Shown: one piece after another, positions 1 to 64,000 of the stretch
Numbering within the stretch: position 1 is the first letter of the stretch
Layout of the letters: each line of letters starts with the position of its first letter
DNA from: Gemmatimonadales bacterium
GTDB lineage: Bacteria; Gemmatimonadota; Gemmatimonadetes; Gemmatimonadales; GWC2-71-9
Length of the DNA stretch: 64,000 bases
Direction of reading: 5' to 3'
Assembly (NCBI GenBank): GCA_035763805.1
Contig: DASUAL010000133.1
Span: forward strand, 2,518-66,517
Translations under genes and position numbers: made by a program
The notes under the pieces: generated by a model
What the model saw: only the letters and a program-made list of their open reading frames with translations
Databases searched by the model: none
Told to the model about the DNA's origin: nothing

Positions 1-174
1 TGTCAAGGACACACGGCGCTCGTTGGCTGCGGTCTCCTTCGGGACCCCAAGCTTCATCCTGCCCCCGGCGTGTGACGATCGGTGAGATTGCGAGGAAACT
101 GCGCTCAGAATCTGCACGAACAACCGGAAGAAATTACAAAGATATCATGAACTTCCCCATACCGGCCCCGGGCG

Positions 175-612
175 CTATCCCTTCGGAAGGGGCCCCCGCT
201 CGCGCGCCTGCGCCAGCAACCGCTCCGCGAAATCGAGGCGCTCGCCGAGCTCGCTCATATGCGACTCGAGCATCTGCACCCGGTCCTCCAGGTCGTTCAC
301 GCGGCGCTGGGACGGCGACGCGGCAAGGTCCTCCCCCGCGACCTCCCAGCGGGCCACGCGCAGGCCATCGCCATCCCGGAAGTCGCCTGCGGCGATCACC
401 ACGACGTCGTAGAGGTACCAGATGCCCGCCCCGCCGAGCGTAAGGCACATCCAGACCCCGCTCTGCGCCCGACCCGCGTAGAAGCGATGCAGGCCGAACA
501 CCCCGCCGATCACGGCGAGCGCCAGCGCCAGACCGCGGGAGCGCTCCGAGACGTTGCCCGCGGCGGCAGGACGCTCCCCGGAATCGTAGACCGCCGGCCC
601 GCGGCCCGTCAT
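175..612 (-). CDS. TM2 domain-containing membrane protein
   Basis: 145-aa ORF. Hydrophobic core carries the TM2-family signature (GGVFGLHRFYAGR). C-terminal coiled-coil-like tail. ATG at 612 lies 1 nt after the thioredoxin stop (614-616), so they are co-transcribed. Confidence 0.8.
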   Translation of the reverse strand: MTGRGPAVYDSGERPAAAGNVSERSRGLALALAVIGGVFGLHRFYAGRAQSGVWMCLTLGGAGIWYLYDVVVIAAGDFRDGDGLRVARWEVAGEDLAASPSQRRVNDLEDRVQMLESHMSELGERLDFAERLLAQARERGPLPKG

Positions 613-613
613 G

Positions 614-1090
614 TCACGCGCGGGCGGCCGCCTCGACGAGAGCGGCGAGCTGCTGGCGGTTCAACACGCCCGCCTGACGCGCCGACTCCCGGCCGTCCCG
701 GAAGACGATCAGCGTGGGGATGGCGCGGATGCCGAGTCGCTGAGTGGTCGCGGGGTTCCTGTCCGTGTCGAGCTTGATCACGAGCACCTCGCCAGCGCGG
801 TCGCGCGCGAAGTCGTCGAGGATCGGCGCCATGATCTTGCAGGGCCCGCACCAGTCGGCGTAGCAGTCCATGACAACCGGCACGTCGGTGCCGGAGATCA
901 CCCGCTCGACGGTGGCGTCGCTGACGGCGATCGGGCGGTCGAGGAGGATGGGGCGCTTGCACTCGCCGCACCGCGGCCGGTCCGCCAGCCGCGACAGGTC
1001 CACGCGGTTGAGCGTGGCGCAGAACGGACAGGCGACGGTCGCATGCCGGCTGACGGCGGCGTCGGAGCCGCTGGTCCCATGAGTCGTCAT
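614..1090 (-). CDS. trxC: Thioredoxin 2-type thioredoxin with N-terminal Zn-finger
   Basis: 158 aa. WCGPC active site (DCYADWCGPCKIM) preceded by two CxxC pairs (CPFC...CGEC), as in Trx2. Confidence 0.9.
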   Translation of the reverse strand: MTTHGTSGSDAAVSRHATVACPFCATLNRVDLSRLADRPRCGECKRPILLDRPIAVSDATVERVISGTDVPVVMDCYADWCGPCKIMAPILDDFARDRAGEVLVIKLDTDRNPATTQRLGIRAIPTLIVFRDGRESARQAGVLNRQQLAALVEAAARA

Positions 1091-1115
1091 GGCTGGTTGC
1101 TCGGTCCCTTTTATG

Positions 1116-1679
1116 CTAGCGCGTGGGGGCGTACCGCACCACCAGCCGCCGGCCTTCCTCGTCGTAGGTGACGAGCAACACGCGGCGCGCGGCGAGGGTG
1201 ACTACGGTGTCGAGAACGAGCCGGGCGGGGGTGGTCGCTTCCTCCCGATCCTCCTCGCTGGGCCTGCGCGCTCCCGTGGGCGTCTCCCCGTCGCGGGCGA
1301 ACCTCACCACCAGCACATGGCTTCCCGGCTCGAGCGTCAGCTCGCGGAACACATAGAGCGGCCGATCGTGGCGCGCCCCGGCGGCGCGCACAAGCTCGTC
1401 CACCGCGCGGACGCCGTCGAGGCTGACCCGAAGGCGGTACGGGGGGACCCGGCCCTCGCACCGCTCTTCCTGGCGCATGTGCACCGGGAGACGCTCGAGC
1501 TCTTCGGGAGTGAGGCGCCGGCATTCCTCCACCTGCTCGCCGCGCGCGCGCCAGGTCAGACGGAGCACCGCGTGCCGCGCACCGTCCGCCGTGTACGGCG
1601 CGCGCGAGAGCGCACCCAGGCCGAACAGCGCCGCCACGGCGATGCCGGCGCCGAGTGCGCGCCGCAGGACCGCGCTCAC
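1116..1679 (-). CDS. Hypothetical membrane-anchored protein
   Basis: ORF-track entry 1116..1799 trimmed. GTG at 1679-1677 overlaps the TGA (1678-1676) of the upstream gene (GTGA coupling). N-terminal hydrophobic anchor (LGAGIAVAALFGLGAL). No domain recognised. Confidence 0.55.
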   Translation of the reverse strand: MSAVLRRALGAGIAVAALFGLGALSRAPYTADGARHAVLRLTWRARGEQVEECRRLTPEELERLPVHMRQEERCEGRVPPYRLRVSLDGVRAVDELVRAAGARHDRPLYVFRELTLEPGSHVLVVRFARDGETPTGARRPSEEDREEATTPARLVLDTVVTLAARRVLLVTYDEEGRRLVVRYAPTR

Positions 1680-3256
1680 CGCGAGACCTCGCCCATGATC
1701 TTCTCGCACTCCCGTGACAAGTCGAAGTCGCTTTCCCGTGCAGCGGCTTCCAAGGCCGCGAGCGCGACGCGGAAATCCGCGAGCTCGCGCAGCACGCATG
1801 CCGTCTCGGCCTCTCCGGCGAACGCGAGGCGCACGCGCCGGCGGTCGACGCGGTCCCGCAGCTCGGCCTCGCGATCATGGTACATCCGCTGTTCGAGCCA
1901 CTTCCCGCCCTCGCGGTTCCAGCAGTCGCGCGCCGGGCACGCGATGACCAGCACGCCGCCCGCGCCGGCGCGCAGCACGAACTCGATCACGGACGTGTGG
2001 AGGCTGCCAGCACACGCGACCGCGTATATGGGGGCGCCGTGGAACCAGGCCCGGGCCGCGATACCGCCGGCCCCGCGGTCGCATGCGATGATTACGATGT
2101 CCCCCGGGCCAGGCCACCGGGCCGCGACGAACGCCTTCACCGCCGAGAGCTGGTCGCGACCGGTGCGCCGCGGCGGGCCGACGCCCATCGGCGCGCACGA
2201 CCCCGCGCAGATCCCGCAACTCACGCAGCGCGCGGGATCGACGCGGGCGACGAGATCACTCTGCTCAGGGCGCCGGTCGGCCCGCTCCACCATCCCGATC
2301 GCCTCGTACGGGCAGTCCTCATAGCACTGCTCGCATCCCGTGCAGAGCCGCTCGTCCACCGCCGACGGTAGCGGCCGTCGCTCGGGCGCCGGTCGCGTCC
2401 AGAGCGGCGCGAGCAGCGTGACGCCGGCGATCACGACCACCGCCCCCCAAACCACCCCGGACGAGAATGGGCGGGCGAGCGGGACCCAGAACGAGTAGAA
2501 CCAATCGAACGGCGCCCGGCCGGGGAGCGCGAACAGGTCCGCAGGGGGAGCCATCCCGACCGGCCAGAAGACGGAGATTCCGAGGAGCAAACCGATCACG
2601 GCCCACATCAGCCCGCGCGGCGGCAGGAGGCCCGGCCGCGCGACGCGCGACACATGCAGCCAGACGAGCAAGCCCATGCCGATCGGCAGCGCGATGTGGG
2701 CGAACAGATTGAGGAAGAAGAACGCGCCCGGGATGGGGTGCTCACCGACGAAGGCCCGGCTGATGGGCTCCGACAAGATGGGGAGGACGTCGAGCAGGCG
2801 CGCCCCCTCTTGGGCGAGCACCTGCCCCTGAATGTCCCACACCATGACGTATCCGGTCCAGCCGCACAACAGCACGACAAACAGAAGGGTCAGGCCGCTG
2901 ACCCAGGCGAGCGTCCGCGGCCCCCAGCTCCTCCCCTGGGCGAAGAGCCGAAGCGCGTGCACCAGGACCGCGACGACCGCTGCGTCCGATGCGTAGCGGT
3001 GCAACCCCCGGATCCAGCGACCGAACCACACCTGGTCGGTAATGCGGGCGACCGAGGCAAAGGGCGCGCCGATGCGGTAGAAGAAGAGGAGGTAGACCCC
3101 GGTGATCAGGACGACCAGCATCAGCGCGACGACCAGCGCCCCGCTGTGGTACAGCGGGTTGTAGCGCCAGCCGTAGAGCCGGTTCATCCAGGCGTCTGCG
3201 CGCGCCAGGACCCGGCGCGTCCCGCGCTGCAGGGCTGCCGCGATCGGCACGATCAC
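1676..3256 (-). CDS. Fusion protein: di-haem cytochrome b N-terminal-like membrane domain + 2x[4Fe-4S] ferredoxin + MvhD/FlpD-like (hydrogenase iron-sulfur subunit-like) domain
   Basis: 526 aa, GTG start at 3256. Two H-x13-H pairs in TM helices (HRYASDAAVVAVLVH; HIALPIGMGLLVWLH), as in cytochrome b helices B and D. Two CxxCxxCxxxCP motifs (CTGCEQCYEDCP; CVSCGICAGSCP). C-terminal IVIIACDRG...AVACAGSLHTSVIEFVLRAGAGGVLVIACPARDCWNREGG resembles the MvhD/FlpD family. Confidence 0.8.
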   Translation of the reverse strand: MIVPIAAALQRGTRRVLARADAWMNRLYGWRYNPLYHSGALVVALMLVVLITGVYLLFFYRIGAPFASVARITDQVWFGRWIRGLHRYASDAAVVAVLVHALRLFAQGRSWGPRTLAWVSGLTLLFVVLLCGWTGYVMVWDIQGQVLAQEGARLLDVLPILSEPISRAFVGEHPIPGAFFFLNLFAHIALPIGMGLLVWLHVSRVARPGLLPPRGLMWAVIGLLLGISVFWPVGMAPPADLFALPGRAPFDWFYSFWVPLARPFSSGVVWGAVVVIAGVTLLAPLWTRPAPERRPLPSAVDERLCTGCEQCYEDCPYEAIGMVERADRRPEQSDLVARVDPARCVSCGICAGSCAPMGVGPPRRTGRDQLSAVKAFVAARWPGPGDIVIIACDRGAGGIAARAWFHGAPIYAVACAGSLHTSVIEFVLRAGAGGVLVIACPARDCWNREGGKWLEQRMYHDREAELRDRVDRRRVRLAFAGEAETACVLRELADFRVALAALEAAARESDFDLSRECEKIMGEVSR

Positions 3257-3286
3257 GCCCGCCAGTGAGAGGGATCTTGCGGGGTC

Positions 3287-3311
3287 AATTTATCATATTA
3301 TCATGATAAAA
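3287..3311. promoter_or_regulatory. AT-rich operator-like element in the divergent promoter region (candidate Rrf2 binding site)
   Basis: AATTTATCATATTATCATGATAAAA stands out in GC-rich DNA. It contains the perfect 12-bp palindrome TTATCATGATAA (3298-3309) and the direct repeat TTATCAT / TTATCAT. It lies 12 nt upstream of the Rrf2 ATG, inside the 66-bp gap between divergent operons. Confidence 0.45.
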
Positions 3312-3322
3312 GGCACCTGGTC

Positions 3323-3730
3323 ATGCTCTCCCAGACGGCGGAATACGCACTCCGGGCCGTGCTCTACCTCGGCGAGCACACCGGCCCGGTGCGCGTGGGC
3401 GACATGGCCCAGGCGCTGCAGATTCCCCGCAACTACCTCTCCAAGATACTGCACCTATTGGCTCGCACCGGCGTGCTTGCATCGGCGCGGGGCAAGACCG
3501 GCGGCTTTCAGCTCGCCGTGCCGGCCGACCGCTTGCGCCTCCACCACATCATCGCGCCGTTCGACCGGATCGACGAGCGGCGCCGCTGCCTGCTCGGCCG
3601 ACCGCAGTGCAGCGACCGCACCGCCTGCGCGGCTCACACGCGATGGAAAGACGTCGCGGACACGGTCGCGTCGTTCTTCCGGGAGACTACCGTCGCGGAG
3701 CTGCTCAGCGGCGCCGAGGTCTCAGTGTGA
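3323..3730 (+). CDS. Rrf2 family transcriptional regulator (Fe-S cluster-type, IscR/NsrR-like)
   Basis: 135 aa. N-terminal MLSQTAEYALRAVLYL... winged-HTH typical of Rrf2. Cluster-ligand pattern C89-x6-C96-x5-C102-x2-H105. Confidence 0.9.
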   Translation: MLSQTAEYALRAVLYLGEHTGPVRVGDMAQALQIPRNYLSKILHLLARTGVLASARGKTGGFQLAVPADRLRLHHIIAPFDRIDERRRCLLGRPQCSDRTACAAHTRWKDVADTVASFFRETTVAELLSGAEVSV

Positions 3731-3755
3731 CTCCCACGACACCAGAGGAGGTTTC

Positions 3756-3932
3756 ATGACGGAGCGACGCAACAACCCGGGTGAGGCCACGGAAGATCAG
3801 CTCCCCCTGATGCAGCGGCTGTACGACAGTCCGTTTCTGCTGCTCATCGCGGGCATCGTGGTGATGGTCGTGTTCTACACGGGGTGGGGTCTGTGGGAGA
3901 TCCTGAGGCTCCCACCGGCGCCGCTCCCCTGA
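3756..3932 (+). CDS. Small single-TM protein (position and size analogous to ba3 oxidase subunit IIa)
   Basis: 58 aa (MTERRNN...FLLLIAGIVVMVVFYTGWGLWEIL...). ATG preceded by GAGGAGG. Internal start within ORF-track entry 3303..3932. Sits immediately upstream of subunit II. Confidence 0.5.
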   Translation: MTERRNNPGEATEDQLPLMQRLYDSPFLLLIAGIVVMVVFYTGWGLWEILRLPPAPLP

Positions 3933-3947
3933 CGCGGGAGGGCTTCC

Positions 3948-4499
3948 ATGAACACGGGAATGCAATCGCCGCGCGGAATCTGGTGGAAGCCGGCGGACCG
4001 CACAGAGAAGCTCTGGGTCGGCATCGCATTCGGCTGGTGCATGGTCTTGTTCGCCATGATGCCGCTGTGGCATTTGAGGGGGGCCCAAAACCCGTCCGGT
4101 ATTCGCCACCGCGTGGACCCGAGCGCCTACGCCCGGCGCGTGAACGAGTTCACCAAGCAGTACAAAGTCGGCGAGGAAGCAGGATTCGCGATCGTCGAGC
4201 CGCCACCGGGCAGCGACGTCTACCTGATGGGCCGCATGTGGGCGTGGGAGCCGATTCTCAAGCTGCAGAAGGGCGTGGAATACACGCTCCACCTCTCGTC
4301 GCTCGACCTGAACCACGGGTTCAGCCTGCAACCGGTGAACCTCAATTTCCAGGTCCTCCCCGGCTACGACTACGGACTGCGCGTCGTCCCCACCGAGGCG
4401 GGCGACTTCCGGATGGTCTGCAACGAGTTTTGCGGCATCGGTCACCATCTCATGGTCGGCCGCGTGATCGTGGTCGATAGCGCTGGAGGTGGGAAATGA
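3948..4499 (+). CDS. Haem-copper oxidase-superfamily subunit II (single-TM, cupredoxin, CuA site), B-family/ba3-like
   Basis: 183 aa. One N-terminal TM helix. CuA ligands LNHGF ... CNEFCGIGHHLM (H, C-x-E-x-C, H, M). RBS GGGAGGG. Confidence 0.9.
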   Translation: MNTGMQSPRGIWWKPADRTEKLWVGIAFGWCMVLFAMMPLWHLRGAQNPSGIRHRVDPSAYARRVNEFTKQYKVGEEAGFAIVEPPPGSDVYLMGRMWAWEPILKLQKGVEYTLHLSSLDLNHGFSLQPVNLNFQVLPGYDYGLRVVPTEAGDFRMVCNEFCGIGHHLMVGRVIVVDSAGGGK

Positions 4500-6196
4500 C
4501 GGCCACCGCGATCTTCCGCACGTGCCCCACCACGGGGCTCAAGGTCAACGCCCAGGCCGAAGCGCTCATCAAGGCGAACGCCGTGGCGGCGACAGTGTCG
4601 CTGCTGATCGGCGGGATCGCGGCGGTGCTGGTGCTGCTCACGCGCTGGCAGGTGGTACATCTGCTGTCGGCGGCGTGGTTCTACCGCATCCTCACGGTGC
4701 ACGGGATGAGCATGCTGATCTTCTTCATCCTCTTCTTCGAGATGGCGGTGTTGTACTTCGCCAGCGCGGTCCTGCTGAACAGTCGCGTCGCGACCCCACG
4801 TCTCGCCTGGGCGTCGTTCGGGCTGATGATCCTGGGCGCGGTGCTCGTCGAATGGATGATGTGGGCGGGGCGCGCCGACGTGCTCTTCACCTCCTACGTC
4901 CCGCTCCGCGCCGACCCGCTCTTCTACCTCGGCGTCATCCTGTTCGCCGTGGGCGCCCTGATCGTGGTCGCCATCTTCTTCGGGACGCTCGTCGTGGCGA
5001 GGCGGGAGCGCACGTACCAGGGCTCGGTGCCGCTCGTAACGTTCGGCGCCGCGACGGCAGCCATCATCGCAGCCGTGACGCTCGGCCACGGCGCCGCCAT
5101 CTACATCCCCACCTTCTTCTGGTCACTCGGGTGGATGAGGGTCGACCCCGAGATCTACCGCATGGTGTGGTGGGGCCTCGGTCATGCGTCCCAGCAGATC
5201 AACGTCTCCGCCATGGTGTCCATCTGGTACCTGCTCGGCGCGTTGACGATCGGCGCGATCGTGCTGAACGAAAAGGTGAGCCGCACCGCGTTCGTGCTCT
5301 ACATCCTCTTCATCAACATCGCGTCGGCGCACCACTTGCTCGTGGACCCCGGCCTGCCGCCGGCGTGGAAGGTCTGGAACACGAGCTATGCGATGTACCT
5401 CGCCGTGCTCGCGAGCATGGTGCACGGCTTCACGGTGCCCGCCGGCATGGAAGCGGGCCAGCGGTTGCGCGGCTACACCAAGGGGCTGTTCGAGTGGCTG
5501 CGCAAGGCGCCGTGGGGTGACCCGGGGTTCAGCGCACTCGTGTTCTCCATCATCATCTTCGGCTTCGTGGGCGGCATCACGGGCGTCACCTTCGGGACGG
5601 AGCAGATCAACATCATCGCCCACAACACGCTGCGCATCCCGGGGCACTTCCACGCGACGGTCGTGGCCGGCACGGCGCTCGCGTTCATGGGCCTCACCTA
5701 CTACGTGATCCCACTGATCTTCCGAAAGCAGGTCGCGTTCTGGAAGCTCGCGAAGATCCAGCCGTACCTGTTCGCGGGTGGGATGTTCATCTTCACGGTG
5801 TTCATGACGTTCGCCGGCACGTTCGGCGTGCCCCGGCGCCACTACGACATCAGCTTCTCGCGAGCGCCGTTCGGCGTGCAGTTCAACCCGGCCGTGGACC
5901 TCGTCATGGGGATCATGGCGCTGGGCGGGCTCGTCGCGGCGGTGGGCGGGGGGATGTACCTCCTTATCACCGTCTGGTCCGTGTTCTTCGGGAAGCCGCT
6001 CGAGGCCGGCGCCCCCACCGGGATGTTCGGGGTGCCGCAGGGAATCAAGACGCCGCCGAAGCCAATCCCTGAGACCGCCACGAAGCACGGGCCGACACCG
6101 GGCACGCTGGTGCTGGTGCTCGTGTTTCTCGCGGCGTTCGTGGCCTACTACTTCGTGAACTGGAAACTGCTCTCGGGCGTCTGGAGGGTGGGCTGA
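4496..6196 (+). CDS. Haem-copper oxidase-superfamily subunit I, B-family-like, lacking the cross-link Tyr (candidate NO reductase)
   Basis: 566 aa. ATGA overlap with subunit II. LTVHGMSM (low-spin haem His), WWGLGHASQQ (CuB His, no Tyr at +4), SAHHLLVD (CuB His pair), GHFHATV (haem His pair). Confidence 0.9.
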   Translation: MTATAIFRTCPTTGLKVNAQAEALIKANAVAATVSLLIGGIAAVLVLLTRWQVVHLLSAAWFYRILTVHGMSMLIFFILFFEMAVLYFASAVLLNSRVATPRLAWASFGLMILGAVLVEWMMWAGRADVLFTSYVPLRADPLFYLGVILFAVGALIVVAIFFGTLVVARRERTYQGSVPLVTFGAATAAIIAAVTLGHGAAIYIPTFFWSLGWMRVDPEIYRMVWWGLGHASQQINVSAMVSIWYLLGALTIGAIVLNEKVSRTAFVLYILFINIASAHHLLVDPGLPPAWKVWNTSYAMYLAVLASMVHGFTVPAGMEAGQRLRGYTKGLFEWLRKAPWGDPGFSALVFSIIIFGFVGGITGVTFGTEQINIIAHNTLRIPGHFHATVVAGTALAFMGLTYYVIPLIFRKQVAFWKLAKIQPYLFAGGMFIFTVFMTFAGTFGVPRRHYDISFSRAPFGVQFNPAVDLVMGIMALGGLVAAVGGGMYLLITVWSVFFGKPLEAGAPTGMFGVPQGIKTPPKPIPETATKHGPTPGTLVLVLVFLAAFVAYYFVNWKLLSGVWRVG

Positions 6197-6200
6197 TCCG

Positions 6201-7088
6201 GTGAGGCGGCTCCGGGAGACGACGGCGGTCGCGGGGCTCGCCGCGATCCTCGCGATCACCGCCTGCTGGTGGGCACTAGCTCTCTGGCCGCTGCCGCCGA
6301 CCACACCCACGTGGCTGGTCCGCACTCGGGCGGTCTGTTTCGGCACGACGCCGAGCGGTCTGCCGGACGTTTCTGGATGGATGGCCCTCATCGGCCAGCC
6401 CGCGCTGATGCTCGGCACGCTGCTCCTGGTGTGGGGTGATGTGGTTCGCGCGGCGCTGCGGTCGCTCGCCGGCTCCGCCGCCGGCCGCGTCGCCCTCGGC
6501 GGCGCGGCCGCCTTCATGTTGGCGGGGACAGGAGCAGCTGGCGTGCGGGTGGCGAGCGCCGGAGCGGCGCAACAGCTCGCCGTCGCGCCCTCTTCCCCCG
6601 TCCCGGCGGAGTACCCGCGGCTCGACCGGCCTGCGCCGCCGCTCGAGCTGATCGACCAGCACGGCGAGCCGGTGACCCTGGCGCGTTTCCGCGGGCGGCC
6701 GGTGTTCGTCGCGTTCGCGTACGCACACTGCGAGACCGTGTGCCCGCTCCTCGTGCGCGAGGTGCTGCGCGCGCGCGAGCTCGCTGGCGACGTCGCGCCC
6801 GTGACGCTCGTCGTCACCCTGGACCCGTGGCGTGATACCCCGTCGCGGCTCCCGGCCATCGCCGAGCGCTGGGGGCTCCCTGGTGACGCCTTCGTTGCGG
6901 GCGGCGACAGCGCACTCGTGGCGGCCACCCTCGCGCACTGGAACGTGGCGCTCCAGCGCGACCTCCGCACCGGCGAGATCGCCCACGCGACACTCGTCTA
7001 CCTCGTGGACCGCGATGGCCGGGTCGCCTACGCCGTCAGCGGCAGCTCCGGGGCCGCGGCACTCGCGGAGCTCGCACGGCGGCTCTAG
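6201..7088 (+). CDS. SCO1/SenC family copper chaperone with N-terminal membrane domain
   Basis: 295 aa, GTG start. Thioredoxin-fold CxxxC (AHCETVCP) and a downstream conserved His (GEIAHAT). Located directly after subunit I. Confidence 0.85.
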   Translation: MRRLRETTAVAGLAAILAITACWWALALWPLPPTTPTWLVRTRAVCFGTTPSGLPDVSGWMALIGQPALMLGTLLLVWGDVVRAALRSLAGSAAGRVALGGAAAFMLAGTGAAGVRVASAGAAQQLAVAPSSPVPAEYPRLDRPAPPLELIDQHGEPVTLARFRGRPVFVAFAYAHCETVCPLLVREVLRARELAGDVAPVTLVVTLDPWRDTPSRLPAIAERWGLPGDAFVAGGDSALVAATLAHWNVALQRDLRTGEIAHATLVYLVDRDGRVAYAVSGSSGAAALAELARRL

Positions 7089-7162
7089 CGTCCGCCTTCC
7101 CTGAGCCGGCGAAGCCCGGCATCACTTCCGCGGGTCGGCGCAAAGATGCGGTGTCGCTGCCG

Positions 7163-7591
7163 CTAGATTTCCGACAATCCCGACGCGCGCACGCGCGCCC
7201 AGATGTTGGCGGCAAACACGACGGCGGCCGCGACCTCGGCCAGCCGGCCGGCCACGGGCAAGATCGCCGCCCCCGCCCCCCGACCAACGATGGGCCCGAC
7301 CCCGGCGAGCCACACGCCCGCATTGAGCAGTGCAAAAGCAACCCAGGCCGCCGTCTCGCTGCCGTACGGCGAGCGTCGCACGCCGAAGCGCGGGAAGATC
7401 CACGTCGCGACCCCCATCACCAGCTGGATCACCCACCCCGCGACCAGGAACTCGATGTGTGCCGGGACCAAGCGCGCTAGCGTCGAATCGATTGGCAGTC
7501 CTTTGTTCCAGAGCAGCAGGGCGCCCAGCGTGAAGCCAAGCGCAAGGTTGACGAGCGACGCGCGGATGAACCAGCGGCTCACGACGGGCAC
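7163..7591 (-). CDS. Four-TM membrane protein, paralog B of a tandem pair
   Basis: 142 aa. Shares MP..SRWFI(K/R), H..LV.GW.IQ...GVA.W.FP and N.WARV motifs with the adjacent ORF. Confidence 0.6.
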   Translation of the reverse strand: MPVVSRWFIRASLVNLALGFTLGALLLWNKGLPIDSTLARLVPAHIEFLVAGWVIQLVMGVATWIFPRFGVRRSPYGSETAAWVAFALLNAGVWLAGVGPIVGRGAGAAILPVAGRLAEVAAAVVFAANIWARVRASGLSEI

Positions 7592-7598
7592 GGAGCCG

Positions 7599-8018
7599 CT
7601 ACCGCTCCTTCACCCGCGCCCACGTGTTGACCACGAACGCCATCCCGCCGAGCCATTGCAGCGCCGCCGATACGCCGAGCAGCCAGCCAAGTCCGGCCGC
7701 GGGGTGCACCGTGTGCGCCGGCTCGCCGAAGACCCGCAGCAGCAGCCCGAGGTTGAGGAACCAGTAGGACGCGATGGCGAGCCGGTCGCTGCCCCGGGGC
7801 GTCTCCTTGGAATGCTTGGGGAACATCCAGTAGGCGACGCCGAGGATCATCTGCGTGATCCACCCCACGACGAGGAGGTGGACGTACACCGGACCCGCCG
7901 CGGCGAGCACAGCAGGGAGGCCGAGGGGCGCCTGCACCGCCTGGGCCACGCCGACGACGAGGGCCGTGACGAAGTAAACGAGCGCCGTCTTGATGAACCA
8001 GCGAGTGAGGATGGGCAT
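7599..8018 (-). CDS. Four-TM membrane protein, paralog A of a tandem pair
   Basis: 139 aa. Roughly one third identical by eye to 7163..7591, and 7 nt upstream of it. Confidence 0.6.
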   Translation of the reverse strand: MPILTRWFIKTALVYFVTALVVGVAQAVQAPLGLPAVLAAAGPVYVHLLVVGWITQMILGVAYWMFPKHSKETPRGSDRLAIASYWFLNLGLLLRVFGEPAHTVHPAAGLGWLLGVSAALQWLGGMAFVVNTWARVKER

Positions 8019-8036
8019 GAAGGAACGGACCGCGGC

Positions 8037-8426
8037 TCAGGCGCCCACCACGGCGTCCGCTTCGATCTCCACGAGCATCTCGGGCTCCACCAGCCGACTC
8101 ACCGCCACGAGCGTGCTGGCGGGACGGATGTCCCGGAAGAACTCCCCGTGGGCCCGGCCCACCTGTTCCCAGTCGGCGATGTTGGTCACGTACATGCGGG
8201 TGCGCACGACGTGCCGGAGCGACGCGCCTGCCTGCCCGAGGGCCCGTTCGATGTTCCGAAGCGCCTGGACGGCCTGGGCGTACGGGTCGCCGACGCCGAC
8301 AATGTTGCCGTCCGGCCCGGTGGCAGTCGTCCCCGCCACGTGGATCGTGGCCCCCACGCGCACGGCGCGCGAGTACCCCACGATCGGCTCCCACGGCGCC
8401 CCGCTCGAGATGTTCTGACGCGGCAT
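8037..8426 (-). CDS. RidA/YjgF/UK114 family protein
   Basis: 129 aa. [18 protein letters not shown]...VRTRMYV...VEIEADA is typical of RidA-family deaminases. Confidence 0.9.
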
Positions 8427-8480
8427 GGCGTCGCCTCCTCTGGGATCTTGGTCAGCCTTCCGTTTCCACGGTCGCGACGA

Positions 8481-9020
8481 TCAGCACAAGGCCATCTGAT
8501 CCGTGGGCCCTGCGGGATAGCACAGCCGTCCCCCCGGCAGCACCCGCGCGTGGGGCGACAGCCGATGGCGCTCCGGCTCTCCCGGGCCGATGATGTGGCG
8601 GACTTCGATGCCCCTTGCGACGAGAGCGTCGGCGAGCAGCTGGCGATGGCAGCGCCACGGCACCGCTTCAGCGCACAACACCGCGCTCGGTCGCCCGGCA
8701 GCCAGATCGATCAGGCGCCCCAGGGCCTGCGTGAACGCCGGCGTTTCCATGTAGTCGGCGTAGCCACGGAATGCGGCGTTGCGCCAGGCAGTGTTGGGCG
8801 AGCTCGCCTGCGCCGCGCGCCGCCCGCCGAGATCGGATTCGTGGCCGTACGCGATCCCCGCCGTCGCGAGGGCGACCGCGAGAGGGTCCTTCGCAAAGTG
8901 CGGATGGCGCCGTGACGCGGGATAGCGGCGCACGTCGACCACCTGGCCCACGCCGTGGGCCGCGAGCAGCGCTAGGAAGTCTTCGAGCGTGCGGGTGGAA
9001 TGTCCAACCGTGTAGATCAC
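8481..9020 (-). CDS. DUF488 domain-containing protein
   Basis: C-terminal 179 codons of ORF-track entry 8481..10316. GTG at 9020 gives VIYTVGHSTRTLEDF..., the usual DUF488 N-terminus. The upstream part of the long ORF is antisense to ada. Confidence 0.8.
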   Translation of the reverse strand: MIYTVGHSTRTLEDFLALLAAHGVGQVVDVRRYPASRRHPHFAKDPLAVALATAGIAYGHESDLGGRRAAQASSPNTAWRNAAFRGYADYMETPAFTQALGRLIDLAAGRPSAVLCAEAVPWRCHRQLLADALVARGIEVRHIIGPGEPERHRLSPHARVLPGGRLCYPAGPTDQMALC

Positions 9021-9221
9021 GTTCCCGTATCCCAATATAGGGGCGCCTTGACGCCGCGCGGGCCGTGCCGAACTTCCCCGAAACGGTCGCGACCGCAGAG
9101 TTCCTGGATCGTGGCGGTCCGGAGGCGACGGCACGCCCCCCTCGGCCGACGAACCGTGGATGTAGGATTTGAGCGTCAAAAGCGGATAGATCGTGGTGCG
9201 GGGACGCGCTAAGTTCTCTGC

Positions 9222-10310
9222 GTGACCCGGGCCGCTGTCGTTACCGACCTGACCGCCGAGCTCAGCTGGCGAGCCGTCCTGGCCCGCGACCGCCGCTACG
9301 ACGGGGCGTTCGTGTATGCGGTGCGCTCGACTGGGATCTACTGCCGCCCCTCGTGCGCCAGCAGGAAGCCGCGACGCGAGTTGGTGGCGTTCTTCGGCGT
9401 GCCCGAGGCAGCCGAGCGGGCGGGGTTTCGCGCGTGCCGGCGCTGCCATCCGACACGGGTGAGCGCTGCCGACCCGCGCGTCCCGCTTGTGCGGGCGGTC
9501 TGCCGCCTGATCGATGCCCATCCGGACCGGCCCGCGAGCCTCGCGACCCTCAGCGGCCGGGTCGGCGCGACGCCGCACCGGCTGGTGCGTGCCTTCCGGG
9601 CCGTGCTTGGCCTCACGCCGCGCCAGTACCGGGACGAGCGCCGGCTGGACCGGTTCAAGACCCAGCTGAAGGAGAGACGAAAAGTGAGTCCCGCCCTGTA
9701 CGAAGCCGGTTACGGCTCGACCAGCCGTGTGTACGAGCGCGCGAACGCCCAGCTCGGCATGACCCCTGCGACGTACAGCCGCGGCGGCGCGGGGATGCGC
9801 ATCGCCTTCGCGATCGTCCCCTGCAGGCTCGGCCGCCTGCTCGTCGCCGCCACCGAGCGCGGCATCTCCCGCGTCGGTATCGGCGATGACGATCGTGTGC
9901 TGGAGCGCGGTCTGCGGACCGAATTCCCGGCGGCCTCGATCGCGCGCGATGACGCGAAGCTGCGATCCTGGGTCACGGAGCTGGTCGCGCATCTCGACGG
10001 CCGGCAGCCTCACCTCGACCTGCCGCTCGACGTGCGTGCCACGGCCTTCCAGCGGCGCGTGTGGGAGGCACTGCGGAAGATTCCCTACGGGAGCACGCGC
10101 ACGTATTCCGAGATCGCGCGCGCCATCGGAAATGCCAAGGCGACGCGCGCGGTCGCCCGAGCGTGTGCCACGAATCCGGTGGCCGTGGTGGTACCGTGTC
10201 ATCGGGTCGTGAGGGAAGGGGGAGAACTCGGTGGATACCGGTGGGGGATGGAGCGGAAGAGAGCGTTGCTCAAACAGGAAGCAGAAAGCAGAACAGGCAA
10301 CAACAACTAG
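9222..10310 (+). CDS. ada: Bifunctional Ada: Zn-binding methylphosphotriester domain + AraC-type HTH + O6-methylguanine-DNA methyltransferase
   Basis: 362 aa, GTG start. Ada Zn motif (YCRPSCASRKPRRE...CRRC). HTH region. C-terminal PCHRV active site. Confidence 0.9.
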   Translation: MTRAAVVTDLTAELSWRAVLARDRRYDGAFVYAVRSTGIYCRPSCASRKPRRELVAFFGVPEAAERAGFRACRRCHPTRVSAADPRVPLVRAVCRLIDAHPDRPASLATLSGRVGATPHRLVRAFRAVLGLTPRQYRDERRLDRFKTQLKERRKVSPALYEAGYGSTSRVYERANAQLGMTPATYSRGGAGMRIAFAIVPCRLGRLLVAATERGISRVGIGDDDRVLERGLRTEFPAASIARDDAKLRSWVTELVAHLDGRQPHLDLPLDVRATAFQRRVWEALRKIPYGSTRTYSEIARAIGNAKATRAVARACATNPVAVVVPCHRVVREGGELGGYRWGMERKRALLKQEAESRTGNNN

Positions 10311-10336
10311 ACGCACAGACGCACAGCGGTGAACGG

Positions 10337-10375
10337 CAGCGAGGGGTCAGATGACACTATCCCGACCCCTCGCTG
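10337..10375. terminator. Bidirectional stem-loop between convergent ada and DinB-family genes
   Basis: Perfect 12-bp inverted repeat CAGCGAGGGGTC (10337-10348) / GACCCCTCGCTG (10364-10375) with a 15-nt loop, followed by TTT on the + strand. Confidence 0.55.
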
Positions 10376-10377
10376 TT

Positions 10378-10944
10378 TCAGAGGCGTGGGAACCCCGCGG
10401 CCTCGCGCACCTGTCTGGCCTGCCACACGTGGCGCCGCTCGTGGGCGAGCACGAAAGCGAAGTACGCGCCCAGAGGCATGCGCAGCAACGGCGTGACGGG
10501 CGAGACGACCCGGGCGCGCCTGAGGTCCAGCCCATCCGCCCGGCGCACCCGCTCCGCCAGCTGGTCGCGCACGCGCAGGAACTCGGGTAGCACCTGACCC
10601 GGCGAGTGAGTGGCCCCGGGCGGCACCTCGAAGATTTTGACCGTCCGCATGCGACGCTTCACCGGCGGCTCCATCGAGCGCACCATCCAATTCGCGAACC
10701 AGCCGTAACGAAAGCGGCCCTGCCCCATGAGCCCCCGCGTCCAGCCGCGCTCGATCCCCCGGTCGAACGCCGGCAGGGTCGTCGTCACCGCGACGTTCAG
10801 GTGCACCAAGCACTCGCCGATGGACCAGCGTCCCGGCCCGGGACGCGAGTTGAATTGCGCGTTTGACAACCCCGAAACGAGCGCCTGCGCGTCTCGCTTG
10901 ACCGCCTCGATCTGTTGGAGATAGTCCTGCAGCTCCTCGTTCAT
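10378..10944 (-). CDS. DinB family protein
   Basis: 188 aa. Four-helix-bundle pattern with conserved His (ECLVHL...; AHERRH), typical of the DinB_2 superfamily. Confidence 0.8.
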   Translation of the reverse strand: MNEELQDYLQQIEAVKRDAQALVSGLSNAQFNSRPGPGRWSIGECLVHLNVAVTTTLPAFDRGIERGWTRGLMGQGRFRYGWFANWMVRSMEPPVKRRMRTVKIFEVPPGATHSPGQVLPEFLRVRDQLAERVRRADGLDLRRARVVSPVTPLLRMPLGAYFAFVLAHERRHVWQARQVREAAGFPRL

Positions 10945-11047
10945 TGAGGCCCTCCGGATGCGCGATCCAGTACACCACGCCGGAATCTAGGGAACGCCTG
11001 TCGTTTCCGCATTGCCGCTTCCTTCGCGGACCCCTAGGTTCCCGCGC

Positions 11048-11428
11048 ATGCACCGGGTGTTCCGCGCCGTCGCGGCGACGGTCGTGCCCGAAGCCGCGCA
11101 GCTCGACGCGGCGGGCTGGGCCGAGGTCGAGAAAATCGTCGAGCGAGCGCTGGCCGATCGGCCCGTCGCGCTGCGACGCAAGCTCATGGCGTTCCTCGGC
11201 GTGGTGGAGTGGATGCCACTGCTACGATACGGGCGGCGCTTCAGCACGCTCGACAGCGCGCGCCGTGAACGGCTGCTTTCCGCTTTCGAGCGCGCTCCCC
11301 TGCTGCTCATCCGGCGCGGCTTCTGGGGGGTGCGCACGCTCGTGTTCATGGGCTACTACGGGAGGCCGGCGGCGGCCGCCGTGATCGGCTATCGCGCGGA
11401 CCCGCGAGGTTGGGAAGCACGCCGATGA
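11048..11428 (+). CDS. Small subunit associated with GMC oxidoreductase (gluconate 2-dehydrogenase subunit 3-like)
   Basis: About 126 aa from the ATG at 11048 (the ORF track starts at 11012). Stop overlaps the GMC start (ATGA at 11425-11428). Sequence MHRVFRAVAATVVPEA... resembles such accessory subunits. Confidence 0.55.
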   Translation: MHRVFRAVAATVVPEAAQLDAAGWAEVEKIVERALADRPVALRRKLMAFLGVVEWMPLLRYGRRFSTLDSARRERLLSAFERAPLLLIRRGFWGVRTLVFMGYYGRPAAAAVIGYRADPRGWEARR

Positions 11429-12963
11429 GCGATGTCATCGAGCGTGCGTGCGACGTGGTCGTGATCGGCTCCGGCGCGGGCGGAGGCACGGTCGCGCAGG
11501 AGCTGGCCCCCCTCGTGCGGGATGGCCTGCGGGTGCTCGTGCTCGAGAAGGGACCGCGCCTCGCGGACGACGAATTCACCGGTCGCGAACTCGAGATGGC
11601 GGCCGCGCTGTACGAGGCGTCGGGCGCCTTCCTGACCGCGGAGGGCACGATGACCCTGGCGTTCGCGTCCACCTACGGCGGCTCCACGGTCGTGTATACG
11701 GGCACGTCGCTCATCGCACCCGAGCGCGTGATCCGGGCGTGGAGCGTCCCGGGACTCCATCACGCAGACATCGCCCGACGCTCCCAGAAGTTCGCCGCCC
11801 AGAACCACGTTCATCTACTCGAGGAACCCCTCATCAACGACAACAACCGGCTGTTCGTCGAGGGAGCACGGAAAGCCGGATACCACGTCGAGCAGTTCCC
11901 CGTGAACGTCAACGGTTGTCGCGGCTCGAGCCTGTGCAACCTCGGCTGTCCCAACCAGGCAAAGCAGGGCACGAATCGCGTCCAGCTCCCGCGCGCGGAG
12001 CGGGCGGGTGTCGAAGTCGTGACGCGCGCCGAAGTCGTGCGTATCGAGCCCGACCGGACGTTGCTCGTGCACGTGGCGGAGCGGCGGCCGGGGACCAAGG
12101 GCCCGCCTTCGGAATGGTCCCCCGGAGACTACCGGGTGCGCGCGCGGGCCGTCGTGTGCGCCGCGGGAGCGATCGGGACGCCCGCGCTGCTCTTGCGGTC
12201 GGCGCTCCCAGCCCGCGTGCCGCGCCTCGGCGCGGGCTTCACCTGCCATCCGGCGCTCATTCTCGTCGCGGAGCACGCCCACGCAATCACAAACGACGTG
12301 GGCCACCCGAAGAGCTACTACGTGGACCGGGCGGCCGAGGAGCGCTTCGTGCTCGAGACGTGCATGTACTTCCCGTTCGTCACGGCGAAAAGTGTGACGG
12401 GGTTTGGTGCTCCGCACTCGGATGTCATGCGCGCCTTCCCGCGGCTCCAGATGATTCTGCTGCTCGCCTGCGACCGTGCGGTGTCCGGCAACCGGGTCAC
12501 CGTCGATCGGGCCGGAAGGCCGGTCGTACACTATCGCTTCACGCCAGAGACAATGGAGGGCCTGGTGCGCGGCACGCGCGCGGCGGCGCGGATCTTCTTC
12601 GCCGCCGGCGCGCGATGCGTCCACGTACCGGCCGACCCACCGCTCGTCGACGCCACGGAGGTCCATCGTCTGGACGCGCGGATCGCGGGGCGGCACTTCC
12701 GGCTCGGCAGTATGTCGGTCACCGCGGCTCACCTCATGGGCGGCTGCGGCATGGGCCGGAGCGCCGCCGAATCGGTCACCGATTCCTGGGGGCGAGTGCA
12801 CGGCGCACCCTGGCTGCGGGTGGCCGACGCGAGCCTCTTCCCGGATGCGCTCGAGATCAATCCGTATCTCACGATCATGGCGCTGGCCGACCGCGTCGCC
12901 GAGGGGATCCGCGCCGACGCGGCCGAGCTGATCGGATCGCGGGAGCAGACAGCCCATGCTTGA
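11425..12963 (+). CDS. GMC family FAD-dependent oxidoreductase
   Basis: About 512 aa. DVVVIGSGAGGG dinucleotide-binding motif. C-terminal ...HLMGGCGMG...RVADASLFP is typical of the GMC family. Confidence 0.85.
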   Translation: MSDVIERACDVVVIGSGAGGGTVAQELAPLVRDGLRVLVLEKGPRLADDEFTGRELEMAAALYEASGAFLTAEGTMTLAFASTYGGSTVVYTGTSLIAPERVIRAWSVPGLHHADIARRSQKFAAQNHVHLLEEPLINDNNRLFVEGARKAGYHVEQFPVNVNGCRGSSLCNLGCPNQAKQGTNRVQLPRAERAGVEVVTRAEVVRIEPDRTLLVHVAERRPGTKGPPSEWSPGDYRVRARAVVCAAGAIGTPALLLRSALPARVPRLGAGFTCHPALILVAEHAHAITNDVGHPKSYYVDRAAEERFVLETCMYFPFVTAKSVTGFGAPHSDVMRAFPRLQMILLLACDRAVSGNRVTVDRAGRPVVHYRFTPETMEGLVRGTRAAARIFFAAGARCVHVPADPPLVDATEVHRLDARIAGRHFRLGSMSVTAAHLMGGCGMGRSAAESVTDSWGRVHGAPWLRVADASLFPDALEINPYLTIMALADRVAEGIRADAAELIGSREQTAHA

Positions 12964-14071
12964 GCACGTCCCCGTGGTCGTTGCCGGCGCCGGGCCCGCC
13001 GGCCTCGCAACCTCCCAGCAGCTCACGGAACGCAATATCCCACACCGCGTGCTCGAGCGCGGCGACGCGGTCGGCCACACATGGGCGAACCTGTACGACA
13101 GCCTGACGCTCCACACGGGAAAGCACATGTCGAGCCTCCCCGGCATGCCCTTCCCCCGTGCCGCGCCGCTGTTCCTGCCGCGGCAGGAATTCTGGGAATA
13201 CCTGCGGCGCTACACCAGCACGTTTCATCTGCCGGTGGAGACGCGTTGCGCGGTCGAGCGGGCCACGCGGACGAACGGCACGTGGCGTGTGGCAACGGCC
13301 CGCGGTGAGCTCGAGGCCGACGTGCTGGTGTTCGCCACCGGCATCGTCGCGAACCCGAAAATCCCGACCTTCCCAGGCCAGGAGCGCTTCGGCGGACGCG
13401 TGGTCCACAGCGTGCACTACCGTCGCCCCCAGCCGTACGTCGGCCGGCGGGTGCTGGTCGTCGGCGTCGGCAATTCGGGCGCCGAGATCGGGAGCGAGAT
13501 CGCGCGCGCGGGCGGAAACGTGACGATCGCCGTGCGCTCGGGCGCCAACGTCGTGCCACTCACGCTCGCGGGACTCCCGATCCAGTACGTGTCCTATTGG
13601 GTGCGGAAGCTGCCACGCACCGTCCAGGAGGGAACGGTCGCGCTGGTGCGGCTCATGACCGAGCTGCGCCGCGGCAAGCCGGTGCTGCCGCGGCCGGCGC
13701 ACAGCCCGCTCGACGCGATCCCGGTGATCGGGTTTCACCTGGTGGACGCGATCTGCGAAGGGCTGGTCGACGTGCGCGCCGGAGTCGCCGAGCTGACCGG
13801 GGACGGCGCGCGCTTCAGCGACGGCACGGAAAGCCGCTTCGACGACGTGATCCTCGCCACCGGCTTCAGCGCGGCGGTCGGGCCCCTGGGCGGGCTCATC
13901 CAGCTCGACCGGAAGGGCTTCGCGCGGCGCCGCGACCGGGTCGTGAGCTTGGACCAGCCACATCTCTATTTCGTGGGCCATAACTACGACGCCACGGGCG
14001 GGCTGTACAACATCAATCGCGACTCGAGGCTCGCGGCGAGATTGATCGCCGACCGGCACCGGAAGCGGTAG
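12956..14071 (+). CDS. Flavin-containing monooxygenase-like NAD(P)/FAD-dependent oxidoreductase
   Basis: 371 aa. GAGPAGL (FAD), GVGNSGAEIG (NADPH) and ILATGF motifs. 8-nt overlap with the GMC gene. Confidence 0.8.
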   Translation: MLEHVPVVVAGAGPAGLATSQQLTERNIPHRVLERGDAVGHTWANLYDSLTLHTGKHMSSLPGMPFPRAAPLFLPRQEFWEYLRRYTSTFHLPVETRCAVERATRTNGTWRVATARGELEADVLVFATGIVANPKIPTFPGQERFGGRVVHSVHYRRPQPYVGRRVLVVGVGNSGAEIGSEIARAGGNVTIAVRSGANVVPLTLAGLPIQYVSYWVRKLPRTVQEGTVALVRLMTELRRGKPVLPRPAHSPLDAIPVIGFHLVDAICEGLVDVRAGVAELTGDGARFSDGTESRFDDVILATGFSAAVGPLGGLIQLDRKGFARRRDRVVSLDQPHLYFVGHNYDATGGLYNINRDSRLAARLIADRHRKR

Positions 14072-14162
14072 GAACGGCCCGACCGGGCTCGGGGCGCGAG
14101 TGGACAGCCGCGCCGGATCCCGGTTACTCTCCTCCGCCAAACGGACCTTCGGAGCGAGCACT

Positions 14163-15629
14163 ATGTCGCGGTTAGCCGCGTTCCTGACTTTCATTCTCAC
14201 CGCCGCGGCCTGTGGCATCGCCAGCGGCCAGCGCACACGGGCACTCCCGCACGACGTGGTCGCCCGCGCGGTCGCCGCAATGGGCGGCGAGCAAGCGCTG
14301 CGCGGCGTGCACAGCGTGACGACCGAGTTCTACAGCGCGACCTTCGCGCTCGGCCAGGAAGAAACGCCTGAGTCCCCTGCGCGGGCGGGCGTCGTGCAGG
14401 GACGCATCACCCTGGACTACGCCGGGAACCGCAAGCTGGGCGCCATCGAGGCGCGCCAGCCCACGGGGGCCGTGAACCGGCTGAGGCGCATCACCGCGGG
14501 CGGCATCGGGATGCTCGAGACGAACGGCCGCCTGACCCCGGACAACCCCGTCGTCGCCGCGGGTGAGGAGGCGTCGCTCCGCCGTGCGGCTGAGCGCTTG
14601 CTGCTCAACGCACTCGAGCACCCTGAGGCGCTGAGCTCGCTCCCGCCGCGCGCCTGGCGCGGCGACATGCACGACGGCGTCCGCTACACGCACGGGCTGG
14701 ACACGCTGGATCTGTACTTCGACCGCGCCTCGGGCCTCCCCACCGTTACCGAAACCCTGACGGACGATCCGATTTTGGGCGATCGCCGCACGGCGAGCTG
14801 GCTCACGCGGTGGCAGGACGCGGGCGGCGTGCTCTTCCCGCGCCAGTACGACGTGTACGTGAACGGACGGCTACAGACGCATTCGGTGTTCACCGCCATC
14901 ACGCCGAACCCGGAGACACCGGACTCCTTGTTCGCGATCCCGGACTCGATCGCCGCCCGTGCCCAGCGTGCGAGCCCGACACCGCCACCGGTGATAGTGA
15001 ACCTGGTGGAGCTCGCGCCGGGGGTATGGCGCGCCGAGGGCGGATCGCACCACTCGCTGATCGTAGACCAGGGCGCGCGGCTAGTCGTGGTCGAAGCGCC
15101 GCAGAACGCGACCCGCTCCCGCGCCGTGCTCGACACGCTCGGAGCGCGGTTCCCGGGCAAGCCCGTCGGCCTGGTCGTGAACACCCACCACCACTGGGAT
15201 CACGCAGGCGGGCTGCGCGCGTACCTCGCGGCCGGCATCCCGGTCGTGACCCACGCCCGGAACGTGGCCTTCGTGCGCGGGATCGCACTCACTCGGAAGA
15301 CGGCCGCCCCGGATGCGCTGTCCCGCCGCCCGCGCCAGCCTGAGATCCGCACGGTGGAGGACAGTCTGGCGCTCGGCACCGGCGAGCGCCGCATCGTGCT
15401 GTACCACCTGCCCACGGCGCACGTGCAAGGCATGCTCGCAGCCTACGTGCCCGAGGCTCAGTTACTCTTCAACAGCGACGTGCTGTCACCGGGCACCATG
15501 CTGGCGCCGGTCGGAAGCCGGGAGATCGTGGCGCTCGTGAAGGCGAGAGGCGTCAGCGTGGCCCGGGTCGCGGGGGGGCACGGCGGAGTGGCGAACTGGC
15601 CCGACGTGGAGCGGGCGACGAGCCCCTAG
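14163..15629 (+). CDS. Exported MBL-fold metallo-hydrolase
   Basis: Internal ATG of ORF 14100..15629 gives a signal peptide (MSRLAAFLTFILTAAACGIASG). HxHxDH motif (NTHHHWDHAGG). Confidence 0.8.
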   Translation: MSRLAAFLTFILTAAACGIASGQRTRALPHDVVARAVAAMGGEQALRGVHSVTTEFYSATFALGQEETPESPARAGVVQGRITLDYAGNRKLGAIEARQPTGAVNRLRRITAGGIGMLETNGRLTPDNPVVAAGEEASLRRAAERLLLNALEHPEALSSLPPRAWRGDMHDGVRYTHGLDTLDLYFDRASGLPTVTETLTDDPILGDRRTASWLTRWQDAGGVLFPRQYDVYVNGRLQTHSVFTAITPNPETPDSLFAIPDSIAARAQRASPTPPPVIVNLVELAPGVWRAEGGSHHSLIVDQGARLVVVEAPQNATRSRAVLDTLGARFPGKPVGLVVNTHHHWDHAGGLRAYLAAGIPVVTHARNVAFVRGIALTRKTAAPDALSRRPRQPEIRTVEDSLALGTGERRIVLYHLPTAHVQGMLAAYVPEAQLLFNSDVLSPGTMLAPVGSREIVALVKARGVSVARVAGGHGGVANWPDVERATSP

Positions 15630-15675
15630 GAGGCGGAGGGGACGGGGGGACGGGGGGGACGGGGGGCGGGGGGGT
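15629..15675 (+). repeat. G-tract array (G-quadruplex-forming motif)
   Basis: GGAGGCGGAGGGGACGGGGGGACGGGGGGGACGGGGGGCGGGGGGG. Five runs of G4-G7 separated by 1-2 nt, starting at the MBL stop codon and lying between convergent genes. Confidence 0.6.
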
Positions 15676-15784
15676 CTCGAACGCTGCCCGGGCTAGCGAG
15701 CGCCCGCGAGCAGGTCCGCGGCGTGCAACCGCCGCCGACTCCACCTCCTTGATGCGGCGACGACGCTTCGGGCCATCACACCTC

Positions 15785-16321
15785 CTACGGCGCTCCCACG
15801 GGGGGCGTGTGCTCCGCCACGGTCCGCTCGATGCGTTGGGCGAGTACGCGCGCGCCGGCGGGCGCCATCGCCCGCGCGTCGCCCTTGAGCTCGTATCCGT
15901 CGGTCAAGACCGGCCGACCGGTGGCGACGTCGAGCAGGTCCGCCGCGAGCACCCAGACGATGTTGCTCGTCTTGGTCACGGTCCCCTTGACGATCCACTG
16001 GGCGCCGAGCTGCCTCGCGACGACGAGGGCGCACGCGTTGCCGCACAAATTCCACCCGGCCTCGGCGGCAACCGCGTCTGCCACGCGCGCCGAATCCACC
16101 AGCGTGATGCGGTCCGACGCCCGCAGCGTAGCGAACAGCTTGCTCGTCGCCGACTGCACGATCGCGGTGTCGCCCGGCTCGAGCACGTTCGCGTACCGCC
16201 CCTCGAACCGCAGGTTGAGCACTGCAACGACCGGGCGGGCGGCGCCCGCGGTCGCCTGCGACGCGAGCGGCAGGACGGGACCAAGGAGCAATACAACGAG
16301 AACGACGCAACGCGAGATCAC
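15785..16321 (-). CDS. Exported hypothetical protein
   Basis: ORF 15785..16444 trimmed to the GTG at 16321, which is preceded by GGAGG. Signal peptide VISRCVVLVVLLLGPVLPLASQA. No firm domain call (DUF2380/LpoB-like impression only). Confidence 0.55.
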   Translation of the reverse strand: MISRCVVLVVLLLGPVLPLASQATAGAARPVVAVLNLRFEGRYANVLEPGDTAIVQSATSKLFATLRASDRITLVDSARVADAVAAEAGWNLCGNACALVVARQLGAQWIVKGTVTKTSNIVWVLAADLLDVATGRPVLTDGYELKGDARAMAPAGARVLAQRIERTVAEHTPPVGAP

Positions 16322-16367
16322 TAGGGCCTCCGGCTCGAGGGACGATACACGCCCGGAAATGTAGGGC

Positions 16368-17363
16368 TCACGCGCCCAGCTGCACAGTGAGGCCGCGTGC
16401 GGCACGCCGCGCCTTCTCGAACACCAGGGCCGCCGCCGCCACATCCTGCAGCGCCGTCCCCGTGCTGTCGAACACGATCGTCTCTCCGGCGGCGGTGCGG
16501 CCGGGCTTCTTTCCGGACACGATGTCGGCCAGCTCCGCGTGCACCTGGGCCCGCGTCATGGTTCCCTGCGCGAGGGCGTGATGCAGGTCGCCGATCGTAG
16601 CGCACTGGTCGAGGACGTCCACTACCACCGTGCTCGACGCCAGCAGCGCGGGGTCGAGCTCCTGTTTGTCCTCGTTGTCGGCGCCCACTCCGGCGACGAA
16701 CGTCCCCGGGCGGATGTGCTCGCGCGTCAGGAAATACCGCCGCGCCGGTGTGCAGGTGACGACGATGTCGCTTTCTTTCACGGCGGCGTCCACGCTCGGC
16801 GCGGCGTGAATCTCGATCCCGAGCTCTGGCGACAGTTCCGCCGCGAACGCGCGGGCGCGCGCCGCGTCCGTATCGAACGCGGCGACCCGCTCGATGGGCC
16901 GCACCTGTTTCAGCGCCCGGAGCTGCACGCGTCCCTGGTTGCCGCAGCCGCAGATCGCGGCCACACGGGAATCCGGACGCGCCAGGTGCCTCGCGGCGAC
17001 CGCAGTCGCCGCGCCGGTCCGCAGGGTCGTGATCTCGATCGAATCGAGCAGCGCGAGCACCGAGCCGTTCTCGGCATCGCACAGCACGATCACCCCCTGA
17101 ATGTTCGCCAAGCCGAACCGCTCCCGATTGCGGAAGAAGTTGCCATTCACCTTTGCCGCGAAGTACGGCCGTCCGAGCTCGAGACCCGCGGCCTTCACGT
17201 GGAAGCCACCGTCGCGCGCCGGCACTCCCAGCACGCCCGGCGGCAGCGCCCGGCCCTCCGCGTGCAACCGGAAGGCCCGCTCGACAGCGTCGATGCACTC
17301 CGGGAGACGCAACAGCGCCACGACGTCCCGGCGGGTGAGGATGAGCGTGCCCTCGGGATCCAC
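16368..17363 (-). CDS. Ornithine cyclodeaminase/mu-crystallin family protein
   Basis: 331 aa, GTG start. TTLRTGAATAVAARHLA and GCGNQG Rossmann motif are typical of the OCD family. Confidence 0.9.
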   Translation of the reverse strand: MDPEGTLILTRRDVVALLRLPECIDAVERAFRLHAEGRALPPGVLGVPARDGGFHVKAAGLELGRPYFAAKVNGNFFRNRERFGLANIQGVIVLCDAENGSVLALLDSIEITTLRTGAATAVAARHLARPDSRVAAICGCGNQGRVQLRALKQVRPIERVAAFDTDAARARAFAAELSPELGIEIHAAPSVDAAVKESDIVVTCTPARRYFLTREHIRPGTFVAGVGADNEDKQELDPALLASSTVVVDVLDQCATIGDLHHALAQGTMTRAQVHAELADIVSGKKPGRTAAGETIVFDSTGTALQDVAAAALVFEKARRAARGLTVQLGA

Positions 17364-17499
17364 AGGCCACCTCGTGCGATTGGAGAACGTGTGCGAGCTA
17401 CTCGGCCGCCTCGGTAAAGCTAGCGCCCGGGAGGAACCGCCGATGGACCGATCGGCGGCGGGAGTGGCGTTCGAGCGGAGCGTCGCCTAGCGTTACACC

Positions 17500-18636
17500 A
17501 TGCCCACCTTCGTGAAAGCCACTCAAGCCTACCAGCAGGGCCAGCGCACGCTGCCCGGGCGCTATTACACCTCCGCCGAGATCTACGCCGAGGAGCGGGA
17601 GCGCATCTTCAGCCGGCGCTGGGTCGCCGTTGGCCGCGCCGACGAGATCAGCCACCCGGGGGACTACGTCCTGCGGACCATCGCGGGTGAGAGCGTGATC
17701 GTGGTCCGCGGTCGCGACCGCGCGTTGCGCGCGTTTTACAACGTCTGCCGTCACCGCGGCACGCGGCTGTGCGAAGAGCCGCTCGGCCGCTTCTCCGAGA
17801 CGATCCAGTGCCCCTACCACGCCTGGACCTATACGATCGACGGTCAGCTGATCGGCGCGCCGCACATGAACGAAGTCGCGGGGTTCGACAAGCGCGACTT
17901 CCCGCTGCACCACGTGGCGCTGGAGGGGTGGGAGGGGTTCGCCTTCGCGAGCCTCGCGCGCGAGCCGGAGTCGTTCGCAGCAGCGTTCGCGCCCCTCGCG
18001 GGACGGTTCAGCCGGTTCAACCTCGTGAAGCTCCGTTCCGCGCGGCGGATCGACTACGACGTCGCGGCCAACTGGAAGCTCATCTTTCAGAATTACAGTG
18101 AATGCCTGCATTGCCCCGTCATCCACCCCGGGCTCGCCAGGCTCACGCCCTACACGAGCGGCGCGAACGACCTGATCGACGGGCCGTATCTGGGCGGCTA
18201 CATGGTGATCACCCAGGACGGCGGCAGCCTCACCACGAGCGGCCGCGCCTGCGGGGCACCGGTGGGGGCGCTACCGGCCGAGGATCTCAACCGCGTCTAT
18301 TTCTACTCGATCTTCCCGAACCTGCTCCTGAGCCTGCACCCGGATTACGTCATGTTCCACACCCTCTGGCCCGACGGCCCGGGCCGCACCCGCATCGCCT
18401 GTGAGTGGCTGTTCCACCCGGACTCGTTCGCGCAGTCGGGATTCGACCCGGACGACGCCGTGCGGTTCTGGGACGTGACGAACCGCCAGGACTGGCACAT
18501 CTGCGAGCTGAGCCACGCGGGGATCGCATCGCGGGCCTACGAGCCGGGCCCGTACTCTCCCCGGGAGGGAATCTCCGCGGCGTGGGACCGGGAATTCCTG
18601 AGAGCGATCGGGCACGCCGCGCGAGGGCGCGAGTGA
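17500..18636 (+). CDS. Rieske [2Fe-2S] non-haem iron oxygenase, alpha subunit-like
   Basis: 378 aa. Rieske motif CRHRG...CPYHAW. C-terminal catalytic domain with ECLHCPVIHP. Confidence 0.9.
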   Translation: MPTFVKATQAYQQGQRTLPGRYYTSAEIYAEERERIFSRRWVAVGRADEISHPGDYVLRTIAGESVIVVRGRDRALRAFYNVCRHRGTRLCEEPLGRFSETIQCPYHAWTYTIDGQLIGAPHMNEVAGFDKRDFPLHHVALEGWEGFAFASLAREPESFAAAFAPLAGRFSRFNLVKLRSARRIDYDVAANWKLIFQNYSECLHCPVIHPGLARLTPYTSGANDLIDGPYLGGYMVITQDGGSLTTSGRACGAPVGALPAEDLNRVYFYSIFPNLLLSLHPDYVMFHTLWPDGPGRTRIACEWLFHPDSFAQSGFDPDDAVRFWDVTNRQDWHICELSHAGIASRAYEPGPYSPREGISAAWDREFLRAIGHAARGRE

Positions 18637-18729
18637 ACTCGCGGATCGGCCCTGTCAGTGAACGGACGCCGCGAGGGCGAGCGACTCGGCGAGACACAGG
18701 CGCAGGATCACGCGAGGCCCCGGAGGTCT

Positions 18730-19098
18730 CTACGGCGCGATCCGGAAGTGCGGGTTCTCGATGATGCCGAACACGTTGCCGAAGGGGTCCCTCGCCGCCG
18801 CGACGCGGATCCCCTCCCCGACGTCCTGAACGGCGGCGTGCTGCCCCGCACCGAGCCCGAGCAGGCGGGCGAGCGCCTGATCCGCGTCCTTCACGCCCCG
18901 GTAGGCGACCACGCCGCCGACCCCGGGACCCACGTTCGACGTATCGGGATCGAGCCCGAGCTCGAAGCCGCCCACGCTGAAGCCCACGTAGAAAGGCTCG
19001 TCGAAGTACGGGTCGATGCCGAGGACCGTGGCGTACCACCCCTTCGCTCGCGCGAGGTCGGAGACCTTGTAGATGACGGTGCGCAAGCCGAGGAACAT
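18730..19098 (-). CDS. VOC (glyoxalase/bleomycin resistance/dioxygenase) family protein
   Basis: 122 aa. N-terminal IYKVSDLARAKGWY and C-terminal DPFGNVFGII are typical of the VOC fold. Confidence 0.85.
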   Translation of the reverse strand: MFLGLRTVIYKVSDLARAKGWYATVLGIDPYFDEPFYVGFSVGGFELGLDPDTSNVGPGVGGVVAYRGVKDADQALARLLGLGAGQHAAVQDVGEGIRVAAARDPFGNVFGIIENPHFRIAP

Positions 19099-19242
19099 GA
19101 CGGAGCTCCCTGGAAAGTGAGATTCAAGCGCCGGCGGCCGCGGTACGCGGCTTGCGTCTTGACTGCACGGGCGCCGGTGGCCGAGTCGCCGTCGCGCCTA
19201 CGCGGCAACCAGGCGTTCCTAGAGCGCGCAGGAGAGCTGGCG

Positions 19243-19449
19243 ATGGACGAGCCACGATGTGACTTCTACGACTGGGCAAGCCGCCGGTCGTGCGATGAGC
19301 CCGCGGCGTGGGTGACACGACAGTTCTCCGCCAAGACCGCGCGCTCCGTGCGCTACTATTGCGACACGCACCGGCCGCCACGTGCCCAGCCGCTCGGGCC
19401 CCGCCGGCGGGTGGCCCCAAAGAAGCGGCACCGGTCCTCCTCGAAGTAA
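19243..19449 (+). CDS. Small Cys/His-containing basic protein (hypothetical)
   Basis: 68 aa from the internal ATG of ORF 18658..19449, preceded by GGAGAG. High third-position GC. C6, C17, C40, H43 and a Lys/Arg-rich tail. Confidence 0.3.
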   Translation: MDEPRCDFYDWASRRSCDEPAAWVTRQFSAKTARSVRYYCDTHRPPRAQPLGPRRRVAPKKRHRSSSK

Positions 19450-19482
19450 TCAGCCCAGCGAACCATATTACCCGAGAACTCT

Positions 19483-20025
19483 ATGCGGCGTGTCACCGGC
19501 GTGGGCGGCATCCTGGTGCTCGTATGGCTGGCCGCCGGGTGCTCCGGAGGGTCGGCCGTGCGCGACCGGCTCGTGCTCCTGCCCCACCCGCCGGACCGCC
19601 TGCTGGGCGAGCAGCTCATCGAGGCGCGCTATGTCGTCGCGGGGACGCTCGTGAAGCTGGAGGACGCCGACGCGTACGAGCCCCGCGCCGGCTGGCTGAT
19701 GCGCGCGCTCCTGAGTGAAGAGCGCCCGCCGGAAGCCTACGAAGCCACCATCGCCGTCGATTCGGTGCTGAAGGGGAACGGGCGCCCGAAGCGCCTGTAC
19801 GTGATGTTCTTTGCGCCTCAAGGCAACCTGATCCCGAGTCCAGGGACGAACGCCATCTGGTTCGCGCACCGCCGCCAGTTGTGGCGGCTCGCCCAGTCCA
19901 CATACTACGGCACGCCCTACGATGTCGGACTAGCGTTCGATTCCGACGACGACATCCGACCGCTCGGTGAGTGGCCGCGGCTGCGCGACATCGCGCGGAG
20001 GCTCGAGCCGCCGCAAGAGCCGTGA
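19483..20025 (+). CDS. Lipoprotein, hypothetical
   Basis: 180 aa. Lipobox LAAGC after a hydrophobic signal sequence. Confidence 0.6.
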   Translation: MRRVTGVGGILVLVWLAAGCSGGSAVRDRLVLLPHPPDRLLGEQLIEARYVVAGTLVKLEDADAYEPRAGWLMRALLSEERPPEAYEATIAVDSVLKGNGRPKRLYVMFFAPQGNLIPSPGTNAIWFAHRRQLWRLAQSTYYGTPYDVGLAFDSDDDIRPLGEWPRLRDIARRLEPPQEP

Positions 20026-20040
20026 GCAGGCGTCAGGCGC

Positions 20041-21693
20041 TCAGCGCCCGGTCCCGACGTCGGCCGTCGGCAGGAACGTCGGCGAGCGCCGCCGCTTCGT
20101 CGCCTGCTCGTAGGCATACGTGAGCTTCACGAGCGTGGGCTCGCTGAACGGCGCGCCGACGAACGAGACGCCCACCGGAAGCCCGAACACATAGCCCGCC
20201 GGCACGGTGATGTGCGGAAACCCCGCCACCGCCGCCGGCGTCGAGCTCCCGCCGAGGAAGTGATCGCCGTTCACGAGATCGATCGGCCATGCCGGATTGC
20301 CGGTGGGCGCGACCAGCGCATCCAGGCGCTGCTGCTCGAGCACCGCCTTGAGCCCCTCGTCGCGGGCGAGTTTGCGACACCGGGCGAGTGCGTCGAGATA
20401 CGCTTGGTCCGTGAGCGGCCCCTTCTCCTGCGCCTTGAGAAAGAGATCCTGTCCGAAGTAGGGCATTTCCCGGTCCCGGTGGTGCTCGTTGAAGGCGATG
20501 ATCTGCTGGAGCGTTTTCACGGGAGCGCCGGGCGCGAAGTCGGCGAGGTAGCGGGTCAGATCCGCCTTGAATTCGTACAACAGCACCGTGAGCTCGGCAT
20601 CCTCGTATTCGCCGAGGTGAGGAATGTCCGCCGGGTCCACGATCACCGCGCCGAGCCGGCGCATCACATCGATCGCCTGGTCGACGAGCCCGTCGGTCGC
20701 CGCATGATAGCCGAACAACTTGGTGCGGGCGATGCCGATGCGCGCGCCCTTGAGCCCGTTGGGGTCGAGGAAGGGGGTGTAGTCGGTGACGGGGGCCGGC
20801 GCCGCAGCGGTCGCGGGATCCCCTGGGTCTTCGCCTGCAAGCGCGGCCAGGAGGACCGCGGCGTCGCGCACGGTACGCGCCATCGGGCCCGCGACGTCCT
20901 GACTATGCGCGATCGGCACGATGCCGGTCCGCGACACCACCCCCATCGTCGGCTTGATGCCGACGAGCGAGCACGCCGCCGAAGGACACACGATCGAACC
21001 GTCGGTCTCCGTGCCCACGCCGGCGGCCGCGAAGTTGGCGGCGATCGCCGCGCCGGTACCCGAGCTCGAGCCGCAGGGGCTGCGATCCAGCACGTATGGG
21101 TTCAGGCACTGGCCGCCCCGCGCGCTCCAGCCGCTCGACGAGGTGCTCGAACGGAAGTTCGCCCACTCCGACAGGTTCGTTTTCCCGATGATCACCGCTC
21201 CGGCGTCGTGCAGCTTGCGCGCGACGAACGCGTCCGCGGGCGGCTTCGCGCCCACGAGCGCCAGCGATCCCGCAGTGGTAGCCATGCGGTCCGCGGTCGC
21301 GATGTTGTCCTTGATGAGTACGGGGATGCCGTGGAGCGGCCCGCGTGGGCCCCGCGCCCGGCGCTCCGCGTCGAGCTGCTCGGCGATGTCGAGGGCGTCG
21401 GGGTTGGTCTCGATCACCGACCGGAGCGCGGGGCCGCGCTGGTCCAGGTCCTCGATGCGCCCGAGGTAGTACTCGCACAACGAGCGGGCACTGTACCTAC
21501 CGCGGCCCATCCCCTCCTGCAAATCCGCGATCGTCGCCTCTTCCAGCTCGAATGGCAGGATGGGGGTCGGCCGCCCGTTCCGGGTGGGGGCAGGCGCGGC
21601 CGCCCGGCAGCTCACGCCCGCCGCGGCGGCGAGCCCGGCGCCGGCGCCGAGCTCCAGGAACGTGCGACGAGTGATCTCCGAACCGTGCGGCAT
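20041..21693 (-). CDS. Tat-exported amidase (amidase signature family)
   Basis: ORF 20041..21750 trimmed to the ATG at 21693 (MPHGSEITRRTFLELGAG, twin-arginine signal). AS-family motif GSSSGTGAAIAA. Confidence 0.9.
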   Translation of the reverse strand: MPHGSEITRRTFLELGAGAGLAAAAGVSCRAAAPAPTRNGRPTPILPFELEEATIADLQEGMGRGRYSARSLCEYYLGRIEDLDQRGPALRSVIETNPDALDIAEQLDAERRARGPRGPLHGIPVLIKDNIATADRMATTAGSLALVGAKPPADAFVARKLHDAGAVIIGKTNLSEWANFRSSTSSSGWSARGGQCLNPYVLDRSPCGSSSGTGAAIAANFAAAGVGTETDGSIVCPSAACSLVGIKPTMGVVSRTGIVPIAHSQDVAGPMARTVRDAAVLLAALAGEDPGDPATAAAPAPVTDYTPFLDPNGLKGARIGIARTKLFGYHAATDGLVDQAIDVMRRLGAVIVDPADIPHLGEYEDAELTVLLYEFKADLTRYLADFAPGAPVKTLQQIIAFNEHHRDREMPYFGQDLFLKAQEKGPLTDQAYLDALARCRKLARDEGLKAVLEQQRLDALVAPTGNPAWPIDLVNGDHFLGGSSTPAAVAGFPHITVPAGYVFGLPVGVSFVGAPFSEPTLVKLTYAYEQATKRRRSPTFLPTADVGTGR

Positions 21694-21752
21694 GCGATCC
21701 TCTCGGGATGGACGCAGGCCAAAGGTGCAGCGCATGATGAAGGCTGGCAAAC

Positions 21753-22139
21753 ATGCACCCGCCGCGCGTTCTCATCGCATCCGCAGACCAACGCTCCCGC
21801 ACGTTGCTGCGCGCCGAGCTGCGCGAACTGGGTTACGACGCGATCGGGGCGAGCAGCCTCGCGAGCGGGCTCCGCCACCCGGCCGTGGAGGGAGACCGCG
21901 GTCCGGTGCGATTGGTGATTGCGGACGACCGCACGGCGGCCGTGCCGGCGCTGCTCGAGCGGGCACGCGCTCAATACGCCGGGAGCCGCTTCCTCCTGAT
22001 CCAGCGCGGAGCGGGTGCGCCGCCTCCCGGTAGTTGGGACAAAGTGTTGCGGCGCCCGGTTACGATCGGCGAGATCGTGGCCGCCGTGCGCGAGCTCGCA
22101 CCGCTACCGCCTGAGCTCCGGGGGCCGATCGACCGCTGA
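21753..22139 (+). CDS. Receiver (REC)-like domain protein, atypical
   Basis: 128 aa. RVLIASAD...LVIADD...LRRPVTIGEIV follows the CheY-fold pattern, but the acidic pocket and the conserved Lys (RRP instead of KP) are degenerate. Confidence 0.45.
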   Translation: MHPPRVLIASADQRSRTLLRAELRELGYDAIGASSLASGLRHPAVEGDRGPVRLVIADDRTAAVPALLERARAQYAGSRFLLIQRGAGAPPPGSWDKVLRRPVTIGEIVAAVRELAPLPPELRGPIDR

Positions 22140-22150
22140 GCGCCGGCGGG

Positions 22151-23269
22151 TTACTCGTGCCTGAGCGAGTCGGCCGGCGTCGCCTTCTGGAAGGGTGCCA
22201 GATACTTCTCGTACCCCTCCGCCTTGAGCCGTTCGAGGGGGACGAACCGCAGCGCCGCTGAGTTGATGCAGTAGCGGAGGCCCGTCGGGCGCGGTCCGTC
22301 GTCGAAAACATGGCCGAGGTGGGAGTCGGCGCGCGCCGAGCGAACCTCGACCCGCACCATGAAGAGCGATCGATCCGTTCGCTCGCGGACGTTCGCCGGC
22401 TCGAGCGGCCGCGTGAAGCTCGGCCAGCCAGTGCCCGAATCGAACTTGTCCAGCGAGCTGAACAGCGGCTCGCCGGACACCACGTCCACGTAGAGGCCGG
22501 GGCGATGGTGGTCCCAGTACTCGTTGCGGAACGGCGGCTCGGTCGCGTCCCGCTGGGTGACCTCGTACTGCAGCGGTGTGAGTGAGCGGCGCAGCGACGC
22601 GTCGCTCGGTTTCTGGTAGTCCATCGTCTGCTCCTCCGCCTGCGGCGCGCCTGCGCCCCAGATCTCCCGGAGCCGCCGGTCACGGCCGCAACCCACGCGG
22701 TACAGCTTGTAGCGCACCGGATTCCGGCGCGCATAGTCCTGATGGTACTCCTCCGCGGGATAGAATTCCCCGGCCATCAGGATCGTCGTTACGATCGGCT
22801 GCTTGAACCGCCCGGAGGCCTCGAGTCTCCGCTTCGACTCCTCCGCCAGCCGGCGCTGCGTCGAGTCGTGGAAGAAGATCGCGGTGCGGTACTGAGGCCC
22901 GTGATCGCAGAACTGCGCGTTCGGCGTGACCGGATCGATATGGTGCCAGAAGACGTCGAGCAGCTTCTCGTAGCTGACCCTCCGAGGATCGTAAGCGATC
23001 TCCACTGCCTCGGCGTGCCCGGTCGACCCTGCCGAAACCTGCGCGTATGTCGGGCTCTTGACGCGCCCGCCGGTATAGCCCGACGTTGCCGAGATCACGC
23101 CATCGAGCGCATCGAACGCCAGCTCCACGGACCAGAAGCAGCCTCCCGCCAAGGTGGCCTTCGCGGTCGCCGGGGAGGGGGCCCGGTCGCCCGCTCGGGG
23201 CGGGGCTTGAGCCCTGCCCTGCCCCGCGAGAAGCAGCAAGACCAACAGAGTCTGGGTGTTTGCCAGCAT
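22151..23269 (-). CDS. msrAB: Exported bifunctional methionine sulfoxide reductase MsrA/MsrB
   Basis: 372 aa. Signal peptide ([15 protein letters not shown]). MsrA GGCFWS motif. MsrB C-terminal RYCINS motif. Confidence 0.9.
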
Positions 23270-23425
23270 GTCACGCCTCCCGAGGCAATCCGGCGATTCC
23301 CGCCGCCCAAATGTACGCCGGGAAGGCTGGTTCCGGTTGGCTCATCGCCCTCCGGAGTGGCGTAAGCCGCAAGGCCTCACTAGCTTCGCGACTGACGCTG
23401 CCCCGTCCAAGGCGGAGGCCAACCT

Positions 23426-25093
23426 TTGAGCACTTGGGAACAGACCGTATCGAAGCCGCTCCGCGCACTCGGGCTTGAGAGCATCCGCAACAAGCTCCTC
23501 GCCTTCGCCGTCCTGGCTACGGTCATCCCCTCCTGGTCCACGGCCTGGATCTCGTACGCCCACAACAAGCGATCGCTCACCGAAAAGATCACCGGCGAGC
23601 AGCTGAGCGCCAGCTCGCAGACCGCCCGGGAGCTGGATCTGTGGCTCAAGGAGCGCCTTTATGACCTGCGGGTATTCGCCAGCTCCTACGAGGTCACGGA
23701 GAACCTCGAGCGCATGCCCGGGGCCCGCGGGGCGCTCGCTCGCGAGGGTCAGCCGCACCGCCGAGTCAACGACTTCCTCAACTCGGTGCGTGAGCGCTTC
23801 GTCGACTACGAAGCGTTGATCGTCGTCGACGAGCAGGGCCGCGCGGTCGCGACCGGAGCGGCAACGGCCCGCGCCGTCCCGCTGCCGCCGGATTGGCGCA
23901 CCGCGCTCCGGACCGAGCACGCGGTCGTCGGCGCTCCATATCGCGATGACGACGCCCAGCGCCAGCCGGTCATGACCGTGGCCGTCCCGATCTACGCGGC
24001 CGGCGGCCGCCTGATCGGGGCGCTGACCGCGAAGCTGAACCTGCGCACGGTCCAGCAGGTCCTCAAGCGCTTCTCGACCGGCGCCTCGGGCGGCCTGTAT
24101 GTCATGACGACCGACGGCACTTTGATCGCCCGCTCCCGGTCGGGCCCGGCCGAGCCGATGACCACGCAGCTCGCCCCGGAGGTCGCCCGAACCCTGTTGG
24201 CGGGTGCGGGCAGCGCGCGCCAGTACCGCGGCTTCGACGGGGAGGAGGTCATCGGCACGCTCGCGACCGTTCCCGGCCTGGAGTGGGCGATCGTGATCGA
24301 GATCCCGGCGGCCGACGCGTTCCGCCAGGTGACCCGACTCCGCAACGTCACCATCGCGATCGTCACCGCCCTGCTCCTGGGCATCGGGCTGCTCGCGTAC
24401 CTGCTGGGCGTGCTGATCGTTCGCCCGCTCGATCGCCTGACAGCCGGGGCCGCGAAGGTGGCGGCGGGCGATCTGGCCGTCGATCTGCCCGTCGTGAGCG
24501 GCGGCGAGGTGGGCTCACTGACCGAAGTGTTCAACGACATGGTGGCGCGCTTGCGAAGCGGGCGCGAGGAGCTCCAGCGCCTGTCTCTCACCGACGATCT
24601 CACCGGGCTCTACAACCGCAGATACCTCATGGAGACGCTCGCGACCGAGGTGCGGCGCTCACGCCGACTGCAGCACTCCTTCGCCATCCTGATCGCGGAC
24701 ATCGATCACTTCAAGGAGTACAACGACACGGTCGGCCACCTTGCTGGAGACGAGATGCTGAGGCGGGTAGCACGCATCTTGCGCGAATCGACTCGCGAGG
24801 TCGACTGCGTGGCGCGCTACGGCGGTGAGGAGTTCGTCGTCATGCTCCCGGAGACCGGAGCCGACGAGGCCGCGGAGACGGCGGAGCGAATTCGGGACCG
24901 CGTCGCGCGGGAAGCGCTGGCGGGCGGCACTATTACCCTGAGCGTCGGCGTCGCCGAATTCCCGACGCACGGCGACACACCAGAATCTGTGATCTCCAGC
25001 GCGGACTCGGCCCTGTACCAGGCCAAACGCGAGGGACGCAACCGGATGGTTCGCGCCGGCGCGCCGGCGCGCCGCCCCGAAATGACGGGCTAG
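23426..25093 (+). CDS. Sensor diguanylate cyclase (periplasmic Cache-like domain, HAMP, GGDEF with I-site)
   Basis: 555 aa, TTG start. Two TM helices flank a loop of about 280 aa. HAMP domain present. GGEEF with RxxD (REVD) 5 residues upstream. Confidence 0.9.
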   Translation: MSTWEQTVSKPLRALGLESIRNKLLAFAVLATVIPSWSTAWISYAHNKRSLTEKITGEQLSASSQTARELDLWLKERLYDLRVFASSYEVTENLERMPGARGALAREGQPHRRVNDFLNSVRERFVDYEALIVVDEQGRAVATGAATARAVPLPPDWRTALRTEHAVVGAPYRDDDAQRQPVMTVAVPIYAAGGRLIGALTAKLNLRTVQQVLKRFSTGASGGLYVMTTDGTLIARSRSGPAEPMTTQLAPEVARTLLAGAGSARQYRGFDGEEVIGTLATVPGLEWAIVIEIPAADAFRQVTRLRNVTIAIVTALLLGIGLLAYLLGVLIVRPLDRLTAGAAKVAAGDLAVDLPVVSGGEVGSLTEVFNDMVARLRSGREELQRLSLTDDLTGLYNRRYLMETLATEVRRSRRLQHSFAILIADIDHFKEYNDTVGHLAGDEMLRRVARILRESTREVDCVARYGGEEFVVMLPETGADEAAETAERIRDRVAREALAGGTITLSVGVAEFPTHGDTPESVISSADSALYQAKREGRNRMVRAGAPARRPEMTG

Positions 25094-25152
25094 CGCCGTA
25101 GCAGCATGTGGGACGATTGAGGGGGAGTCTGGGGGAGCAGGCTGGAACAGGG

Positions 25153-25920
25153 CTAGCGCGCGCCGTCCTGCCGCCGGCCGACCAGGGTCTGAAAAATCCA
25201 GCCGCTCCGCCCAGCCTTGTCGGCAACACGAACCCAGTTGTCCGCGTACGCATAGCCGATGAGCGGAGCCCCGGCCTCCGCTGTGAACAGCACGGGGTAT
25301 TCGGCGCCCGGTCCTTCTCGCACATTGCTGCGACTCGTCGCCTGAAGGCGCAGCGGCAGCACGAACAGCACCTCGCCGGTTCGCAGGGACCCTCGGGTCC
25401 CGCTCGCCAGACGTTCGCGACCCGTGCTGACGGCGGCCTTCGCCTGGCTCGCCAGGTAGAGGGCGCCGCCGTGATTCTGCTTGTTGAATTCCGCCGTCGC
25501 GAGCTGCAACAGCTGGGCGGCCTGGGCGATTTCGGCAGCCGCCTGCTGCCCGGCCGCGGCTTTCAGGGACTGCAGCGCGATCTCCGCCTCCGCCATGGCC
25601 GAGGCGGCCTCCGCCCGACTGGCTGAGGTCTGCAACTTCGCCATCGCCCGCACGACCTCGCGCCGGGCCTGGTCGAGCCTGGCCTCGAGTTCCTCGACCT
25701 GTGCGTCCCGCTCGAGCAAGCGCAGCTCAAGTCGCGCCACTCGTTGCTCCAGTTGAGGATCCCTCACGGTCACGGTTTCCGGCACCGCCCGAACAGCCAC
25801 CGAAGCACTGTCCGGCCGCAGCGTCCCCGGCGCCGTCCGGCAGGCGCCGACCGCGGCGAGCGCCGCCGAGGCGAGGAACAGGGTGACCGCCAGCGTGCCT
25901 ACGGGCATGGTGCTCAACAT
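25153..25920 (-). CDS. Lipoprotein with coiled-coil region and C-terminal SH3b-like domain
   Basis: 255 aa. Lipobox AVGAC. Long heptad-like segment (LEQRVARLELRLLERDAQVEELEARL). C-terminal NVREGPGAEYPVLF...WVRV resembles bacterial SH3. Confidence 0.65.
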   Translation of the reverse strand: MLSTMPVGTLAVTLFLASAALAAVGACRTAPGTLRPDSASVAVRAVPETVTVRDPQLEQRVARLELRLLERDAQVEELEARLDQARREVVRAMAKLQTSASRAEAASAMAEAEIALQSLKAAAGQQAAAEIAQAAQLLQLATAEFNKQNHGGALYLASQAKAAVSTGRERLASGTRGSLRTGEVLFVLPLRLQATSRSNVREGPGAEYPVLFTAEAGAPLIGYAYADNWVRVADKAGRSGWIFQTLVGRRQDGAR

Positions 25921-25967
25921 GGCATTCTAAATTCGCCCAATCAACCGTCCGCCTTAGACTACTCACC

Positions 25968-26867
25968 ATGCCGGAGTTGCCGGACATCGTCGTTTACTTG
26001 GAGGCACTCCAGCCGAGGATCGTGACACGGCGGCTCGAGCGCATCCGGATCGGCAGCCCGTTCGTGCTGCGGTCGGCGGACCCCCCGGCGGCCGAACTCG
26101 AGGGCCGTGTGGTGAGCGGCGTGCGCCGGCTGGGCAAGCGCATCGTGATCCAGCTGGAGGGTGAGCGGTTCCTCGTCCTCCATCTGATGATCGCGGGGCG
26201 GCTGCACTGGAGGCTGCCAGGGGCGCCGCTGCGCGGGAGGAGCGGGCTCGCGGCGATCGACTTCACGAGCGGTACGCTGCTGTTCACCGAAGCCGGCACG
26301 AAGCACCGTGCCTCGCTTCACGTCGTGCGGGGCGCCGCTGCACTCGCCGCTCACGACCCCGGCGGGCTGGAACCGCTCGAGACGAGTCTGGCGGCGTTTC
26401 GCGCGGCGCTGACGCGCGAGAATCACACGCTCAAGCGAGCACTGACCGACCCCCGCCTCTTCAGTGGGATCGGTAACGCTTACTCGGACGAGATCCTGCA
26501 TGCGGCCCGGCTCTCACCGCTCGCCCTCACGTCGCGGCTCACCGGCGCCGACGTCGGCCGGCTGCATCAGGCCGTGCGCGCCACCCTGGCCACGTGGATC
26601 GAGCGGCTGCGTGCCCAGCTCGGGGGCGGGTTCCCCGAGAAGGTCACGGCATTCCGGCCGGAGATGGCGGTGCACGGCCGCTACCGTAAGCCGTGCCCGG
26701 TGTGCGGGGCGCCGGTGCAGCGCATTCGCTACGCCGACAACGAGGTGAACTACTGCGCGCACTGCCAGACGGACGGCAAGGTGCTCGCAGACCGCGCCAT
26801 GTCACGGCTGCTCAAGGAGGACTGGCCCCGCTCCCTCGACGACTGGGAGGCCCGGTTCGCGCCCTGA
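25968..26867 (+). CDS. Fpg/Nei family DNA glycosylase
   Basis: 299 aa. N-terminal MPELPD catalytic Pro. C-terminal zinc finger CPVCG...CAHCQ. Confidence 0.9.
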   Translation: MPELPDIVVYLEALQPRIVTRRLERIRIGSPFVLRSADPPAAELEGRVVSGVRRLGKRIVIQLEGERFLVLHLMIAGRLHWRLPGAPLRGRSGLAAIDFTSGTLLFTEAGTKHRASLHVVRGAAALAAHDPGGLEPLETSLAAFRAALTRENHTLKRALTDPRLFSGIGNAYSDEILHAARLSPLALTSRLTGADVGRLHQAVRATLATWIERLRAQLGGGFPEKVTAFRPEMAVHGRYRKPCPVCGAPVQRIRYADNEVNYCAHCQTDGKVLADRAMSRLLKEDWPRSLDDWEARFAP

Positions 26868-29073
26868 CCTCGAAGCCCGCTTCGACGCCGTCCACGGAGC
26901 TCCCGCCGACGAGCACCCGAAACCTTCCGGGCTCGACGACGAACTTCATGTCCTGACCGTAGAAGCCGAGCTCCTGGGGCGTCAGCGTGAGCTCGACGAT
27001 GCGCGCTTCGCCCGGCTGCAGGGAGACGCGCTGGAATCCCGCGAGCGAGCGGACCGGCCGCGTGACGCTCGCGACCTCGTCGTGCACATACAGCTGGACG
27101 ACCTCGGCACCCTCGCGCGCGCCGGTGTTCGTGACGGTCACGGAAACCGTGAGCGTCCCGCCGGGCGCGATGCTCGGCGCGCCGAGCAGCAGGTCGCGGT
27201 ACGTGAAAGTGGTGTAGCTCAGCCCATGGCCGAATGGGAACAGCGGGGTCACGGGAGCATCGATGTACTTGGACGTATACCTGTCCGCCGACGGCGGGCG
27301 GCCCGTGTTCTTGTGGTTGTAGTACAAAGGCACCTGACCGACGGTCCGGGGGATGGTGACCGGGAGCTTGCCGCTCGGGCTCACGTCGCCGAACAGGACG
27401 TCCGCCAGCGCCGGCCCGGTCTCGAGGCCCAAGAACCACGCCTGGACGATCGTGGGCACATGGTCCGCAGCCCACTGGACCGCCAGCGGCCGGCCGCTCA
27501 TGAGCACGAGGACCATGGGGGTGCCGGTCCCATGCACGGCCTCGAGCAGCCGCTGCTGGGCGCCGGGAAGCGCGAGGCTCGCGCGACTCGCCGCCTCGCC
27601 GCTCATGTCTCCCGCCTCGCCGAGCACGAGCAGCGCGAGATCGGCCTGCCGCGCGACCGCAACGGCTTCGGCGAAGCCCGCCGTCGAGGTGTCGGTGATG
27701 CCTGAACCGCGGGTGTAGAGTACCCGCGTGCTCCCGGCGCGGGCCTTGACCCCCGCGAGCGGCGTCACGGCATCGGTAGCCTCGCCGCGGCCCGGCCAGG
27801 AGCCGAGGGTCGCGGCTTGGTCGTCCGCGAGCGGCCCGATCACGGCCAGCGTGCGCACGCGGGGGCCGAGCGGCAGGAGCGACCCGTCGTTCTTGAGCAG
27901 CACGATCGCTTCCCGCCCGACGCGACGGGCGAGCTCGCGGTGCTCGGGCGCGAGCTGCACGGCTCGCTCGCGCTCGACGCTCGCGCCGCGGTACGGATCC
28001 TCGAACAGTCCGAGGCTGGCTTTGGCCCGAAGCACGCGTCGGACTGCCGTGTTCACGACGGCGCCGGGGATGCGCCGCGCCCGCACGAGCGCCGGGAGGT
28101 CGTCGAGGTAGATCCGGCTCTGCATGTCCATGTCCGTGCCGGCCTCGAGCGCGAGCTTCCCGGCATCCGCGCGCGATGCCGCGACCCCGTGGAGCTGGAG
28201 CTCCTCGACCGAAGTCCAGTCACTCACCACGAAACCCCGGAATCCCCATTCGCGTCGCAGCAGCGTCGCGAGGAGCCAGCGGTTCGCCGTGCTCGGGACG
28301 CCGGCGATCTCGTTGAACGAGGTCATGATGCTGCCTGCGCCGGCCTCGATCGCGGCTTGGAAAGGCGGCAGGTAGACCTCTCGCAGGCTACGCTCCGACA
28401 CGTCTACCGTGTTGTAGTCTCTGCCGCCCTCGGCTCCGCCGTAGGCGGCGAAGTGCTTCACGGTGGCCATGACGGCGTCAGGCGCGCGCAGGTCTGCGCC
28501 CTGAAAGCCGCGCACCCGCGCCGCGGCCATTGCCGATCCGAGGTACGGATCCTCGCCGGCACCCTCCGCGATCCTGCCCCAGCGCGGATCCCGGGCGATG
28601 TCCACCATGGGGGCGAAGGTCCAATGGAGGCCCGCGGCGGCGGCTTCGCGAGCTGCCACGCGGGCGGCGGCCTCGACCGCTTCCGGGTCCCAGGAGGCCG
28701 CTTCGGCGAGCGGGATCGGGAAGATCGTCCGGTAGCCGTGGATCACGTCGTGGCCGAAGATCAGGGGGATCTGGAGCCGCGACTCCGTGACCGCTATACG
28801 CTGGATCTCCCTGGTCACCGCGGCGCCAGTCAGGTTGAAGAACCCACCGACCCTGCCCTGGCGAACCAGGTCCAGCTGTTCGTCGCTCACGCGGTTGTCG
28901 CTGACGGAGAGCAGGTTCAGCTGGCCGAGCTTCTCTTCGAGCGTCATGCGGGCGAGGAGCGAGTCGATCGCACGTTCGGTAGGGCTCTGTGCCGAGGCAG
29001 GGGCTGCGGCGAGCAGAGTCAGCGCAGCCGGGAGCACGGCGAGCAAGCTGTTGCGTGGGCGCATCAGGGGCAT
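26812..29073 (-). CDS. bglX: Exported glycoside hydrolase family 3 beta-glucosidase (BglX-like)
   Basis: ORF 26812..29181 trimmed to the ATG at 29073 (signal peptide). MTLEEKLGQL N-terminus. Nucleophile motif GFVVSDW. C-terminal FnIII-like domain. Confidence 0.9.
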   Translation of the reverse strand: MPLMRPRNSLLAVLPAALTLLAAAPASAQSPTERAIDSLLARMTLEEKLGQLNLLSVSDNRVSDEQLDLVRQGRVGGFFNLTGAAVTREIQRIAVTESRLQIPLIFGHDVIHGYRTIFPIPLAEAASWDPEAVEAAARVAAREAAAAGLHWTFAPMVDIARDPRWGRIAEGAGEDPYLGSAMAAARVRGFQGADLRAPDAVMATVKHFAAYGGAEGGRDYNTVDVSERSLREVYLPPFQAAIEAGAGSIMTSFNEIAGVPSTANRWLLATLLRREWGFRGFVVSDWTSVEELQLHGVAASRADAGKLALEAGTDMDMQSRIYLDDLPALVRARRIPGAVVNTAVRRVLRAKASLGLFEDPYRGASVERERAVQLAPEHRELARRVGREAIVLLKNDGSLLPLGPRVRTLAVIGPLADDQAATLGSWPGRGEATDAVTPLAGVKARAGSTRVLYTRGSGITDTSTAGFAEAVAVARQADLALLVLGEAGDMSGEAASRASLALPGAQQRLLEAVHGTGTPMVLVLMSGRPLAVQWAADHVPTIVQAWFLGLETGPALADVLFGDVSPSGKLPVTIPRTVGQVPLYYNHKNTGRPPSADRYTSKYIDAPVTPLFPFGHGLSYTTFTYRDLLLGAPSIAPGGTLTVSVTVTNTGAREGAEVVQLYVHDEVASVTRPVRSLAGFQRVSLQPGEARIVELTLTPQELGFYGQDMKFVVEPGRFRVLVGGSSVDGVEAGFEVRARTGPPSRRGSGASPP

Positions 29074-29138
29074 GTGTGATCGCGAGTGGTTGTGAACGTT
29101 CCGGAATGCGGCGTCCCAATTTAGGCGCTCGGGAGTAC

Positions 29139-29167
29139 TTGACAAAGGCCCCAGCGCGCGTGATAAC
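29139..29167 (+). promoter_or_regulatory. Candidate sigma70-type promoter upstream of the TonB-dependent receptor
   Basis: TTGACA (29139-29144), a 17-nt spacer, then GATAAC (29162-29167). About 30 nt upstream of the ATG. Confidence 0.25.
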
Positions 29168-29198
29168 GACTTGTCGTACACTCACCGGAGATGCATCC

Positions 29199-32162
29199 AT
29201 GAGCCGCAACCTCTCGTTCGCACGGCTCGCCGGCGGGTTCCTCGCGGGCCTCGCCCTCGCGGTCGCCAGCGCAGCCACGGCAGTCTCACAAACCAGCACC
29301 GGCAGCATTCGCGGTTACGTAACAGATCAGAGCGGCGCACCGCTCGGCGAAGGTCGCGTCGTGGCCGTGAGCGTGCTGACCGGAGGGCCGCGCGAGGCGA
29401 CCACCCAGAGCAGCGGGTTCTACGCGCTGACGGGCTTGGTGCCAGGCGAGTACGACGTCACCGTGCGTCGCATCGGGATGGCGCCGCAGGCGCGTCGAGT
29501 GCGCGTACTGATCGGTGAGGTGCTGACCCTCGATTTCCAGCTGGGCACATCGGCCGTGGAGGTCGAAGCGGTGACCGTTGTCGCGGAACGGACCGTCGAG
29601 ACGCGGACGTCCGAGGTGGCGACGAACGTCACGCAAGAGCAGATCAACAATCTCCCGACCTCCAGTCGGAACTTCCTCGATCTCGCGAGCCTAGCTCCAG
29701 GCACCACGATAGAAAACGACCGACTGGACGGCACCGCGCGGAAGTTCGGCGCCGGAGCACAGTCATCGGATCAGATCAACGTGTTCATCGACGGGGCGAG
29801 CTACAAGAACGATCTCATTCATGGCGGTGTCGTTGGCCAGGATCGCAGCCGGGGAAACCCGTTCCCTCGGAACGCGGTTCAGGAATTCCGGATCCTGACT
29901 CAGAACTACAAGGCGGAGTACCAGAAGTCCTCGAGCGCCATCCTTACAGCGACGACGAAGTCCGGCGGCAACGCGTGGAGCGGGAACGCCTTCGTGGGTT
30001 TCCAGGATCAAGGGCTCGTAGCCCTCGACAGCTTTGCCGTCGCGCGCAAGGCCGGTGACCCGGCCAACTTTCGCGAGCCGGACTACAAGCGGTGGCTACT
30101 CGGCTTGAGCGCTGGGGGCCCTATCATGCGCGACCGCCTGCGGTTCTTCGGCTCGTACGAGGGCAACTATCAAGACCGTTCGAACTTGGTGAACATCGTT
30201 CCGCCCCCCGGCTTCCCCGCCCTCGATACAGTCGACTTCGCCTCGCGCAATGGCCTCTTCGGCTCGCCGTTTCGGTCGACGCTCTTCTTCGGCAAGCTCA
30301 GCTACGCCGCGGGCCAGAACTCGTCGCTCGAGCTGAGCTATAACCACCGGCACGAAACCGACACGCGGAACTTTGGAGCCCCTGATGACCTGAAACGGCC
30401 CTTCGAGTCGGGCGTGCGGTTCCGCAATGACGTCAACACCGGCATCCTGAAACACACCTATTACCCGGGCTCCTGGCTGAACCAAGTGACCGTGACGTAT
30501 CAGCGAGCCCGCGACAACCCGAGTCCGGTGCCCGGTACGGAGACAGTGAACCGCTTCTACGGCGGCGCCTTCTGTTGCGCGCAGATCGGACCGGACATCA
30601 CCATCCAGGACTTTACGCAGAAGCGCCTTGCGGTGCGGAACGACCTGACCTACTCGGGACTGGAATGGAGCGGGCAGCATGTGCTGAAGGGCGGTGTCAG
30701 CGTCGACTTTTTGAACTACAGGATCCTGAAGCAAAACGCGGTGATTCCGCGCTTCGTCTATGAAGAAATCGGCCATGATGCCAGCCGCCCCGACAGTTTC
30801 AAGTTCCCCGACCGGGTGGAGTTCCGCGGGGGCAATCCAAACTTCCTGCAGGACAACACCCAGTTCGGCGCCTATGTGCAAGACGACTGGAGCCCAGCGC
30901 CGCGCCTGATCCTGAACCTCGGCATCCGGTGGGACTATGAAACCGACATGATGAACTACAACTACGTCACGCCGCAAGACATCGTGGACTCCCTGACGAA
31001 GTACGCGGATTCATTGTTCATCCCGATCGACCCGTCGCGCTACTTTACCAACGGAACTCAGCGCTCGCGCTTCAAGGGCGCGTTCCAGCCGCGCCTCGGG
31101 TTCTCCTACGGTCTCGACGACGCCGGGAAGACCACGCTGTTCGGTGGATTTGGTATCTTCTACGACCGGACGCTCTTCGACCAGGCGGTCGAGGAGCAGT
31201 TCGCCCAGCAGCAGCCCAATATCATCATTCGGTTCCGCCAGCCGGGCGACCCGGCTGCTGGTCGCGTTGACTGGGACAACCGGTACCTCACGGGCCGAGC
31301 GGTGCTCGATTCGCTGCGGATCGCAAATCCGCAGGCCGGCGCGCCCGAGGTGAAGCTCCTCCCCAACGACCTGCGTCCGCCCAAGTCCCGGCAGTTCAGC
31401 GTCGGCGTCCGCCGGCTGCTGGGCGACTTCGCCGTCGAGGCGGCCTATACCGGCGTGCGCAGCTCGAATGTGTTCACGTTCTATTGGGCGAACGAGAACT
31501 TCACGTGCCCGCAGCGATCTTTCGGAGTGGCAGGCTGTTTCGTGAGCAGGAGGATTCCCGGCTACCGCGTCATCTTGCTGGCGACCAACGCGGGCAAGAC
31601 CTGGTATGACGCGCTTCAAGTGAAGGTCGATCGACCGTACCGTCGATCAGGCGCTTGGGGCTGGGGAGCAGGACTCGCCTACACACTCGCCGAGCGCGAA
31701 ACGGCGGGTTTCAACGACGACTTCAGCTTCCCGAATCCGGTGGACTACCCCCGGCAGGTGCGCAACGACGAGAGTCATCGGTTGGTGGTGAATGGCATCG
31801 TGGATCTGCCCTACGCCTACGGCATCCAGCTCGGCGGCCTGCTGACCATCGGCAGCGGGGCCAAGTTGGACGTTGGGGACCGGTTCAACAACGAGCTGAA
31901 TCCCACGCAGCGACTCTTCGTGCCCGGCGGCTTCGAGACGCCGACCTTCAAGAACCTGGACCTGCGGCTGCGCAAGGACTTCCCGTCCGTGCGCGGGAAC
32001 GCGATTGCCGTGGCGCTCGACCTGTTCAATGTGTTCAATTGGCAGAACCTCGGGTGCTACAACAATCGGAATGCCGCGGTAGGCGACCCCGCCTTCGACG
32101 ACGCCGGGTGCGTGATCAGTGACCCGCGGCGGCTCCAAGTCGGCACGGAAGTGACCTTCTGA
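29199..32162 (+). CDS. TonB-dependent receptor with carboxypeptidase regulatory-like N-terminal domain
   Basis: ORF 28989..32162 trimmed to the ATG at 29199 (signal peptide MSRNLSFARLAGGFLAGLALAVASA). GSIRGYVTD...GEYDV CarboxypepD_reg-like domain. Plug and barrel regions. Terminal ...VTF aromatic residue. Confidence 0.9.
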   Translation: MSRNLSFARLAGGFLAGLALAVASAATAVSQTSTGSIRGYVTDQSGAPLGEGRVVAVSVLTGGPREATTQSSGFYALTGLVPGEYDVTVRRIGMAPQARRVRVLIGEVLTLDFQLGTSAVEVEAVTVVAERTVETRTSEVATNVTQEQINNLPTSSRNFLDLASLAPGTTIENDRLDGTARKFGAGAQSSDQINVFIDGASYKNDLIHGGVVGQDRSRGNPFPRNAVQEFRILTQNYKAEYQKSSSAILTATTKSGGNAWSGNAFVGFQDQGLVALDSFAVARKAGDPANFREPDYKRWLLGLSAGGPIMRDRLRFFGSYEGNYQDRSNLVNIVPPPGFPALDTVDFASRNGLFGSPFRSTLFFGKLSYAAGQNSSLELSYNHRHETDTRNFGAPDDLKRPFESGVRFRNDVNTGILKHTYYPGSWLNQVTVTYQRARDNPSPVPGTETVNRFYGGAFCCAQIGPDITIQDFTQKRLAVRNDLTYSGLEWSGQHVLKGGVSVDFLNYRILKQNAVIPRFVYEEIGHDASRPDSFKFPDRVEFRGGNPNFLQDNTQFGAYVQDDWSPAPRLILNLGIRWDYETDMMNYNYVTPQDIVDSLTKYADSLFIPIDPSRYFTNGTQRSRFKGAFQPRLGFSYGLDDAGKTTLFGGFGIFYDRTLFDQAVEEQFAQQQPNIIIRFRQPGDPAAGRVDWDNRYLTGRAVLDSLRIANPQAGAPEVKLLPNDLRPPKSRQFSVGVRRLLGDFAVEAAYTGVRSSNVFTFYWANENFTCPQRSFGVAGCFVSRRIPGYRVILLATNAGKTWYDALQVKVDRPYRRSGAWGWGAGLAYTLAERETAGFNDDFSFPNPVDYPRQVRNDESHRLVVNGIVDLPYAYGIQLGGLLTIGSGAKLDVGDRFNNELNPTQRLFVPGGFETPTFKNLDLRLRKDFPSVRGNAIAVALDLFNVFNWQNLGCYNNRNAAVGDPAFDDAGCVISDPRRLQVGTEVTF

Positions 32163-32167
32163 GCCGG

Positions 32168-33604
32168 ATGTCGCGCCCCAATGCGGCGAGCGCAGTCGTC
32201 TTCGCGCTCGCCGCCTGCGCCGCGAATTCCACCAGCAGCCCGCCGCCACCCGACCCCGCGCGCGTCGTCGCGTTTCTCGACACCCTCGAGGAACGCACGT
32301 TCCACTACTTCTGGGACCTCACCAACCCCCAGAACGGGCTCACCCCGGACCGCGCGCCCAGCCCGTCGTTCTCGAGCATTGCGGCCGTCGGGTTCGCGCT
32401 CACTGCTTACCCGATCGGGGTCGAGCGCGGCTACGTCACCCGCGGCCAGGCCGCCGAGCGGACCCTCACCACGCTCCGGTTCTTCTGGACGGCACCCCAA
32501 GGACCGGGCGCATCAGGCGTGACCGGCTATCAGGGCTTCTTCTACCACTTCCTCGACATGCAGACGGGCCACCGGTTTCAGACGGTCGAGTTGTCGACCA
32601 TCGACACCGCGCTACTGCTCGCGGGCGTGCTGTTCTCGCAGTCGTACTTCGACGGCAGTGACTCGATCGAAACGGCGATCCGCGCTGTGGCGGACTCGAT
32701 CTACTCCCGGGTCGATTGGAACTGGGCGCAGGCGCGTCCTCCCGCCGTAAGCATGGGGTGGCACCCCGAGACGGGGTTCATCCGGAATGATTGGCTCGGC
32801 TACAACGAGGCGATGATCCTCTACATTCTCGCCCTGGGCTCTCCCACCCACCCTGTCGAGCCGGCAGCCTGGGACGCGTGGGTGGGGACGTATCAGTGGG
32901 GCTCGTGGTACGGCTTGCCGCAGGTCGGCTTCGGCCCGCTGTTCGGGCACCAGTATTCCCACGTGTGGATCGATTTCCGAGGGCTACGGGACGCCTACAT
33001 GCGGGGGCACGGCATCGATTACTTCGAGAACTCGCGCCGCGCGACCTACGCGCAGCGCCGCTATGCGGAGGCCAACCCCGACCGATGGAAGGGATACAGT
33101 GCGTCCGTCTGGGGACTCACCGCGTGCGATGGCCCGGCCAATGCGACACTCCTGCTGGATGGGCGCACGCGCCAGTTCCACACCTACTGGGCGCGCGGGG
33201 CCTCGTTCACCGAGATCACGGACGACGGCACGATCGCTCCCACCGCGGCCGGCGGTGCGGTGCCCTTCGCGCCCGAGATCGCCATCCCCGCGCTGATCAC
33301 GATGCGCGAGACGTACGGGTCGCATCTGTTCTCGACCTACGGGTTTCGAGACGCGTTCAATCCGACGTTCACCGCCACCAGCGCGCCGGTGGAACGGGGG
33401 ACGGTCGATCCGGTGCTCGGCTGGTTCGACGTCGACTACCTCGGCATCGACCAGGGGCCGATCCTTGCGATGGTGGAGAACCATCGTACCGGGCTCGTGT
33501 GGCGCATCATGCAGCGCAATCCGGCAATCGTCCGGGGCTTGCAGCGGGCGGGGTTCACGGGTGGGTGGCTGAAGGGAGCGCGGGGCGGGCGGAAGGAGGA
33601 CTGA
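32168..33604 (+). CDS. Lipoprotein, glucoamylase-like (alpha/alpha)6 glycoside hydrolase (PF10091-like; possibly GH144 beta-1,2-glucanase)
   Basis: 478 aa. Lipobox ALAAC. Motifs as I remember them for this family: FHYFWD, GFFYHFLD, FGHQYSHVWIDFRG, DYFENSRRAT, WGLTACDGP. Confidence 0.7.
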   Translation: MSRPNAASAVVFALAACAANSTSSPPPPDPARVVAFLDTLEERTFHYFWDLTNPQNGLTPDRAPSPSFSSIAAVGFALTAYPIGVERGYVTRGQAAERTLTTLRFFWTAPQGPGASGVTGYQGFFYHFLDMQTGHRFQTVELSTIDTALLLAGVLFSQSYFDGSDSIETAIRAVADSIYSRVDWNWAQARPPAVSMGWHPETGFIRNDWLGYNEAMILYILALGSPTHPVEPAAWDAWVGTYQWGSWYGLPQVGFGPLFGHQYSHVWIDFRGLRDAYMRGHGIDYFENSRRATYAQRRYAEANPDRWKGYSASVWGLTACDGPANATLLLDGRTRQFHTYWARGASFTEITDDGTIAPTAAGGAVPFAPEIAIPALITMRETYGSHLFSTYGFRDAFNPTFTATSAPVERGTVDPVLGWFDVDYLGIDQGPILAMVENHRTGLVWRIMQRNPAIVRGLQRAGFTGGWLKGARGGRKED

Positions 33605-33612
33605 GAGGCGTG

Positions 33613-33652
33613 GTAGCGTCGTATGGACGTAGCGTCGTAGCGTTGTAGCGAC
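33613..33652. repeat. Tandem 8-bp repeat x5
   Basis: GTAGCGTC GTATGGAC GTAGCGTC GTAGCGTT GTAGCGAC, in the 50-bp gap between convergent genes. Confidence 0.7.
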
Positions 33653-33654
33653 GG

Positions 33655-35037
33655 TCAGCGCGCGAACAGCGTATCGAAGGTCGCGGCCACGCGCCGGCGC
33701 ACCGCGTCCGCAGCCGCGAGCGGGGTTCGCGACGGCGCGCTCACCGGCTCGACGATGCGCGACACCGTCCCGCGCACGGCGTCGATGATCTGGAGCTGGA
33801 ACCGAACCGAGTCCCCGTCTCTGTAATAGGACCCGGAGACCACCGTGCCCGCGCCCGTGCGCGCGGTGAGCTCCTGGATCCCGGCGGCATCGAGATGACC
33901 ACCGATGGCTGCCGGCACGACCTCCACCGCCCCGCCCCGCGCCAGCCCCTGCGTGACCCAGTCGGCGGCCAGGTGGCCAAGGGGCGCCAGCGCTGCATCC
34001 CCGGAGAGGTCTTCGAAGCCGGCCACCACGACGCGCCGTGGATCGAGCGCCGGTTCGCGGGTCATGAGGAACGCCGCTCCGGCCGCGGCGATCAGCAGGA
34101 CGGCCAACCCTCCGATCGTCGCCGCCTTCCAGCTGATCTTCGGCAACCAGGCGGCGCTGCCACGGCGGTCCACGACGTCACGCAAGCAGGCAACGAAGTC
34201 GTCCACACTCGCGAACCGGTCCGCGGGCGATGCAGCCAGCGCGCGGCCGATGACCTCCTTCAGGAACCGCGCCGTTCGGTGATCCACACCCTGCTCCCGG
34301 AGGAAGGCCTCCAGTGCCGCCCGGCCGGGGGCCGAACCGTGGGCGAGATGGAGAAGCGGCGGCTCGCCGACCAGCATCTCGTAGAGCACACACCCCAGGC
34401 TGTAAATGTCGGTGCGAGCGTCGATCGCCCGGCTGCCGGCGAGCTGCTCCGGGCTCATGTAGGCCGGCGATCCGACGGCCTGGCCCACGCCGGTCAGCGT
34501 GGGGACGCCGGCCGCACTGACCGCGCGCGCGATCCCGAAGTCCGCGACGTAGGCGTGGTCGTCCTTGGAGAGGAGGATGTTCTCGGGCTTCACGTCGCGG
34601 TGCACGACGCCGTGGGCGTGCGCGTAGCTCAACGCGTCGGCCACCTCGAGCGTGAGGCGGAGCGCCTCGGCGAGCGGGAGCCGCTGCTCTCGGTCGAGGC
34701 GGACGCGCAGCGACTCGCCCTCGATGTAGGGCATCACGTAGTAGCACAGCCCGTCCGGCCCGTCGGGAACGAACAGGCACTCGTCGGCCGCTAGGATCGG
34801 CACGATGTGCGGGTGGCTGAGCTTGGAGGTGACCTCGACCTCGCGGATGAAGCGCTCCCGGAAGCTGGCGGTGCTGAGCTCGGGGTTCATCACCTTGATC
34901 GCCACCCGACGTGGCGGATGCCGCTCGGCGGCAAGGTAGACGCGCGCCATGCCCCCGGCGTCGATTTCGCGGTCCACGGTATAGTGCGGAGCCAGGCCCT
35001 CGCGCAGGGCGTGCAGGATGTCCATCATCGGCTGCAA
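33655..35037 (-). CDS. Ser/Thr protein kinase with TM helix and extracytoplasmic C-terminal domain
   Basis: 460 aa. VAIKVM, HRDVKPENILL, DFG and SPEQ kinase motifs. TM segment ATIGGLAVLLIAAAGAAFL. Confidence 0.9.
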   Translation of the reverse strand: MQPMMDILHALREGLAPHYTVDREIDAGGMARVYLAAERHPPRRVAIKVMNPELSTASFRERFIREVEVTSKLSHPHIVPILAADECLFVPDGPDGLCYYVMPYIEGESLRVRLDREQRLPLAEALRLTLEVADALSYAHAHGVVHRDVKPENILLSKDDHAYVADFGIARAVSAAGVPTLTGVGQAVGSPAYMSPEQLAGSRAIDARTDIYSLGCVLYEMLVGEPPLLHLAHGSAPGRAALEAFLREQGVDHRTARFLKEVIGRALAASPADRFASVDDFVACLRDVVDRRGSAAWLPKISWKAATIGGLAVLLIAAAGAAFLMTREPALDPRRVVVAGFEDLSGDAALAPLGHLAADWVTQGLARGGAVEVVPAAIGGHLDAAGIQELTARTGAGTVVSGSYYRDGDSVRFQLQIIDAVRGTVSRIVEPVSAPSRTPLAAADAVRRRVAATFDTLFAR

Positions 35038-35073
35038 AGTATCGCTCGGCCTCTCATGCGGCGACGCCGAGGG

Positions 35074-35526
35074 TCAGCGCGGGTCGTTCCATTTCTCGAG
35101 CCTCTGGCCCGCCTGATGCCAGGCCCGGATGCCGCCCAACAACACCGCTACCCGCTCCCCGTCGACACCCCCTGCCATCAGCCTTCGCGCCGCCCGGACG
35201 CTTGTGGCTTCGTCCACTCAGGCACAGTAGAGGATGAGCAGGCGATCCGGCGGCACCGAATCCGGCAGTAGCTGCCCCTTCGCCGCCTCTATTGCCGACA
35301 GGGGGAGCGAGACCGCGCCGGCGGCGTGGGCGTTGTCGTACAGGCGGCGGTCGCGGGTGTCGACCAACACCGCGCGGCCCGCTGTGACGAGCGCCTGGGC
35401 CTCGGCAACCGAGATTCGCCGAACGGCCGGCAGCTCGGTCGGGACGACGTCGGGATCCTTCGGCTCCGGGGTCATGAGCGCGCTCCTGTAAACCGCCGGG
35501 GGGACGATAAGGTTCGGGCGGGCCAT
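35074..35526 (-). CDS. Single-domain rhodanese-like sulfurtransferase interrupted by one in-frame TGA (35220-35218): selenocysteine candidate or nonsense pseudogene
   Basis: ORF 35218..35526 ends ...LLILYCA-TGA. The same frame continues for 47 sense codons (VDEATSVRAARRLMAGGVDGERVAVLLGGIRAWHQAGQRLEKWNDPR) to the TGA at 35076-35074. The joined 150-aa product is a complete rhodanese fold. Confidence 0.6.
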
Positions 35527-35535
35527 CCGGAAGCT

Positions 35536-35560
35536 ATTGACAAATAATTTTGTCCAATAT
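35536..35560. promoter_or_regulatory. AT-rich imperfect palindrome in the rhodanese/ArsR divergent promoter (candidate ArsR operator)
   Basis: ATTGACAAATAATTTTGTCCAATAT. Arms TTGACAAA / TTTGTCCAA. It is the only AT-rich stretch in the 69-bp intergenic gap. Confidence 0.35.
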
Positions 35561-35595
35561 AGGGTTTTCCGGAGCTACTCTGCGGGAGCGACGTC

Positions 35596-36237
35596 ATGGG
35601 CACCTCGGCAGCCGTTCACGTCATTGACGACGCCGACCGCGCAGCAACCGTGCTGCATCCGTTACGCCTCAGGATTCTCGCCGAGCTCGATCGACCCGAT
35701 TCGGCGGCGGGCCTGGCGCGGCGGCTCGGCCTGCCGCGCCAGAAGCTCAACTACCACCTCCGTCAGCTCGAGCGACAGGGCCTCGTCGAAGCCGTCGGCC
35801 AGCAGCAGAAGCGGGGCTGTACCGAGCGCCTACTCCGGGCGGTGGCGCAGTCCTATTTGATCAGCCCGGCCACGCTCGGAGACCTCGCGGTCGATCCGGC
35901 ACGCGTCCAGGACCACGTCTCCAGCGCGTACCTCGTGGCGGTCGCCGCCCAGGTGATTCGCGAGGTCGCCGCGCTGCGAGACCGTGCCCAGCGCGCCAAC
36001 AAGGGAGTGCCGACGCTGACCCTCCAGGCCGACGTCCGCTTTGCCTCCGCCAAGGCGCAGCACGCCTTCGCCCAGGAGCTCTCGCGGCAGGTGGCACGCC
36101 TCGTCGCCAAGTACCATGACGACCGCGCATCCGGCGGTCGCCGGTTCCGGTTCGTCGCCGGGGCCTACCCCGCCCCCGCCCCGCCCCCCGCGCACGATGC
36201 AATCCCGGAGGCCACGGAACACCAGGAGGACACATGA
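35596..36237 (+). CDS. ArsR/SmtB-family-like winged-HTH transcriptional regulator with C-terminal extension
   Basis: 213 aa. LHPLRLRILAEL...LARRLGLPRQKLNYHLRQLERQGLV is typical of an ArsR-type HTH. Confidence 0.85.
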   Translation: MGTSAAVHVIDDADRAATVLHPLRLRILAELDRPDSAAGLARRLGLPRQKLNYHLRQLERQGLVEAVGQQQKRGCTERLLRAVAQSYLISPATLGDLAVDPARVQDHVSSAYLVAVAAQVIREVAALRDRAQRANKGVPTLTLQADVRFASAKAQHAFAQELSRQVARLVAKYHDDRASGGRRFRFVAGAYPAPAPPPAHDAIPEATEHQEDT

Positions 36238-37004
36238 GCAAGCAACGAGACGAGCGGGTGGTCGAGCGCGAGGTCGCCCTCGACGCGCCCACCGCCGTGG
36301 TCTGGAAGGCACTCACCGACGCCGGGGAGCTGATGCGTTGGTTCCGGCTGGAGGCCCGTGTATCGCCGGGCATGGGCGGCACCGTGTGGATGCGGTGGGA
36401 CGACGCGTACGACGCGGAGTCCGCCATCGAGATCTGGGAGCCCGAGCGACACCTCCGGATCCGCTTCCCCCGCGAGCGGGCGATGCACCTCGCGACCGAC
36501 TACTACCTCGAGGGCCGGGCGGCGGGACGGTGTTGCGCGTGGTAACGTCGGGCTTCGGCGCCGGCGACGACTGGGACACCCTGTACGACGGTGTCCGGCG
36601 CGGTTGGAACTTCGAGCTGCTCGCGTTGCGCCACTACCTCGAGCGTCATCGCGGGCGCGATCGCGTGGTTGCCTGGGGGCGGGTCCCCTGTCGCTCGAGC
36701 CACCGGGACGCATGGAGCCGGCTCACCGGGCCGGGCGGCTGGTTCGGGGCCGGCGGACTGGGCACCGTCGCTGTCGACGCCCGCTACACCGCCCGGACGA
36801 CGACCGGGCACGTCCTCACCGGTGTGGTGCAGCTGTGGCAGCCGCCGCTGCTCTTCGCTGGCACGGTCGAAGGCTGCAACGACGCGCTGTTCCGACGGGA
36901 GCTGCAGGGCAAGGACGGCGCGGGCGAACTGTGGTTTTGGCTTGCCACGTACGGCGTCCCCGCCGCCGAAGCTCTTCGAAGAGCCGGCGGCCCAGCCACC
37001 GTAA
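36234..37004 (+). pseudogene. SRPBCC/Aha1-domain protein, frameshifted
   Basis: Frame 0 (36234..36545) encodes the N-terminal half (VEREVALDAPTAVVWKALTDAGELMRWF...). The domain continues in the -1 frame from about 36516 (GGGTVLRVVTSGFGAGDDWDTLYDGVRRGWNFELLALRHYLE...). The break lies in the G-run CCGGGCGG. The 3' end is uncertain: only frame 0 has a stop (37002-37004) before the convergent gene. Confidence 0.6.
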
Positions 37005-37013
37005 GGTCCCGCG

Positions 37014-37760
37014 TCAGACGCGTCCGACTCGGAGCGCGAGCGGCCAGCGGATCGGACGCAGCGTCGCCTCCGAGCCCCACGCGCGGGCAAGATCGCGCCG
37101 GAAGGCCTCGAACGGGGCACGGCCCTGCGCGCGCTCCATGGCGCGCACGGCTGACCAGGTCTCCACGTACCCGACCGCGTCCTCAAGCGTCCACTGGGCA
37201 CGCATCTCGAGCGGCGGCGCCGGGAACTCGGTGAAGGGGAACGGCAACGACCGGTAGCCGTCCTCTGTGTGTCGGCGCTCCGGCGGCCAATACGGCGCCA
37301 GCGCGTCCCTGTAGAAGCGCCGGAGGACCGGATCTACTGTGTCGTCGATGTGCATGACGGCGTAGCACACGAGGGCGACAACGGCACCGGGCCGCGCGAC
37401 GCGTCGGACCTCGGCGTAATAACCGCTGATCTCGAACCAGTGCGCGGCCTGGGCGGCGACGGCGAGGTCGACGACGCCATCCGGCAGACCGCTCGCTTCC
37501 GCGGGAGCTCGAGCATATTCGATCCTCGAATGCGGTGCGGCGTGCGCGATCTGCTCGGCGCTCGCGTCCGTGGCGATCACCCGCTCGAAGCGGTCGGCCA
37601 GCAGCACCGCCAGCTGCCCCGACCCGCAGCCGCAATCCCAGGCGACGCCCCGGCGCGGGGCGGCCTGAGCAAGGAATTCGGCGAGAGCGACCGGGTATCG
37701 GGGCCGATGCGCCGCGTAGGCGGCGGCGCCATCGGAGAAGTGATCCTTGAAGGTCGTCAG
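37014..37760 (-). CDS. Class I SAM-dependent methyltransferase
   Basis: Motif I VAWDCGCGSGQL. N-terminus (L/M)TTFKDHFS...YAAHRPRYP matches the usual start of this family. The only start-like codon there is CTG at 37760, overlapping the TGA of the upstream ABC gene (CTGA). Confidence 0.8.
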   Translation of the reverse strand: MTTFKDHFSDGAAAYAAHRPRYPVALAEFLAQAAPRRGVAWDCGCGSGQLAVLLADRFERVIATDASAEQIAHAAPHSRIEYARAPAEASGLPDGVVDLAVAAQAAHWFEISGYYAEVRRVARPGAVVALVCYAVMHIDDTVDPVLRRFYRDALAPYWPPERRHTEDGYRSLPFPFTEFPAPPLEMRAQWTLEDAVGYVETWSAVRAMERAQGRAPFEAFRRDLARAWGSEATLRPIRWPLALRVGRV

Positions 37761-39613
37761 AGCCGGGCGGGCGGGGTCAGCGGAGGAGCTTCCACCGGCG
37801 TTTCGGGCTCCGGCGTGAAGTCTTCCCCGGGGTTGATGAAGAGGTCCTCCTCGAACCGGTACTGCTTGTCGTACAGCTGCCGGTAGCGTCCGCCCTTGGC
37901 GAGCAGCGTGGCGTGGGTGCCGCGCTCGACGATCTCGCCGCCTTCGATCACGAGGATCTGATCCGCGCTGCGGATGGTCGAGAGACGGTGCGCGATCACG
38001 AAGGTCGTGCGGCCGCACCGCAGCGTGCGGAGCCCGTCCTGGATGGCCGCCTCACTCTCCGAGTCGAGGTTCGACGTCGCCTCGTCGAGGATCAGGATCC
38101 GCGGATCCGCCAGGATTGCCCGCGCGATCGAGACCCGCTGGCGCTCGCCGCCCGACAGCTTCACGCCCCGCTCGCCGACCACCGTGTCGTAACCCCTCTC
38201 GAAGCGGCGGACGAACTCGTCGCAGTGGGCGATGCGGGCCGCGCCCTCGATCTCCTGCCGGGTCGCGTGGGGTCGGGCGAAGGCGATGTTCTCGGCGATC
38301 GTGCCGTCGAACAGGAAGTTGTCTTGCAGGACGACGCCCAGATGCCGGCGGTAGTCGGCGAGGCGCAGCGCCGCAAGGTCCCGCCCGTCCACGAGGATGC
38401 GCCCGACTTTGGGGCGGTTGAACGCCAGCACCAGACTGATCAGCGTGCTCTTCCCCGCCCCCGACGACCCGACGAGCGCCGTCGTCGAGCCCGGCGGCGC
38501 ACGGAACGAGACGCGCTTCAGCACCTCGACCCCGGGCACGTACTCGAAGCTCACGTCCTCGAAAGCCACGTCGCCCGCCACGGCGGCGACTGCGGCCCGG
38601 GCCGGGTCCTCGGCGTCTTCCGTCACGACCCGGCGGATCTCGCGGATCCGGTCGAGACCCGCGAACGCCTCGGTGATCTGGGTGCCGATCGACGCGATGT
38701 TGATCAGCGGCAGGGCGACGAGACCGAGGAAGACCCCGTACATGAAAAAGTCGCCGAGCGTCATCGCGCCCGAGAGGATCGCGCGCCCGCCCTCGAGAAT
38801 CATGAGGATCCCGATGGCGCCGACGATGATCGTGGCGAACGAGCCTACCGCGGAGATGCCCGTCATCGTGGCGGCGATGTTGCGGAACAACGTGTGCGCG
38901 CCGCGCGCGAATACGAGCCGCTCGCTCCGCTCCGCGCGATACGCCTTGACGATGCGGATGCCGCCCAGCGTCTCGGCGAGCCGCCCCGTCACGTCGGCGT
39001 TGATCTTGCCCCGCTCCCGGAACAGCGGGCGCAGCTTCGTGAATGCGTACGCCAGCCCGCCGCCGAAGCAGGCCATGATCAAGATCGCGATCAGGGTGAG
39101 ACGCCAGTTGAGGTAGAAGAGCACACCGAGGGCGATCGCCCCCGTGACGAGCCCCCCGACGAGCTGCACGAGTCCCGTGCCGACCAAATTTCGGATGCCC
39201 TCGGCGTCGGTCATGATCCGGGAGATCAGGATGCCGCTCTTCGTGGAGTCGAAATACGCGACGGGGAGCCGAAGCGCGTAGGCCTGCACCGCCCGGCGCA
39301 TGTCGGTGATGGCACGCTGCGCCGCAACGCCGAGGAGCTGCGACAGAGCGAATCCCGTGAGCGCCTGCACGAGCGTGGCCGCGCCCGCGGCTGCTGCGAG
39401 CGGCAGCAGCAGCTCCGCTTGACGCTGGGTAATGACGTGATCGATCACCCACTTGGACGAGGCCGGCAGCACCAGGCCCGCCAGCCGGTTGATGAGCAAC
39501 AGCGCGAGCCCCAGCGCCAGCCGGCCCCGGTGGGCGGCGATCAGCGCCCGGGCTTCCTGCCAGGCGCCGGGCGTGAAGGCTTTCTTTGGCTGGCGGGTTG
39601 CGTCGTCGGCCAT
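37757..39613 (-). CDS. ABC transporter, fused permease/ATP-binding protein (MsbA/multidrug exporter type)
   Basis: 618 aa. Six-TM N-terminal domain. Walker A GSSGAGKST. Signature LSGGERQR. Walker B ILILDEATS. Confidence 0.9.
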   Translation of the reverse strand: MADDATRQPKKAFTPGAWQEARALIAAHRGRLALGLALLLINRLAGLVLPASSKWVIDHVITQRQAELLLPLAAAAGAATLVQALTGFALSQLLGVAAQRAITDMRRAVQAYALRLPVAYFDSTKSGILISRIMTDAEGIRNLVGTGLVQLVGGLVTGAIALGVLFYLNWRLTLIAILIMACFGGGLAYAFTKLRPLFRERGKINADVTGRLAETLGGIRIVKAYRAERSERLVFARGAHTLFRNIAATMTGISAVGSFATIIVGAIGILMILEGGRAILSGAMTLGDFFMYGVFLGLVALPLINIASIGTQITEAFAGLDRIREIRRVVTEDAEDPARAAVAAVAGDVAFEDVSFEYVPGVEVLKRVSFRAPPGSTTALVGSSGAGKSTLISLVLAFNRPKVGRILVDGRDLAALRLADYRRHLGVVLQDNFLFDGTIAENIAFARPHATRQEIEGAARIAHCDEFVRRFERGYDTVVGERGVKLSGGERQRVSIARAILADPRILILDEATSNLDSESEAAIQDGLRTLRCGRTTFVIAHRLSTIRSADQILVIEGGEIVERGTHATLLAKGGRYRQLYDKQYRFEEDLFINPGEDFTPEPETPVEAPPLTPPARL

Positions 39614-39697
39614 GGACGCCGCAATCTAAGCGTGTCGCAGGCCGAGTGCGTATCCCACGGCCGCGCCCGATCACTTCGCGCTTCCCCGGAGGACTCT

Positions 39698-40102
39698 GTG
39701 CCAGGCAACTTCTGCGAGAAGTATTACGACCTCACGCTCAACGCGCTCCGCATCATGGCCGGCTCCCTCTTCATGACGCACGGCGGCCAGAAGTTGTTTG
39801 GCTGGTTCGGCGCTGAGGGTCCGTTCACCGCGTTCTGGCCGGTCGGTGTCGCGGGCGTGCTGGAATTCTTCGGGGGGGCGGCCATCGCCCTCGGTCTGTT
39901 CACGCGGTACGTGGCGTTCGTCGTGGCCGGCGAGATGGCCGTCGCCTACTTCTGGCGCCACGTCGCGATGCGCGGCAGCGTGTGGCCGTGGGAGAACCGC
40001 GGCGAGCTGGCGGCGCTGTACTGCTTCCTCTGGCTCTTCATCTGGGCCTCGGGCGGAGGGCGCTGGACGCTCGAGGCGTGGCTCAAGCGCCGGACGACTT
40101 GA
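39698..40102 (+). CDS. DoxX family membrane protein
   Basis: Last 134 codons of ORF 37913..40102, from the GTG at 39698 preceded by GGAGG. LRIMAGSLFMTHGGQKLFGWFG is typical of DoxX. Confidence 0.8.
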   Translation: MPGNFCEKYYDLTLNALRIMAGSLFMTHGGQKLFGWFGAEGPFTAFWPVGVAGVLEFFGGAAIALGLFTRYVAFVVAGEMAVAYFWRHVAMRGSVWPWENRGELAALYCFLWLFIWASGGGRWTLEAWLKRRTT

Positions 40103-40123
40103 GGCTAGCGGCCCGAGCCGTTC

Positions 40124-40549
40124 TCAGCGGCCCCGGGCCTCGGCGAGCTTCGTCTGCTGCTCGGGCGTGAGCGTGTTCTTGATCCGGATGAGCAGCGAAA
40201 GGTGCGCGCGCTTGACCTCGCGTTCGACGCCGAGCACCTCGTCGACTTGCGCCAGCGCTGCCGCCTGATCGACCGACGGCTTGCCCAGTAGCGCGGCGAG
40301 CCGCTGGCTCTGCTCCTGCATGCGCCACTGCAGGTCCACGACCTTCGTTTGGAACTCCTGGATCGCCCTGGTGATCGCGTTGCGCTGCTCGGGCCGCAGG
40401 TCGATGTCGGCCTGATGTTGCATGACCAGCTCGGGCGGAAACAGCACCCGCGCGAGGGGATCCTCACCGGGCTGCTGGGCCCGCGCGGCCGGGCCCAGGG
40501 CGAGCACAAGGGCGACGAACAGACCAAGGACCAAGCGATGCGTCATCAC
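40124..40549 (-). CDS. Periplasmic Spy/CpxP-family (LTxxQ) protein
   Basis: 141 aa. Signal peptide. Helical repeats with LRPEQ / LTPEQQ motifs. Confidence 0.7.
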   Translation of the reverse strand: MMTHRLVLGLFVALVLALGPAARAQQPGEDPLARVLFPPELVMQHQADIDLRPEQRNAITRAIQEFQTKVVDLQWRMQEQSQRLAALLGKPSVDQAAALAQVDEVLGVEREVKRAHLSLLIRIKNTLTPEQQTKLAEARGR

Positions 40550-40896
40550 GGATTCCTCCAGTCGGTGAACGCGCCGGCGTCGAGCCTCGGCACCGTGCGC
40601 AGGTAGTCGGCGCCGGGCAGCCGCAGCAGGAAGTCTGTAGGGCCGCGCCAGCGCGTCGCCGCGAGATCGACGCGTGGGTCGCGTGGCCCGAGCCGGAGGT
40701 CGAGGATGACCGCCGCCACGACGACCGTCGCGACCGCGATCGCCGCGGCCGCGACGCGGTGCACGGACGGACCCCGCCGGGCGCGGCGCCGCCCCGCCCC
40801 GGCGAGCGTCGCCCGAAAGGACGGCCCGCCGGCCGCGTCCTCACGCCGCAGGCGCTCGAACCGCTCGCGCAGCTCCTGCTCACCGCAGTCGTTCAT
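40546..40896 (-). CDS. Putative anti-sigma factor (single-TM)
   Basis: 116 aa. 4-nt overlaps with the ECF sigma gene upstream and the Spy-like gene downstream. Central TM segment AAAAIAVATVVVAAVIL. Confidence 0.5.
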   Translation of the reverse strand: MNDCGEQELRERFERLRREDAAGGPSFRATLAGAGRRRARRGPSVHRVAAAAIAVATVVVAAVILDLRLGPRDPRVDLAATRWRGPTDFLLRLPGADYLRTVPRLDAGAFTDWRNP

Positions 40897-41456
40897 GCTG
40901 GGTCCTCCTCCAACCGCTGTCGCAGCGCGGCCTTGCCGCGCTCGTAGTGGGTGCGCGCCGTCCCGAGCCTCACACCCAGCACCTCGGCCGCCTCGGCGAT
41001 CGTGAGCTCCTGGTAGAACACCAGGTGCAGCACCTCGCGTTGCCGGCCCGTGAGGCCGGCCAGCGCCCGCTCGAGCCGTCGCGTCAGCTCCGCGCGCGCC
41101 AGCGCGGTCTCAGGATCCGGCCGACCGTCCGCGGGCTCGGATCCCGGCGCCAGCCAGTACAGCGGGAGCCAGCGCCGCAGGCGCGCGCGACGCCGTTCTT
41201 CCGCCGCCGTGCGCCGCACCACGCCGAACACCCACGTCCGGAAGCTCGAGCGACCCTCGAAGCGGGCCCGTCCGTCCAGGATCTTGAGGTAACTCACCTG
41301 GAGGACGTCTTCGGCTGCCGCGCGATCCCCGGCGCAGCAGCTCAGCGCCCAGCCGAAGGCGGCCGCGTGCAGGCGCTCGAGCTCCCCTTCCAGGTCCGGG
41401 CGCGGCATGTCGGCCTCGGCGATGTCGGGAGTGAGTGTCGTGAGCGGTCGATCCAT
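40893..41456 (-). CDS. ECF-type RNA polymerase sigma-70 family factor
   Basis: ORF 40893..41531 trimmed to the ATG at 41456. Region 2 (FRTWVFGVVRR) and region 4 HTH (LTIAEAAEVLGVRLGTARTHYERGKAAL). Confidence 0.85.
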   Translation of the reverse strand: MDRPLTTLTPDIAEADMPRPDLEGELERLHAAAFGWALSCCAGDRAAAEDVLQVSYLKILDGRARFEGRSSFRTWVFGVVRRTAAEERRRARLRRWLPLYWLAPGSEPADGRPDPETALARAELTRRLERALAGLTGRQREVLHLVFYQELTIAEAAEVLGVRLGTARTHYERGKAALRQRLEEDPA

Positions 41457-41590
41457 ATGACGCGGGAAGCTTCGAGATCGCGATCGTGCGAAAGGCCACG
41501 AGCGGACGCCGAGGAGCGGCACGCGCTCCACGGGATCCTCCGGCTCACGAGTCAGGTGTCTGAGTTGTTAAACGACCTGATGCATTTGGG

Positions 41591-42232
41591 CTACCAGGTC
41601 GCCGCCCGCCGGCGCCGCTCGCTCCTGCTCCGCCGGTCCCGGTCATTGCGCCGCTTCGTGGGCTGCCGGCGCTCGGCTACCCGGCGTTCGACGAGCGTCG
41701 TGGCGAGTATCAGCGCCCGGCGCTCGGCGGTGCGGCGCTCGAGGCCGGTACGGCGGTTGGCGGTGCTGCGGCGTCGGGTCATGCGGCGATCCGGAGCTAG
41801 CGTGTCCCACATCGGGCGCGTGACTGCCTGCGGCCCCACCGCTCGTACGAGGGCCCGCTCCCGCCCGCCCTGTGCCACTCGAGGATAGGCCTCATCCCAG
41901 GCCACCGCGAACACTTGGTTGCACCGCGGGCAGCGGGCGGTCGCAACGCGGGCGTCGGGCAGCGGGTCCCGATGGCGACAGTTCGGGCACACGACGTACC
42001 CCCCGCGGGCACCAGCGGGCACCCGAGCGGCATTCAGCGGCCCACGCACCACAGTCCACTCGCACGGCGGCGCGACGCGCAACTCGAGGAGGGATCGGGG
42101 CAGTTTCGCCACCTGCCCGTGCACCCTCACGTGCGCTTCCCGAGCCGCCAGGACGACGACCGGATACCACGCACCTAGCCGCAGCCCGCAGCTTGCGGAG
42201 CTCTGCAACCGGGCCCACTGGACGACACGCAT
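41591..42232 (-). CDS. Hypothetical protein with Zn-ribbon (CPNC...CPRC) and Arg-rich ERR-repeat tail
   Basis: About 213 aa from the ATG at 42232. CxxC-x16-CxxC. C-terminal ...NRRTGLERRTAERR...VERRVAERRQPTKRRNDRDRRSRSERRRR. Confidence 0.5.
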   Translation of the reverse strand: MRVVQWARLQSSASCGLRLGAWYPVVVLAAREAHVRVHGQVAKLPRSLLELRVAPPCEWTVVRGPLNAARVPAGARGGYVVCPNCRHRDPLPDARVATARCPRCNQVFAVAWDEAYPRVAQGGRERALVRAVGPQAVTRPMWDTLAPDRRMTRRRSTANRRTGLERRTAERRALILATTLVERRVAERRQPTKRRNDRDRRSRSERRRRAATW

Positions 42233-42310
42233 TTGTCCGCTGCGAGGGTATACGTTGCTTCGCGAATGACCACTTGTCAAATGAGGCTGCGGCGCCCCAT
42301 CGGGGGCTTC

Positions 42311-44548
42311 TTACAGCCTCATCTTCTCGAGCAGCGCGTGAAACCTCGGCTCGGCGCGCAGCGGATCCATGACTGGATTCACCTTGAGATATGCCAGCCA
42401 CCCGCGTCGCTCCTCGTGCGCGCGCTCGGTCCACTGGAGCGCCCGGTCGTATTGCCCGAGCCCGATGTGCAGGATGGCGAATGCCACGGGTGAGATGTAG
42501 CCGCGCTCGCCCTTCGCCTCGAGCTCGCCCAGCAACTCTTCGGCTTGAACCCGCTTGCCGCCTCGCGCCAGCACGTAGCCCAGCGCCGCCGTCGTGTACG
42601 CTCCCGCGGCAGGAAGCGTCATCGCCTCGCGGAGCACCCGTTCCGCCTCCTCCCACTGGCCTTGCTGCCCGACGGCCAAGCCCAGCACGCGATAGGTTTC
42701 CGCCGCTGTGGGGTTCATGGCGATGGCCCGGGACAGGTGATGGCGGGCCTGCTCGTAGCGCCGCGCATAGTAGTAGACCCAGCCCACGGTCCGCCGGATC
42801 GAGACCGACGCCGGATCGAGTTCCAGCGCCGTGTGCGCTTCGACCAGTGCTTCGTCGAGCCGGCTCTTGGCGGCGAAGTAGAACGCGTACCACTGGTGCG
42901 CCGTCGCGTACCGCGGGTCCAGCTCGATCGCTCGGCGGAACTCGCGCGCCGCCCCGTCCCAATCCCAGTCATAGATGAACAGGCTCCACCCGAGCGACGC
43001 GTGCGCTTCGGCCACCGTCTCGTCCAGCTCGAGCGCTTTCCTGGCGTACGCCTTGGCGTGCGCAAACCCCTCGGCTACGGGGACGCTGCGGTAGTCCAGC
43101 TGCAGCGCGTAGGAGTCCGCGAGGCCGGCGTACGCCGGCGCGTAGCCCGGGTCCTCGGCGACCGCCTGCTCGAAGAAATGAATCGCCTCGGTCGCCCCTT
43201 CGTGCGTACGCTTGTTCCAGGCGTACCTGCCCTTCAGGTACAGGCCGTACGCCGTGACGTTCTCCGTGTAGCGCTTGCGGAGCGGCTGGGCGAGGACGGC
43301 GAACGAGGTCGCCCGCAGCGTGTCCACGATGGTGCGCGCGAGCTCCTCCTGGATCGCGAACACGTCCTCGTGCGTGCGGTCGTAGCGCTGCGACCAGAGG
43401 AGCCGGCCGTCCTCCGTGGACGTGAGTTGCGCCGTGATCCGCAACCGATCCCCCGCCCGGCGCACCGTCCCCTCCAGGACCCATGCGGCGCCGAGCAGGG
43501 CGCCGATCGCACGCACGTCCTGTGGCTTTCCCTTGAGCGCGAACACCGAAGTGCGCGAGGCCACCCGCAGCCCCTCCACCTTGGCGAGCGCGTCGATCAG
43601 CTCGTCTGTGATGCCGTCGCTCAAGTACTCGTTCTCGGGATCGGGGCTCGCGTTGACGAACGGGAGCACGGCGATGCCGCGGCCCGCCGCCGTGGCCGTA
43701 CCTCCCGGCCCCGCGTCCGCTCCCTGCAGCGCGGTGAGGAACTCGGTGACCGTCGCGAAGCGGTCTTCGGGATTCTTCGCAAGGGCCCGAGCGATCGCCC
43801 GCTCCGCGGCGGCGGGGGCCTCCGGTCGCTGCGTGCGCAGCGGCGGAGGCGTTTCCGTCACCTGCTTGGCCATCGTGGACCGGGCGCCGTCGCCGCGGAG
43901 CGGCGGCGCGCCGGCCAGCATCTCGTAGATGACGCACGCCAGGCTGTAGAGGTCGCTCCGTCCCCCCAGGTCCTGTTCGCCGGTCGCCTGCTCCGGGCTC
44001 ATGTACTCGGGCGTGCCCAAGGCGAGCCCGACCTCGGTCACGGCGTCGATCCCGGCGGCGCAAAACGCGCGCGCGATGCCGAAGTCCGCCAGGACGGCGT
44101 GGCCGTCGGCGAACAGAATGTTCTCGGGCTTCACGTCGCGGTGGATGAAGCCCTGGCGGTGGGCATAATCGAGCGCCCCGCCCACGTCCCGAGCGATTTG
44201 GATCGCCTCCGGGAGGGGCACGCGTCCGTCGCGCTGCAGGCGCTCGCGCAGCGAGCCGTCGGGCACGTGCGGCGTGACGTAGTAGAGCACACCCGTCGCC
44301 TCGCCCGAGTCGATGAAGGGCAGGATGTGGGGATGCGTGAGGCGCGCGGCGATTTGGATCTCCCGCAGGAACCGTTCGGCGCCCAGCGACGCCGCGAGCT
44401 CGGGCCTGAGCACCTTGATCGCGACCTTGCGGCCGTGCTTCTGGTCGAGGGCGAGGTAAACGGTCGCCATGCCGCCCCGGCCGAGCTCGCGCTCGATGGC
44501 GTAGCGGTCGGAGAGGGTGGAGGCGATGGAAGCGGGCGCGCCGGCCAT
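42311..44548 (-). CDS. Ser/Thr protein kinase with central IAVLPF-type module and C-terminal TPR repeats
   Basis: ORF 42311..44629 trimmed to the ATG at 44548. VAIKVL, HRDVKPENILF, DFG and SPEQ kinase motifs. GIAVLPFVNASPDPENEYLSDGITDELI module. Multiple TPR-like repeats. Confidence 0.9.
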   Translation of the reverse strand: MAGAPASIASTLSDRYAIERELGRGGMATVYLALDQKHGRKVAIKVLRPELAASLGAERFLREIQIAARLTHPHILPFIDSGEATGVLYYVTPHVPDGSLRERLQRDGRVPLPEAIQIARDVGGALDYAHRQGFIHRDVKPENILFADGHAVLADFGIARAFCAAGIDAVTEVGLALGTPEYMSPEQATGEQDLGGRSDLYSLACVIYEMLAGAPPLRGDGARSTMAKQVTETPPPLRTQRPEAPAAAERAIARALAKNPEDRFATVTEFLTALQGADAGPGGTATAAGRGIAVLPFVNASPDPENEYLSDGITDELIDALAKVEGLRVASRTSVFALKGKPQDVRAIGALLGAAWVLEGTVRRAGDRLRITAQLTSTEDGRLLWSQRYDRTHEDVFAIQEELARTIVDTLRATSFAVLAQPLRKRYTENVTAYGLYLKGRYAWNKRTHEGATEAIHFFEQAVAEDPGYAPAYAGLADSYALQLDYRSVPVAEGFAHAKAYARKALELDETVAEAHASLGWSLFIYDWDWDGAAREFRRAIELDPRYATAHQWYAFYFAAKSRLDEALVEAHTALELDPASVSIRRTVGWVYYYARRYEQARHHLSRAIAMNPTAAETYRVLGLAVGQQGQWEEAERVLREAMTLPAAGAYTTAALGYVLARGGKRVQAEELLGELEAKGERGYISPVAFAILHIGLGQYDRALQWTERAHEERRGWLAYLKVNPVMDPLRAEPRFHALLEKMRL

Positions 44549-44700
44549 CACTTGCGAATATGCCCGAGCGGCGCGGGTTTGCACCAGGGCTCGCGCCGCG
44601 AGGAAGCCTGCGAGTCCGGGCAGCAGCATCCGCGCGGCAGGACGAGGAGTATCATGAGACAGGACGGTGTTTCTGCGGTCGGTGGAACTCGGAGGTCAAG

Positions 44701-46044
44701 ATGCGCCTAGCCTGTGCTCCTGCGCACGTGCTGGCCGTGGCCGCAGCCATCGCGTCGTCGTTGTCGCGTCCGTGTGCGGGGCAGGCACCCCCTGGCCGGC
44801 TCGAAGAGCGCGTCTCCAGTGTGACCGACACGTCACAGACGTACGCGCTCTATCTCCCGCCCGGCTACGGGACCGAGCAACGCTGGCCCGTCCTGTTCGT
44901 GCTCGACCCGCGAGGGCGGGCCTTGCTCGGGCTCGAGCTGTTTCGAGCCGCCGCCGCCCGGCTCGGCTACGTCATCCTGAGCTCCTACAACACGCTGAGC
45001 GACGGCCCACCTGAGCCGAACCTCGTGGCCATGAACGCCATGCTGACGTCGGCCCAGGCGCGCTTGTCCATCGACCCGTCGCGGCTGTACCTCGCGGGGT
45101 TCTCAGGCACTGCGCGGTTGGCCTTGCGGTTCGCGGTCGAGCTCCGCGGGCACGTGGCCGGGGTGATCGCGGCGGGCGGGGCGCTGGGGTTCGAGCTCGG
45201 GGGCCCCGAAACCACGTTTGCGGGCGATTCGAGGTTCGCGTACTTCGGTGCAGCAGGGACACGGGACTTCAACTATGAAGAGGTCCGCGCGATGGGCGAT
45301 CGGTTTCGCACGACGCGCGTGCCGTTTCGGGTTGTGGCGTTCGACGGGCCGCACAGCTGGCCGCCGGTGGACGTCTGCAGCGAGGCGCTCGAGTGGCTCG
45401 AGCTGCGCGCGATGCTCGGCACCCTGCGGGCGATGGATTCGAGCTGGGTGCGGACGCGCCTCGCGGGCGAGCTGGCCCGTGCATCGGAGCTCGAGCAGCT
45501 GGGCCGCTGGGACGAGGCAGCGCGCCTCAATGAGGCGATTGGGCGCGACTACGCTGGCTGGCCCGACGCGCGCGGCGCCGCCGCACGGGCGGCCACGTTG
45601 CGCAGCAGTCCGGTCATGATCCGGTACGAGACCGAGGCGCGTCGCCTCGGCGATCGCGATCAACGCCAGGGGTTGGACCTGCCGAAGATCCTGACGTGGG
45701 CCAGAGCGCAGCACGACCCCCCCGCGGTGCGGGACCTGGCGCACAGGCTTCGCATCCCGGAGCTGCAGAGGACCGTGGAGCGCGGAGACAGCCTGGAGGC
45801 GGCGAGCGCGCGCCGGTTGCTCGCGCGGATTCTCGTCCATCTCGCGTTCTACGAGCCGCGCACGTACCTCGCGGGGAACTCACCCGATCGCGCGCTGCGA
45901 ATGTTCGAAACCGCGATCGCCATCGGTCCGATACAGGGGGAGGCGTGCGCGCTGCTCCGTCAGGCGCTCGGTGCCGCGACCGAGGACCAGCGAAAGCGGC
46001 TCGCGGAGCAATGCGTACCCCCTTCAACGGGTGAGCCGGAGTAG
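44701..46044 (+). CDS. Exported alpha/beta hydrolase (esterase-like) with helical C-terminal domain
   Basis: ORF 44560..46044 trimmed to the ATG at 44701 (signal peptide). YALYLPPGY...WPVLFVLDP and the nucleophile elbow GFSGT. Confidence 0.65.
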   Translation: MRLACAPAHVLAVAAAIASSLSRPCAGQAPPGRLEERVSSVTDTSQTYALYLPPGYGTEQRWPVLFVLDPRGRALLGLELFRAAAARLGYVILSSYNTLSDGPPEPNLVAMNAMLTSAQARLSIDPSRLYLAGFSGTARLALRFAVELRGHVAGVIAAGGALGFELGGPETTFAGDSRFAYFGAAGTRDFNYEEVRAMGDRFRTTRVPFRVVAFDGPHSWPPVDVCSEALEWLELRAMLGTLRAMDSSWVRTRLAGELARASELEQLGRWDEAARLNEAIGRDYAGWPDARGAAARAATLRSSPVMIRYETEARRLGDRDQRQGLDLPKILTWARAQHDPPAVRDLAHRLRIPELQRTVERGDSLEAASARRLLARILVHLAFYEPRTYLAGNSPDRALRMFETAIAIGPIQGEACALLRQALGAATEDQRKRLAEQCVPPSTGEPE

Positions 46045-46063
46045 CCCTTACCGGGCGGCGGCG

Positions 46064-47227
46064 TCAGCGGATCGCCTGGACCACGGGCACGCGGGCGGCC
46101 CGCCGCGCCGGGAAGAACCCGCCCAGCACTCCCATCACCACGGCGAAGAGCAGGCCCGCGAGCAGCAGCCCCGGAGTCACGCGGAAGCTGAACGCGATCT
46201 CGCTGAAGCTCGCCCAGTTGGTCGTGCTCGTGACGATCCCATTGATGGGCAGCGCGAGCAGGCACCCCACCGCCCCGCCGATTCCAGCGATGATCGCGGA
46301 CTCGAGGAGGAAGCTCGCGAGCACGTTCCGGGGATGGAAACCGAGCGTGAGCAGCACGGCGATCTCGGGCGCGCGCGCGGCCACGGCCGCGTACATCGTG
46401 TTCACCGCGCCGAACACCGCTCCGACCGCCATGATGCTGGTGATCAGGATCGCGAGGATCCGGAGGATGCGGCCCAGGAGCTGCGATTGCTGCACGTAGA
46501 ACGCCGACTCCCGGTGGGCGTCCACAGTGATGCGCTTGTCGTCTTCGAGGGAACGCTTCGCTTCCTCGAAGGCGGCGGGATCCCGCAGGCGGAACGTGAC
46601 GGACTGGAACACCTGGCCGCGGAACACCGGCATGAACTGCTCATTCTCACCCCAGATTTCCGACTCGAACGCGGATCCGGCGGCCGTGAAGTGGCACACG
46701 ACGGCCCAGTCGCGACCCGCAAAGCGCAACGATTCGCCGATGCCGGTGTTGGGGAAGCGGAGGACGATCCGGGTACCGAGGCAGATCTCCGAGCGGCCCG
46801 ATTGGGGCTTTCGCCCCGCGACGACCTGCACGTTGGAGCGTACGCTCCACGCCTGGTCGCTGATCCCGCGGACGACCACGTTCGCCACCTGGGTTGTGTC
46901 GAACCGCTTGGGCAGCGGGATCAGAACGTACACTTCGGGGCTCACGAGCGGGCGCCCGTCGGCTCCGGCGGCGACGTGCGGCGACGCGGTGAGAATGCGC
47001 GCGGCCTCGCGGCCAAGGCCGCTCGAGAGCTCCGAGTCAGCGCCTTTGCGGAGGACGAGCACGTTCCCATCGGAGCCTGTGCGGGCGAGCGCCGCGCGGA
47101 ACCCGTTGGCCAGTGCCAACATCCCGATGAAGACCGCGACCACGAGCGCGACGCCCAGCGCCGTGAGCGCCGTGGACACGGGCCGCTGCAGCACACTGCG
47201 GACGTTGTAGAGGATGGGGATCTTCAT
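46064..47227 (-). CDS. ABC transporter permease, FtsX/MacB family
   Basis: 387 aa. N-terminal TM helix, large periplasmic loop, C-terminal FtsX 3-TM bundle. 4-nt overlap with the upstream permease gene. Confidence 0.85.
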   Translation of the reverse strand: MKIPILYNVRSVLQRPVSTALTALGVALVVAVFIGMLALANGFRAALARTGSDGNVLVLRKGADSELSSGLGREAARILTASPHVAAGADGRPLVSPEVYVLIPLPKRFDTTQVANVVVRGISDQAWSVRSNVQVVAGRKPQSGRSEICLGTRIVLRFPNTGIGESLRFAGRDWAVVCHFTAAGSAFESEIWGENEQFMPVFRGQVFQSVTFRLRDPAAFEEAKRSLEDDKRITVDAHRESAFYVQQSQLLGRILRILAILITSIMAVGAVFGAVNTMYAAVAARAPEIAVLLTLGFHPRNVLASFLLESAIIAGIGGAVGCLLALPINGIVTSTTNWASFSEIAFSFRVTPGLLLAGLLFAVVMGVLGGFFPARRAARVPVVQAIR

Positions 47228-48366
47228 TCGACCCGCCGCAGTGCCTGCACGACGGGGAGGCGCGCCGCCCGGACGGCGGGGACCAGCCCGCTCGCGAGCA
47301 TGAGCAACAGCGCGATGGCGCCGCCCAGCGCGAGCGTGGCGCCCGTCACATCGAAGCCCGGCAGAAATCCGGCGGCGTTGAAGTTGGTCGCCTTGTAGAG
47401 CAGCTTCGCCCCGCCGAGTCCGAGCGCGGCACCGGTGACGGTGATGAGGCCCGCCTCGAGCATCACCAACCCGAACAGCCGGCGGTCCGAGAAGCCGATG
47501 GTCTTGAGCACGGCCACCTCACTCATGCGCTCGCGCGCGCTCATCATCATCGCGTTCGCGGTGACCAAGAGGATCGCGAACACCACCGCCATGCCGATCG
47601 TGTTCATGAGCAGGCTCACGTTGCCCCACATGGTCGCGAAGCTCGCGTTGAACGCCTGCTCCGTCCCCGTCTTGGTCGCCGCGCTCGAGTTCTTGAACTG
47701 GTCGTCGATGGTCCTGGCAATCGGTGCGGCGTTGTTGGGGTCGTCGATCCGCAAGATGTACCAGCCGGCGATACCCGCGCGTCCAAGGCGCTCGTCGAGC
47801 AACTGGTGGTGAAACATCAACGCGTCGTCATTGATCACCGGATCCGTGGGCGTGTAGACGCCGCGAATCGTGAACGTCCAGTCGCCCGGGAAGATCGTGC
47901 CCTGGATGGTGACGTTCTGGCCCACGCGCCAGCCGAAGACGTCCAGCAGCCTGACCCCGATGAGCGCGCCCGAGCGATCCTGAAGGAACGCCTCACGCTG
48001 GTCGGCGGGGACCGACATCTCCGGGTACAGGTCCAGGTATGACTCCGCGTCCACCGCGAAATTCGCGAAGAAGCGCTTGCCGTCGCCGTAGCGACCGCCG
48101 AACCAGTTGGCCCAGGTCACTCCCTCCACACCGGGCACCGTCCGCAGCCGATTCGCGTAGCTGAGCGGGAGCGGGAACACGATGCCCGTTGCGTTGGTCA
48201 CAACCAGGCGCCGAGCGCTGCCGAACTGGGCCGCGAGACCGATCGTCGTCACGACGGTGCGGAGCGACGCGAACAGGAACAGCGCCAGGGCCACGCTCGC
48301 GATCGTGAGGAACGTGCGCCGCTTGTGGCGGCCCAGATTCGCCAGCACCAGCGGCAGGTATTTCAC
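47224..48366 (-). CDS. ABC transporter permease, FtsX/MacB family
   Basis: 380 aa. Same architecture as 46064..47227. 4-nt overlap with the ATPase gene. Confidence 0.85.
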   Translation of the reverse strand: MKYLPLVLANLGRHKRRTFLTIASVALALFLFASLRTVVTTIGLAAQFGSARRLVVTNATGIVFPLPLSYANRLRTVPGVEGVTWANWFGGRYGDGKRFFANFAVDAESYLDLYPEMSVPADQREAFLQDRSGALIGVRLLDVFGWRVGQNVTIQGTIFPGDWTFTIRGVYTPTDPVINDDALMFHHQLLDERLGRAGIAGWYILRIDDPNNAAPIARTIDDQFKNSSAATKTGTEQAFNASFATMWGNVSLLMNTIGMAVVFAILLVTANAMMMSARERMSEVAVLKTIGFSDRRLFGLVMLEAGLITVTGAALGLGGAKLLYKATNFNAAGFLPGFDVTGATLALGGAIALLLMLASGLVPAVRAARLPVVQALRRVE

Positions 48367-49040
48367 GGCACCGCCTCCAGCACGCCCTTGTCCAGGTGGA
48401 GCACCGTCTTGGCTCGATCCGCCGCGTGGGCGTCGTGCGTCACGATGACGATGGTCTTGCCGAACTCGGCGTTCAGCCGCTGCAGCAGGGCGAGGACTTC
48501 CTGGGAGCTCTTGGCGTCGAGCTGTCCGGTCGGCTCGTCCAGGAGGATGAGAGTCGGGTCGCCCACGATGGCGCGCGCGATGGCCGTGCGTTGCTCCTGA
48601 CCGCCGGAGAGCTGGCGCGGATAGTGATGCATCCGGTCCTCGAGCCCCACGACCCCGAGCGCGATGCGCACACGTTCATCGCGCTCCTTCTTGGAGAGGC
48701 GCGTAAGCAGGAGCGGCAGCTCCACATTCTGATAGGCCGTAAGCACCGGCAACAGGTTGAACTGCTGGAACACGAAGCCGATGTGGCGGGAGCGCCAGGG
48801 CGCGAGCGCCGTCGCGCTCATCGCGCTCACCTCTGCGCCCGCCACCCGCACGGTGCCGCTGCTCGGCTTATCGAGCCCGGCGATCAGGTTGAGCAGGGTC
48901 GACTTGCCCGAGCCGGACGGCCCCATGAGGGCCGTGAAGCTGCCCTCCGGAACGTCGAGGGACAGCCCGGTGAACACGTCGATCCGCTGGGAATCGCGTT
49001 GGAACGCTTTGTACAGGTCGCGGATCTCGACCAATGCCAT
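48363..49040 (-). CDS. ABC transporter ATP-binding protein (MacB/LolD type)
   Basis: 225 aa. Walker A GPSGSGKST. Signature LSGGQEQR. Walker B LILLDEPT. Confidence 0.9.
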   Translation of the reverse strand: MALVEIRDLYKAFQRDSQRIDVFTGLSLDVPEGSFTALMGPSGSGKSTLLNLIAGLDKPSSGTVRVAGAEVSAMSATALAPWRSRHIGFVFQQFNLLPVLTAYQNVELPLLLTRLSKKERDERVRIALGVVGLEDRMHHYPRQLSGGQEQRTAIARAIVGDPTLILLDEPTGQLDAKSSQEVLALLQRLNAEFGKTIVIVTHDAHAADRAKTVLHLDKGVLEAVP

Positions 49041-49061
49041 GAGTCGCTCGCGAGTGAGAGG

Positions 49062-50321
49062 TTACGGATTGGTTAGCAGTACGCGCATTCCAGCCCGCGG
49101 GGTTTCGACCCCGCCGACCAGCACCAGCTCGCCGCCCGCCAGGCCGGAGCGAATCTCCCGAAAGCCCCCGCTCACCGGGCCCGCCTCCACGGATCGAGTC
49201 TCGAGCCGGCCTTGCCGGATCAGCCAGACCACCGTCCGCCCGTCCTGCTCCCGCACAGCCGCGGCGGGCACCCGGATCCGCGGCGCCGCGACCACCGCGG
49301 GTCGCCCGGAGGCCGTGTCCGGCTCCAAGAAGTCCACCCGCGCGCCCATCTCCGGAAGGATGCGCGGATCGTGGTCCAAGATGCTCACCTTGACCTGCAC
49401 CGTCGCCCGCTGCCGGTCGGCGGTGGGCACGACCTGGCGCACGGTGCCACGGAACGCCGTGTCGGGGTAGGCGTCGAGCGTGATCCGGGCGGTCTGGCCG
49501 CGCCGCACGCGGGCGATGTACGCCTCGTTCACGTCCACCTCGACCTCGAGCGTGGTCAAGTCGGCCATCGTCACGACCGCGCCCCGGGTGAGGCCGCCGC
49601 CGACCGAGGGTGCCACCACCTCCCCCACCTCCGCCTCCTTGCGGAGCACGGTTCCGGTGAACGGGGCGAGCACCAGCGTGTTCTCGAGGCTGGCCTGGGC
49701 GAAGCGGAGCCCCGCCTCCGCCGCTTCAATCCGCGCCTGAGCCGATCGGGCCCGCGCGTCGGCCTGCGCCGCACGGCTCTCAGCCGCGTCGACATCCTGT
49801 GGCGACACGAGCTGGGCGTTACGGGCGCGAATGTCCTGCAGGCGGCGCGCCTCGCGCTGCAGCTGGTCGCGGTCGGCCTCCGCCTCGATGAGCTGGGCGC
49901 GCGCGCTCGCCACGTTGGCCTCGGCCTGCGACACCTGCGCCTGATAGTCGGCGTTCTCGAGGCGTGCGATCACCTCGCCCCGGCGCACGTACGACCCTTC
50001 GCTGACGCCCAGGTAGGCGAGCCGGCCCGCCACCTTGGCCGATACGGAGGCGCGTGTGCGCGCCACGACATACCCGTTGGCCGTGACCGCAGTCGCGCCC
50101 GCCCCGCTCCCTCCGCCACCCGGCCCGGCGTCGAGCGCCGTCGCCACGACCGCCTGGACGGGCACACCTGAGCCCCGTCGCGCCACGACGACCGCCACGC
50201 CGATGATGACGACAGCGGCGACCGCCAGCAGGACATTGCGGCGTAGCGCCCGGCGCAGCGCGGGCGACGGCGCGTCGCGGTCGATGCGCAGCCTCGAGAG
50301 GTCGTGACCAGCCGTGGTCAT
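49062..50321 (-). CDS. Efflux periplasmic adaptor (HlyD/MFP family)
   Basis: ORF 49062..50495 trimmed to the ATG at 50321. TM anchor, coiled-coil hairpin (QAQVSQAEANVASARAQLIEAEADRDQLQRE) and beta-barrel domains. Confidence 0.85.
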   Translation of the reverse strand: MTTAGHDLSRLRIDRDAPSPALRRALRRNVLLAVAAVVIIGVAVVVARRGSGVPVQAVVATALDAGPGGGGSGAGATAVTANGYVVARTRASVSAKVAGRLAYLGVSEGSYVRRGEVIARLENADYQAQVSQAEANVASARAQLIEAEADRDQLQREARRLQDIRARNAQLVSPQDVDAAESRAAQADARARSAQARIEAAEAGLRFAQASLENTLVLAPFTGTVLRKEAEVGEVVAPSVGGGLTRGAVVTMADLTTLEVEVDVNEAYIARVRRGQTARITLDAYPDTAFRGTVRQVVPTADRQRATVQVKVSILDHDPRILPEMGARVDFLEPDTASGRPAVVAAPRIRVPAAAVREQDGRTVVWLIRQGRLETRSVEAGPVSGGFREIRSGLAGGELVLVGGVETPRAGMRVLLTNP

Positions 50322-50420
50322 GCGCGGGAATGTAAGACCGAGGGCCGTGTTGACACCAGGAATAGAGCGCGGCACCACGGCGACCTGGAGGCGCCCTAGC
50401 GGCCCCGCAGCCGAGGCATC

Positions 50421-51400
50421 ATGGTTCACCCGATGCCTGGGCGGCGTACAATCCCTTCCTCGTTGCCCTCTCGGCGCTGATCGCCGTTTGGGCATCCTAT
50501 GATGCCTTGCAGCTGGCCGGCCGCGCGAGCGTGGCCACTGCCCGTGCCTACCCTATTGGGCTGACCGCTGGCTCGCTCGCGATGGGAATGGGGATCTGGA
50601 GCATGCATTTCGTGGCGATGCTCGCCCTGCGACGTCCGGTGTCGGTGAGGTACAGCGTGGCGCTGGTCACGCTGTCCGTCGTCGTGGCCGGCTGCGTCGT
50701 CCGTGGCGTTCGTGCTCGTCACCAGAGAGGCCATGGGCCACCCCTTGTTCTGGGCAGGCTGCGTGGGAATGGGCCTGGCGATCTCCGGAATGCACTACTC
50801 GGTCGCGATCGCCATCGTCGCATCGTTCGCCGCGCTGCGGCCTCGCGACGGTCGTCGCCCTGGGTACGGCCGCCATGCTCGGGATGGCGCAGCTCGGGGT
50901 GATTGTCAGTCGGCGCGAAGAGCAGTCCGGCAGAGCGACGAGCGACTTCAGTTGCCGGTCGATCGAGTCCAACAGTATGCGATCCTCATGCTCGATCCTG
51001 AGGGACGCGTGAGCAGCTGGAACGGCGGCGCGCAGCGGATCAAGGGATACGAAGCGAAGGAAATCGTCGGTCAGCACTTCTCGCGCTTCTATAACCGCTG
51101 AAGATGTCGCCGAGGGCAAACCGCAACGAGCGCTTGAGACGGCCGCGGTGCGAGGCTGGTTCGAAGACGAGGGCTGGCGCATCCGGAAGGGCGGCTCGCG
51201 TTTTTGGGCCACCGTCCTGATTACCACGATTCGCGACTCCACGGGCGCCCTCGTCGGGTTCTCGAAGGTCACGCGCGACATCACCGAGTGCAGACGGCAA
51301 GGGCCACAAGGAGATCGCCGCCGCCTTGTCCGTCAGTCCGAAGACCATCGGTACCTATGATCTCATTCGGTACGCCGTGGAACACGACCTCAAGCCATAG
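50421..51400 (+). pseudogene. Decayed MHYT-domain / PAS / LuxR-HTH sensor-regulator gene (multiple frameshifts and internal deletions)
   Basis: Pieces occur in all three + frames. MHYT TM repeats: AAYNPFLVALSALIAVWASYDALQLAGR...GIWSMHFVAML; FVLVTREAMGHPLFWAGCVGMGLAISGMHYS; GLATVVALGTAAMLGMAQLGVIVSRREEQ. PAS: QQYAILMLDPEGRVSSWNGGAQRIKGYEAKEIVGQHFSRFY / TAEDVAEGKPQRALETAAVRGWFEDEGWRIRKGGSRFWATV...FSKVTRDITE. Truncated HTH: GHKEIAAALSVSPKTIGTY|DLIRYAVEHDL. Confidence 0.65.
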
Positions 51401-51469
51401 GTCGATTCCCGACACGCGCAGGGAATCGCGCACACCGGCAGTTCGAGCTTGCGGACAGCGGAAGCGAAT

Positions 51470-51587
51470 CAGCGTGAAAGCCGTCGAGCTCCACCGCAGC
51501 GAGCCGATGAAGCGGCTCGGGATCGCCCACGTGGCCGGCCTCGTGCGCTACGCCGTGCGGGCGGGGCTCGTTTCGCAAGCGAGCTGA
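51470..51587 (+). pseudogene. Orphan C-terminal fragment of a second LuxR/FixJ-type HTH
   Basis: ISVKAVELHRSEPMKRLGIAHVAGLVRYAVRAGLV. No receiver or N-terminal HTH half lies upstream in frame. Confidence 0.45.
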
Positions 51588-51599
51588 GCGGCCGCGCGC

Positions 51600-52106
51600 T
51601 CAACCCCGCAGGCCCGCGAACAGGGCGACGACCGCGATCACGACCCCCAACGCCATCTTGGCCGCTGCCGCCGCCGCCCGGCCGAGCACGGCGCCCCACC
51701 CGGCTCCAACGGCGGCGTCCGCTCGCTGGGCCCGCGAGTACTCGAACACCGCCGCGCCCACGAACGACCCGACGAACCCCCCTAGCACCGACCCGAGGAC
51801 CGGCACGGGGACGCCGACCACGGCACCGACCAGGCCGCCGAGCAGCGCTCCCCAACCGGCCCGGCTCGATCCCCCGTAACGCCGCGCGACGCGGAACCCC
51901 GCCCACGTCTCGACGATCTCGCCGAGCAGCGCCAGCGCCATCACGAGCGCAATGATCCCCGGGGTAACCGATCGGAAGCCCGTGAGCCAGCCATGGGCCA
52001 GGACGCCGAGCGCCATGACCCACAGTCCGGGGAGTCCCAAGGGCACGAGTAGCAGGCCGGCGACCGTGCAGGCGACGAGGATCAGAACGGCCGCGACGTC
52101 ACCCAC
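51600..52106 (-). CDS. DUF456 domain-containing membrane protein
   Basis: ORF 51600..52172 trimmed to the GTG at 52106, which overlaps the stop of the kinase remnant. Gly-rich TM helices (GWGALLGGLVGAVVG...) are typical of DUF456. Confidence 0.75.
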   Translation of the reverse strand: MGDVAAVLILVACTVAGLLLVPLGLPGLWVMALGVLAHGWLTGFRSVTPGIIALVMALALLGEIVETWAGFRVARRYGGSSRAGWGALLGGLVGAVVGVPVPVLGSVLGGFVGSFVGAAVFEYSRAQRADAAVGAGWGAVLGRAAAAAAKMALGVVIAVVALFAGLRG

Positions 52107-52723
52107 CGCCGGGAACGTCCTGCGACTCGCCGCCCCGCTGCCGCGGAATCGGCAGCTCCAGGGTAAAGGCACTGCCCGCGCCCACGGCGAGGCCCATCCC
52201 GGAGCCCGAGCCGGGCGGCTTCGTCGTAAACCCTGCTTCGAAGATCCGATCGAGATGCTCGGGCGCGATCCCCACGCCTCGGTCGCGAACCGTCAGACGG
52301 AGCGTGTCGCCGGCTTGGTCGAGCGTGACCTCGACCCTCTCACGGCCTCTCGAAGCATCCACGGCGTTGCGGATGAGATTCGTGACGACCTGATAGAGCG
52401 CACTCGGCTCCCCGTAGAGAAAGGCCGAGTCGACGGCGGTTTCCCATTTGAGGGCCACGCCGCTCTTCCGGGCGAGCGGGCGCTCGAGCGTCAGGGGAGC
52501 CCCACTGCCAGAGGGTGGCTTCAAGATCGAGTTTCGTGGCGTGAGGAGGCGGATTGGGCAGACCGCTCACGAGCGGGGTGACGCCTGTCGTGGCGGACAC
52601 CTCCCACAGCGTGACGACGCGACCCTGCAGCGCGGCGCCCGCCTGCCGTAGCACTTCGCGCTGGTGCTGCTCCCGGGCACTCACCGCCGTTTCCTTTGCT
52701 CCGATTCGACGGCCGCTGAACAT
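52099..52723 (-). pseudogene. Histidine kinase remnant (HATPase_c only; no HisKA/H-box; frameshift and internal deletion)
   Basis: N box VVTNLIRNAVDA, G1 box DRGVGI and G2 box GSGMGL are present. G2 runs straight into ...GAGSAFTLELP, so about 20 aa are missing. The upstream segment (RVVTLWEVSATTGVTPLVSG...LDLEATLWQWG) is in another frame. No H-box was found. Confidence 0.55.
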
Positions 52724-52754
52724 GCAGGTCCACGTGGAATCCGGCTAGGACCTG

Positions 52755-52940
52755 CTATGCCTCCGCCGCCGCGTCTCCGAGGGGCGCGTCGAGCACCTCG
52801 CGAACCCTCGTGATGAGCTGCCGGCTGGTGAACGGTTTCCCCAGGAACGCCGTGGAAGGCTCGACGATCTCGTTCTGGAACACGGCTTCGGCCGCCAGCG
52901 CGGACGCCCGTGAAGCGGGGCCCGGGCTTCGCGGTGCCAC
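52755..52940 (-). pseudogene. C-terminal fragment of a receiver domain
   Basis: 61-aa ORF. ...FLGKPFTSRQLITRVREVL corresponds to beta5/alpha5 of a REC domain. The N-terminal three quarters are absent. Confidence 0.4.
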
Positions 52941-53345
52941 TCAGCGAGCGACGGCTTTGCGTTCCCGCACCAGCAACGCAGCGTCGAGCCAGGCCGCGAG
53001 CTGCTCGACGCGGAAGGGTTTGCGGAAGACGGTGCAGCGCTGGAGCTCGAGCCAGGGCCGGACGTCGGGCGCGTCGGCATCCCCCGTCATCACGGCAATC
53101 CGCCCCTCGAGCTGCGGCCAGCGGTGCACGATGGCGAGGTATAGGGCGAGTCCCGACATCGTCGGCAGGCGCACATCCAGCAGCACCGCGTCCACGGGCC
53201 CGCCGGCGAGGAGCGCATAGGCCGTGTCCGCCTCCGCGGCGGTGAGGACGCGACACCCCATGGCGACAAGGGCGCTCTGGAGCGCGCCTCGGAGCGTGAA
53301 GTCGTCATCCACGATCAGCACGGTGCTGCGCGGTGTGGCCTTCAT
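52941..53345 (-). CDS. Single-domain response regulator (CheY-like receiver)
   Basis: 134 aa. LIVDDD, phospho-acceptor LLDVRLP, MTG and RKPF motifs are all intact. Confidence 0.85.
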   Translation of the reverse strand: MKATPRSTVLIVDDDFTLRGALQSALVAMGCRVLTAAEADTAYALLAGGPVDAVLLDVRLPTMSGLALYLAIVHRWPQLEGRIAVMTGDADAPDVRPWLELQRCTVFRKPFRVEQLAAWLDAALLVRERKAVAR

Positions 53346-53552
53346 ACTTCTGACGATGGCGGCGGCTGGGCCAAAAGGACGTGAGGCAGGTCACACAGCA
53401 TCGCGGGCCGTGCACACAACCGCTCGCAAGGGCTCGCGCAAATGCCACGGAGGAAACGGGTTTCGCACGCCGGCCCCGCGGCCGGAACGACCTGGTCCCG
53501 AGCGGCCGGGACCGCGAAATTGCGTTGTCTCCTCGCTTCGGAGGCCAGCCGT

Positions 53553-54605
53553 ATGGACCTGAAACGATTGAGCGGGTTGGTCGCCTGCGTCGGGGGACTC
53601 GGCGTGGCCGCGCCCGCGCCCGGACAGCAGCCCCCGGCCACGCTGACGGAATTCCTGCAACGTCGCATCGGCCTCGACTCGGCGCAGCTCGCCGCGGTGG
53701 CCCGAGGCCGGGCCGTGGCGAAGGTCCTCGACACCCAGGACAAGCGAGACGTCGCGGTGTTCGCGATCATCACCGCCCGCGTGCCGCGCGACGTCTACGT
53801 CCGACGTGTGCAGGACTTCCCGACCTCGCTGCGCACGCCCACCCGCACCCAGTTCGGCATCTTCAGCGACCCGGCGACCGCGGCCGACCTCGCGGCCTTG
53901 ACCGTCGACAGCCGCGATATCGCGGATCTGAAGGACTGCCGGCCCGGGAACTGTAAGGTCAAGCTGCCGGCGACCGAGATGCGACGGATCCGAGAGGAGA
54001 TCGATTGGAAGGCGGGCGACGTGCAGGCGCAGGTGGACGCCTATGCGCGGCGGCGCCTGCTGGAGTACGTCACCGACTACCGCGCGCGCGGGGACACGGC
54101 GATGGTAGTGTACGACGACCGCGGCAACGTCCGCGCGAGCGATGCCTTCGCCGCACTGCTGGGGCAGTCACCATACGTGTACGAGTACGCCCCCTCCTTC
54201 CATAAGTACCTCGCGACGTATCCGCACGGGAAGCTCGACGGCCTCACCGAGGTGCTGTTCTGGTCGGACGAGGCGCTGCCCCGCCTGAAGCCGATTCTCA
54301 GCATCACTCACCTGGCGGTGTACGCGCCGCCTGAGCTGCCCGGGGCGACCCTCGTGGCGGCCAAGCAGATCTACGCGGATCACTACTTCGAGGCCGCCTT
54401 CGAGCTCTTGACCGTCATCGACCGGCCCACCTCGGCAGGAGAGGCGGGGATTTATCTGGTGCTGCTGCGGCGGTTTCGCTTCGACGACCTCCCGAGCGGC
54501 GGGCTCATCAACATCCGGGGCAAGGTCGTCGGAAAGCTGCGCGATCAGGCGCGCGCCGACCTGGAGCGAGCGACACAGGATCCGGCAGCCCCGGTCCCTG
54601 ACTAG
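53553..54605 (+). CDS. Secreted hypothetical protein
   Basis: ORF 53442..54605 trimmed to the ATG at 53553, preceded by GGAGG. Signal peptide MDLKRLSGLVACVGGLGVAAPAPGQ. No domain recognised. Confidence 0.6.
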   Translation: MDLKRLSGLVACVGGLGVAAPAPGQQPPATLTEFLQRRIGLDSAQLAAVARGRAVAKVLDTQDKRDVAVFAIITARVPRDVYVRRVQDFPTSLRTPTRTQFGIFSDPATAADLAALTVDSRDIADLKDCRPGNCKVKLPATEMRRIREEIDWKAGDVQAQVDAYARRRLLEYVTDYRARGDTAMVVYDDRGNVRASDAFAALLGQSPYVYEYAPSFHKYLATYPHGKLDGLTEVLFWSDEALPRLKPILSITHLAVYAPPELPGATLVAAKQIYADHYFEAAFELLTVIDRPTSAGEAGIYLVLLRRFRFDDLPSGGLINIRGKVVGKLRDQARADLERATQDPAAPVPD

Positions 54606-57352
54606 GGCTGCCCGCCTCCGAGCGTTGCCTGCAGCTGGCGCAACGCGTCCCCCAACCGGGACAGCTCCTCGCCGTACCGTGCCCAGTCGCCGGCGCGCTG
54701 CGCCTCCACGGCGCGCCGATACGACTCGGCCGCTTGGCGGGCGAGTTCGGCGGCGCGGCCGTCGCCGGGACGCCCGGCGCTGGGCGCGGCTGCCACCGCC
54801 GGCGGCCCGGCCACGCCGCCGAACAGCCGCGCCAGGCCAGCCTCGAGCGTTTCTTCCATCACGACCCGGTTCTGGTGGGCGACGACCACGCGCTTGAGCT
54901 CGGGGATGCGCCCGCCCTCGGCTCGCAGGTACAGCGGCTGCACGTAGATCAGTGACTCCTCGATCGGGATGACCAACAGGTTGCCCCGGATCACCTCGGA
55001 CCCGCGCTGGTCCCACAGCGAGACCTGGCGGGCGATCTCGGTGTCCTGGTTGATTCGGTTGACGATCTGGGCCGGTCCGAAGACCAGGCTCTGCTTGGGG
55101 AAGCGGTACACGATGAGCTGGCCGTAGTGCTCCCCGTCGTTACGGGCCACCATCCACGAGGCGAGGTTGTCCTTGCCGCGGGGCGTGAACGGTACCATGA
55201 AGATGAACTCCCCCTGCCGCTCCTCGGGCAGCCGCATCACCATGTGGCGCAGGAAGGGATCCTTCGCCTCGCCCGTCCGCGACAACACCGGCTTTTGCCA
55301 TTGGTCTTCGCGGTGGTAGAAGATCTCCGGTTCGGCCATGTGGTAGGTCGCGTACATGTCGGTCTGCACGCGGAACAGGTCCTCGGGATAGCGTAGATGC
55401 ACGCGCAGATCCGCCGGCATCGCGTCGAGCGGTTGGAAGATCCCGGGGAACACCTTCGCCAGGGTGCGCACCAGCGGGTCGGCCGGGTCGGCGAGGTACG
55501 CCGTGACGGTGCCGTTGTACGCGTCGATCACCACTTTCACGCTGTTGCGCAGGTAGTTCACGCCGTTGGGGAGGGGCTGCGCGTACGGGTAGCGAGTCGT
55601 CGCGGTGTAGGCGTCGAGGATCCAGTGGAGCCGTCCCGAATCATCCAAGACCATGTACGGGTCGCCGTCGAACAACAGGAACGGGAGCGCCGTGCGCGCC
55701 CGTTGCCGGATGTTGCGGATGTACATCGCGCGGCTGTCGTTGGTGATGTCGCTCGACAGCAGGACCTTGAGAGACCGGAAATACGTCGCGAGCACCAGGC
55801 GACGCAGCCACGAAGCGACCCGGACGCCCCCCGTTCCCTGGTACGTGGTGAAGATGTTTTCGTCCCCCGACGGATAGTCGAACTCCCGCTGCCGGGTCCG
55901 AGCGAACACCCACGGATCGGTCAGCTCGCCGAAGTAGATCTCCGGCCGCGTCACGCGCAGCGAGACACTGGACACGGGTGGCACGTCCTTGATGAACAGG
56001 ACCGGCAGTCCTTCCTCGGTCACCTGGTTCACGGGCCCGAGCGTGAGTCCCATTCCGTGCGTGAAGGTGAGCCGCTCGTTGATGAAGGTCCGCGTCGGCA
56101 GCGAGGCCGCGTTCAGCTCGCGCGGCGAGAGCATCACCTGGCGGTACCGGCCGTCGATCCAGTAGCGGTCGTCGTCCACCGAGACGAAGTCGTAGTAGGT
56201 GCGGATCTCCTGCAGCTGCCCGAACGTCTGGAGCAGCGGGTCGCGATCCCACAGACGGACGTTGTCGATGGTAGGCCGATTGGCTCGGATGTCCCGCTCG
56301 GTGAGCCGGGCCTCGCCGGTGAGATCGCGCGTCACGACGCCGTCCAGCCCCCAGGCGCGCCGCGTCGCCGCGATATGGTGGGCGAGCTGGGGCGTTTCCT
56401 TCACCAACTCGTTGGGCGCCACGACCAGCCTCTGAATGATCGCCGGGTACAGGACGATGCCCAGGAGCGACACGCCGAAGTACAGCCCGGCCGCGAGCAG
56501 CGTGTTGCGGGCCAGACGGTGGTTGCGGGCTCCCCACAGAACCATTGCTCCAGCAGCCACTGCGGCGAGCCCTACGACCCGCAGGCCGGCGAGCTTGGCG
56601 TGCAGATCAGCGAAGCTCGCTCCCACCAGGGGCCCGGTGGTCGAGTACAACAAGCCCGGGAGCCGGACGAAGTACACTCGCAGCGCCTCCCACAGGAACA
56701 GCAGGGCGATCAGCACGGCGAGGTGCAGCCGGGCCGACGGCTCCACCGTGACGTGACGCTGGAACACGACGACGTCCCGGCGCAGCACGTACAGCACCAC
56801 GGTCGCCAGCAGTGCGAACATCGTGAGGGTGGTGCCGACCCCGATCGCGCCCGCGACGACCGGCATCGTGAACACGTAATAGCCCAGATCGCGGCCGAAC
56901 ACGGGATCGCTCGCGTCGAACGGGGTCCGGTGCAGGAACTGGAGCACGCTCAGCCAGCCACCCCAGGCCCCGATGGCGAACAGCAGCGCCAGTCCGAGCG
57001 CCGCCGGGAGCGCGAGGCGGCGCAGCAACCGAGGCACATCGACCGCCGAGGCCCCGGCGTTGAACGTGAGTACCAGCGGGTTCGGGACGAGTCCGCGCTG
57101 GGCGAGCCGCAGGTTGGCGTAGAGAAACGCGAAGGCGACGGCGCCGACCACGCCGCCCAGCAGCAGTCGGGCCCCGAGCCGGGTCGTGAATACGCGCTCG
57201 TAGCCCAGGGCTCCGAACCACAGCCACTCGGCCGCGAGCTGCACCAGAGTGGGCGCGACCAGGAAGACCACCACCACGAGCACCAGCACGACGGCGTTGA
57301 ACCGACGCGCTCGCCGAGGCGGGAGCCGGCGCATCTGTGGCGGAGCGGTCAT
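54602..57352 (-). CDS. UPF0182 family large membrane protein
   Basis: 916 aa. N-terminal multi-TM region beginning ...QLAAEWLWFGALGYERVFTT, then a large soluble domain. Matches my recollection of UPF0182 proteins. Confidence 0.85.
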   Translation of the reverse strand: MTAPPQMRRLPPRRARRFNAVVLVLVVVVFLVAPTLVQLAAEWLWFGALGYERVFTTRLGARLLLGGVVGAVAFAFLYANLRLAQRGLVPNPLVLTFNAGASAVDVPRLLRRLALPAALGLALLFAIGAWGGWLSVLQFLHRTPFDASDPVFGRDLGYYVFTMPVVAGAIGVGTTLTMFALLATVVLYVLRRDVVVFQRHVTVEPSARLHLAVLIALLFLWEALRVYFVRLPGLLYSTTGPLVGASFADLHAKLAGLRVVGLAAVAAGAMVLWGARNHRLARNTLLAAGLYFGVSLLGIVLYPAIIQRLVVAPNELVKETPQLAHHIAATRRAWGLDGVVTRDLTGEARLTERDIRANRPTIDNVRLWDRDPLLQTFGQLQEIRTYYDFVSVDDDRYWIDGRYRQVMLSPRELNAASLPTRTFINERLTFTHGMGLTLGPVNQVTEEGLPVLFIKDVPPVSSVSLRVTRPEIYFGELTDPWVFARTRQREFDYPSGDENIFTTYQGTGGVRVASWLRRLVLATYFRSLKVLLSSDITNDSRAMYIRNIRQRARTALPFLLFDGDPYMVLDDSGRLHWILDAYTATTRYPYAQPLPNGVNYLRNSVKVVIDAYNGTVTAYLADPADPLVRTLAKVFPGIFQPLDAMPADLRVHLRYPEDLFRVQTDMYATYHMAEPEIFYHREDQWQKPVLSRTGEAKDPFLRHMVMRLPEERQGEFIFMVPFTPRGKDNLASWMVARNDGEHYGQLIVYRFPKQSLVFGPAQIVNRINQDTEIARQVSLWDQRGSEVIRGNLLVIPIEESLIYVQPLYLRAEGGRIPELKRVVVAHQNRVVMEETLEAGLARLFGGVAGPPAVAAAPSAGRPGDGRAAELARQAAESYRRAVEAQRAGDWARYGEELSRLGDALRQLQATLGGGQP

Positions 57353-57440
57353 CGAGGTAAACTAGCGCACGCGGTCATGGCCGCTACCCGATAGCACCGA
57401 CCCCTTCCGGGGGGGCCACCGTTGTCCCCTTGACAATCAC

Positions 57441-57471
57441 ATAACGCAGTTATATTACTTAACACGGTTAT
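57441..57471. promoter_or_regulatory. Two tandem TetR-operator-like palindromes overlapping the tetR promoter and start
   Basis: ATAAC-GCA-GTTAT (57441-57453) and TTAAC-ACG-GTTAT (57459-57471). TTGACA lies at 57430-57435 and TATATT at 57451-57456. Confidence 0.5.
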
Positions 57472-58114
57472 GAACGCCAGATCTACTGCCAGCCTGGAGC
57501 GCCGCGAGCGCGAGCGCGCTGAAACCCGCCGCAAAATCCTCGAGGCGGCGAGGCGGACGTTCGTGCAGCAGGGCTACGAACGTACGACCATGCGCGCCAT
57601 CGCCGCCAAGATCGGCTACACGCCCACGGCCATCTACCATCACTTCAAGGACAAGGACGCGCTGGTCGCCGAGCTGTCCGCGCTCGATTTCCGCGCGCTC
57701 TCACAGGCGCTGCGGCAGACTGGTTCCGTAGCCGATCCCGTGGAGCGCCTCGAGAAGATCGGGCAAGCGTACGTCGAGTTCGCCTTGACGCACCCGATGC
57801 CGTACCAATTCTTGTTCATGACACGCCGTCCAACGGACGCCGGGCAGGAGGCCATGCCCGGCGACCCTGGCGAGGATGCCTACGGCTTCCTGCGCCAGAC
57901 GTGCGCCGACGTGATCGCGACCGGGCGGCTGCGGCCCGAGTTCACCGACGCCGATGAGCTCGCACAGATGGCGTGGGGCTCGCTGCACGGGCTGGTCGCG
58001 CTGCAGATCGCCAAGGGCAATCACCCAGCTTTCCGTTGGCGCGATGTGCGGCAGACGGCGGCGAAGATCCGGGATGTGACGATTCGGGGCACCCTGCGGG
58101 AACCCACACGGTGA
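57470..58114 (+). CDS. TetR/AcrR family transcriptional regulator
   Basis: 214 aa. N-terminal HTH ...ILEAARRTFVQQGYERTTMRAIAAKIGYTPTAIYHHF. Confidence 0.9.
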   Translation: MNARSTASLERRERERAETRRKILEAARRTFVQQGYERTTMRAIAAKIGYTPTAIYHHFKDKDALVAELSALDFRALSQALRQTGSVADPVERLEKIGQAYVEFALTHPMPYQFLFMTRRPTDAGQEAMPGDPGEDAYGFLRQTCADVIATGRLRPEFTDADELAQMAWGSLHGLVALQIAKGNHPAFRWRDVRQTAAKIRDVTIRGTLREPTR

Positions 58115-58132
58115 GTTTTTTTGTTCATGTAG

Positions 58133-58145
58133 TTAACAGCGTTAT
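58133..58145. promoter_or_regulatory. Third copy of the TetR-operator-like palindrome, upstream of the small secreted-protein gene
   Basis: TTAAC-AGC-GTTAT, 48 nt upstream of the ATG at 58193, in an AT-rich gap. Confidence 0.45.
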
Positions 58146-58192
58146 GCTAGATGACAGTGTTAAAACACCCATGCGAAAGGAGCGGTACAGCG

Positions 58193-58543
58193 ATGCTTTC
58201 AATCCTTCACACCTCAGCCCGGGCGGCGCTCGTGGCAGGCCTCGTCGGCGCGTTCGCCCTGGCGGTCCCCGTGGCCGCGCGCGCGCAGTCGGTCACTTCG
58301 GAGCGGGCGCTCTTGAACAGGCTTGACGCAACGCCCCGCGGCACGGTTGCCGCCTTCACTCAGGTTCCAGCGGCCGCCGCCCCCGTTGAACAGGGATTTC
58401 TCGACGGCGAGCGGGCGCTACTCAACCGGTCCCGCACGGCCGCTGGCGAGCTCGCTGAGCAGCCCGAAATCGCCCAGCCGGGCCTCGCCGGCGCGCCGTA
58501 CGCGCACGGAGTCAGGGCGCTCCTAAACCGGTCGAGCTTGTGA
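58193..58543 (+). CDS. Small secreted protein with three RALLNR repeats
   Basis: 116 aa from the internal ATG of ORF 58151..58543 (RBS AAGGAG). Signal peptide ending ARA-QS. Motifs SERALLNRL, GERALLNRS and VRALLNRSSL-stop are encoded with different codons. Confidence 0.6.
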   Translation: MLSILHTSARAALVAGLVGAFALAVPVAARAQSVTSERALLNRLDATPRGTVAAFTQVPAAAAPVEQGFLDGERALLNRSRTAAGELAEQPEIAQPGLAGAPYAHGVRALLNRSSL

Positions 58544-58652
58544 ACCCCTGCCGCACCGCGCCGCCACCTTGCCCCTGGGACTCAGCATATCCGAAGGGTC
58601 GGGGCGGCGGCGCCGCGGCAAACGGGAGATCCAGGACAGGAGGAACACGACC

Positions 58653-59198
58653 ATGGACAGGACAATACTCACGCTTCTGGTCGGCTTGACCGGGATTGCG
58701 ACTGCGGCGCCGGCCAGGGCGCAGGACGCCGCCGTTCCCGAGGCTCCTGCCGTGCTGATCCTGTCTGGCCAGGCGCTGCGGTTTCTGGCGCTGCAGTACC
58801 GGTCGTATCCGACCGAATTCATGGGCTGCATGGTTGGGGAGGTTCGGGGCGATACGGTTGTGATCGAGCGGATCGCGCCTGCAGACGTGGATCCTTCGGA
58901 ATCAACAGCGACGTGGGTCGTGCCGCAGCAGACCTGCGAGGCGGCGGGGTGGACATCCACTGTCGGCCTGATTCACAGTCATCCCACCGGTGAGCGGTGC
59001 TGGTATTTCTTCCCAGGCACCGCGGTGCCTACCTCCGATGGGTACTCCTTCCTGCGCAGTGAGTATCCCGTAGACGCCATCATGTGTGGCGATCGCGTGG
59101 TGTGGATCAGTCGCGGTCAAATGCAGCAGGAGGTCGCACTCGTTGCGAGCCACGCTCCCTCGACGGGTGAGGGGCGAGTCGTGTCCGCTGCTCCCTGA
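58653..59198 (+). CDS. Exported JAB/MPN (JAMM)-like domain protein
   Basis: 181 aa from the internal ATG of ORF 58569..59198 (RBS AGGAGG). Signal peptide MDRTILTLLVGLTGIATAAPARAQD. PTEFMGCMVGEV (MPN N-terminal Glu region), GLIHSHP (HxH) and a distant PTSD. Four Cys in the mature part. Confidence 0.55.
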   Translation: MDRTILTLLVGLTGIATAAPARAQDAAVPEAPAVLILSGQALRFLALQYRSYPTEFMGCMVGEVRGDTVVIERIAPADVDPSESTATWVVPQQTCEAAGWTSTVGLIHSHPTGERCWYFFPGTAVPTSDGYSFLRSEYPVDAIMCGDRVVWISRGQMQQEVALVASHAPSTGEGRVVSAAP

Positions 59199-59251
59199 GC
59201 GGGGCGAGGAAGCAGGGCGACTTGAAGTCTTTCAAGGAATGGAGCGTGCAA

Positions 59252-60046
59252 ATGGACAAGACCAATGCCGGCCAGCTCACCACCCTGATCACAGGCGCCT
59301 CCGGAGGCATCGGATACGAGCTGGCCAAGCTCTTCGCCCGGGACCGGGGCCAACTGGTGCTCGTGGCCCGGAACGGAGACAGACTCGCGACCGTCGCACA
59401 GGAACTGCGCTCGCTGGGAGCGCCAGGGGTAGAGGTCATCGTGGCCGACCTGGCTGGTGCGCACGCGGTGCCGCCGCTGCTTCGAGAGTTGAGCGCCCGG
59501 GGTCTGGAAGTCGACGTCTTGGTCAACAACGCGGGCTACGGACTGTCGGGGAGCTTCACGACGACGGACCAGGCGACCGAGCTGGGGATGATCCAGCTCA
59601 ACGTCGGCGCCCTGACCGCACTCACCAAGGGGGTCCTGCCCGGAATGCTGGCTCGGGGCCAGGGCAGGATCCTGAACGTCGCCTCGACCGCAGGCTTCCA
59701 GCCGGGACCCTTCGCGGCGGTCTATTCCGCGACGAAGGCCTACGTGGTGTCGTTCTCCGAGGCTCTCGCGGAAGAGCTCACCGGCACGGGGGTCACCGTT
59801 ACGACTCTGTGTCCCGGTCCGACGGCTACCGGGTTCGCTTTCCGGGCGAACATGCAGCGGTCCCGGCTCTTCCGGGCCGGCGCGACCATGACCGCGCGGG
59901 CAGTCGCTGCCGCAGGGTATTCGGCGCTGAAGCGCGGCCAGCGGCTCGTCGTCCCGGGCTTGTTCAACAAGATCCAGTTGCAGTCGCTGCGGATCTCACC
60001 GCGGCACTGGGTGCTGAAGGTCGCCCGCGCCCTGATCTCATCGTGA
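59252..60046 (+). CDS. SDR family oxidoreductase
   Basis: About 264 aa. TGASGGIG cofactor motif, NNAG, and catalytic YSATK. Confidence 0.9.
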   Translation: MDKTNAGQLTTLITGASGGIGYELAKLFARDRGQLVLVARNGDRLATVAQELRSLGAPGVEVIVADLAGAHAVPPLLRELSARGLEVDVLVNNAGYGLSGSFTTTDQATELGMIQLNVGALTALTKGVLPGMLARGQGRILNVASTAGFQPGPFAAVYSATKAYVVSFSEALAEELTGTGVTVTTLCPGPTATGFAFRANMQRSRLFRAGATMTARAVAAAGYSALKRGQRLVVPGLFNKIQLQSLRISPRHWVLKVARALISS

Positions 60047-61419
60047 AGCTTCCACGCCTCCTTCGCGCGACGTTGGCGGGCCTGTTCGTCGCCAATGCCC
60101 CCGCCGCCCTCGGGGCCCAGCGGCCGGACCCGCTCGGGCACCTCGTTGCCGAGGCGCTGCGCTCGAACCTCGGGCTTGAAGCGGAGCGGTTCGCCGAGCG
60201 CCGCACCGCGGCCGACGTGCGTGCCGCACGCGGGCTGTTCTTCCCCACCCTCGGCCTCGCCTCGCGGTACTCGCGCCTGGGTGGTGTGCCGAACCTCGGC
60301 GACCTGGTGAACCCCGCGTACGCGACGCTCAACCAGCTCACGGGGACGAACCGGTTTCCGACCGACGTCGACATGACCTTCCCGCAGCGGCATGAGTCGC
60401 GCCTGCAGCTCGTCCAGCCGGTCTTCAACGCGGAGATCTTCGCCAACTACTCGGCGGCGCGCGCGCGCCGGGACGGCCAGCGGATGCAGCTCGCGGCCGC
60501 GGCGCGGCAACTCGCCGCCGACGTGCAGCTCGCCTACCTCCAGCAGGCCTCGGCGTGGCGCGTGGTCCAGATCCACGAGGCGGCGCTGGCGTTGGTGCGG
60601 GAGAACGAGCGCGTAGCGGAGCGCCTGCTCGCCGCGGGGCGCGCGACGCCCGAGGCCGTGCATCGCGCGCGCGCCGAGCGCGCCGACGTGGAGCAACAGC
60701 TCGCCGAGGCCCAGGAGCGACGGGTCGCGGCCGCCCGGGCGCTGAACCAGATCCTGCGGCGGCCGCTCGACGCGGCCGTCGAAGTGATCCCCGACAGCGC
60801 ATTCGATCTCCCGCTCGACGTCAGCCCCGACAGCGCCGTCACGCGTGCGCTCGCCGCGCGGGAGGAGCTGCGTCAGGTCGATGCCGGGGTGCGCGGCGCC
60901 CAGGCGGCTGGCCGCGCCGCGACCGCGGCGTTCCTCCCTAGCGTGTCGCTGGCGCTGGACTACGGCTTTCAGGGTCCGGACTTCGCGTTCCGCCGGAGCG
61001 ACGACTACTGGGTCGCCTCGCTCGTGGTGTCGTGGAATCTCTTCAACGGAGGCCGTGACGCCGCAGCGCGGTCCGCGGCCGGCTATGAGGAGGATCGGGC
61101 ACGGGCGCTCAGGCAGGACCTGGCGGAGCGCATCGCGCTCCAGGTTCGAACCGCGTACGAGGCCGCTGGCGTGGCGCGCGCGGCGATCGCCACGGCCGAC
61201 ACGCGCCTCGAAGCGGCGCGCCGGACCTTCGAGCTGGTGCGAAGGCGCTCCGAGGAGGGTGTCGCGAGCCCGATCGAGTTCGTGGACGCCCGCTCCGCGT
61301 ACACGAGCGCGCAGCTCAACCGCGCCCTCACCGCGCACCGCTACGCCATGCGATACGTCGAGCTGGAGCGTGCCGCCGCATTGCGCCGCCTCGACACCCT
61401 TGAGGAGACGAGCCGATGA
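60043..61419 (+). CDS. TolC-family outer membrane efflux protein
   Basis: Last 458 codons of ORF 59086..61419. GTG at 60043 overlaps the SDR stop (GTGA). Signal peptide followed by the duplicated OEP helical repeat pattern. Confidence 0.85.
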   Translation: MKLPRLLRATLAGLFVANAPAALGAQRPDPLGHLVAEALRSNLGLEAERFAERRTAADVRAARGLFFPTLGLASRYSRLGGVPNLGDLVNPAYATLNQLTGTNRFPTDVDMTFPQRHESRLQLVQPVFNAEIFANYSAARARRDGQRMQLAAAARQLAADVQLAYLQQASAWRVVQIHEAALALVRENERVAERLLAAGRATPEAVHRARAERADVEQQLAEAQERRVAAARALNQILRRPLDAAVEVIPDSAFDLPLDVSPDSAVTRALAAREELRQVDAGVRGAQAAGRAATAAFLPSVSLALDYGFQGPDFAFRRSDDYWVASLVVSWNLFNGGRDAAARSAAGYEEDRARALRQDLAERIALQVRTAYEAAGVARAAIATADTRLEAARRTFELVRRRSEEGVASPIEFVDARSAYTSAQLNRALTAHRYAMRYVELERAAALRRLDTLEETSR

Positions 61420-62465
61420 CTATTCGACATTCGATCGTGGTGGCCGGGCTGATCGCCGGGACCGCTTTCACCGCCGCGGCCTGCAGCCGGAGCCAGGGGG
61501 CGGCGACCTCAAGGCCCGAGGCTGCAGACGTTCGGGTGACCCCGATCGCCGTCGATACTCTGTCGCAACCGGTGACGGCGACGGGCACCCTGCGCCCAAA
61601 AGAGGAAGTCGCACTCAGCTTCAAGATCAGCGGGGTCGTCGCGAGCGTGACCGTGGACGAAGGGACTGCCGTCCACGCGGGCGACACGCTCGCCAAGCTC
61701 GACCTGCGCGAGATCGACGCGGCGGTGGCGCGCGCGCAAAGCGTCGCCGACAAGGCGGAGCGGGATGTCGCGCGGGTGCGCCGCCTCCAGGCCGACAGCG
61801 TGGCGACACTGTCCCAGCTACAGGACGGCGAGACGGCGGCCGACGTAGCGCGGGCCGACCTCGAGACCGCCCGATTCAATCGCCGCTTCGCCGTGATCGT
61901 GGCGCCGGCCGCCGGCGTGATCCTGCAGCGTCGGGTGGAGCCCGGCGAGCTGGTCGCGCCGGGCCACACTGTCCTGCTGCTTGGCAGCCACGGCCGGGGG
62001 GAGGTCGTCCGAGTCGCGCTCGCCGATCGCGACGTGGTGCGGGTGCGCCAAGGAGATCCCGCCGCAGTCCGGTTCGACGCGCTGGCGGAGCGGCGCTTCG
62101 CGGGCAGGGTGAGCGAGGTGGCCCCCAGCGCCGATCCCGCGACCGGGACCTACATGGTCGAAATCGCCCTGCCCGACGCGGCCGGACTCCCGAGCGGGCT
62201 CATTGCGGCCGTCGTCATCCGCCCCGGGCGCGGCCGGCCGACGACCGTGGTGCCGGTGGAGGCGATCCTGGAAGCCGACGGGGAGCAGGCGACCGTCTTC
62301 GTGCTGTCCGCCGACGGCCGGACCGCCGAACGGCGCCGGGTGACCCTCGCGTTTCTCGCGGGCGACCGAGTGGCTGTTCGGGATGGGCTGGCGGACGCGC
62401 AGGCCGTGATCACCGACGGGGCGGCCTACCTGGCCGACGGCGACGCAGTGAGGGTGCGCCCGTGA
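61416..62465 (+). CDS. Efflux RND transporter periplasmic adaptor subunit
   Basis: 349 aa. ATGA overlap with the OMF gene. Lipobox-like AAC. Barrel-sandwich and hairpin pattern. Confidence 0.9.
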   Translation: MTIRHSIVVAGLIAGTAFTAAACSRSQGAATSRPEAADVRVTPIAVDTLSQPVTATGTLRPKEEVALSFKISGVVASVTVDEGTAVHAGDTLAKLDLREIDAAVARAQSVADKAERDVARVRRLQADSVATLSQLQDGETAADVARADLETARFNRRFAVIVAPAAGVILQRRVEPGELVAPGHTVLLLGSHGRGEVVRVALADRDVVRVRQGDPAAVRFDALAERRFAGRVSEVAPSADPATGTYMVEIALPDAAGLPSGLIAAVVIRPGRGRPTTVVPVEAILEADGEQATVFVLSADGRTAERRRVTLAFLAGDRVAVRDGLADAQAVITDGAAYLADGDAVRVRP

Positions 62466-64000
62466 ACCTCGCCGCCTTTTCGGTCAAGAACTACCAGTTC
62501 ACAGTCGTCCTCTTCGTCATGCTCGTGGCGCTCGGGCTCAGCTCGTGGCTCAGCATCCCGCGCAGCGAGGACCCGCCGCTCGACTTCCCGACGTTGACGG
62601 TTGTCGCCGTGTACCCGGGCGCGAGCCCTACGGACCTGGAGCGCCTCGTGGTGCGCGAGGCCGAAAAGCGGCTCCAGGAGCTCGAGAACGTGAAGCGGAT
62701 CCAGAGCCGCATGGTCGACGGGCTGGCGACGGTCCAGGCGGAGTTCCACGCCGACCAGGATCCCGAGAAGAAGTACGACGAGGTGGTGCGCGAGATGAAC
62801 GCCCTTCGGCCGGAGCTGCCGGCCGAGCTCACCCGCTTGACGGTCGAGAAAGCCACAACGCTCGACGTGGCGATCGCGCAGATCGCGCTCGTCGGGCCCA
62901 CCACACCGTATCGTGTCCTGGACCGGTTGGCGGAGGACCTCACCGATCGGCTGAGCGTCGTGCCGGGGGTCCGAACCGCCGAGCGATGGGGCGCGCCGGA
63001 GCGTCAGGTGGACGTGGAACTCGACCTTGGGCGGCTCAGCCGGATGCGCCTCCCACCCGGCCTCGCACTCCAGGCGATTGCGGGCGAGAGCGGCGATATC
63101 CCGAGCGGCAGCGTGGAGGCGGGCGCCCGGCGGTTCAACGTCAAAGCCAGCGGCAGCTACGCAACGCTGGACCAGATCCGCCAGACGGTAGTCCGCGGCG
63201 CACGCGACCGGCTGGTCCGCGTCGCCGACGTCGCGCAGGTGACGTGGGGGTACGCCGACTCCTCGTATCGCGCGCGCTACAACGGACAGCGCGCCATGTT
63301 CGTCACCGTTACGCAACAGAAGGGCGAGAACGTGGCCACGGTGCGCGACCGAGTCTGGACGGCGCTGGACGCGTTCCAGACGGGCCTTCCCCCAGGCGTG
63401 CGGATCGAGCGCGGCTTCGACCAGGCTCGGAACGTGTCCGCGCGGCTCGCCCGGCTGGGCGAGGACTTCCTCATCGCCATCGGCCTCGTGCTGATCACCT
63501 TGCTGCCCCTGGGGGTGCGCGCGGCGACGATCGTGATGGTGTCGATCCCGCTGTCGCTCGCGATCAGCGTCACCCTGCTCCACTGGACCGGCTTCACGAT
63601 CAACCAGCTCTCGATCGTCGGTGCCGTCATCGCGCTGGGCCTGCTCGTGGACGATTCGATCGTCGTGGTCGAGAACATCACGCGATTCCTGCGTGCGGGA
63701 CGCTCGCGGCGCGACGCGGCGATCGAGGCGACGAGGCAGATCACCGTCGCCGTCCTGGGCGCCACGGCGACACTGGTGTTCGCCTTCGTGCCCCTGCTGT
63801 TCCTCCCGGGCGGGCCGGGCATGTACATCCGGTCGCTTCCGGTGGCGGTGATCTCCACCGTGCTGGCGTCGCTGGTAGTGTCGCTCACCATCATCCCCTG
63901 GCTCGCGAGCTTGATCCTCAAGGACCACGGCCCAGCCGAGGGGAACCGTTTTCTGCGGGCGTTCGAGCGGGCGATCCACGGCGGCTACGCCCCGCTGCTG
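62462..64000 (+). CDS. Efflux RND transporter permease subunit (AcrB/CzcA superfamily), 3'-truncated by the window end
   Basis: Not in the ORF track because it runs off the window. Hand translation from the GTG at 62462 (GTGA overlap): VNLAAFSVKNYQFTVVLFVMLVALGLSSW...TLTVVAVYPGASPTDLE...ALGLLVDDSIVVVENI. Confidence 0.9.
   Translation, partial: MNLAAFSVKNYQFTVVLFVMLVALGLSSWLSIPRSEDPPLDFPTLTVVAVYPGASPTDLERLVVREAEKRLQELENVKRIQSRMVDGLATVQAEFHADQDPEKKYDEVVREMNALRPELPAELTRLTVEKATTLDVAIAQIALVGPTTPYRVLDRLAEDLTDRLSVVPGVRTAERWGAPERQVDVELDLGRLSRMRLPPGLALQAIAGESGDIPSGSVEAGARRFNVKASGSYATLDQIRQTVVRGARDRLVRVADVAQVTWGYADSSYRARYNGQRAMFVTVTQQKGENVATVRDRVWTALDAFQTGLPPGVRIERGFDQARNVSARLARLGEDFLIAIGLVLITLLPLGVRAATIVMVSIPLSLAISVTLLHWTGFTINQLSIVGAVIALGLLVDDSIVVVENITRFLRAGRSRRDAAIEATRQITVAVLGATATLVFAFVPLLFLPGGPGMYIRSLPVAVISTVLASLVVSLTIIPWLASLILKDHGPAEGNRFLRAFERAIHGGYAPLL

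Follow-up and report, generated by a model that had tools for sequence, protein, structure and literature searches.

The 526-amino-acid (aa) fusion protein (FUS) encoded on the minus strand at positions 1676 to 3256 of the window, the whole 64,000-nucleotide stretch analyzed here, is a member of a large uncharacterized family of membrane electron-transfer proteins, which probably supplies or services a haem-copper NO or O2 reductase and not thioredoxin. FUS and the product of the overlapping 187-aa open reading frame (ORF), p187 (1116 to 1679, minus strand), together are one membrane redox protein that occurs as a single 650- to 750-aa polypeptide in most phyla; p187 is, by sequence comparison, the detached C terminus of that polypeptide. 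The partner that is truly conserved is a B-family haem-copper enzyme with the copper chaperone SCO. The original prediction for this locus had overlooked the split nature of the protein, this partnership, and the NO reductase (eNOR) signature of the partner enzyme.

The gene layout that had been described was recovered. FUS is a single ORF whose three modules were confirmed by Pfam matches to Cytochrome_B, Fer4_7, and FlpD (with further matches in NCBIfam), and the NCBI gene call from the same MAG is a 524-aa protein with 100% identity. FUS and p187 share the reported GTGA overlap (...tcg cgG TGA gcg...), in support of their translational coupling. A gap of 25 nt separates p187 from a gene for a TrxC-type thioredoxin (614 to 1090, minus strand; Thioredoxin, E = 6.5e-24; Zn_ribbon_Thio2, E = 1.3e-8; Pfam and NCBIfam), which is followed at the reported 1-nt gap by a gene for a TM2-domain protein (175 to 612, minus strand; Pfam TM2, E = 1.3e-15).

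The cytochrome b module (aa 1 to 290, transmembrane [TM] helices A to F; 2387 to 3256, minus strand) matched Pfam Cytochrome_B at aa 35 to 203 (E = 1.3e-15) and cytochrome b6 in the PDB (E = 8e-17). A Foldseek comparison with bc1 cytochrome b gave about 290 to 350 aligned columns, the ef-loop region included (E = 1.8e-7). Both pairs of haem ligands that had been read from the sequence, each with H-x13-H spacing, were identified as H86/H100 and H187/H201, and all four residues are 100% conserved in 106 aligned sequences that are 25 to 50% identical. The same alignment showed W140 (96%) and D141 (99%) of the Qo-type cd-loop motif PWD and the acidic D251 (93%) of the ef-loop Qo-type motif P249-F-D251-W-F to be highly conserved, which supports the quinone-linked reading of the original prediction. 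The window protein has FDWF as its Qo motif, the Pro being shifted one position toward the N terminus, and other members show xDWF variants. The haem cn motif CxGG was absent, its position being taken by H37 (12% conserved among the 106 aligned sequences). No Qi-site features were found at the sequence level, and the Fe-S domains continue the chain after helix F. No Rieske gene adjoins the fusion in the window or at any of about 36 loci; the sole Rieske domain among the tested ORFs, which extend to about 23 kb of the window, belongs to a ring-hydroxylating oxygenase (17500 to 18636). These features match the clade discussed below, and FUS is predicted to be a bc-type dihaem cytochrome b with a conserved p-side Qo-type quinol site.

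The ferredoxin module (aa about 295 to 360; 2177 to 2374, minus strand) matched Pfam Fer4_7 at aa 305 to 354 (E = 7.6e-8). Two canonical CxxCxxCxxxCP motifs had been claimed; the first (C305-x2-C308-x2-C311-x3-C315-P) is exactly that, and the second (C344-x2-C347-x2-C350-x3-C354-A-P) deviates trivially by ending in CAP, not CP. C308 is conserved in 99% of the 106 aligned sequences and the other seven Cys residues in every one of them. The MvhD/FlpD-like module (aa about 385 to 500; 1757 to 2104, minus strand) matched FlpD at aa 410 to 500 (E = 9.9e-9; 35.7 bits against a Pfam cut-off of 22.3), completing the proposed set of HMM searches (cytochrome b, Fer4, and FlpD), all of which gave matches. 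The C terminus of HdrA2 (ferredoxin plus MvhD, aa 568 to 773) matched FUS with E = 2.2e-17, while solved MvhD chains matched the MvhD domain alone (E = 4e-4), with the aligned segments VMCTGRV/VACAGSL and GCHFGDCHY/ACPARDCWN. The putative [2Fe-2S] ligands are C415 and C440 (both 100% conserved), C392 (99%), and C445 (88%) in the 106 aligned sequences.

Hydropathy gave six TM helices with an Arg-rich N terminus on the inside. In three homologues (P0241, P0256, and P0263), Pfam Cytochrom_C matches a C-terminal domain beyond the last TM segment, and RME88945.1 likewise has a C-terminal cytochrome c domain (PMC8756737). Because homologues carry this domain, the C terminus is placed in the periplasm, beside a c-type haem. 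This topology, for which a check had been proposed, supports a cytoplasmic placement of the Fe-S and MvhD modules.

p187 consists of an N-terminal TM anchor and a periplasmic beta-sandwich (AF2 model, pLDDT 88.3); its TM may stand in for helix G. An equivalent region is fused to the rest of the protein in 105 of the 150 best representatives, as judged by a length of at least 600 aa. No PDB fold matched p187 below an E of 1e-3, and no Pfam family matched it even at E ≤ 10. Conservation of potential ligands is incomplete at C53 (71%), H67 (83 to 90%), C74 (72%), and H121 (69%); neither an invariant set of metal ligands nor a cofactor-bearing relative of the fold was found for p187. A Cys...His-Met...Cys set is invariant within Gemmatimonadota and 71 to 90% conserved overall, and one whole subgroup of homologues is without it.

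The same architecture was found in >1,200 protein clusters from at least eight phyla, as well as on a finished isolate plasmid. A total of 2,968 clusters matched the fusion at E ≤ 1e-5, the 120 best all having the same architecture and a similar length, and 432 representatives at 50% identity matched at E ≤ 1e-30. Since the matching sequences come from many independent assemblies, chance or assembly error is implausible. Misassembly, a frameshift error, or the accidental joining of three genes is almost certainly the wrong explanation for sequences of the same architecture and length that number in the thousands, and it is also countered by the very confident AF2 model of the fused homologue P0138 (pLDDT 95.2, pTM 0.92); the fusion is genuine. 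Proteins of this kind were named the "PDWF-FeS clade" by Kao and Hunte in 2014 (Genome Biol Evol; PMC4122944), who gave no function, found no Rieske gene in the PDWF-FeS cluster, and remarked that cytochrome b "can be part of other bioenergetic complexes." By its described features, the window protein agrees with this clade on every point that the 2014 paper states. The earlier remark that no characterized member was known still holds, but the architecture itself had been noted by 2014 (PMC4122944). In searchable papers we found no report of the linkage to B-family haem-copper enzymes and SCO, of the eNOR signature, or of operons with electron carriers, NirK, NirS, or NnrS.

The divergent haem-copper cluster to which the original prediction referred lies on the plus strand. 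It comprises genes for an IscR/NsrR-like Rrf2-family regulator with a C-x6-C-x5-C cluster motif (3323 to 3730; Rrf2, E = 9.9e-27), a 58-aa single-TM ORF that resembles haem-copper subunit IIa by sequence reading and homologues (3756 to 3932), subunit II (CoxII) with CuA ligands CNEFCGIGHHLM (3948 to 4499; CoxB, E = 1.4e-10, and COX2), an eNOR-like subunit I (CoxI; 4496 to 6196; COX1, E = 6.2e-63), and an SCO1/SenC copper chaperone (6201 to 7088; SCO1-SenC, E = 9e-22). Profiling of the fusion against this cluster, as had been suggested, revealed a linkage to a B-family haem-copper enzyme and SCO in the window, at 21 of 22 Gemmatimonadota loci, and at 10 of 11 other loci. In the window, as at 21 of the 22 Gemmatimonadota loci, the fusion gene is divergent from (Rrf2)-IIa-CoxII-CoxI-SCO, and six loci (L023, L027, L028, L031, L035, and L036) have an IIa-CoxII-CoxI-SCO-FUS operon, in most of which FUS overlaps SCO. 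In many other phyla SCO immediately precedes the fusion and usually overlaps it, and at L031 the fusion comes after CyoE-SCO. Subunit II is 44 to 88% identical across linked loci, and homologues of the 58-aa ORF (48 to 60 aa) precede CoxII at L025, L026, L028, L031, L035, and L036.

Subunit I in the window contains GHASQQ, with Gln in place of the cross-linked Tyr and HH 32 residues further on. The exchange of Tyr for Gln is the eNOR signature (Table A4 of PMC8756737), by which the window enzyme is predicted to be an eNOR-type NO reductase. GH[SA]SQQ was present in the linked subunit I at 26 loci (18 from Gemmatimonadota and 8 from other phyla), and most linked haem-copper enzymes show the Tyr-to-Gln signature; oxygen-reducing ba3-type enzymes share an operon with the fusion at L030 and L033. 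A cytochrome c is encoded alongside the fusion at L023 and L026 and a HiPIP at L027, and at L033 a cupredoxin gene directly precedes FUS, apart from a CtaA-SCO-SCO-PCuAC assembly block. Genes with an NO context include NirK-like, NnrS, hemerythrin, and a Crp regulator at L026, NirS at L035, and a hemerythrin adjoining p187 at L031. The NirK, NirS, and NnrS neighbors (L026 and L035) are consistent with the predicted NO reductase activity. Two tandem four-TM proteins of 142 and 139 aa (7163 to 8018, minus strand) weakly resemble the N terminus of subunit I (COX1, E = 1.7e-5 and 2.1e-7, below cut-off). The pair adjoins the cluster in L001 and directly follows the p187 homologue on the same strand in L022; L003 has a single related ORF about 1.1 kb further on. 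The pair is possibly part of the system.

The 66-bp intergenic region between the divergent units holds an AT-rich palindrome (3289 to 3310, unstranded), TTTATCAT-N6-ATGATAAA, with cTTGCG just before it. A −10-like GATAAT lies inside it on the minus strand (3302 to 3297), and it overlaps promoter-like elements of both units; it is a candidate shared operator/promoter. At least 16 of the 22 Gemmatimonadota loci, some of them without Rrf2, have the palindrome in the corresponding position; the Rrf2 gene is present in 13 of the 22 related loci, and IscR and NsrR models match it below their cut-offs. The conserved divergent layout and the conserved palindrome support the co-regulation with the haem-copper enzyme that had been anticipated.

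For the function of FUS plus p187 we tentatively favor, at somewhat below an even chance, a dedicated Rieske-less quinol-oxidizing electron module for eNOR in which a cytoplasmic Fe-S wire would replace the Qi site. The p-side carries the predicted Qo-type quinol site and the membrane-anchored beta-sandwich of p187; in place of Qi, the n-side has predicted cytoplasmic wiring, two [4Fe-4S] clusters followed by one MvhD-type [2Fe-2S] cluster. We infer that (mena)quinol would be oxidized at the p-side site with release of protons outside, and that electrons would leave on the periplasmic side and reach the CuA subunit of the reductase, either directly or via one of the carriers (cytochrome c, HiPIP, or cupredoxin) that many operons encode separately or as a fusion. 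A second electron path, bL-bH-[4Fe-4S]2-[2Fe-2S], would lead from the same site to a cytoplasmic partner. The role that we favor for the Fe-S chain, although it is itself fairly unlikely, is an outlet for the second electron of quinol, in a Qo-type split with neither Rieske protein nor Qi site; alternatively, the chain might be an inlet for a cytoplasmic reductant. It is doubtful, but conceivable, that the protein forms the core of an unrecognized respiratory complex, a Rieske-less "Qo-only" cytochrome b splitting the electrons of quinol between a haem-copper reductase of very high potential outside and an MvhD-type wire inside. If so, reduction of NO to N2O or of O2 to H2O would pay for a low-potential cytoplasmic reductant drawn from quinol, quinone-based electron bifurcation would dispense with both the Rieske protein and the Qi site, and what feeds eNOR in vivo would be answered.

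Several observations speak against a role in electron supply. Nothing known near the putative Qo site takes the first, high-potential electron; no soluble electron carrier is encoded in the window cluster or in the minimal five-gene operon of L036; and no cytoplasmic partner gene for the MvhD end is conserved in the neighborhoods examined. Simple electron transfer from quinol to CuA does not require a wire of three clusters that extends ~30 Å or more into the cytoplasm. The L031 organism belongs to Paracoccaceae, members of which normally have a bc1 complex, so that a second quinol:cytochrome c route would seem redundant in this host, which likely has bc1. In most cases the gene lies after the assembly gene SCO and overlaps it (and CyoE precedes too in L031), a position that would suit an assembly factor equally well. 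The main rival, rather unlikely but a serious contender, is a reductase that would help to assemble or maintain the haem-copper enzyme, in the manner of CcoG or NosR: electrons from quinol or the cytoplasm would travel along the haems and Fe-S clusters, and Cu(II), Fe(III), or an SCO/CoxII thiol would be reduced during building or repair of the metal centers, with p187 as a periplasmic docking or chaperone element. Besides the position after SCO in the six operons, retention of the gene in the L031 organism argues for this role, as do the hemerythrin (of the iron-center repair type) adjoining at L026 and L031 and the Cys...His-Met...Cys set of p187, which could bind Cu(I) but is not invariant and is missing from a whole subgroup. 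The order TM block, cytoplasmic 2x[4Fe-4S], TM, periplasmic beta-sandwich also parallels CcoG, as a lead only; yet no relation to CcoG, NapH, or NosR, whether a NapH/MauN-type TM block, FixG_C, or the NosR FMN domain, appeared in the Pfam matches or the best 25 of 41 NCBIfam matches, and the Fe-S module is closest to HdrA2/MvhD. The conserved Qo-type site, two haems, and three clusters exceed the needs of a cupric reductase, and both the cytochrome c fusions and the placement of the L033 fusion beside a cupredoxin, not in the assembly block, point to respiratory electron transfer.

Two further explanations would send the electrons inward. In a NarI/NarH-like half redox loop, quinol would be oxidized at the periplasmic side, and both electrons would pass via bL, bH, and the three clusters to a fairly high-potential cytoplasmic acceptor, such as a di-iron/hemerythrin-type NO-handling protein, building proton-motive force; in that case the reductase would be connected through regulation, as part of a shared NO stimulon, and not by physical contact. 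Points in favor are a geometry that matches NarGHI, in which a quinol site on the p-side, two stacked b haems, and a cytoplasmic Fe-S wire are combined; the invariant or nearly invariant ligands and Qo signature; the NO-responsive neighborhoods with hemerythrin next to p187 in L031; and the shared operator beside an Fe-S Rrf2 regulator. We nevertheless consider it improbable: no cytoplasmic acceptor gene is conserved (hemerythrin is found in 2 of about 33 loci), the conserved periplasmic domain and fused cytochrome c would be left without a role, and membership in the same operon as structural genes of oxygen-reducing ba3-type enzymes (L030 and L033) would go unexplained. The original prediction itself proposed a quinol-linked conduit to TrxC or another cytoplasmic thiol, with FUS-p187-TrxC-TM2 as a functional operon. 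The four genes are indeed co-directional, with gaps of −4, 25, and 1 nt, and MvhD normally works in heterodisulfide reductase complexes. However, TrxC adjoins the fusion at none of 22 related Gemmatimonadota loci and none of 14 other loci, and TM2 was seen once among them, distant and on the opposite strand (L018). TrxC and TM2 are not conserved neighbors and fall outside the conserved system, so the thioredoxin model is largely refuted, both for thioredoxin as acceptor and for the four genes as a functional unit. The Pfam and NCBIfam matches include no HdrB/HdrD-type CCG domain or FTR-type active-site disulfide, and quinol (about −75 to +100 mV) is unable to reduce thioredoxin (about −270 mV) without energy input; we regard this model as highly improbable.

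Among known systems, the PDWF-FeS clade shares with the window protein a cytochrome b with the Qo motif xDWF, 4Fe-4S and MvhD delta-subunit domains, and a Rieske-less cluster, but its description does not include the C-terminal TM and beta-sandwich, the split-gene form, the haem-copper/SCO linkage, or a function (PMC4122944). The cytochrome b of bc1 and b6f complexes (PF00033; PDB 6RQF, 8SMR, and 1EZV) has the homologous fold of helices A to F, the conserved cd-loop WD, and the acidic ef-loop Qo residue, and that of bc1 also has four bis-His ligands with x13 spacing in both pairs. In comparison, the fusion has no Rieske partner in its cluster, no Qi or haem cn features, and no helices G and H as such; the n-side extension after helix F consists of about 230 aa of Fe-S domains, and its partner is a haem-copper enzyme operon instead of cytochrome c1 or f. 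MvhD and the ferredoxin-plus-MvhD module of HdrA2 (PDB 5ODC, 7BKB, and 8RVU; NF040770) are homologous to the ferredoxin and MvhD region of the fusion, with aligned Cys residues. Unlike these, the module in the fusion is attached to a membrane cytochrome, and the lineages that have it are non-methanogenic and mostly aerobic or denitrifying; no HdrA flavoprotein, HdrBC, or hydrogenase genes were found in any neighborhood examined.

NarI-NarH, QmoC, HdrE-HdrD, and HmeCD are dihaem quinol dehydrogenases wired to cytoplasmic Fe-S; QmoC likewise joins a cytochrome b and an Fe-S domain in one protein, and QmoB bears an MvhD-like domain. The fusion would operate as these systems do, with a p-side quinol site, two transmembrane b haems, and a cytoplasmic Fe-S chain, but their cytochromes belong to the NarI/HdrE family, have no Qo motif or periplasmic domain, and serve known catalytic acceptors. 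CcoG (FixG), NosR, and NapH are membrane polyferredoxins accessory to periplasm-facing Cu/haem reductases: CcoG reduces Cu(II) in the cytoplasm as the cupric reductase for cbb3, and NosR, with its periplasmic FMN domain, keeps NosZ active. Like the fusion, these proteins combine TM segments, cytoplasmic 2x[4Fe-4S], and a periplasmic domain, and each is encoded alongside a particular O2 or N-oxide terminal reductase that depends on it; they have neither haems nor a Qo site, and the resemblance appears to be one of layout only. The anammox and "subfamily G/H" Rieske/cytochrome b complexes, which have Fe-S/flavin subunits, retain a Rieske protein and employ flavoproteins that bind NAD(P), neither of which the fusion has in its cluster, but they are similar in joining a bc-type cytochrome b to extra cytoplasmic Fe-S modules, and their low-potential electron has been proposed to go to a cytoplasmic acceptor instead of Qi (Dibrova 2017, PMC5600118; PMC12954380).

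The fusion gene (1676-3256, minus strand) encodes a 526-aa protein in a Gemmatimonadales MAG, within a window of ~70% G+C, and the NCBI protein call for it is 100% identical. All three modules that had been read from the sequence were matched by Pfam: Cytochrome_B at aa 35 to 203 (E = 1.3e-15), Fer4_7 at aa 305 to 354 (E = 7.6e-8), and FlpD at aa 410 to 500 (E = 9.9e-9; 35.7 bits versus a cut-off of 22.3). In NCBIfam, aa 294 to 504 resembled the C-terminal ferredoxin and MvhD part of HdrA2 (E = 2.2e-17), while PDB matches included cytochrome b6 (E = 8e-17) and solved MvhD chains for the isolated MvhD domain (E = 4e-4). The two expected H-x13-H pairs are H86/H100 and H187/H201. Both ferredoxin cluster motifs (CTGCEQCYEDCP and CVSCGICAGSCAP) are also present, although only the first has the predicted CxxCxxCxxxCP form and the second terminates in CAP. 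The stop codon of the fusion gene overlaps the GTG start of the following ORF (cgGTGAgc), in agreement with the proposed GTGA coupling; this ORF (1116-1679, minus strand) encodes a 187-aa protein, p187. TrxC follows 25 nt after p187 and the TM2 protein 1 nt after TrxC, the gene order described originally.

A word-indexed search with the fusion returned 2,968 clusters at E ≤ 1e-5, and the best 120 of these shared its architecture without exception (~500 to 560 aa; 63 to 79% identity). When 1.84 billion representatives were searched exhaustively, 432 matched at E ≤ 1e-30; with a profile, 1,282 clusters were found at the same threshold. With the same architecture recovered by several searches, the fusion is real and not an artefact of assembly or a frameshift. 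The family comprises >1,200 protein clusters, for the most part from uncultured bacteria, and its phyla include Gemmatimonadota, Armatimonadota, Nitrospinota, SAR324, Bdellovibrionota, Methylomirabilota/Rokubacteria, and Alphaproteobacteria; outside Gemmatimonadota, the sources themselves name Armatimonadota, Nitrospinota, SAR324, Rokubacteria/Methylomirabilota, Alphaproteobacteria, Bdellovibrionaceae, and "Deltaproteobacteria." Database names for these proteins ("hydrogenase iron-sulfur subunit," "cytochrome b N-terminal domain-containing protein," "ferredoxin") are generic or misleading.

Most representatives outside Gemmatimonadota are 650 to 750 aa long, and 105 of the 150 best representatives reach at least 600 aa. 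The added C-terminus of the long forms consists of a TM helix and a domain that aligns with p187, the two having in common the pattern LRLSWR...C...EEL..LPxHMR...C...YRL..DG...G...DRP.YV...PG.H. The coupled fusion and p187 ORFs are thus one protein in split form. The split form also occurs on a plasmid of a Defluviimonas isolate (Alphaproteobacteria), where a 526-aa gene has a 4-nt overlap with a gene for a 172-aa protein that is 31% identical to p187.

Conservation was assessed in an alignment of the window fusion with 105 fused representatives (25 to 50% identical to each other), and a second, independent alignment was made. Across the 106 sequences, the four haem His residues, all eight ferredoxin Cys residues, and C392, C415, and C440 of the MvhD domain were invariant or nearly so (C445, 88%), as were R83, R87, and Y88 flanking the first haem His and W118, G121, and G135. 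W140-D141, the cd-loop counterpart of "PWD" in b6 and "PWG" in bc1, was kept in 96 to 99%, and D251, within A-P-F-D-W-F-Y, in 93%; the latter corresponds to the acidic residue in the Qo motif PEWY. CxGG, the motif of haem cn, is absent from the fusion, where H37 occupies the position and is 12% conserved in the same alignment. Hydropathy gave six TM helices (~35 to 60, 85 to 105, 115 to 140, 178 to 203, 212 to 235, and 263 to 287), which together with an Arg-rich N-terminus place the Fe-S part in the cytoplasm. An AlphaFold2 model of the fused homologue P0138, built with 88 sequences (mean pLDDT, 95.2; pTM, 0.92), aligned in Foldseek with cytochrome b of the bc1 complex over ~290 to 350 columns (E = 1.8e-7), a span covering helices A to F and the ef loop. 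One structural reading, an inference, is that the Fe-S and MvhD block has been inserted into the n-side loop that follows helix F, with the p187 TM helix replacing helix G and the beta-sandwich replacing helix H.

Modeled alone, p187 gave a single N-terminal TM helix followed by a beta-sandwich (pLDDT, 88.3). Foldseek returned no significant structural relatives, only generic beta-sandwiches (best E = 5e-3), and Pfam gave no match even at E ≤ 10. Within Gemmatimonadota, Cys53, His67-Met68, Cys74, and His121 vary little or not at all; family-wide the set is kept at 69 to 90% (Cys pair, 71 to 72%; His-Met, 83 to 90%) and is missing from a divergent subgroup. Since there is neither a family-wide invariant residue set nor a Foldseek or Pfam relative, a DOMON-like haem b domain, a cupredoxin, and a PCuAC-type copper site were all rejected as general features; a copper site in the main subgroup is possible. 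Three representatives carry an extra C-terminal Pfam Cytochrom_C domain, and a fourth protein with a C-terminal cytochrome c domain, RME88945.1, is given uncommented in PMC8756737. These domains place the C-terminus in the periplasm and suggest that electrons are exchanged there with a c-type haem.

Gene neighborhoods were drawn from 22 Gemmatimonadota loci, found by a contig scan with a single-protein query, and from other phyla by way of representative proteins and their contigs. The fusion and p187 genes lay side by side in all 22 Gemmatimonadota loci and, as in the window, diverged from (Rrf2)-CoxII-CoxI-SCO in 21. Elsewhere the fusion gene usually ends an operon of small TM subunit, CoxII, CoxI, SCO, and fusion (L023, L027, L028, L035, and L036; L031 with CyoE inserted), frequently overlapping SCO in these other phyla, and L025 and L026 have variant arrangements. 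Linkage to a haem-copper enzyme outside Gemmatimonadota was observed in 10 of 11 informative loci; such an enzyme was not found nearby only at L029, on a short Nitrospinota contig. TrxC and TM2 were rejected by synteny as conserved partners, and the proposed operon is not supported as a functional unit: among the 22 Gemmatimonadota loci, TrxC never recurred near the fusion, and TM2 had a single counterpart, distant and on the opposite strand.

The linked subunit I has the motif GH[SA]SQQINV, with Gln where oxygen reductases have the cross-linked Tyr; besides the window, this holds for 18 Gemmatimonadota loci and 8 from other phyla. This Tyr-to-Gln change is the eNOR signature (Table A4 of PMC8756737, after Hemp & Gennis 2008) and points to an eNOR-type enzyme; the eNOR of Rhodothermus marinus is described in PMC11214002 as a demonstrated NO reductase. 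Besides SCO, the fusion family is the steadiest non-structural neighbor of eNOR-type enzymes. At a Longimicrobiales locus (L016), a second, ordinary B-family oxidase (GHPLVY; 1368-3337) lies a few kilobases from the Gln-type enzyme, so the two kinds coexist; only the Gln-type enzyme abuts the fusion.

The divergent subgroup is found beside genuine B-family oxygen reductases at L030 (2427-6461) and L033 (5205-9932), whose motif is GHPIVY or GHPLVY and not of the Gln type. Its periplasmic domain has neither the His-Met nor the Cys motif, and some members end in a cytochrome c. At L033 a cupredoxin gene is directly upstream of the fusion, with CtaA, two SCO genes, and PCuAC together at the opposite end. 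In an Armatimonadota MAG (L026, 1012-4453), the fusion gene overlaps an NnrS-like gene upstream and faces genes for cytochrome c, hemerythrin, SCO, CoxI, CoxII, and a NirK-like multicopper protein. A gene for a Crp-family regulator is close by, and the locus is a compact island for NO handling. Other neighbors are NirS (L035), hemerythrin (L031), cytochrome c (L023), and HiPIP (L027); together with the L026 and L033 neighbors, they are consistent with respiration of nitrogen oxides and electron transfer in the periplasm.

An AT-rich 22-bp palindrome, TTTATCAT-N6-ATGATAAA (3289-3310), lies in the 66 bp that separate the fusion and Rrf2 genes; it is preceded by cTTGCG and has a -10-like GATAAT on the minus strand inside it. 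At least 16 of the 22 Gemmatimonadota loci have the palindrome at the same place, some of them without an adjacent Rrf2 gene. It is probably the operator of the Rrf2-type regulator. Like the Fe-S-binding IscR and NsrR, the Rrf2 protein carries a C-x6-C-x5-C motif, which together with the conserved palindrome makes co-regulation of the two divergent units plausible, possibly by NO or redox state.

Between Rrf2 and CoxII lies an unannotated-looking ORF for a single-TM protein of 58 aa (MTERRNNPGEATEDQLPLMQRLYDSPFLLLIAGIVVMVVFYTGWGLWEILRLPPAPLP; 3756-3932, plus strand). Homologues of 48 to 60 aa precede CoxII at L025, L026, L028, L031, L035, and L036, and the protein probably serves as a small third subunit comparable to subunit IIa of ba3 oxidase. 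Two paralogous four-TM proteins of 142 and 139 aa, encoded in tandem (7163-7591 and 7599-8018, both minus strand; 34% identical), show a weak resemblance to the initial helices of haem-copper subunit I. Four-TM ORFs recur near the cluster at L001, immediately 3' of the p187 homologue on the same strand at L022 (two ORFs), and ~1.1 kb downstream at L003 (one ORF), and the pair may belong to the system. Some operons of other phyla encode a subunit I paralogue of 450 to 500 aa (L023, 5166-6584; L027, 4209-5561; L028, 3711-5210) that keeps GGGH..Q and PGHYHA and has no "HH" CuB ligands; no family assignment was found for it. Just past the window cluster, a 129-aa ORF (8037-8426, minus strand) looks RidA/YjgF-like by eye, and a 611-aa ORF call (part at ~8481-9000, minus strand) seems over-extended, with only its C-terminal part looking gene-like and perhaps akin to DUF488. 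Both are probably unrelated to the system, and the window genes beyond ~8.5 kb (Ada, DinB, GMC oxidoreductase, amidase, Msr, and others) were rejected as members.

As a sequence clade, "PDWF-FeS," the architecture had already been described by Kao & Hunte 2014 (PMC4122944); the window protein fits this clade, and the original statement that no member is characterized holds. For Rieske/cytochrome b complexes with Fe-S and flavin subunits (Dibrova 2017, PMC5600118; PMC12954380), the low-potential electron is proposed to go to a cytoplasmic acceptor in place of Qi. The searchable literature yielded no report of the periplasmic domain, the split form, or the linkage to eNOR/B-family enzymes and SCO, and no description of the physiological electron supply or accessory proteins of eNOR-type reductases; the main text of the eNOR paper (PMC11214002) mentions no cytochrome b or Fe-S partner. 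Identity with "orf1" of norSY-senC-orf1 (sNOR) or cbaD of bNOR clusters was rejected because those are ~190-aa six-TM proteins (PMC3475470).

Building on the computed cofactor-binding residues, topology, unity of the two ORFs, gene linkage, and shared candidate operator, our leading, tentatively held reading is that the fusion could be a dedicated Rieske-less quinol-oxidizing input module of the haem-copper reductase, in which an Fe-S wire replaces the Qi site as second electron path. A (mena)quinol site would lie on the periplasmic side beside haem bL, electrons would pass along bL-bH-[4Fe-4S]-[4Fe-4S]-[2Fe-2S] into the cytoplasm, and the periplasmic face would exchange electrons with CuA, directly or via cytochrome c, HiPIP, or cupredoxin. 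Within this reading a Qo-type split is favored, and taken by itself it is unlikely: one electron would go out to the very high-potential reductase and the other in to the Fe-S wire. Such a split gives each conserved feature a job. The input-module reading is weakened by three points: no high-potential center is evident beside the Qo site, a cytoplasmic partner is conserved in none of the neighborhoods, and the gene adjoins assembly genes.

The main rival reading, somewhat unlikely, is that the fusion acts like CcoG or NosR as a reductase for assembly or maintenance. CcoG and NosR have in common with it the layout of TM helices, cytoplasmic polyferredoxin, and periplasmic domain and a gene that accompanies one specific reductase. 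Among the matches listed for the fusion there was no sequence similarity to CcoG or NosR. A NarGHI-like redox loop to some cytoplasmic acceptor gives no account of the periplasmic domain or the cytochrome c fusions and is distinctly unlikely. Thioredoxin as electron acceptor, the possibility raised in the original prediction, is highly improbable, failing on conservation, on redox potentials, and on a fusion that has no thiol-active module.

The finding is of considerably more interest as a partner conserved alongside NO reductases of the eNOR type than as a fusion sharing an operon with thioredoxin. These reductases are widespread N2O sources. On either reading, the gene is a marker for annotation of eNOR operons and corrects the misleading name "hydrogenase iron-sulfur subunit." An assembly or maintenance reductase would extend the CcoG/NosR theme to B-family enzymes. 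If the fusion is instead the quinol dehydrogenase of eNOR-type reductases, it would be a natural experiment on a Qo site working without a Rieske protein and a third "complex III" solution, after bc1/b6f and ACIII. Compared with bc complexes, a system with no Rieske protein, no Qi site, and an MvhD wire is a departure in the defining features.

Follow-up and report, generated by a model that had tools for sequence, protein, structure and literature searches.

A Gemmatimonadales gene cluster for a probable nitric oxide reductase of the eNOR type

The locus considered here encodes a haem-copper enzyme in which the cross-link tyrosine of helix VI is absent, and the question is whether such an enzyme reduces oxygen or nitric oxide (NO). 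All positions refer to the window, meaning the whole 64-kb stretch of DNA that was analysed. Most probably this gene cluster, from a Gemmatimonadales bacterium, encodes a nitric oxide reductase of the eNOR type. eNOR is an already described family, and the locus in the window is one more member of it.

Composition of the gene cluster

As listed in Table 1, five genes follow one another on the + strand; they encode a regulator, a protein with a single helix, subunit II with its CuA site, the haem-copper subunit I of 566 aa and an SCO1 protein. The five reading frames proposed in the preliminary description were borne out by their coding-type GC3 values (0.85-0.95 in all five) and by the expected family matches. 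The ATGA overlap between the stop of subunit II and the start of subunit I is present at 4496-4499. All the motifs claimed were found as well (the Cys3-His set of Rrf2, the CuA ligands, the CETVCP of SCO1 and the His set of subunit I), and the gene order IIa-II-I is indeed that of the Thermus ba3 operon cbaDBA. The order small ORF, subunit II, subunit I and SCO was found again in about 80 species genomes, and therefore the arrangement is not a product of chance. The functional unit is larger than five genes: two more, for a 187-aa protein and for a cytochrome b-FeS fusion, take its upstream limit to 1116. The window was found to contain no nir, nos, nar, ctaA or ctaB gene.

Table 1. Positions of the genes and sites of the cluster in the window
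Feature	Position	Strand	Remarks
187-aa membrane-anchored protein	1116..1679	-	One N-terminal hydrophobic helix; coupled to the cytochrome b fusion
526-aa cytochrome b-2[4Fe-4S]-MvhD-like fusion	1676..3256	-	Pfam and PDB matches; divergent from the enzyme genes
Palindrome, candidate Rrf2 operator	3289..3310	.	Perfect AT-rich inverted repeat
Sigma-70-like promoter match	3297..3324	-	Consensus match only
Rrf2-family regulator	3323..3730	+	Pfam Rrf2 1e-26; NCBIfam rrf2_super 107 bits (above cut-off)
58-aa single-helix protein	3756..3932	+	One hydrophobic helix; GGAGG 7 nt upstream
Subunit II, CuA	3948..4499	+	Best PDB match ba3 subunit II (8e-17)
Subunit I, probable eNOR type	4496..6196	+	COX1 6e-63
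SCO1/SenC copper chaperone	6201..7088	+	Pfam SCO1-SenC 9e-22

Subunit II consists of an N-terminal helix and a cupredoxin domain with a complete CuA site, and at least 85% of the 87 homologues compared keep each of the ligands (H123, C158, C162, H166, M169). Its EKLW sequence is aligned with EKGW of ba3, and E20 matches Glu15 at the entrance of the K channel. The 58-aa protein occupies the position of subunit IIa of ba3 oxidases; no family match for it was found in Pfam. Its homologues are present in 79 of the 88 related loci, with P, QR, D, LLL, WG and LP conserved. The SCO1 protein, which presumably loads CuA, carries CETVCP at residue 177 and a conserved N-terminal membrane extension, and a homologue exists in 72 of the 88 loci.

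Active site and family assignment of subunit I

Subunit I is shown to be a B-family-derived haem-copper protein with both haem sites and a three-His second-metal site. All six metal-binding His are kept: H69 and H386 for the low-spin haem, H384 for the high-spin haem, and H230, H279 and H280 for the active-site metal. Its AF2 model (pLDDT 80, pTM 0.84) has Thermus ba3 structures as all of its 21 best structural matches, and the closest solved structure is Thermus thermophilus ba3 (PDB 1EHK/1XME; phmmer E 1e-43; Foldseek TM about 0.74). The window and T. thermophilus have in common the gene order, the CuA site, the His ligands of haems and metal and a similar K channel. However, identity is only about 25-30%, and Y237 is changed to Q234, V236 to Q233, T312 to H310 and Y244 to V241, so that helix VI reads QQ[IV]N in place of VYFW. 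In the phmmer alignment GHASQQ is placed over GHPIVY of Thermus ba3; therefore Gln234 stands in place of Tyr237, and two MAFFT alignments (35 and 42 sequences) put both residues in the same column. The replacement of the cross-link Tyr by Gln, first noticed in the preliminary description, is thus confirmed. K-channel equivalents are conserved (E20 of subunit II; S307, H310, T313 and Y245 of subunit I), and to judge from these residues a K-channel-like proton path appears to be kept.

Gln at the cross-link position defines eNOR (PMC8756737, Table A4, section 2.7.1), and this confirms a signature that the preliminary description had put forward tentatively. The eNOR family (Hemp & Gennis 2008; Murali et al. 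2024) also has a CuA subunit and a K-type proton channel (PMC11214002). The enzyme of Rhodothermus marinus, purified in 2024, was active on NO but did not reduce O2; it contains a CuA subunit, and its K-like channel includes an S309 equivalent (PMC11214002, sections 5, 6 and 8). The earlier reading of the Tyr-to-Gln change as the mark of a CuA-type, B-family-derived NO reductase is therefore supported. Subunit I shares with the family the Gln, the three His, the CuA subunit II, the K-type channel including the S309 equivalent, the B-family ancestry and the SCO gene in the operon. With the R. marinus enzyme and the 'cytochrome a1-like' protein of Magnetospirillum compared by description, no family-defining difference was seen. 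Haem o and haem a synthases are encoded in the operons of relatives, whereas ctaA and ctaB are not near the window cluster; among the related loci ctaA is close to the cluster in 6 and ctaB in 13. The order small ORF-II-I-(haem o synthase)-SCO agrees with the Ferrigenium eNOR operon (bioRxiv 10.64898/2026.01.22.701106).

The phylogenetic position of subunit I also points to eNOR. It falls within a 'GHxxQQ[IV]N' clade that was monophyletic in 100 of 100 NJ bootstraps, with Q233, N236, E82, H310 and Y269 as its specific residues. Members include haloarchaeal (Natrarchaeobius), Thermomicrobium, Thermus, Rhodothermales and alphaproteobacterial sequences, and the eNOR family is broadly distributed across bacteria and haloarchaea. 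The Thermus members read GHFK, corresponding to His/Lys low-spin haem ligation, which has been reported for 'some eNORs'. The sister grade, which branches next to the QQ clade, consists of GHxxQY[IV]N sequences, either archaeal (Hodarchaeales, Thermoproteota) or unassigned; they show 38-47% identity and the same five residues, but retain the cross-link Tyr. They are presumably the 'K family' oxygen reductases, and their position agrees with the closeness of that family to eNOR reported earlier (bioRxiv 10.1101/592808). Two further groups of NO reductases, bNOR (qCuANOR of Bacillus azotoformans) and sNOR, also descend from the B family and have both a cupredoxin subunit and a proton channel; however, they have Asn and not Gln at the Tyr position (PMC8756737 Table A4 for sNOR, PMC11214002 for bNOR) and form clades separate from eNOR.

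It is very improbable that the enzyme is still an oxygen reductase, that is, a ba3/K-family variant without the canonical helix-VI tyrosine in which Tyr269 of helix VII or another redox-active residue acts as substitute. Among proteins of solved structure, the best matches in sequence and in fold are all Thermus ba3 oxidase, NCBI annotates subunit I as a cytochrome oxidase, Tyr269 is invariant within the QQ clade, and the closest relatives outside it keep the Tyr. Nevertheless, the relatives that retain the Tyr, and a third related group as well, conserve Tyr269 to the same degree, and therefore it did not arise as a replacement. The substitute Tyr 10 residues before the HH pair, which the preliminary description had offered as a possible refutation of its own reading, thus fails, and Tyr269 is ruled out as a migrated cross-link Tyr. 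Tyr269 sits 10 residues ahead of the HH pair, whereas for the migrated Tyr of cbb3 oxidases this distance is 6 residues, as in the P. stutzeri structure. Moreover, models of NOR families contain no migrated Tyr, and purified eNOR showed no O2 reduction (Murali et al., PMC11214002).

The Rrf2 regulator and its candidate operator

The ligands C89, C96, C102 and H105 of the regulator are invariant in 40 eNOR-linked homologues, and 41 of the 88 loci, Thermus plasmids included, have an Rrf2 homologue linked to the enzyme genes. With NsrR and IscR the regulator shares its Rrf2 fold, a cluster-binding loop with three Cys and, probably, control of genes from an inverted-repeat operator, but it scores under both NCBIfam equivalog cut-offs (38.7 against 182 bits for NsrR, 70.9 against 207 for IscR). 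It is thereby ruled out as an NsrR orthologue. The palindrome TTTATCAT-N6-ATGATAAA is located 13 nt upstream of its start codon and is the only TATCAT-N6-ATGATA site (at most 2 mismatches) in 64 kb, where 0.13 would be expected. Of 84 sequences scanned, 24 (the window and 23 related loci) have the same palindrome ahead of their first operon gene, as against 4 hits in 451 kb of flanking DNA. Loci with a linked Rrf2 gene carry it more often than those without (18/38 versus 5/38; Fisher p = 0.002), which suggests a candidate Rrf2 operator; the half-site TATCAT matched no published consensus known to us. A sigma-70-like match, ATGACC-16-GATAAT, points to the cytochrome b fusion with its -10 hexamer inside the palindrome, and is the only promoter-like site in 900-7700.

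Since the regulator is not an NsrR orthologue and is nearer to IscR, a response of the cluster to NO is something that we infer. It is a substantial possibility, somewhat short of an even chance, that the protein works like IscR or RsrR and takes Fe-S cluster status, O2 or redox state as its signal, and not NO. The Cys-x6-Cys-x5-Cys-x2-His spacing resembles the Cys3His set of IscR, and the closest solved relative is IscR (4e-13), followed by RsrR, with NsrR reaching only 1e-3. Microoxic conditions were needed for expression of the R. marinus eNOR (PMC11214002). Such a sensor would tie expression to microoxic conditions because haem A synthesis needs O2. However, NO reacts with Fe-S Rrf2 proteins in general, as established for NsrR and IscR. 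In Thermus, moreover, a DUF542/ScdA_N gene, of a family tied to the repair of nitrosative damage, comes after the linked Rrf2 gene, and the Rrf2 gene also has a NirK-like gene beside it.

The linked cytochrome b fusion and the role of the enzyme

The 526-aa fusion combines a cytochrome b6-like di-haem domain and two extra helices with a 2x[4Fe-4S] ferredoxin domain and an MvhD/FlpD-like domain (Pfam Cytochrome_B 1e-15, Fer4_7 8e-8, FlpD 1e-8); six hydrophobic helices precede the Fe-S part. Cytochrome b6 is its best PDB match (8e-17), then HdrA and MvhD. Across 72 homologues, conservation is 90% or higher for H86, H100, H187 and H201, for the eight Cys of the ferredoxin domain and for C392, C415, C440 and C445. 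The 187-aa protein is translationally coupled to the fusion, its GTG start overlapping the upstream fusion stop as GTGA, and its homologues adjoin the fusion in 57 of the 88 loci. No Pfam family was found for it and its single-sequence AF2 model was unusable (pLDDT 36); conserved residues are RL..., C93, E100, H107-M108-R109 and C114 (numbering of the longer ORF 1116-1799). In the Ferrigenium straubiae operon, too, eNOR II, eNOR I and sco1 are accompanied by a protein of unknown function, and cytochrome b/[Fe-S] proteins are encoded next to them (bioRxiv 10.64898/2026.01.22.701106). The cytochrome b/[Fe-S] genes are 'rather unusual' in the words of that preprint, whereas a fusion homologue was found here in 71 of the 88 loci and in many phyla, either divergent or co-directional. 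The window fusion is without an FAD or NADH domain and the cluster without a haem o synthase, and the Ferrigenium account describes no Rrf2. In the accessible eNOR literature no mention was found of the Rrf2/operator pair or of the breadth of the cytochrome b-FeS linkage.

These neighbours bear on a further reading, considered unlikely, in which the physiological role is not respiratory NO reduction but mainly detoxification of NO or reduction of another small oxidant, with the linked proteins pointing to a different redox task such as quinol:NAD+ coupling, which has been proposed in Ferrigenium. Turnover of the only purified eNOR is slow, at 0.68 NO per s (PMC11214002), and 'NO or alternative substrates' have been left open for the family (PMC8756737). 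A cytoplasm-facing poly-Fe-S cytochrome b is an odd companion to a periplasm-fed reductase; additionally, nir and nos genes are absent from the window and nirK is nearby in only a minority of related loci. However, nirK is next to the cluster in several phyla: the related loci L049 and L082 have NirK genes beside it, whereas in L045, L061 and the Thermus plasmids the adjoining genes are NirK-like. Moreover, R. marinus carries out complete denitrification with eNOR as its only NOR, and Accumulibacter, Gallionellaceae KS and Ferrigenium all express eNOR when conditions are denitrifying; in Ferrigenium the operon is up-regulated and present in the proteome (PMC11214002; bioRxiv 10.64898/2026.01.22.701106).

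As an NO reductase, the enzyme would receive electrons at CuA from a periplasmic donor and pass them through the low-spin haem to the binuclear centre, where 2 NO + 2 e- + 2 H+ would give N2O + H2O. O2 would not be reduced, because without the Tyr cofactor there is no fourth electron for O-O cleavage. Protons would come from the cytoplasm through the K-type pathway, and the reaction would therefore be electrogenic. The Cys3-His Fe-S Rrf2 protein, to judge from synteny, may act through the palindrome on the divergent promoters. Gene linkage suggests that the enzyme, the cytochrome b/poly-Fe-S fusion and the 187-aa partner of the fusion form one functional module, in which the latter two may most simply serve as a device for electron supply or electron coupling.

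Enzyme genes and the helix VI signature

The preliminary description had read a co-directional set of five genes from the DNA of the window, and all five ORFs were recovered at the same positions, with family matches and with a GC content at the third codon position as in real genes, in a Gemmatimonadales MAG of 70% G+C. They are listed in the following table together with the features surrounding them.

Features of the enzyme cluster and its surroundings in the window. The last column counts homologues in the 88 related loci searched with the window proteins; many of these loci are incomplete, and the counts are minima.
Feature	Position	Strand	Match or property	Loci with homologue
TM2-domain protein	175-612	-		
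Thioredoxin-2-type zinc-ribbon protein	614-1090	-		
187-aa protein	1116-1679	-		57/88
526-aa cytochrome b/Fe-S fusion	1676-3256	-		71/88
Palindrome (candidate operator)	3289-3310		13 nt before the Rrf2 ATG	
Rrf2 regulator	3323-3730	+	Pfam Rrf2, 1e-26	41/88
58-aa ORF	3756-3932	+	one hydrophobic helix; GGAGG 7 nt upstream	79/88
Cupredoxin subunit II	3948-4499	+	best PDB match ba3 subunit II, 8e-17	87/88
Haem-copper subunit I	4496-6196	+	COX1, 6e-63	
SCO1/SenC protein	6201-7088	+	family match, 9e-22	72/88
N-terminal extension of the SCO protein	6201-6430	+	about 75 residues	
Four-helix paralogue, about 140 aa	7163-7591	-	tandem; 32% identical to the next; four predicted helices	
Four-helix paralogue, about 140 aa	7599-8018	-	tandem; four predicted helices	
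Ada-type methyltransferase/AraC fusion	9222-10310	+		
MsrA-MsrB fusion	22151-23269	-		

All of the motifs that had been quoted were also found. Subunit II carries the CuA ligands H123, C158, C162, H166, and M169, the SCO1 protein carries CETVCP, and the Cys3-His set of the Rrf2 regulator is complete. In subunit I, the haem ligands H69 and H386 plus H384, and the active-site metal ligands H230, H279, and H280, are invariant in two alignments (A1 and A2). The stop codon of subunit II lies within the ATG of subunit I, forming the ATGA overlap. The SCO protein additionally begins with a conserved membrane extension, T..WW..AL.P...W..R.R..CF...GLP...GW, that is common to the SCO proteins of related clusters and is not part of the plain SCO1 domain model.

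The nearest solved protein to subunit I is subunit I of the Thermus thermophilus ba3 oxidase (E about 1e-43, phmmer). In this comparison GHASQQ of the window enzyme lies over GHPIVY of ba3, and two independent MAFFT alignments place the residues in the same column. Therefore, Gln234 corresponds to the cross-linked Tyr237 of ba3, and the replacement of this Tyr by Gln, as first noticed in the sequence, holds by both methods.

Assignment to the eNOR family

The eNOR family was proposed in 2008, was validated biochemically in 2021-2024, and is now counted routinely in metagenomes. Its defining mark is a conserved Gln where other enzymes have the cross-link Tyr (PMC8756737, section 2.7.1, Table A4, after Hemp & Gennis 2008), a position held by Asn in sNOR and by Glu in cNOR and qNOR, and eNOR is credited with one proton channel (PMC8756737, Table A4). 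Together with sNOR, gNOR, and nNOR, it originated from the B family and has a CuA-type second subunit; K-channel-like residues of the B family, including the S309 equivalent, are kept (PMC11214002). The purified R. marinus enzyme contains haem As, reduces NO at 0.68 per s, and does not reduce O2 (PMC11214002).

The window enzyme carries the sequence features of the family. Q234 occupies the position of the Tyr, the three metal His and both sets of haem ligands are kept, and the second subunit is of the CuA type. Residues of a K-type channel are conserved, namely S307, Y245, and T313, equivalent to S309, Y248, and T315 of ba3, and E20 of subunit II, which aligns with Glu15 of ba3 subunit II at the channel entrance. 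Unlike the ba3 channel, T312 is replaced by an invariant His (H310), and Y244 by V241 in the window enzyme.

Other haem-copper families were weighed against this assignment. A ba3-type oxygen reductase of the B family is the closest structural match: all 21 best matches of the AlphaFold model of subunit I (pLDDT 80, pTM 0.84) are Thermus ba3, and the PDB searched with this model holds no eNOR structure. This reading was rejected on helix VI, which is GHASQQIN and not GHP[ILV]VYFW, with VY present in all B-family comparators. The classical cNOR and qNOR, which are of C-family ancestry and have haem c or a fused quinol-binding domain, carry Glu where the window enzyme has Gln. The second subunit of the window enzyme is a cupredoxin, and the best 50 Foldseek matches of the model include neither a cNOR nor a qNOR structure. 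Both sNOR and bNOR require Asn at the Tyr position, and Gln234 speaks against them.

The preliminary description had also named a way in which its NO reductase reading could fall, namely a substitute Tyr ten residues before the HH pair, in the manner of the C family. This residue, Tyr269 of helix VII, is invariant in the clade of sequences with Gln at the Tyr position, and it is equally conserved in relatives that keep the canonical helix VI Tyr and in a third related group. Its conservation in Tyr-keeping relatives indicates that Tyr269 is older than the loss of the Tyr and is not a replacement for it, and the objection fails on this point. The spacing differs as well, since the migrated Tyr of cbb3 oxidases reportedly lies six residues before the HH pair in the Pseudomonas stutzeri structure. 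Another conserved residue, Glu82, is found on helix II at a distance of 13 residues from the haem His and also occurs in the Tyr-keeping relatives; it is therefore more likely to be structural or channel-related than a metal ligand.

Comparison with representatives of clusters at 50% identity and with plasmid-borne homologues separated the relatives into three layers. The innermost, the QQ group (GH-x-x-Q-Q-[IV]-N), holds the window enzyme and Thermomicrobium roseum, among others; identities to the window enzyme are 54% for a Defluviimonas plasmid, 47-51% for Thermus thermophilus plasmids, and 41% for the haloarchaeon Natrarchaeobius. The QY group (GH-x-x-Q-Y-[IV]-N), which keeps the Tyr and whose named members are archaeal (Hodarchaeales and Thermoproteota), is 38-47% identical to it, and true B-family oxidases (GHP[ILV]VYFW) do not exceed 34% identity. 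A neighbour-joining tree was built from such homologues, with the QQ group represented by, among others, the haloarchaeon, the His/Lys variants of Thermus, and a Rhodothermales MAG. In this tree the QQ group was monophyletic in 100/100 bootstraps and the QQ and QY sequences grouped together in 75/100, with the QY sequences forming a grade at the base of the QQ group. At the second low-spin haem position, the Thermus QQ members read GHFK and the other QQ members GHFH. Ligation of the low-spin haem by His and Lys has been described for some eNORs (PMC11214002), and GHFK is exactly this variant.

The QY relatives P0126, P0128, P0129, and P0145, in which helix VI is otherwise eNOR-like, are probably oxygen reductases of the 'K family'. 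This family clusters with eNOR (bioRxiv 10.1101/592808), which fits a Tyr-keeping grade; if the two are the same, the switch from Tyr to Gln would be seen within one lineage. The third related group (P0164, P0186, and P0202, one member of which is from a Dehalococcoidia MAG) has helix VI of the form F-H-[VI]-x-H-Y, with an extra His beside the Tyr, and has the Tyr269 equivalent.

Judged by its sequence, the window enzyme is another eNOR, of a family already known, and not a new kind of enzyme; it is filed as such with an indirect placement relative to the characterised enzymes and to the reference eNORs of R. marinus, Natronomonas, and Magnetospirillum. The earlier proposal of a CuA-type NO reductase is thus supported by the Gln signature and the QQ clade, in the form of eNOR membership. 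Relatives occur in at least 497 species by a genome scan, and 547 genomes in GTDB have been reported to carry eNOR (Murali et al.). Among culturable bacteria, Tabrizicola soli, Litoreibacter arenae, Roseovarius amoyensis, and Fodinibius halophilus have close homologues.

Linked cytochrome b/Fe-S fusion and its 187-residue partner

What comparative evidence adds here is the wide conservation of a divergent gene pair, the invariant Cys3-His set of the linked Rrf2 regulators, which are nearer to IscR than to NsrR, and a candidate operator in the promoter region. The larger protein of the pair, of 526 residues, consists of a cytochrome b6-like domain, two extra helices, a ferredoxin domain with two [4Fe-4S] clusters, and an MvhD/FlpD-like domain. 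Its haem His 86, 100, 187, and 201, eight ferredoxin Cys, and four other Cys are kept in at least 90% of 72 homologues. The GTG start of the 187-aa gene overlaps the stop of the 526-aa gene as GTGA. Its product is a membrane-anchored protein with a single helix, at the N-terminus, and with an HMR motif and two Cys that are conserved; no Pfam family matched it, and its single-sequence AF2 model (pLDDT 36) was unusable.

Relative to the enzyme genes, the pair takes one of two positions: upstream and divergent, as in the window, or downstream and co-directional, as in Defluviimonas, Acidobacteriota, Methylomirabilota, Bdellovibrionota, and a Rhodothermales MAG. That it is kept next to the enzyme genes despite rearrangement argues for a functional link. 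In the operon of Ferrigenium straubiae, eNOR II and eNOR I are accompanied by haem o synthase, sco1, and a protein without a known function, and the two cytochrome b/[Fe-S] proteins near this operon were termed 'rather unusual' (bioRxiv 10.64898/2026.01.22.701106). The locus counts in the table suggest that such a partner of eNOR is the rule, not the exception.

Six helices precede the Fe-S domains of the 526-aa protein and an export signal is absent, which would place these domains in the cytoplasm. With its Fe-S domains facing this side, the protein could move electrons across the membrane or join the quinone pool. If it is the redox partner of eNOR, a cytoplasmic Fe-S/quinone side would be wired to an NO reductase fed from the periplasm; alternatively, NO reduction would be coupled to an otherwise uphill reduction. 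A broader view is that the eNOR genes have been inherited in at least 10 phyla together with the cytochrome b fusion and the 187-aa protein, and in many lineages also with the Cys3-His Rrf2 and its TATCAT-N6-ATGATA operator. With the fusion as its redox partner, eNOR would belong to a larger respiratory module, as yet undescribed, and would not be just an enzyme of two subunits. We regard this as a tentative and rather doubtful proposal.

The tandem four-helix ORFs downstream of the SCO gene resemble a known family only weakly, namely COX1 in its N-terminal part and at a score below threshold. Being linked in just 2 of the 88 loci, they were rejected as part of the eNOR unit. On the other side, the thioredoxin-2-type and TM2-domain genes lie just past the 187-aa gene; a TM2 protein is also near the cluster in three other Gemmatimonadales loci, and the thioredoxin in none.

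Rrf2 regulator, candidate operator, and physiological context

The regulator belongs to the Rrf2 superfamily (TIGR00738, 107 bits against a cut-off of 73). As an orthologue of NsrR it was rejected: its score with the NsrR equivalog model of NCBIfam is 38.7 against a cut-off of 182 bits (IscR, 70.9 against 207), and its solved relatives rank in the order IscR (4e-13), RsrR, and NsrR, the last being a marginal match (1e-3). The set C89-x6-C96-x5-C102-x2-H105 is invariant in 40 eNOR-linked homologues and resembles the Cys3His ligation of IscR, which makes an Fe-S cluster in this protein likely.

The DNA between the divergent genes contains a perfect AT-rich palindrome, TTTATCAT-N6-ATGATAAA. A single sigma-70-like match was found in the region, and its -10 hexamer overlaps this palindrome, which is the single TATCAT-N6-ATGATA site of the window, where 0.13 would be expected. 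Among 84 sequences scanned, 24 (the window and 23 related loci) have it upstream of the first operon gene, compared with 4 matches in 451 kb of flanking DNA. Loci with a linked Rrf2 gene have it more often (18/38) than loci without one (5/38; p = 0.002), and we read it as a candidate operator of the linked Rrf2.

NO is a plausible signal for this regulator: on the Thermus plasmids a DUF542/ScdA_N gene follows the linked Rrf2, and the enzyme genes have a NirK-like gene directly upstream. O2, redox state, or Fe-S status is about as likely. On these T. thermophilus plasmids (L002, 11444-15052; L003, 9442-13059) the eNOR-type genes, in which GHFK has Lys for the second low-spin haem His, are followed by Rrf2, the DUF542/ScdA_N gene, and a cupin gene. 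Ahead of them are genes for a cytochrome c, for the NirK-like multicopper oxidase, and for a radical-SAM protein of TIGR04053, and in L002 also for a cytochrome P460; no cytochrome b-FeS fusion was found near them. The window encodes an MsrA-MsrB fusion, and that msrA is also near eNOR on these plasmids is probably a coincidence.

No nir, nos, nar, ctaA, or ctaB was found in the 64-kb window. All-against-all clustering of locus ORFs drew in shadow ORFs of high GC (clusters 0-5), and the neighbourhoods of related loci were therefore read from those clusters alone that family models confirmed. A NirK above the NCBIfam cut-off is beside the cluster in one Gemmatimonadota MAG and one Bdellovibrionota MAG, and NirK-like genes are beside it in two more Gemmatimonadota MAGs as well as Thermus. 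Of the related loci, 13 have haem o synthase, 6 have haem a synthase, and 8 have a CopD-like gene; ctaA has been noted in many eNOR operons (PMC11214002). The TIGR04053 radical SAM/SPASM gene is within a few kb of eNOR in 8 loci from different phyla (L011, L015, L044, L052, L053, L071, L002, and L003). Its second-best model match is the haem b synthase AhbD, and its product might act in haem modification for eNOR. In the source organism eNOR may serve either aerobic denitrification or NO detoxification, and the window decides for neither.

In some sediments, eNOR genes rank with the most abundant genes for NO reductases (PMC13592168), and they are still labelled cytochrome oxidase in databases, as is the window enzyme at NCBI. 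This case shows that raw sequence is enough for a reliable reading of the Tyr-to-Gln signature, and a correct label bears on whether Gemmatimonadota, known as consumers of N2O, also count as producers of it. The conserved cytochrome b/Fe-S partner and the candidate Rrf2 operator offer concrete handles on the electron supply of eNOR and on how it is switched on.

Follow-up and report, generated by a model that had tools for sequence, protein, structure and literature searches.

A 2026 review of the prokaryotic selenoproteome distinguishes five forms of selenocysteine (Sec)-containing rhodanese, the third of which is the NCBIfam family NF041203, with the motif CxU and TKB26178.1 as its example (PMC13188914). 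Most selenoprotein families of this kind have been predicted computationally and their function is unclear (PMC9312934); the CxU rhodaneses are likewise a purely predicted family. Since this family is already catalogued, the principle of a CxU Sec-rhodanese is not new. The SECIS element of the Escherichia coli fdhF type is a stem-loop within the coding sequence that follows the UGA at a short and constant distance; its apical loop is small and holds a conserved G (G-G or G-U), as given partly in the figure legends of PMC1088965. We describe here a gene of a Gemmatimonadales bacterium (35475..35074, minus strand) which, on comparative sequence grounds, we take with a probability of about 0.88 to be an intact selenoprotein gene whose UGA at 35220-35218 is read as Sec.

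The gene lies in a stretch of 64,000 nucleotides, called the window in what follows; the features of the locus are collected in Table 1. The original prediction had pointed to an annotated open reading frame that stops at a TGA just after DRLLILYCA, with the same frame running on to a second TGA at 35076-35074. Translation of the window reproduces this. From 35526 to 35074 on the minus strand, the joined frame reads MARPN...DRLLILYCA, the internal TGA, VDEATSVRAARRLMAGG...LLGGIRAWHQAGQRLEKWNDPR and the terminal TGA, the residues that follow the internal TGA being VDEATSVRAARRL...EKWNDPR. A recount of the 47-codon extension gave the same third-position GC (39/47), and the gap that it was said to fill, between the TGA and the ORF that follows (TTG 35037), is 180 nt long. 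The joined product had been put at 150 aa and considered a complete single-domain rhodanese, and here the domain stood while the length probably needs correction. The Pfam Rhodanese profile (PF00581) matches residues 40-138 of the joined protein, reading across the TGA (E 1.4e-10; 41.9 bits for a cutoff of 22.2), and is covered from position 2 to 101 of 102, versus positions 2-69 only for the truncated ORF alone. Most homologues start at MTPEP/MSPDP, which corresponds to Met18 of the ORF first described, and that codon is preceded, at 7 nt, by an AGGAG. Both observations point to ATG 35475, 17 codons further in, as the likely start, and the product is thus probably 133 aa long, not 150. The protein is probably cytoplasmic.

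Table 1. Features of the rhodanese locus, with positions counted from the first nucleotide of the window
Feature	Coordinates	Strand	Remarks
Shine-Dalgarno-like AGGAG, 7 nt upstream of ATG 35475	35483..35487	-	CAGGAGCGCGCTCATG; putative function, from sequence
Proposed Sec rhodanese CDS, single-domain	35074..35475	-	133 codons including the UGA-Sec at codon 86, plus terminal TGA 35076-35074
TGT, invariant Cys at -2 from Sec (C of C-A-U / LYCAU)	35224..35226	-	candidate resolving Cys
In-frame TGA, proposed Sec codon, in active-site loop U-V-D-E-A-T-S	35218..35220	-	catalytic position; comparative
Block of suppressed synonymous change, codons +4 to +13 past the TGA	35179..35208	-	RNA-level constraint; includes A-ending ACA and CGA
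Conserved bSECIS-like mini-hairpin	35187..35201	-	RNAalifold consensus; comparative
Ser/Thr protein kinase gene	33655..35037	-	36 nt downstream of the rhodanese, same strand; Pfam PF00069

It had been mentioned, when the gene was first noticed, that rhodanese-related proteins figure among the bacterial selenoprotein families. This is so for the CxU rhodaneses, as a predicted family (PMC13188914), and the best NCBIfam match of the window protein is NF041203 itself, named "rhodanese_LYCAU, rhodanese-related (seleno)protein" (E 8e-14). The score of 51.3 bits is under the 115-bit equivalog cutoff, which makes the window protein a diverged relative of NF041203; by sequence comparison, the gene is a diverged branch of a known kind of selenoprotein that stays below the formal equivalog threshold. 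Against the same profile, a locus on a contig of 44% GC (L093) scores 169.9 bits and is a member of NF041203 by this measure, a DedA-rhodanese fusion scores 76, forms with Cys in place of the TGA about 70, and L010, 52.2. L093 reads LILYCA-TGA-KNEATS, then N16-GUGCC-CGUGU-GGCAC. The NF041203 proteins resemble the window protein in being single-domain, about 126-133 aa long, with L-Y-C-A-U, the UGA in the same column and, in L093, the same hairpin at N16; they differ in the loop, which is K-N-E-A-T or V-R-E-A-T instead of V-D-E-A-T. The clade of the window, unlike NF041203, is restricted to soil Gemmatimonadales and always has a Ser/Thr kinase gene on its 3' side.

A further architecture, the DedA/VTT-rhodanese fusion of a sister clade (L094, 9164-10159; L095-L106), has Y-C-T-TGA-[MV]REATS, with the TGA in the same column, followed by N16-GCGCC-CGKGU-GGCGC. 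It shares with the window gene the UGA column, the hairpin with its offset and the splitting into two called ORFs (a protein of ~270-284 aa and an orphan of 52-55 aa), and differs from it by an N-terminal DedA-type membrane domain and by being without a kinase neighbour. This fusion was not noticed among the five rhodanese forms of the 2026 review (PMC13188914). By comparison of these sequences, the UGA and its hairpin form a recoding module that the window gene has in common with an accepted member of NF041203.

The TGA has been kept throughout the Gemmatimonadales clade. Besides the window, related loci were taken from the DNA of 10 Gemmatimonadales/Gemmatimonadetes species genomes and of 80 metagenome contigs; the resulting 91 loci, from Gemmatimonadales MAGs and soil metagenomes, range from 46 to 100% in protein identity, the pairwise values among unique sequences going down to 46%. 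In all 91 the column is occupied by TGA; neither another stop codon (TAA, TAG) nor a sense codon was seen there. This includes 11/11 genome loci; 90 of the 91 were recognized by a motif scan and L088, which reads FYCT-TGA, by eye. The frame past the TGA remains open for 45-54 codons in all loci, and its codons +14 to +44 evolve with a dN/dS of 0.25 at a dS of 0.71, similar to the dN/dS of 0.37 in the 20 codons before the TGA. Such purifying selection argues that the part past the TGA is translated and selected as protein. Immediately before the TGA, the L, Y, C and A of the LYCA motif are invariant in 69/69 unique sequences, the Cys at -2 being encoded by TGC in some and TGT in others.

These data bear directly on the alternative that had been raised together with Sec, namely a fresh nonsense mutation. 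If a TGC or TGT had turned into TGA in a decaying gene, or if the TGA were a sequencing error, the locus would yield an 85-102-aa fragment or nothing functional. The change from TGC to TGA is indeed a single step, and gene callers everywhere stop at this TGA. Against this, the TGA is found in every one of 91 independent loci of 46-100% protein identity, the 47 codons downstream of it are under purifying selection, and the truncated product would have neither an active-site loop nor the last third of the fold. The divergence of the loci (dS ~0.7) also excludes that they all go back to one assembly artefact. The presence of the TGA in all loci, together with selection downstream, thus excludes a recent nonsense mutation, a pseudogene or a sequencing error for practical purposes, and we regard this explanation as extremely improbable. 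With the Cys homologues and the match to NF041203 added to the conservation of the TGA and the purifying selection, the choice strongly favours Sec.

Public databases carry the gene in two pieces. A protein search gave 25 true homologues (54-100% identity), each terminating at ...LYCA, and a profile search more than 230 database clusters, all cut at ...LYCA. The N-terminal piece, of ~85 aa, thus fills over 230 clusters and a C-terminal piece of 35-53 aa about 30 (P0001-P0129 and P0130-P0163), under the NCBI names 'rhodanese-like domain-containing protein' and 'hypothetical protein'. This is attributable to the divergence of the clade below the NF041203 cutoff, which leads pipelines to split the gene into two fragments. 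Five 'src' entries (P0027, P0011, P0028, P0029 and P0036) are chimeric or frameshifted versions of the rhodanese locus, P0027 consisting of a kinase N-terminus joined to a rhodanese C-terminus.

One might take the two pieces at face value and imagine a split gene, in which ribosomes terminate at the TGA and reinitiate at the following GTG, so that polypeptides of 85 and 47 aa assemble non-covalently. The codon after the TGA is a GTG in the window, and gene callers do call the 47-aa ORFs there. Across the loci, nevertheless, this codon specifies V in 45, Q in 25, A and K in 6 each, I in 3, P and R in 2 each and M in 1, and is thus often no start codon at all; the absence of a conserved restart codon argues against reinitiation. 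Moreover, the catalytic residue itself would be lost from the assembled protein, and homologues have a Cys at exactly the TGA column. A split gene is therefore very improbable.

Reassignment of TGA to a sense codon in this organism could also account for an open frame on both sides of it. A database protein from L093 (P0185, nucleotides 225-539) does translate the homologous TGA as Trp (LILYCA-W-KNEATS). This is an artefact of the gene caller: the DNA has TGA, and the joined protein passes NF041203. In the window, TGA is the most used stop of the confident ORFs (27 of 40, with 11 TAG and 2 TAA), and it ends the rhodanese gene itself in 87/90 loci. TGA being both the commonest stop and the terminal stop of the same gene, the code is standard, and we give reassignment virtually no weight. 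A scan of the whole window for other coding frames split by TGA returned only the terminal stop of the rhodanese, which is in frame with the kinase, and a site at ~8039 (minus strand). The latter has ~145 codons of high GC3 on either side and looks, by eye, like two adjacent in-frame genes, not recoding.

The position of the TGA in the fold can be read from the Cys rhodaneses. GlpE (PDB 1GMX), YgaP and PspE have the same fold by sequence. With the E. coli GlpE sequence from the genome record, a family-profile alignment and three pairwise settings all set the catalytic Cys65 against the TGA and retain the C-X5-S spacing. The two domains of 6mxv, in gap-free alignments, likewise have their catalytic Cys in this column. 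An HMM alignment to 1yt8 was ambiguous over a 2-residue gap, and it is the GlpE and 6mxv alignments that resolved the catalytic column. They lead to the conclusion that Sec is the catalytic residue itself. The original prediction had taken the Cys two residues before the TGA for the catalytic one; from the alignments, Sec replaces the catalytic Cys, and the Cys of Y-C-A is an extra, invariant one at -2. The six-residue spacing of the loop at the catalytic position is kept, with UGA/Sec as its first residue and an acidic V-D-E-A-T after it. GlpE differs in having Cys for Sec, no Cys at -2 and the loop Y-H-G-N-S.

A profile search with the C-terminal half recovered three kinds of sequence: the 47-aa orphans of the clade, called from the codon right after the TGA; the 52-55-aa orphans with M/V-REATSARVA; and Cys forms. 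The last (P0164-P0183, L107-L112) read LYC[STA]-C-[VP][RN]EATSAR...GGL[RD]AW, with TGC or TGT at the TGA column. Their YC[STA]-C-[VP][RN]EATS agrees with the YCxCPxE that had been given for homologues, and the alignment of orthologues that was called for at the outset can be summarized as TGA in 91/91 members of the clade and Cys in more distant homologues, a pattern of Sec/Cys pairing. The Cys forms are ~45-54% identical to the window protein over the C-terminal half and share C-x-[C/U] and the E-A-T-S-A-R helix start with it; they differ by TGC/TGT in place of TGA and by relaxed synonymous codon choice in the region of the hairpin. Within the Gemmatimonadales clade, the profile search of the databases yielded no Cys form. 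Longer 'src' entries, among them P0011 with 'YCACVD', were considered as such forms and set aside as not credible, since they look like noisy frameshifted reads.

The region just past the TGA is constrained at the RNA level. Over codons +4 to +13, third-position entropy is 0-0.26 bits; synonymous entropy averages 0.13 bits inside this block versus 1.02 outside (Mann-Whitney p = 1.3e-4), and dS is 0.10 versus 0.71 in the flanks. Nearly a single codon is used at each position (ACA 49/52, AGC 69/69, GCC 67/67, CGG 65/66, GCG 66/66, GCG 69/69, CGA 68/68), while the third positions of residues that are invariant elsewhere (G17, G29, A36, G37) are free to vary. The only structure that RNAalifold predicts there is GCGCC-CGGGC-GGCGC. 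It has a 5-bp stem that begins 16 nt past the UGA and a 5-nt loop that begins 21 nt past it, and corresponds in the window to the arms GCGUC (35201-35197) and GGCGC (35191-35187) around the loop CGGGC (35196-35192). The C-to-U change in the 5' arm of the window retains a G.U pair, with a predicted deltaG of -6.6 kcal/mol for the window hairpin and -9.3 for the consensus. The remaining variation lies in the loop (consensus C-G-K-G-Y, the second base always G) or is neutral to pairing. In L093, the second stem pair is changed from C-G to U-A, both changes being compensatory and at synonymous third positions. Since the stem is nearly invariant in the Gemmatimonadales clade, true covariation amounts to the one G.U change and this one compensatory pair of the sister L093.

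A different hairpin, GGACG-N10-CGTCC (35216-35196), had initially been pointed out as a possible SECIS. It pairs in only 2/35 unique orthologues and was abandoned; the conserved hairpin is the one at 35201-35187. Folding of the 76 nt past the TGA gave nothing better than shuffled sequences (z = +0.58, in a genome of 69% GC), so the window sequence alone is uninformative on the hairpin. A search of Rfam gave no family at gathering thresholds and, in a permissive scan, only a spurious snoRNA (E 0.8). The limits used by bSECISearch are 16-37 nt, with a loop of 3-14 nt. Like the fdhF-type SECIS, the window hairpin is a stem-loop within the coding sequence 3' of the UGA, with a G in the apical loop; it is far smaller (5 bp, 5-nt loop), lacks the bulged U and shows no evident lower stem that would extend to the UGA. 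With a G in its small apical loop, the stem-loop past the UGA is a candidate bSECIS-like element.

The Cys forms offer a control for this constraint. The stem is fully paired in register in 56/56 unique Sec forms and in 2/6 Cys forms; Ala+7 is encoded by GCC in 54/56 versus 0/6, and Arg+8 by CGG or CGT (CGK) in 56/56 versus 2/6. The six Cys forms have the same S-A-R-V/L-A peptide, written with other codons. Fisher tests of Sec against Cys forms give p about 5e-7 and 3e-5, values that are inflated by the relatedness of the sequences. From these comparisons, it is clear that the strict nucleotide pattern goes with the TGA and not with the peptide.

A hairpin of this sort might also act as a simple stimulator of UGA readthrough, rather than as a site for SelB, with a near-cognate tRNA inserting Trp, Cys or Gly and no selenium involved. 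Its small size and its lack of a match to any Rfam model fit such a scheme, as does the result of the search for Sec machinery. It had been stated that no selA, selB, selD or selC is in the window, and we found none there. E. coli SelA, SelB and SelD had no tblastn match in 742 kb of related contigs, and ARAGORN found no tRNA, hence no tRNA-Sec, in the window or in any locus. On the other side, the UGA stands where a thiol enzyme has its catalytic Cys, and relatives replace it with Cys codons only; of the three residues, Cys alone would preserve the catalytic chemistry. L093, which passes the curated NF041203, has this UGA with the hairpin as well. We consider selenium-free readthrough unlikely. 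A literature search on the use of Sec in Gemmatimonadota retrieved nothing for or against it.

Decoding of the UGA as Sec would, assuming the standard bacterial route, involve recruitment of SelB and Sec-tRNA(Sec) by the small G+C stem-loop within the coding sequence, starting 16 nt past the UGA. With Sec at codon 86, translation would yield a 133-aa single-domain rhodanese in which Sec heads the six-residue loop U-V-D-E-A-T ahead of the S-A-R-A-A helix, with the invariant Cys at -2 (C-A-U). The selenol may bind sulfane sulfur (or selenium) in a Se-S adduct; alternatively, it may pair with the Cys at -2 in a selenenylsulfide cycle, as CxU redox motifs do. In thiosulfate:cyanide sulfurtransferases of the GlpE/PspE/TST type, the loop headed by the catalytic Cys bears basic or neutral residues that bind thiosulfate; an acidic loop such as V-D-E-A-T may speak against thiosulfate as the substrate.

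The gene directly 3' of the rhodanese encodes a protein with a Pkinase domain (PF00069, residues 19-230, E 5e-45) and, from reading of its sequence, a putative membrane-spanning segment and a C-terminal region of ~110 aa. It is found at this place and on the same strand in all 82 loci with a tblastn match (among L001-L090), and the sister Sec clades are without it. The rhodanese and kinase genes seem to form a conserved pair that is particular to the Gemmatimonadales clade; judging from gene order, they are probably co-transcribed. The terminal TGA of the rhodanese is in frame with the kinase in the window, L001, L002, L004 and L008 and out of frame in L003 and L005-L007. A rhodanese-kinase fusion made by readthrough of this codon was considered and rejected, the frames agreeing in some loci only, which makes a conserved fusion unlikely. 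Upstream, an ArsR/HTH_20 regulator gene (35596-36237, plus strand) overlaps an AHSA1/SRPBCC gene (36234-36545, plus strand), both divergent from the rhodanese. The ArsR-type and AHSA1/SRPBCC pair is common to only three loci (window, L001, L011) and is thus probably outside the conserved unit. On the other side, a putative glucoamylase gene (32168-33604, plus strand; PF10091, E 1e-81) is convergent to the kinase and kept in a handful of the closest loci.

The constant position of the kinase 3' of the rhodanese suggests that the two may act together, as a pair that signals redox or sulfur status. It is tempting to go further and to see in them a dedicated signalling pair of soil Gemmatimonadales, in which a selenol that senses sulfane sulfur, selenium or redox conditions would regulate the kinase or be regulated by it, and which would be the first documented case of Sec in Gemmatimonadota as far as the literature found shows. 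This fuller picture is speculative and we hold it to be rather doubtful.

What this locus adds to the known CxU rhodaneses is, first, a large and diverged branch in soil Gemmatimonadales that lies under the curated cutoff and has been mis-annotated as an 85-aa fragment and a 47-aa orphan and, second, Sec as the catalytic residue itself. Three architectures of the family have the recoding hairpin in common, and it provides a signature, UGA-N16-GYGCC-CGKGY-GGCRC, which can be used for re-annotation. The strict linkage to a Ser/Thr kinase gene, also new, offers a way to test what CxU rhodaneses do. Should the Sec machinery be confirmed in these genomes, the gene would document the use of Sec in Gemmatimonadota.
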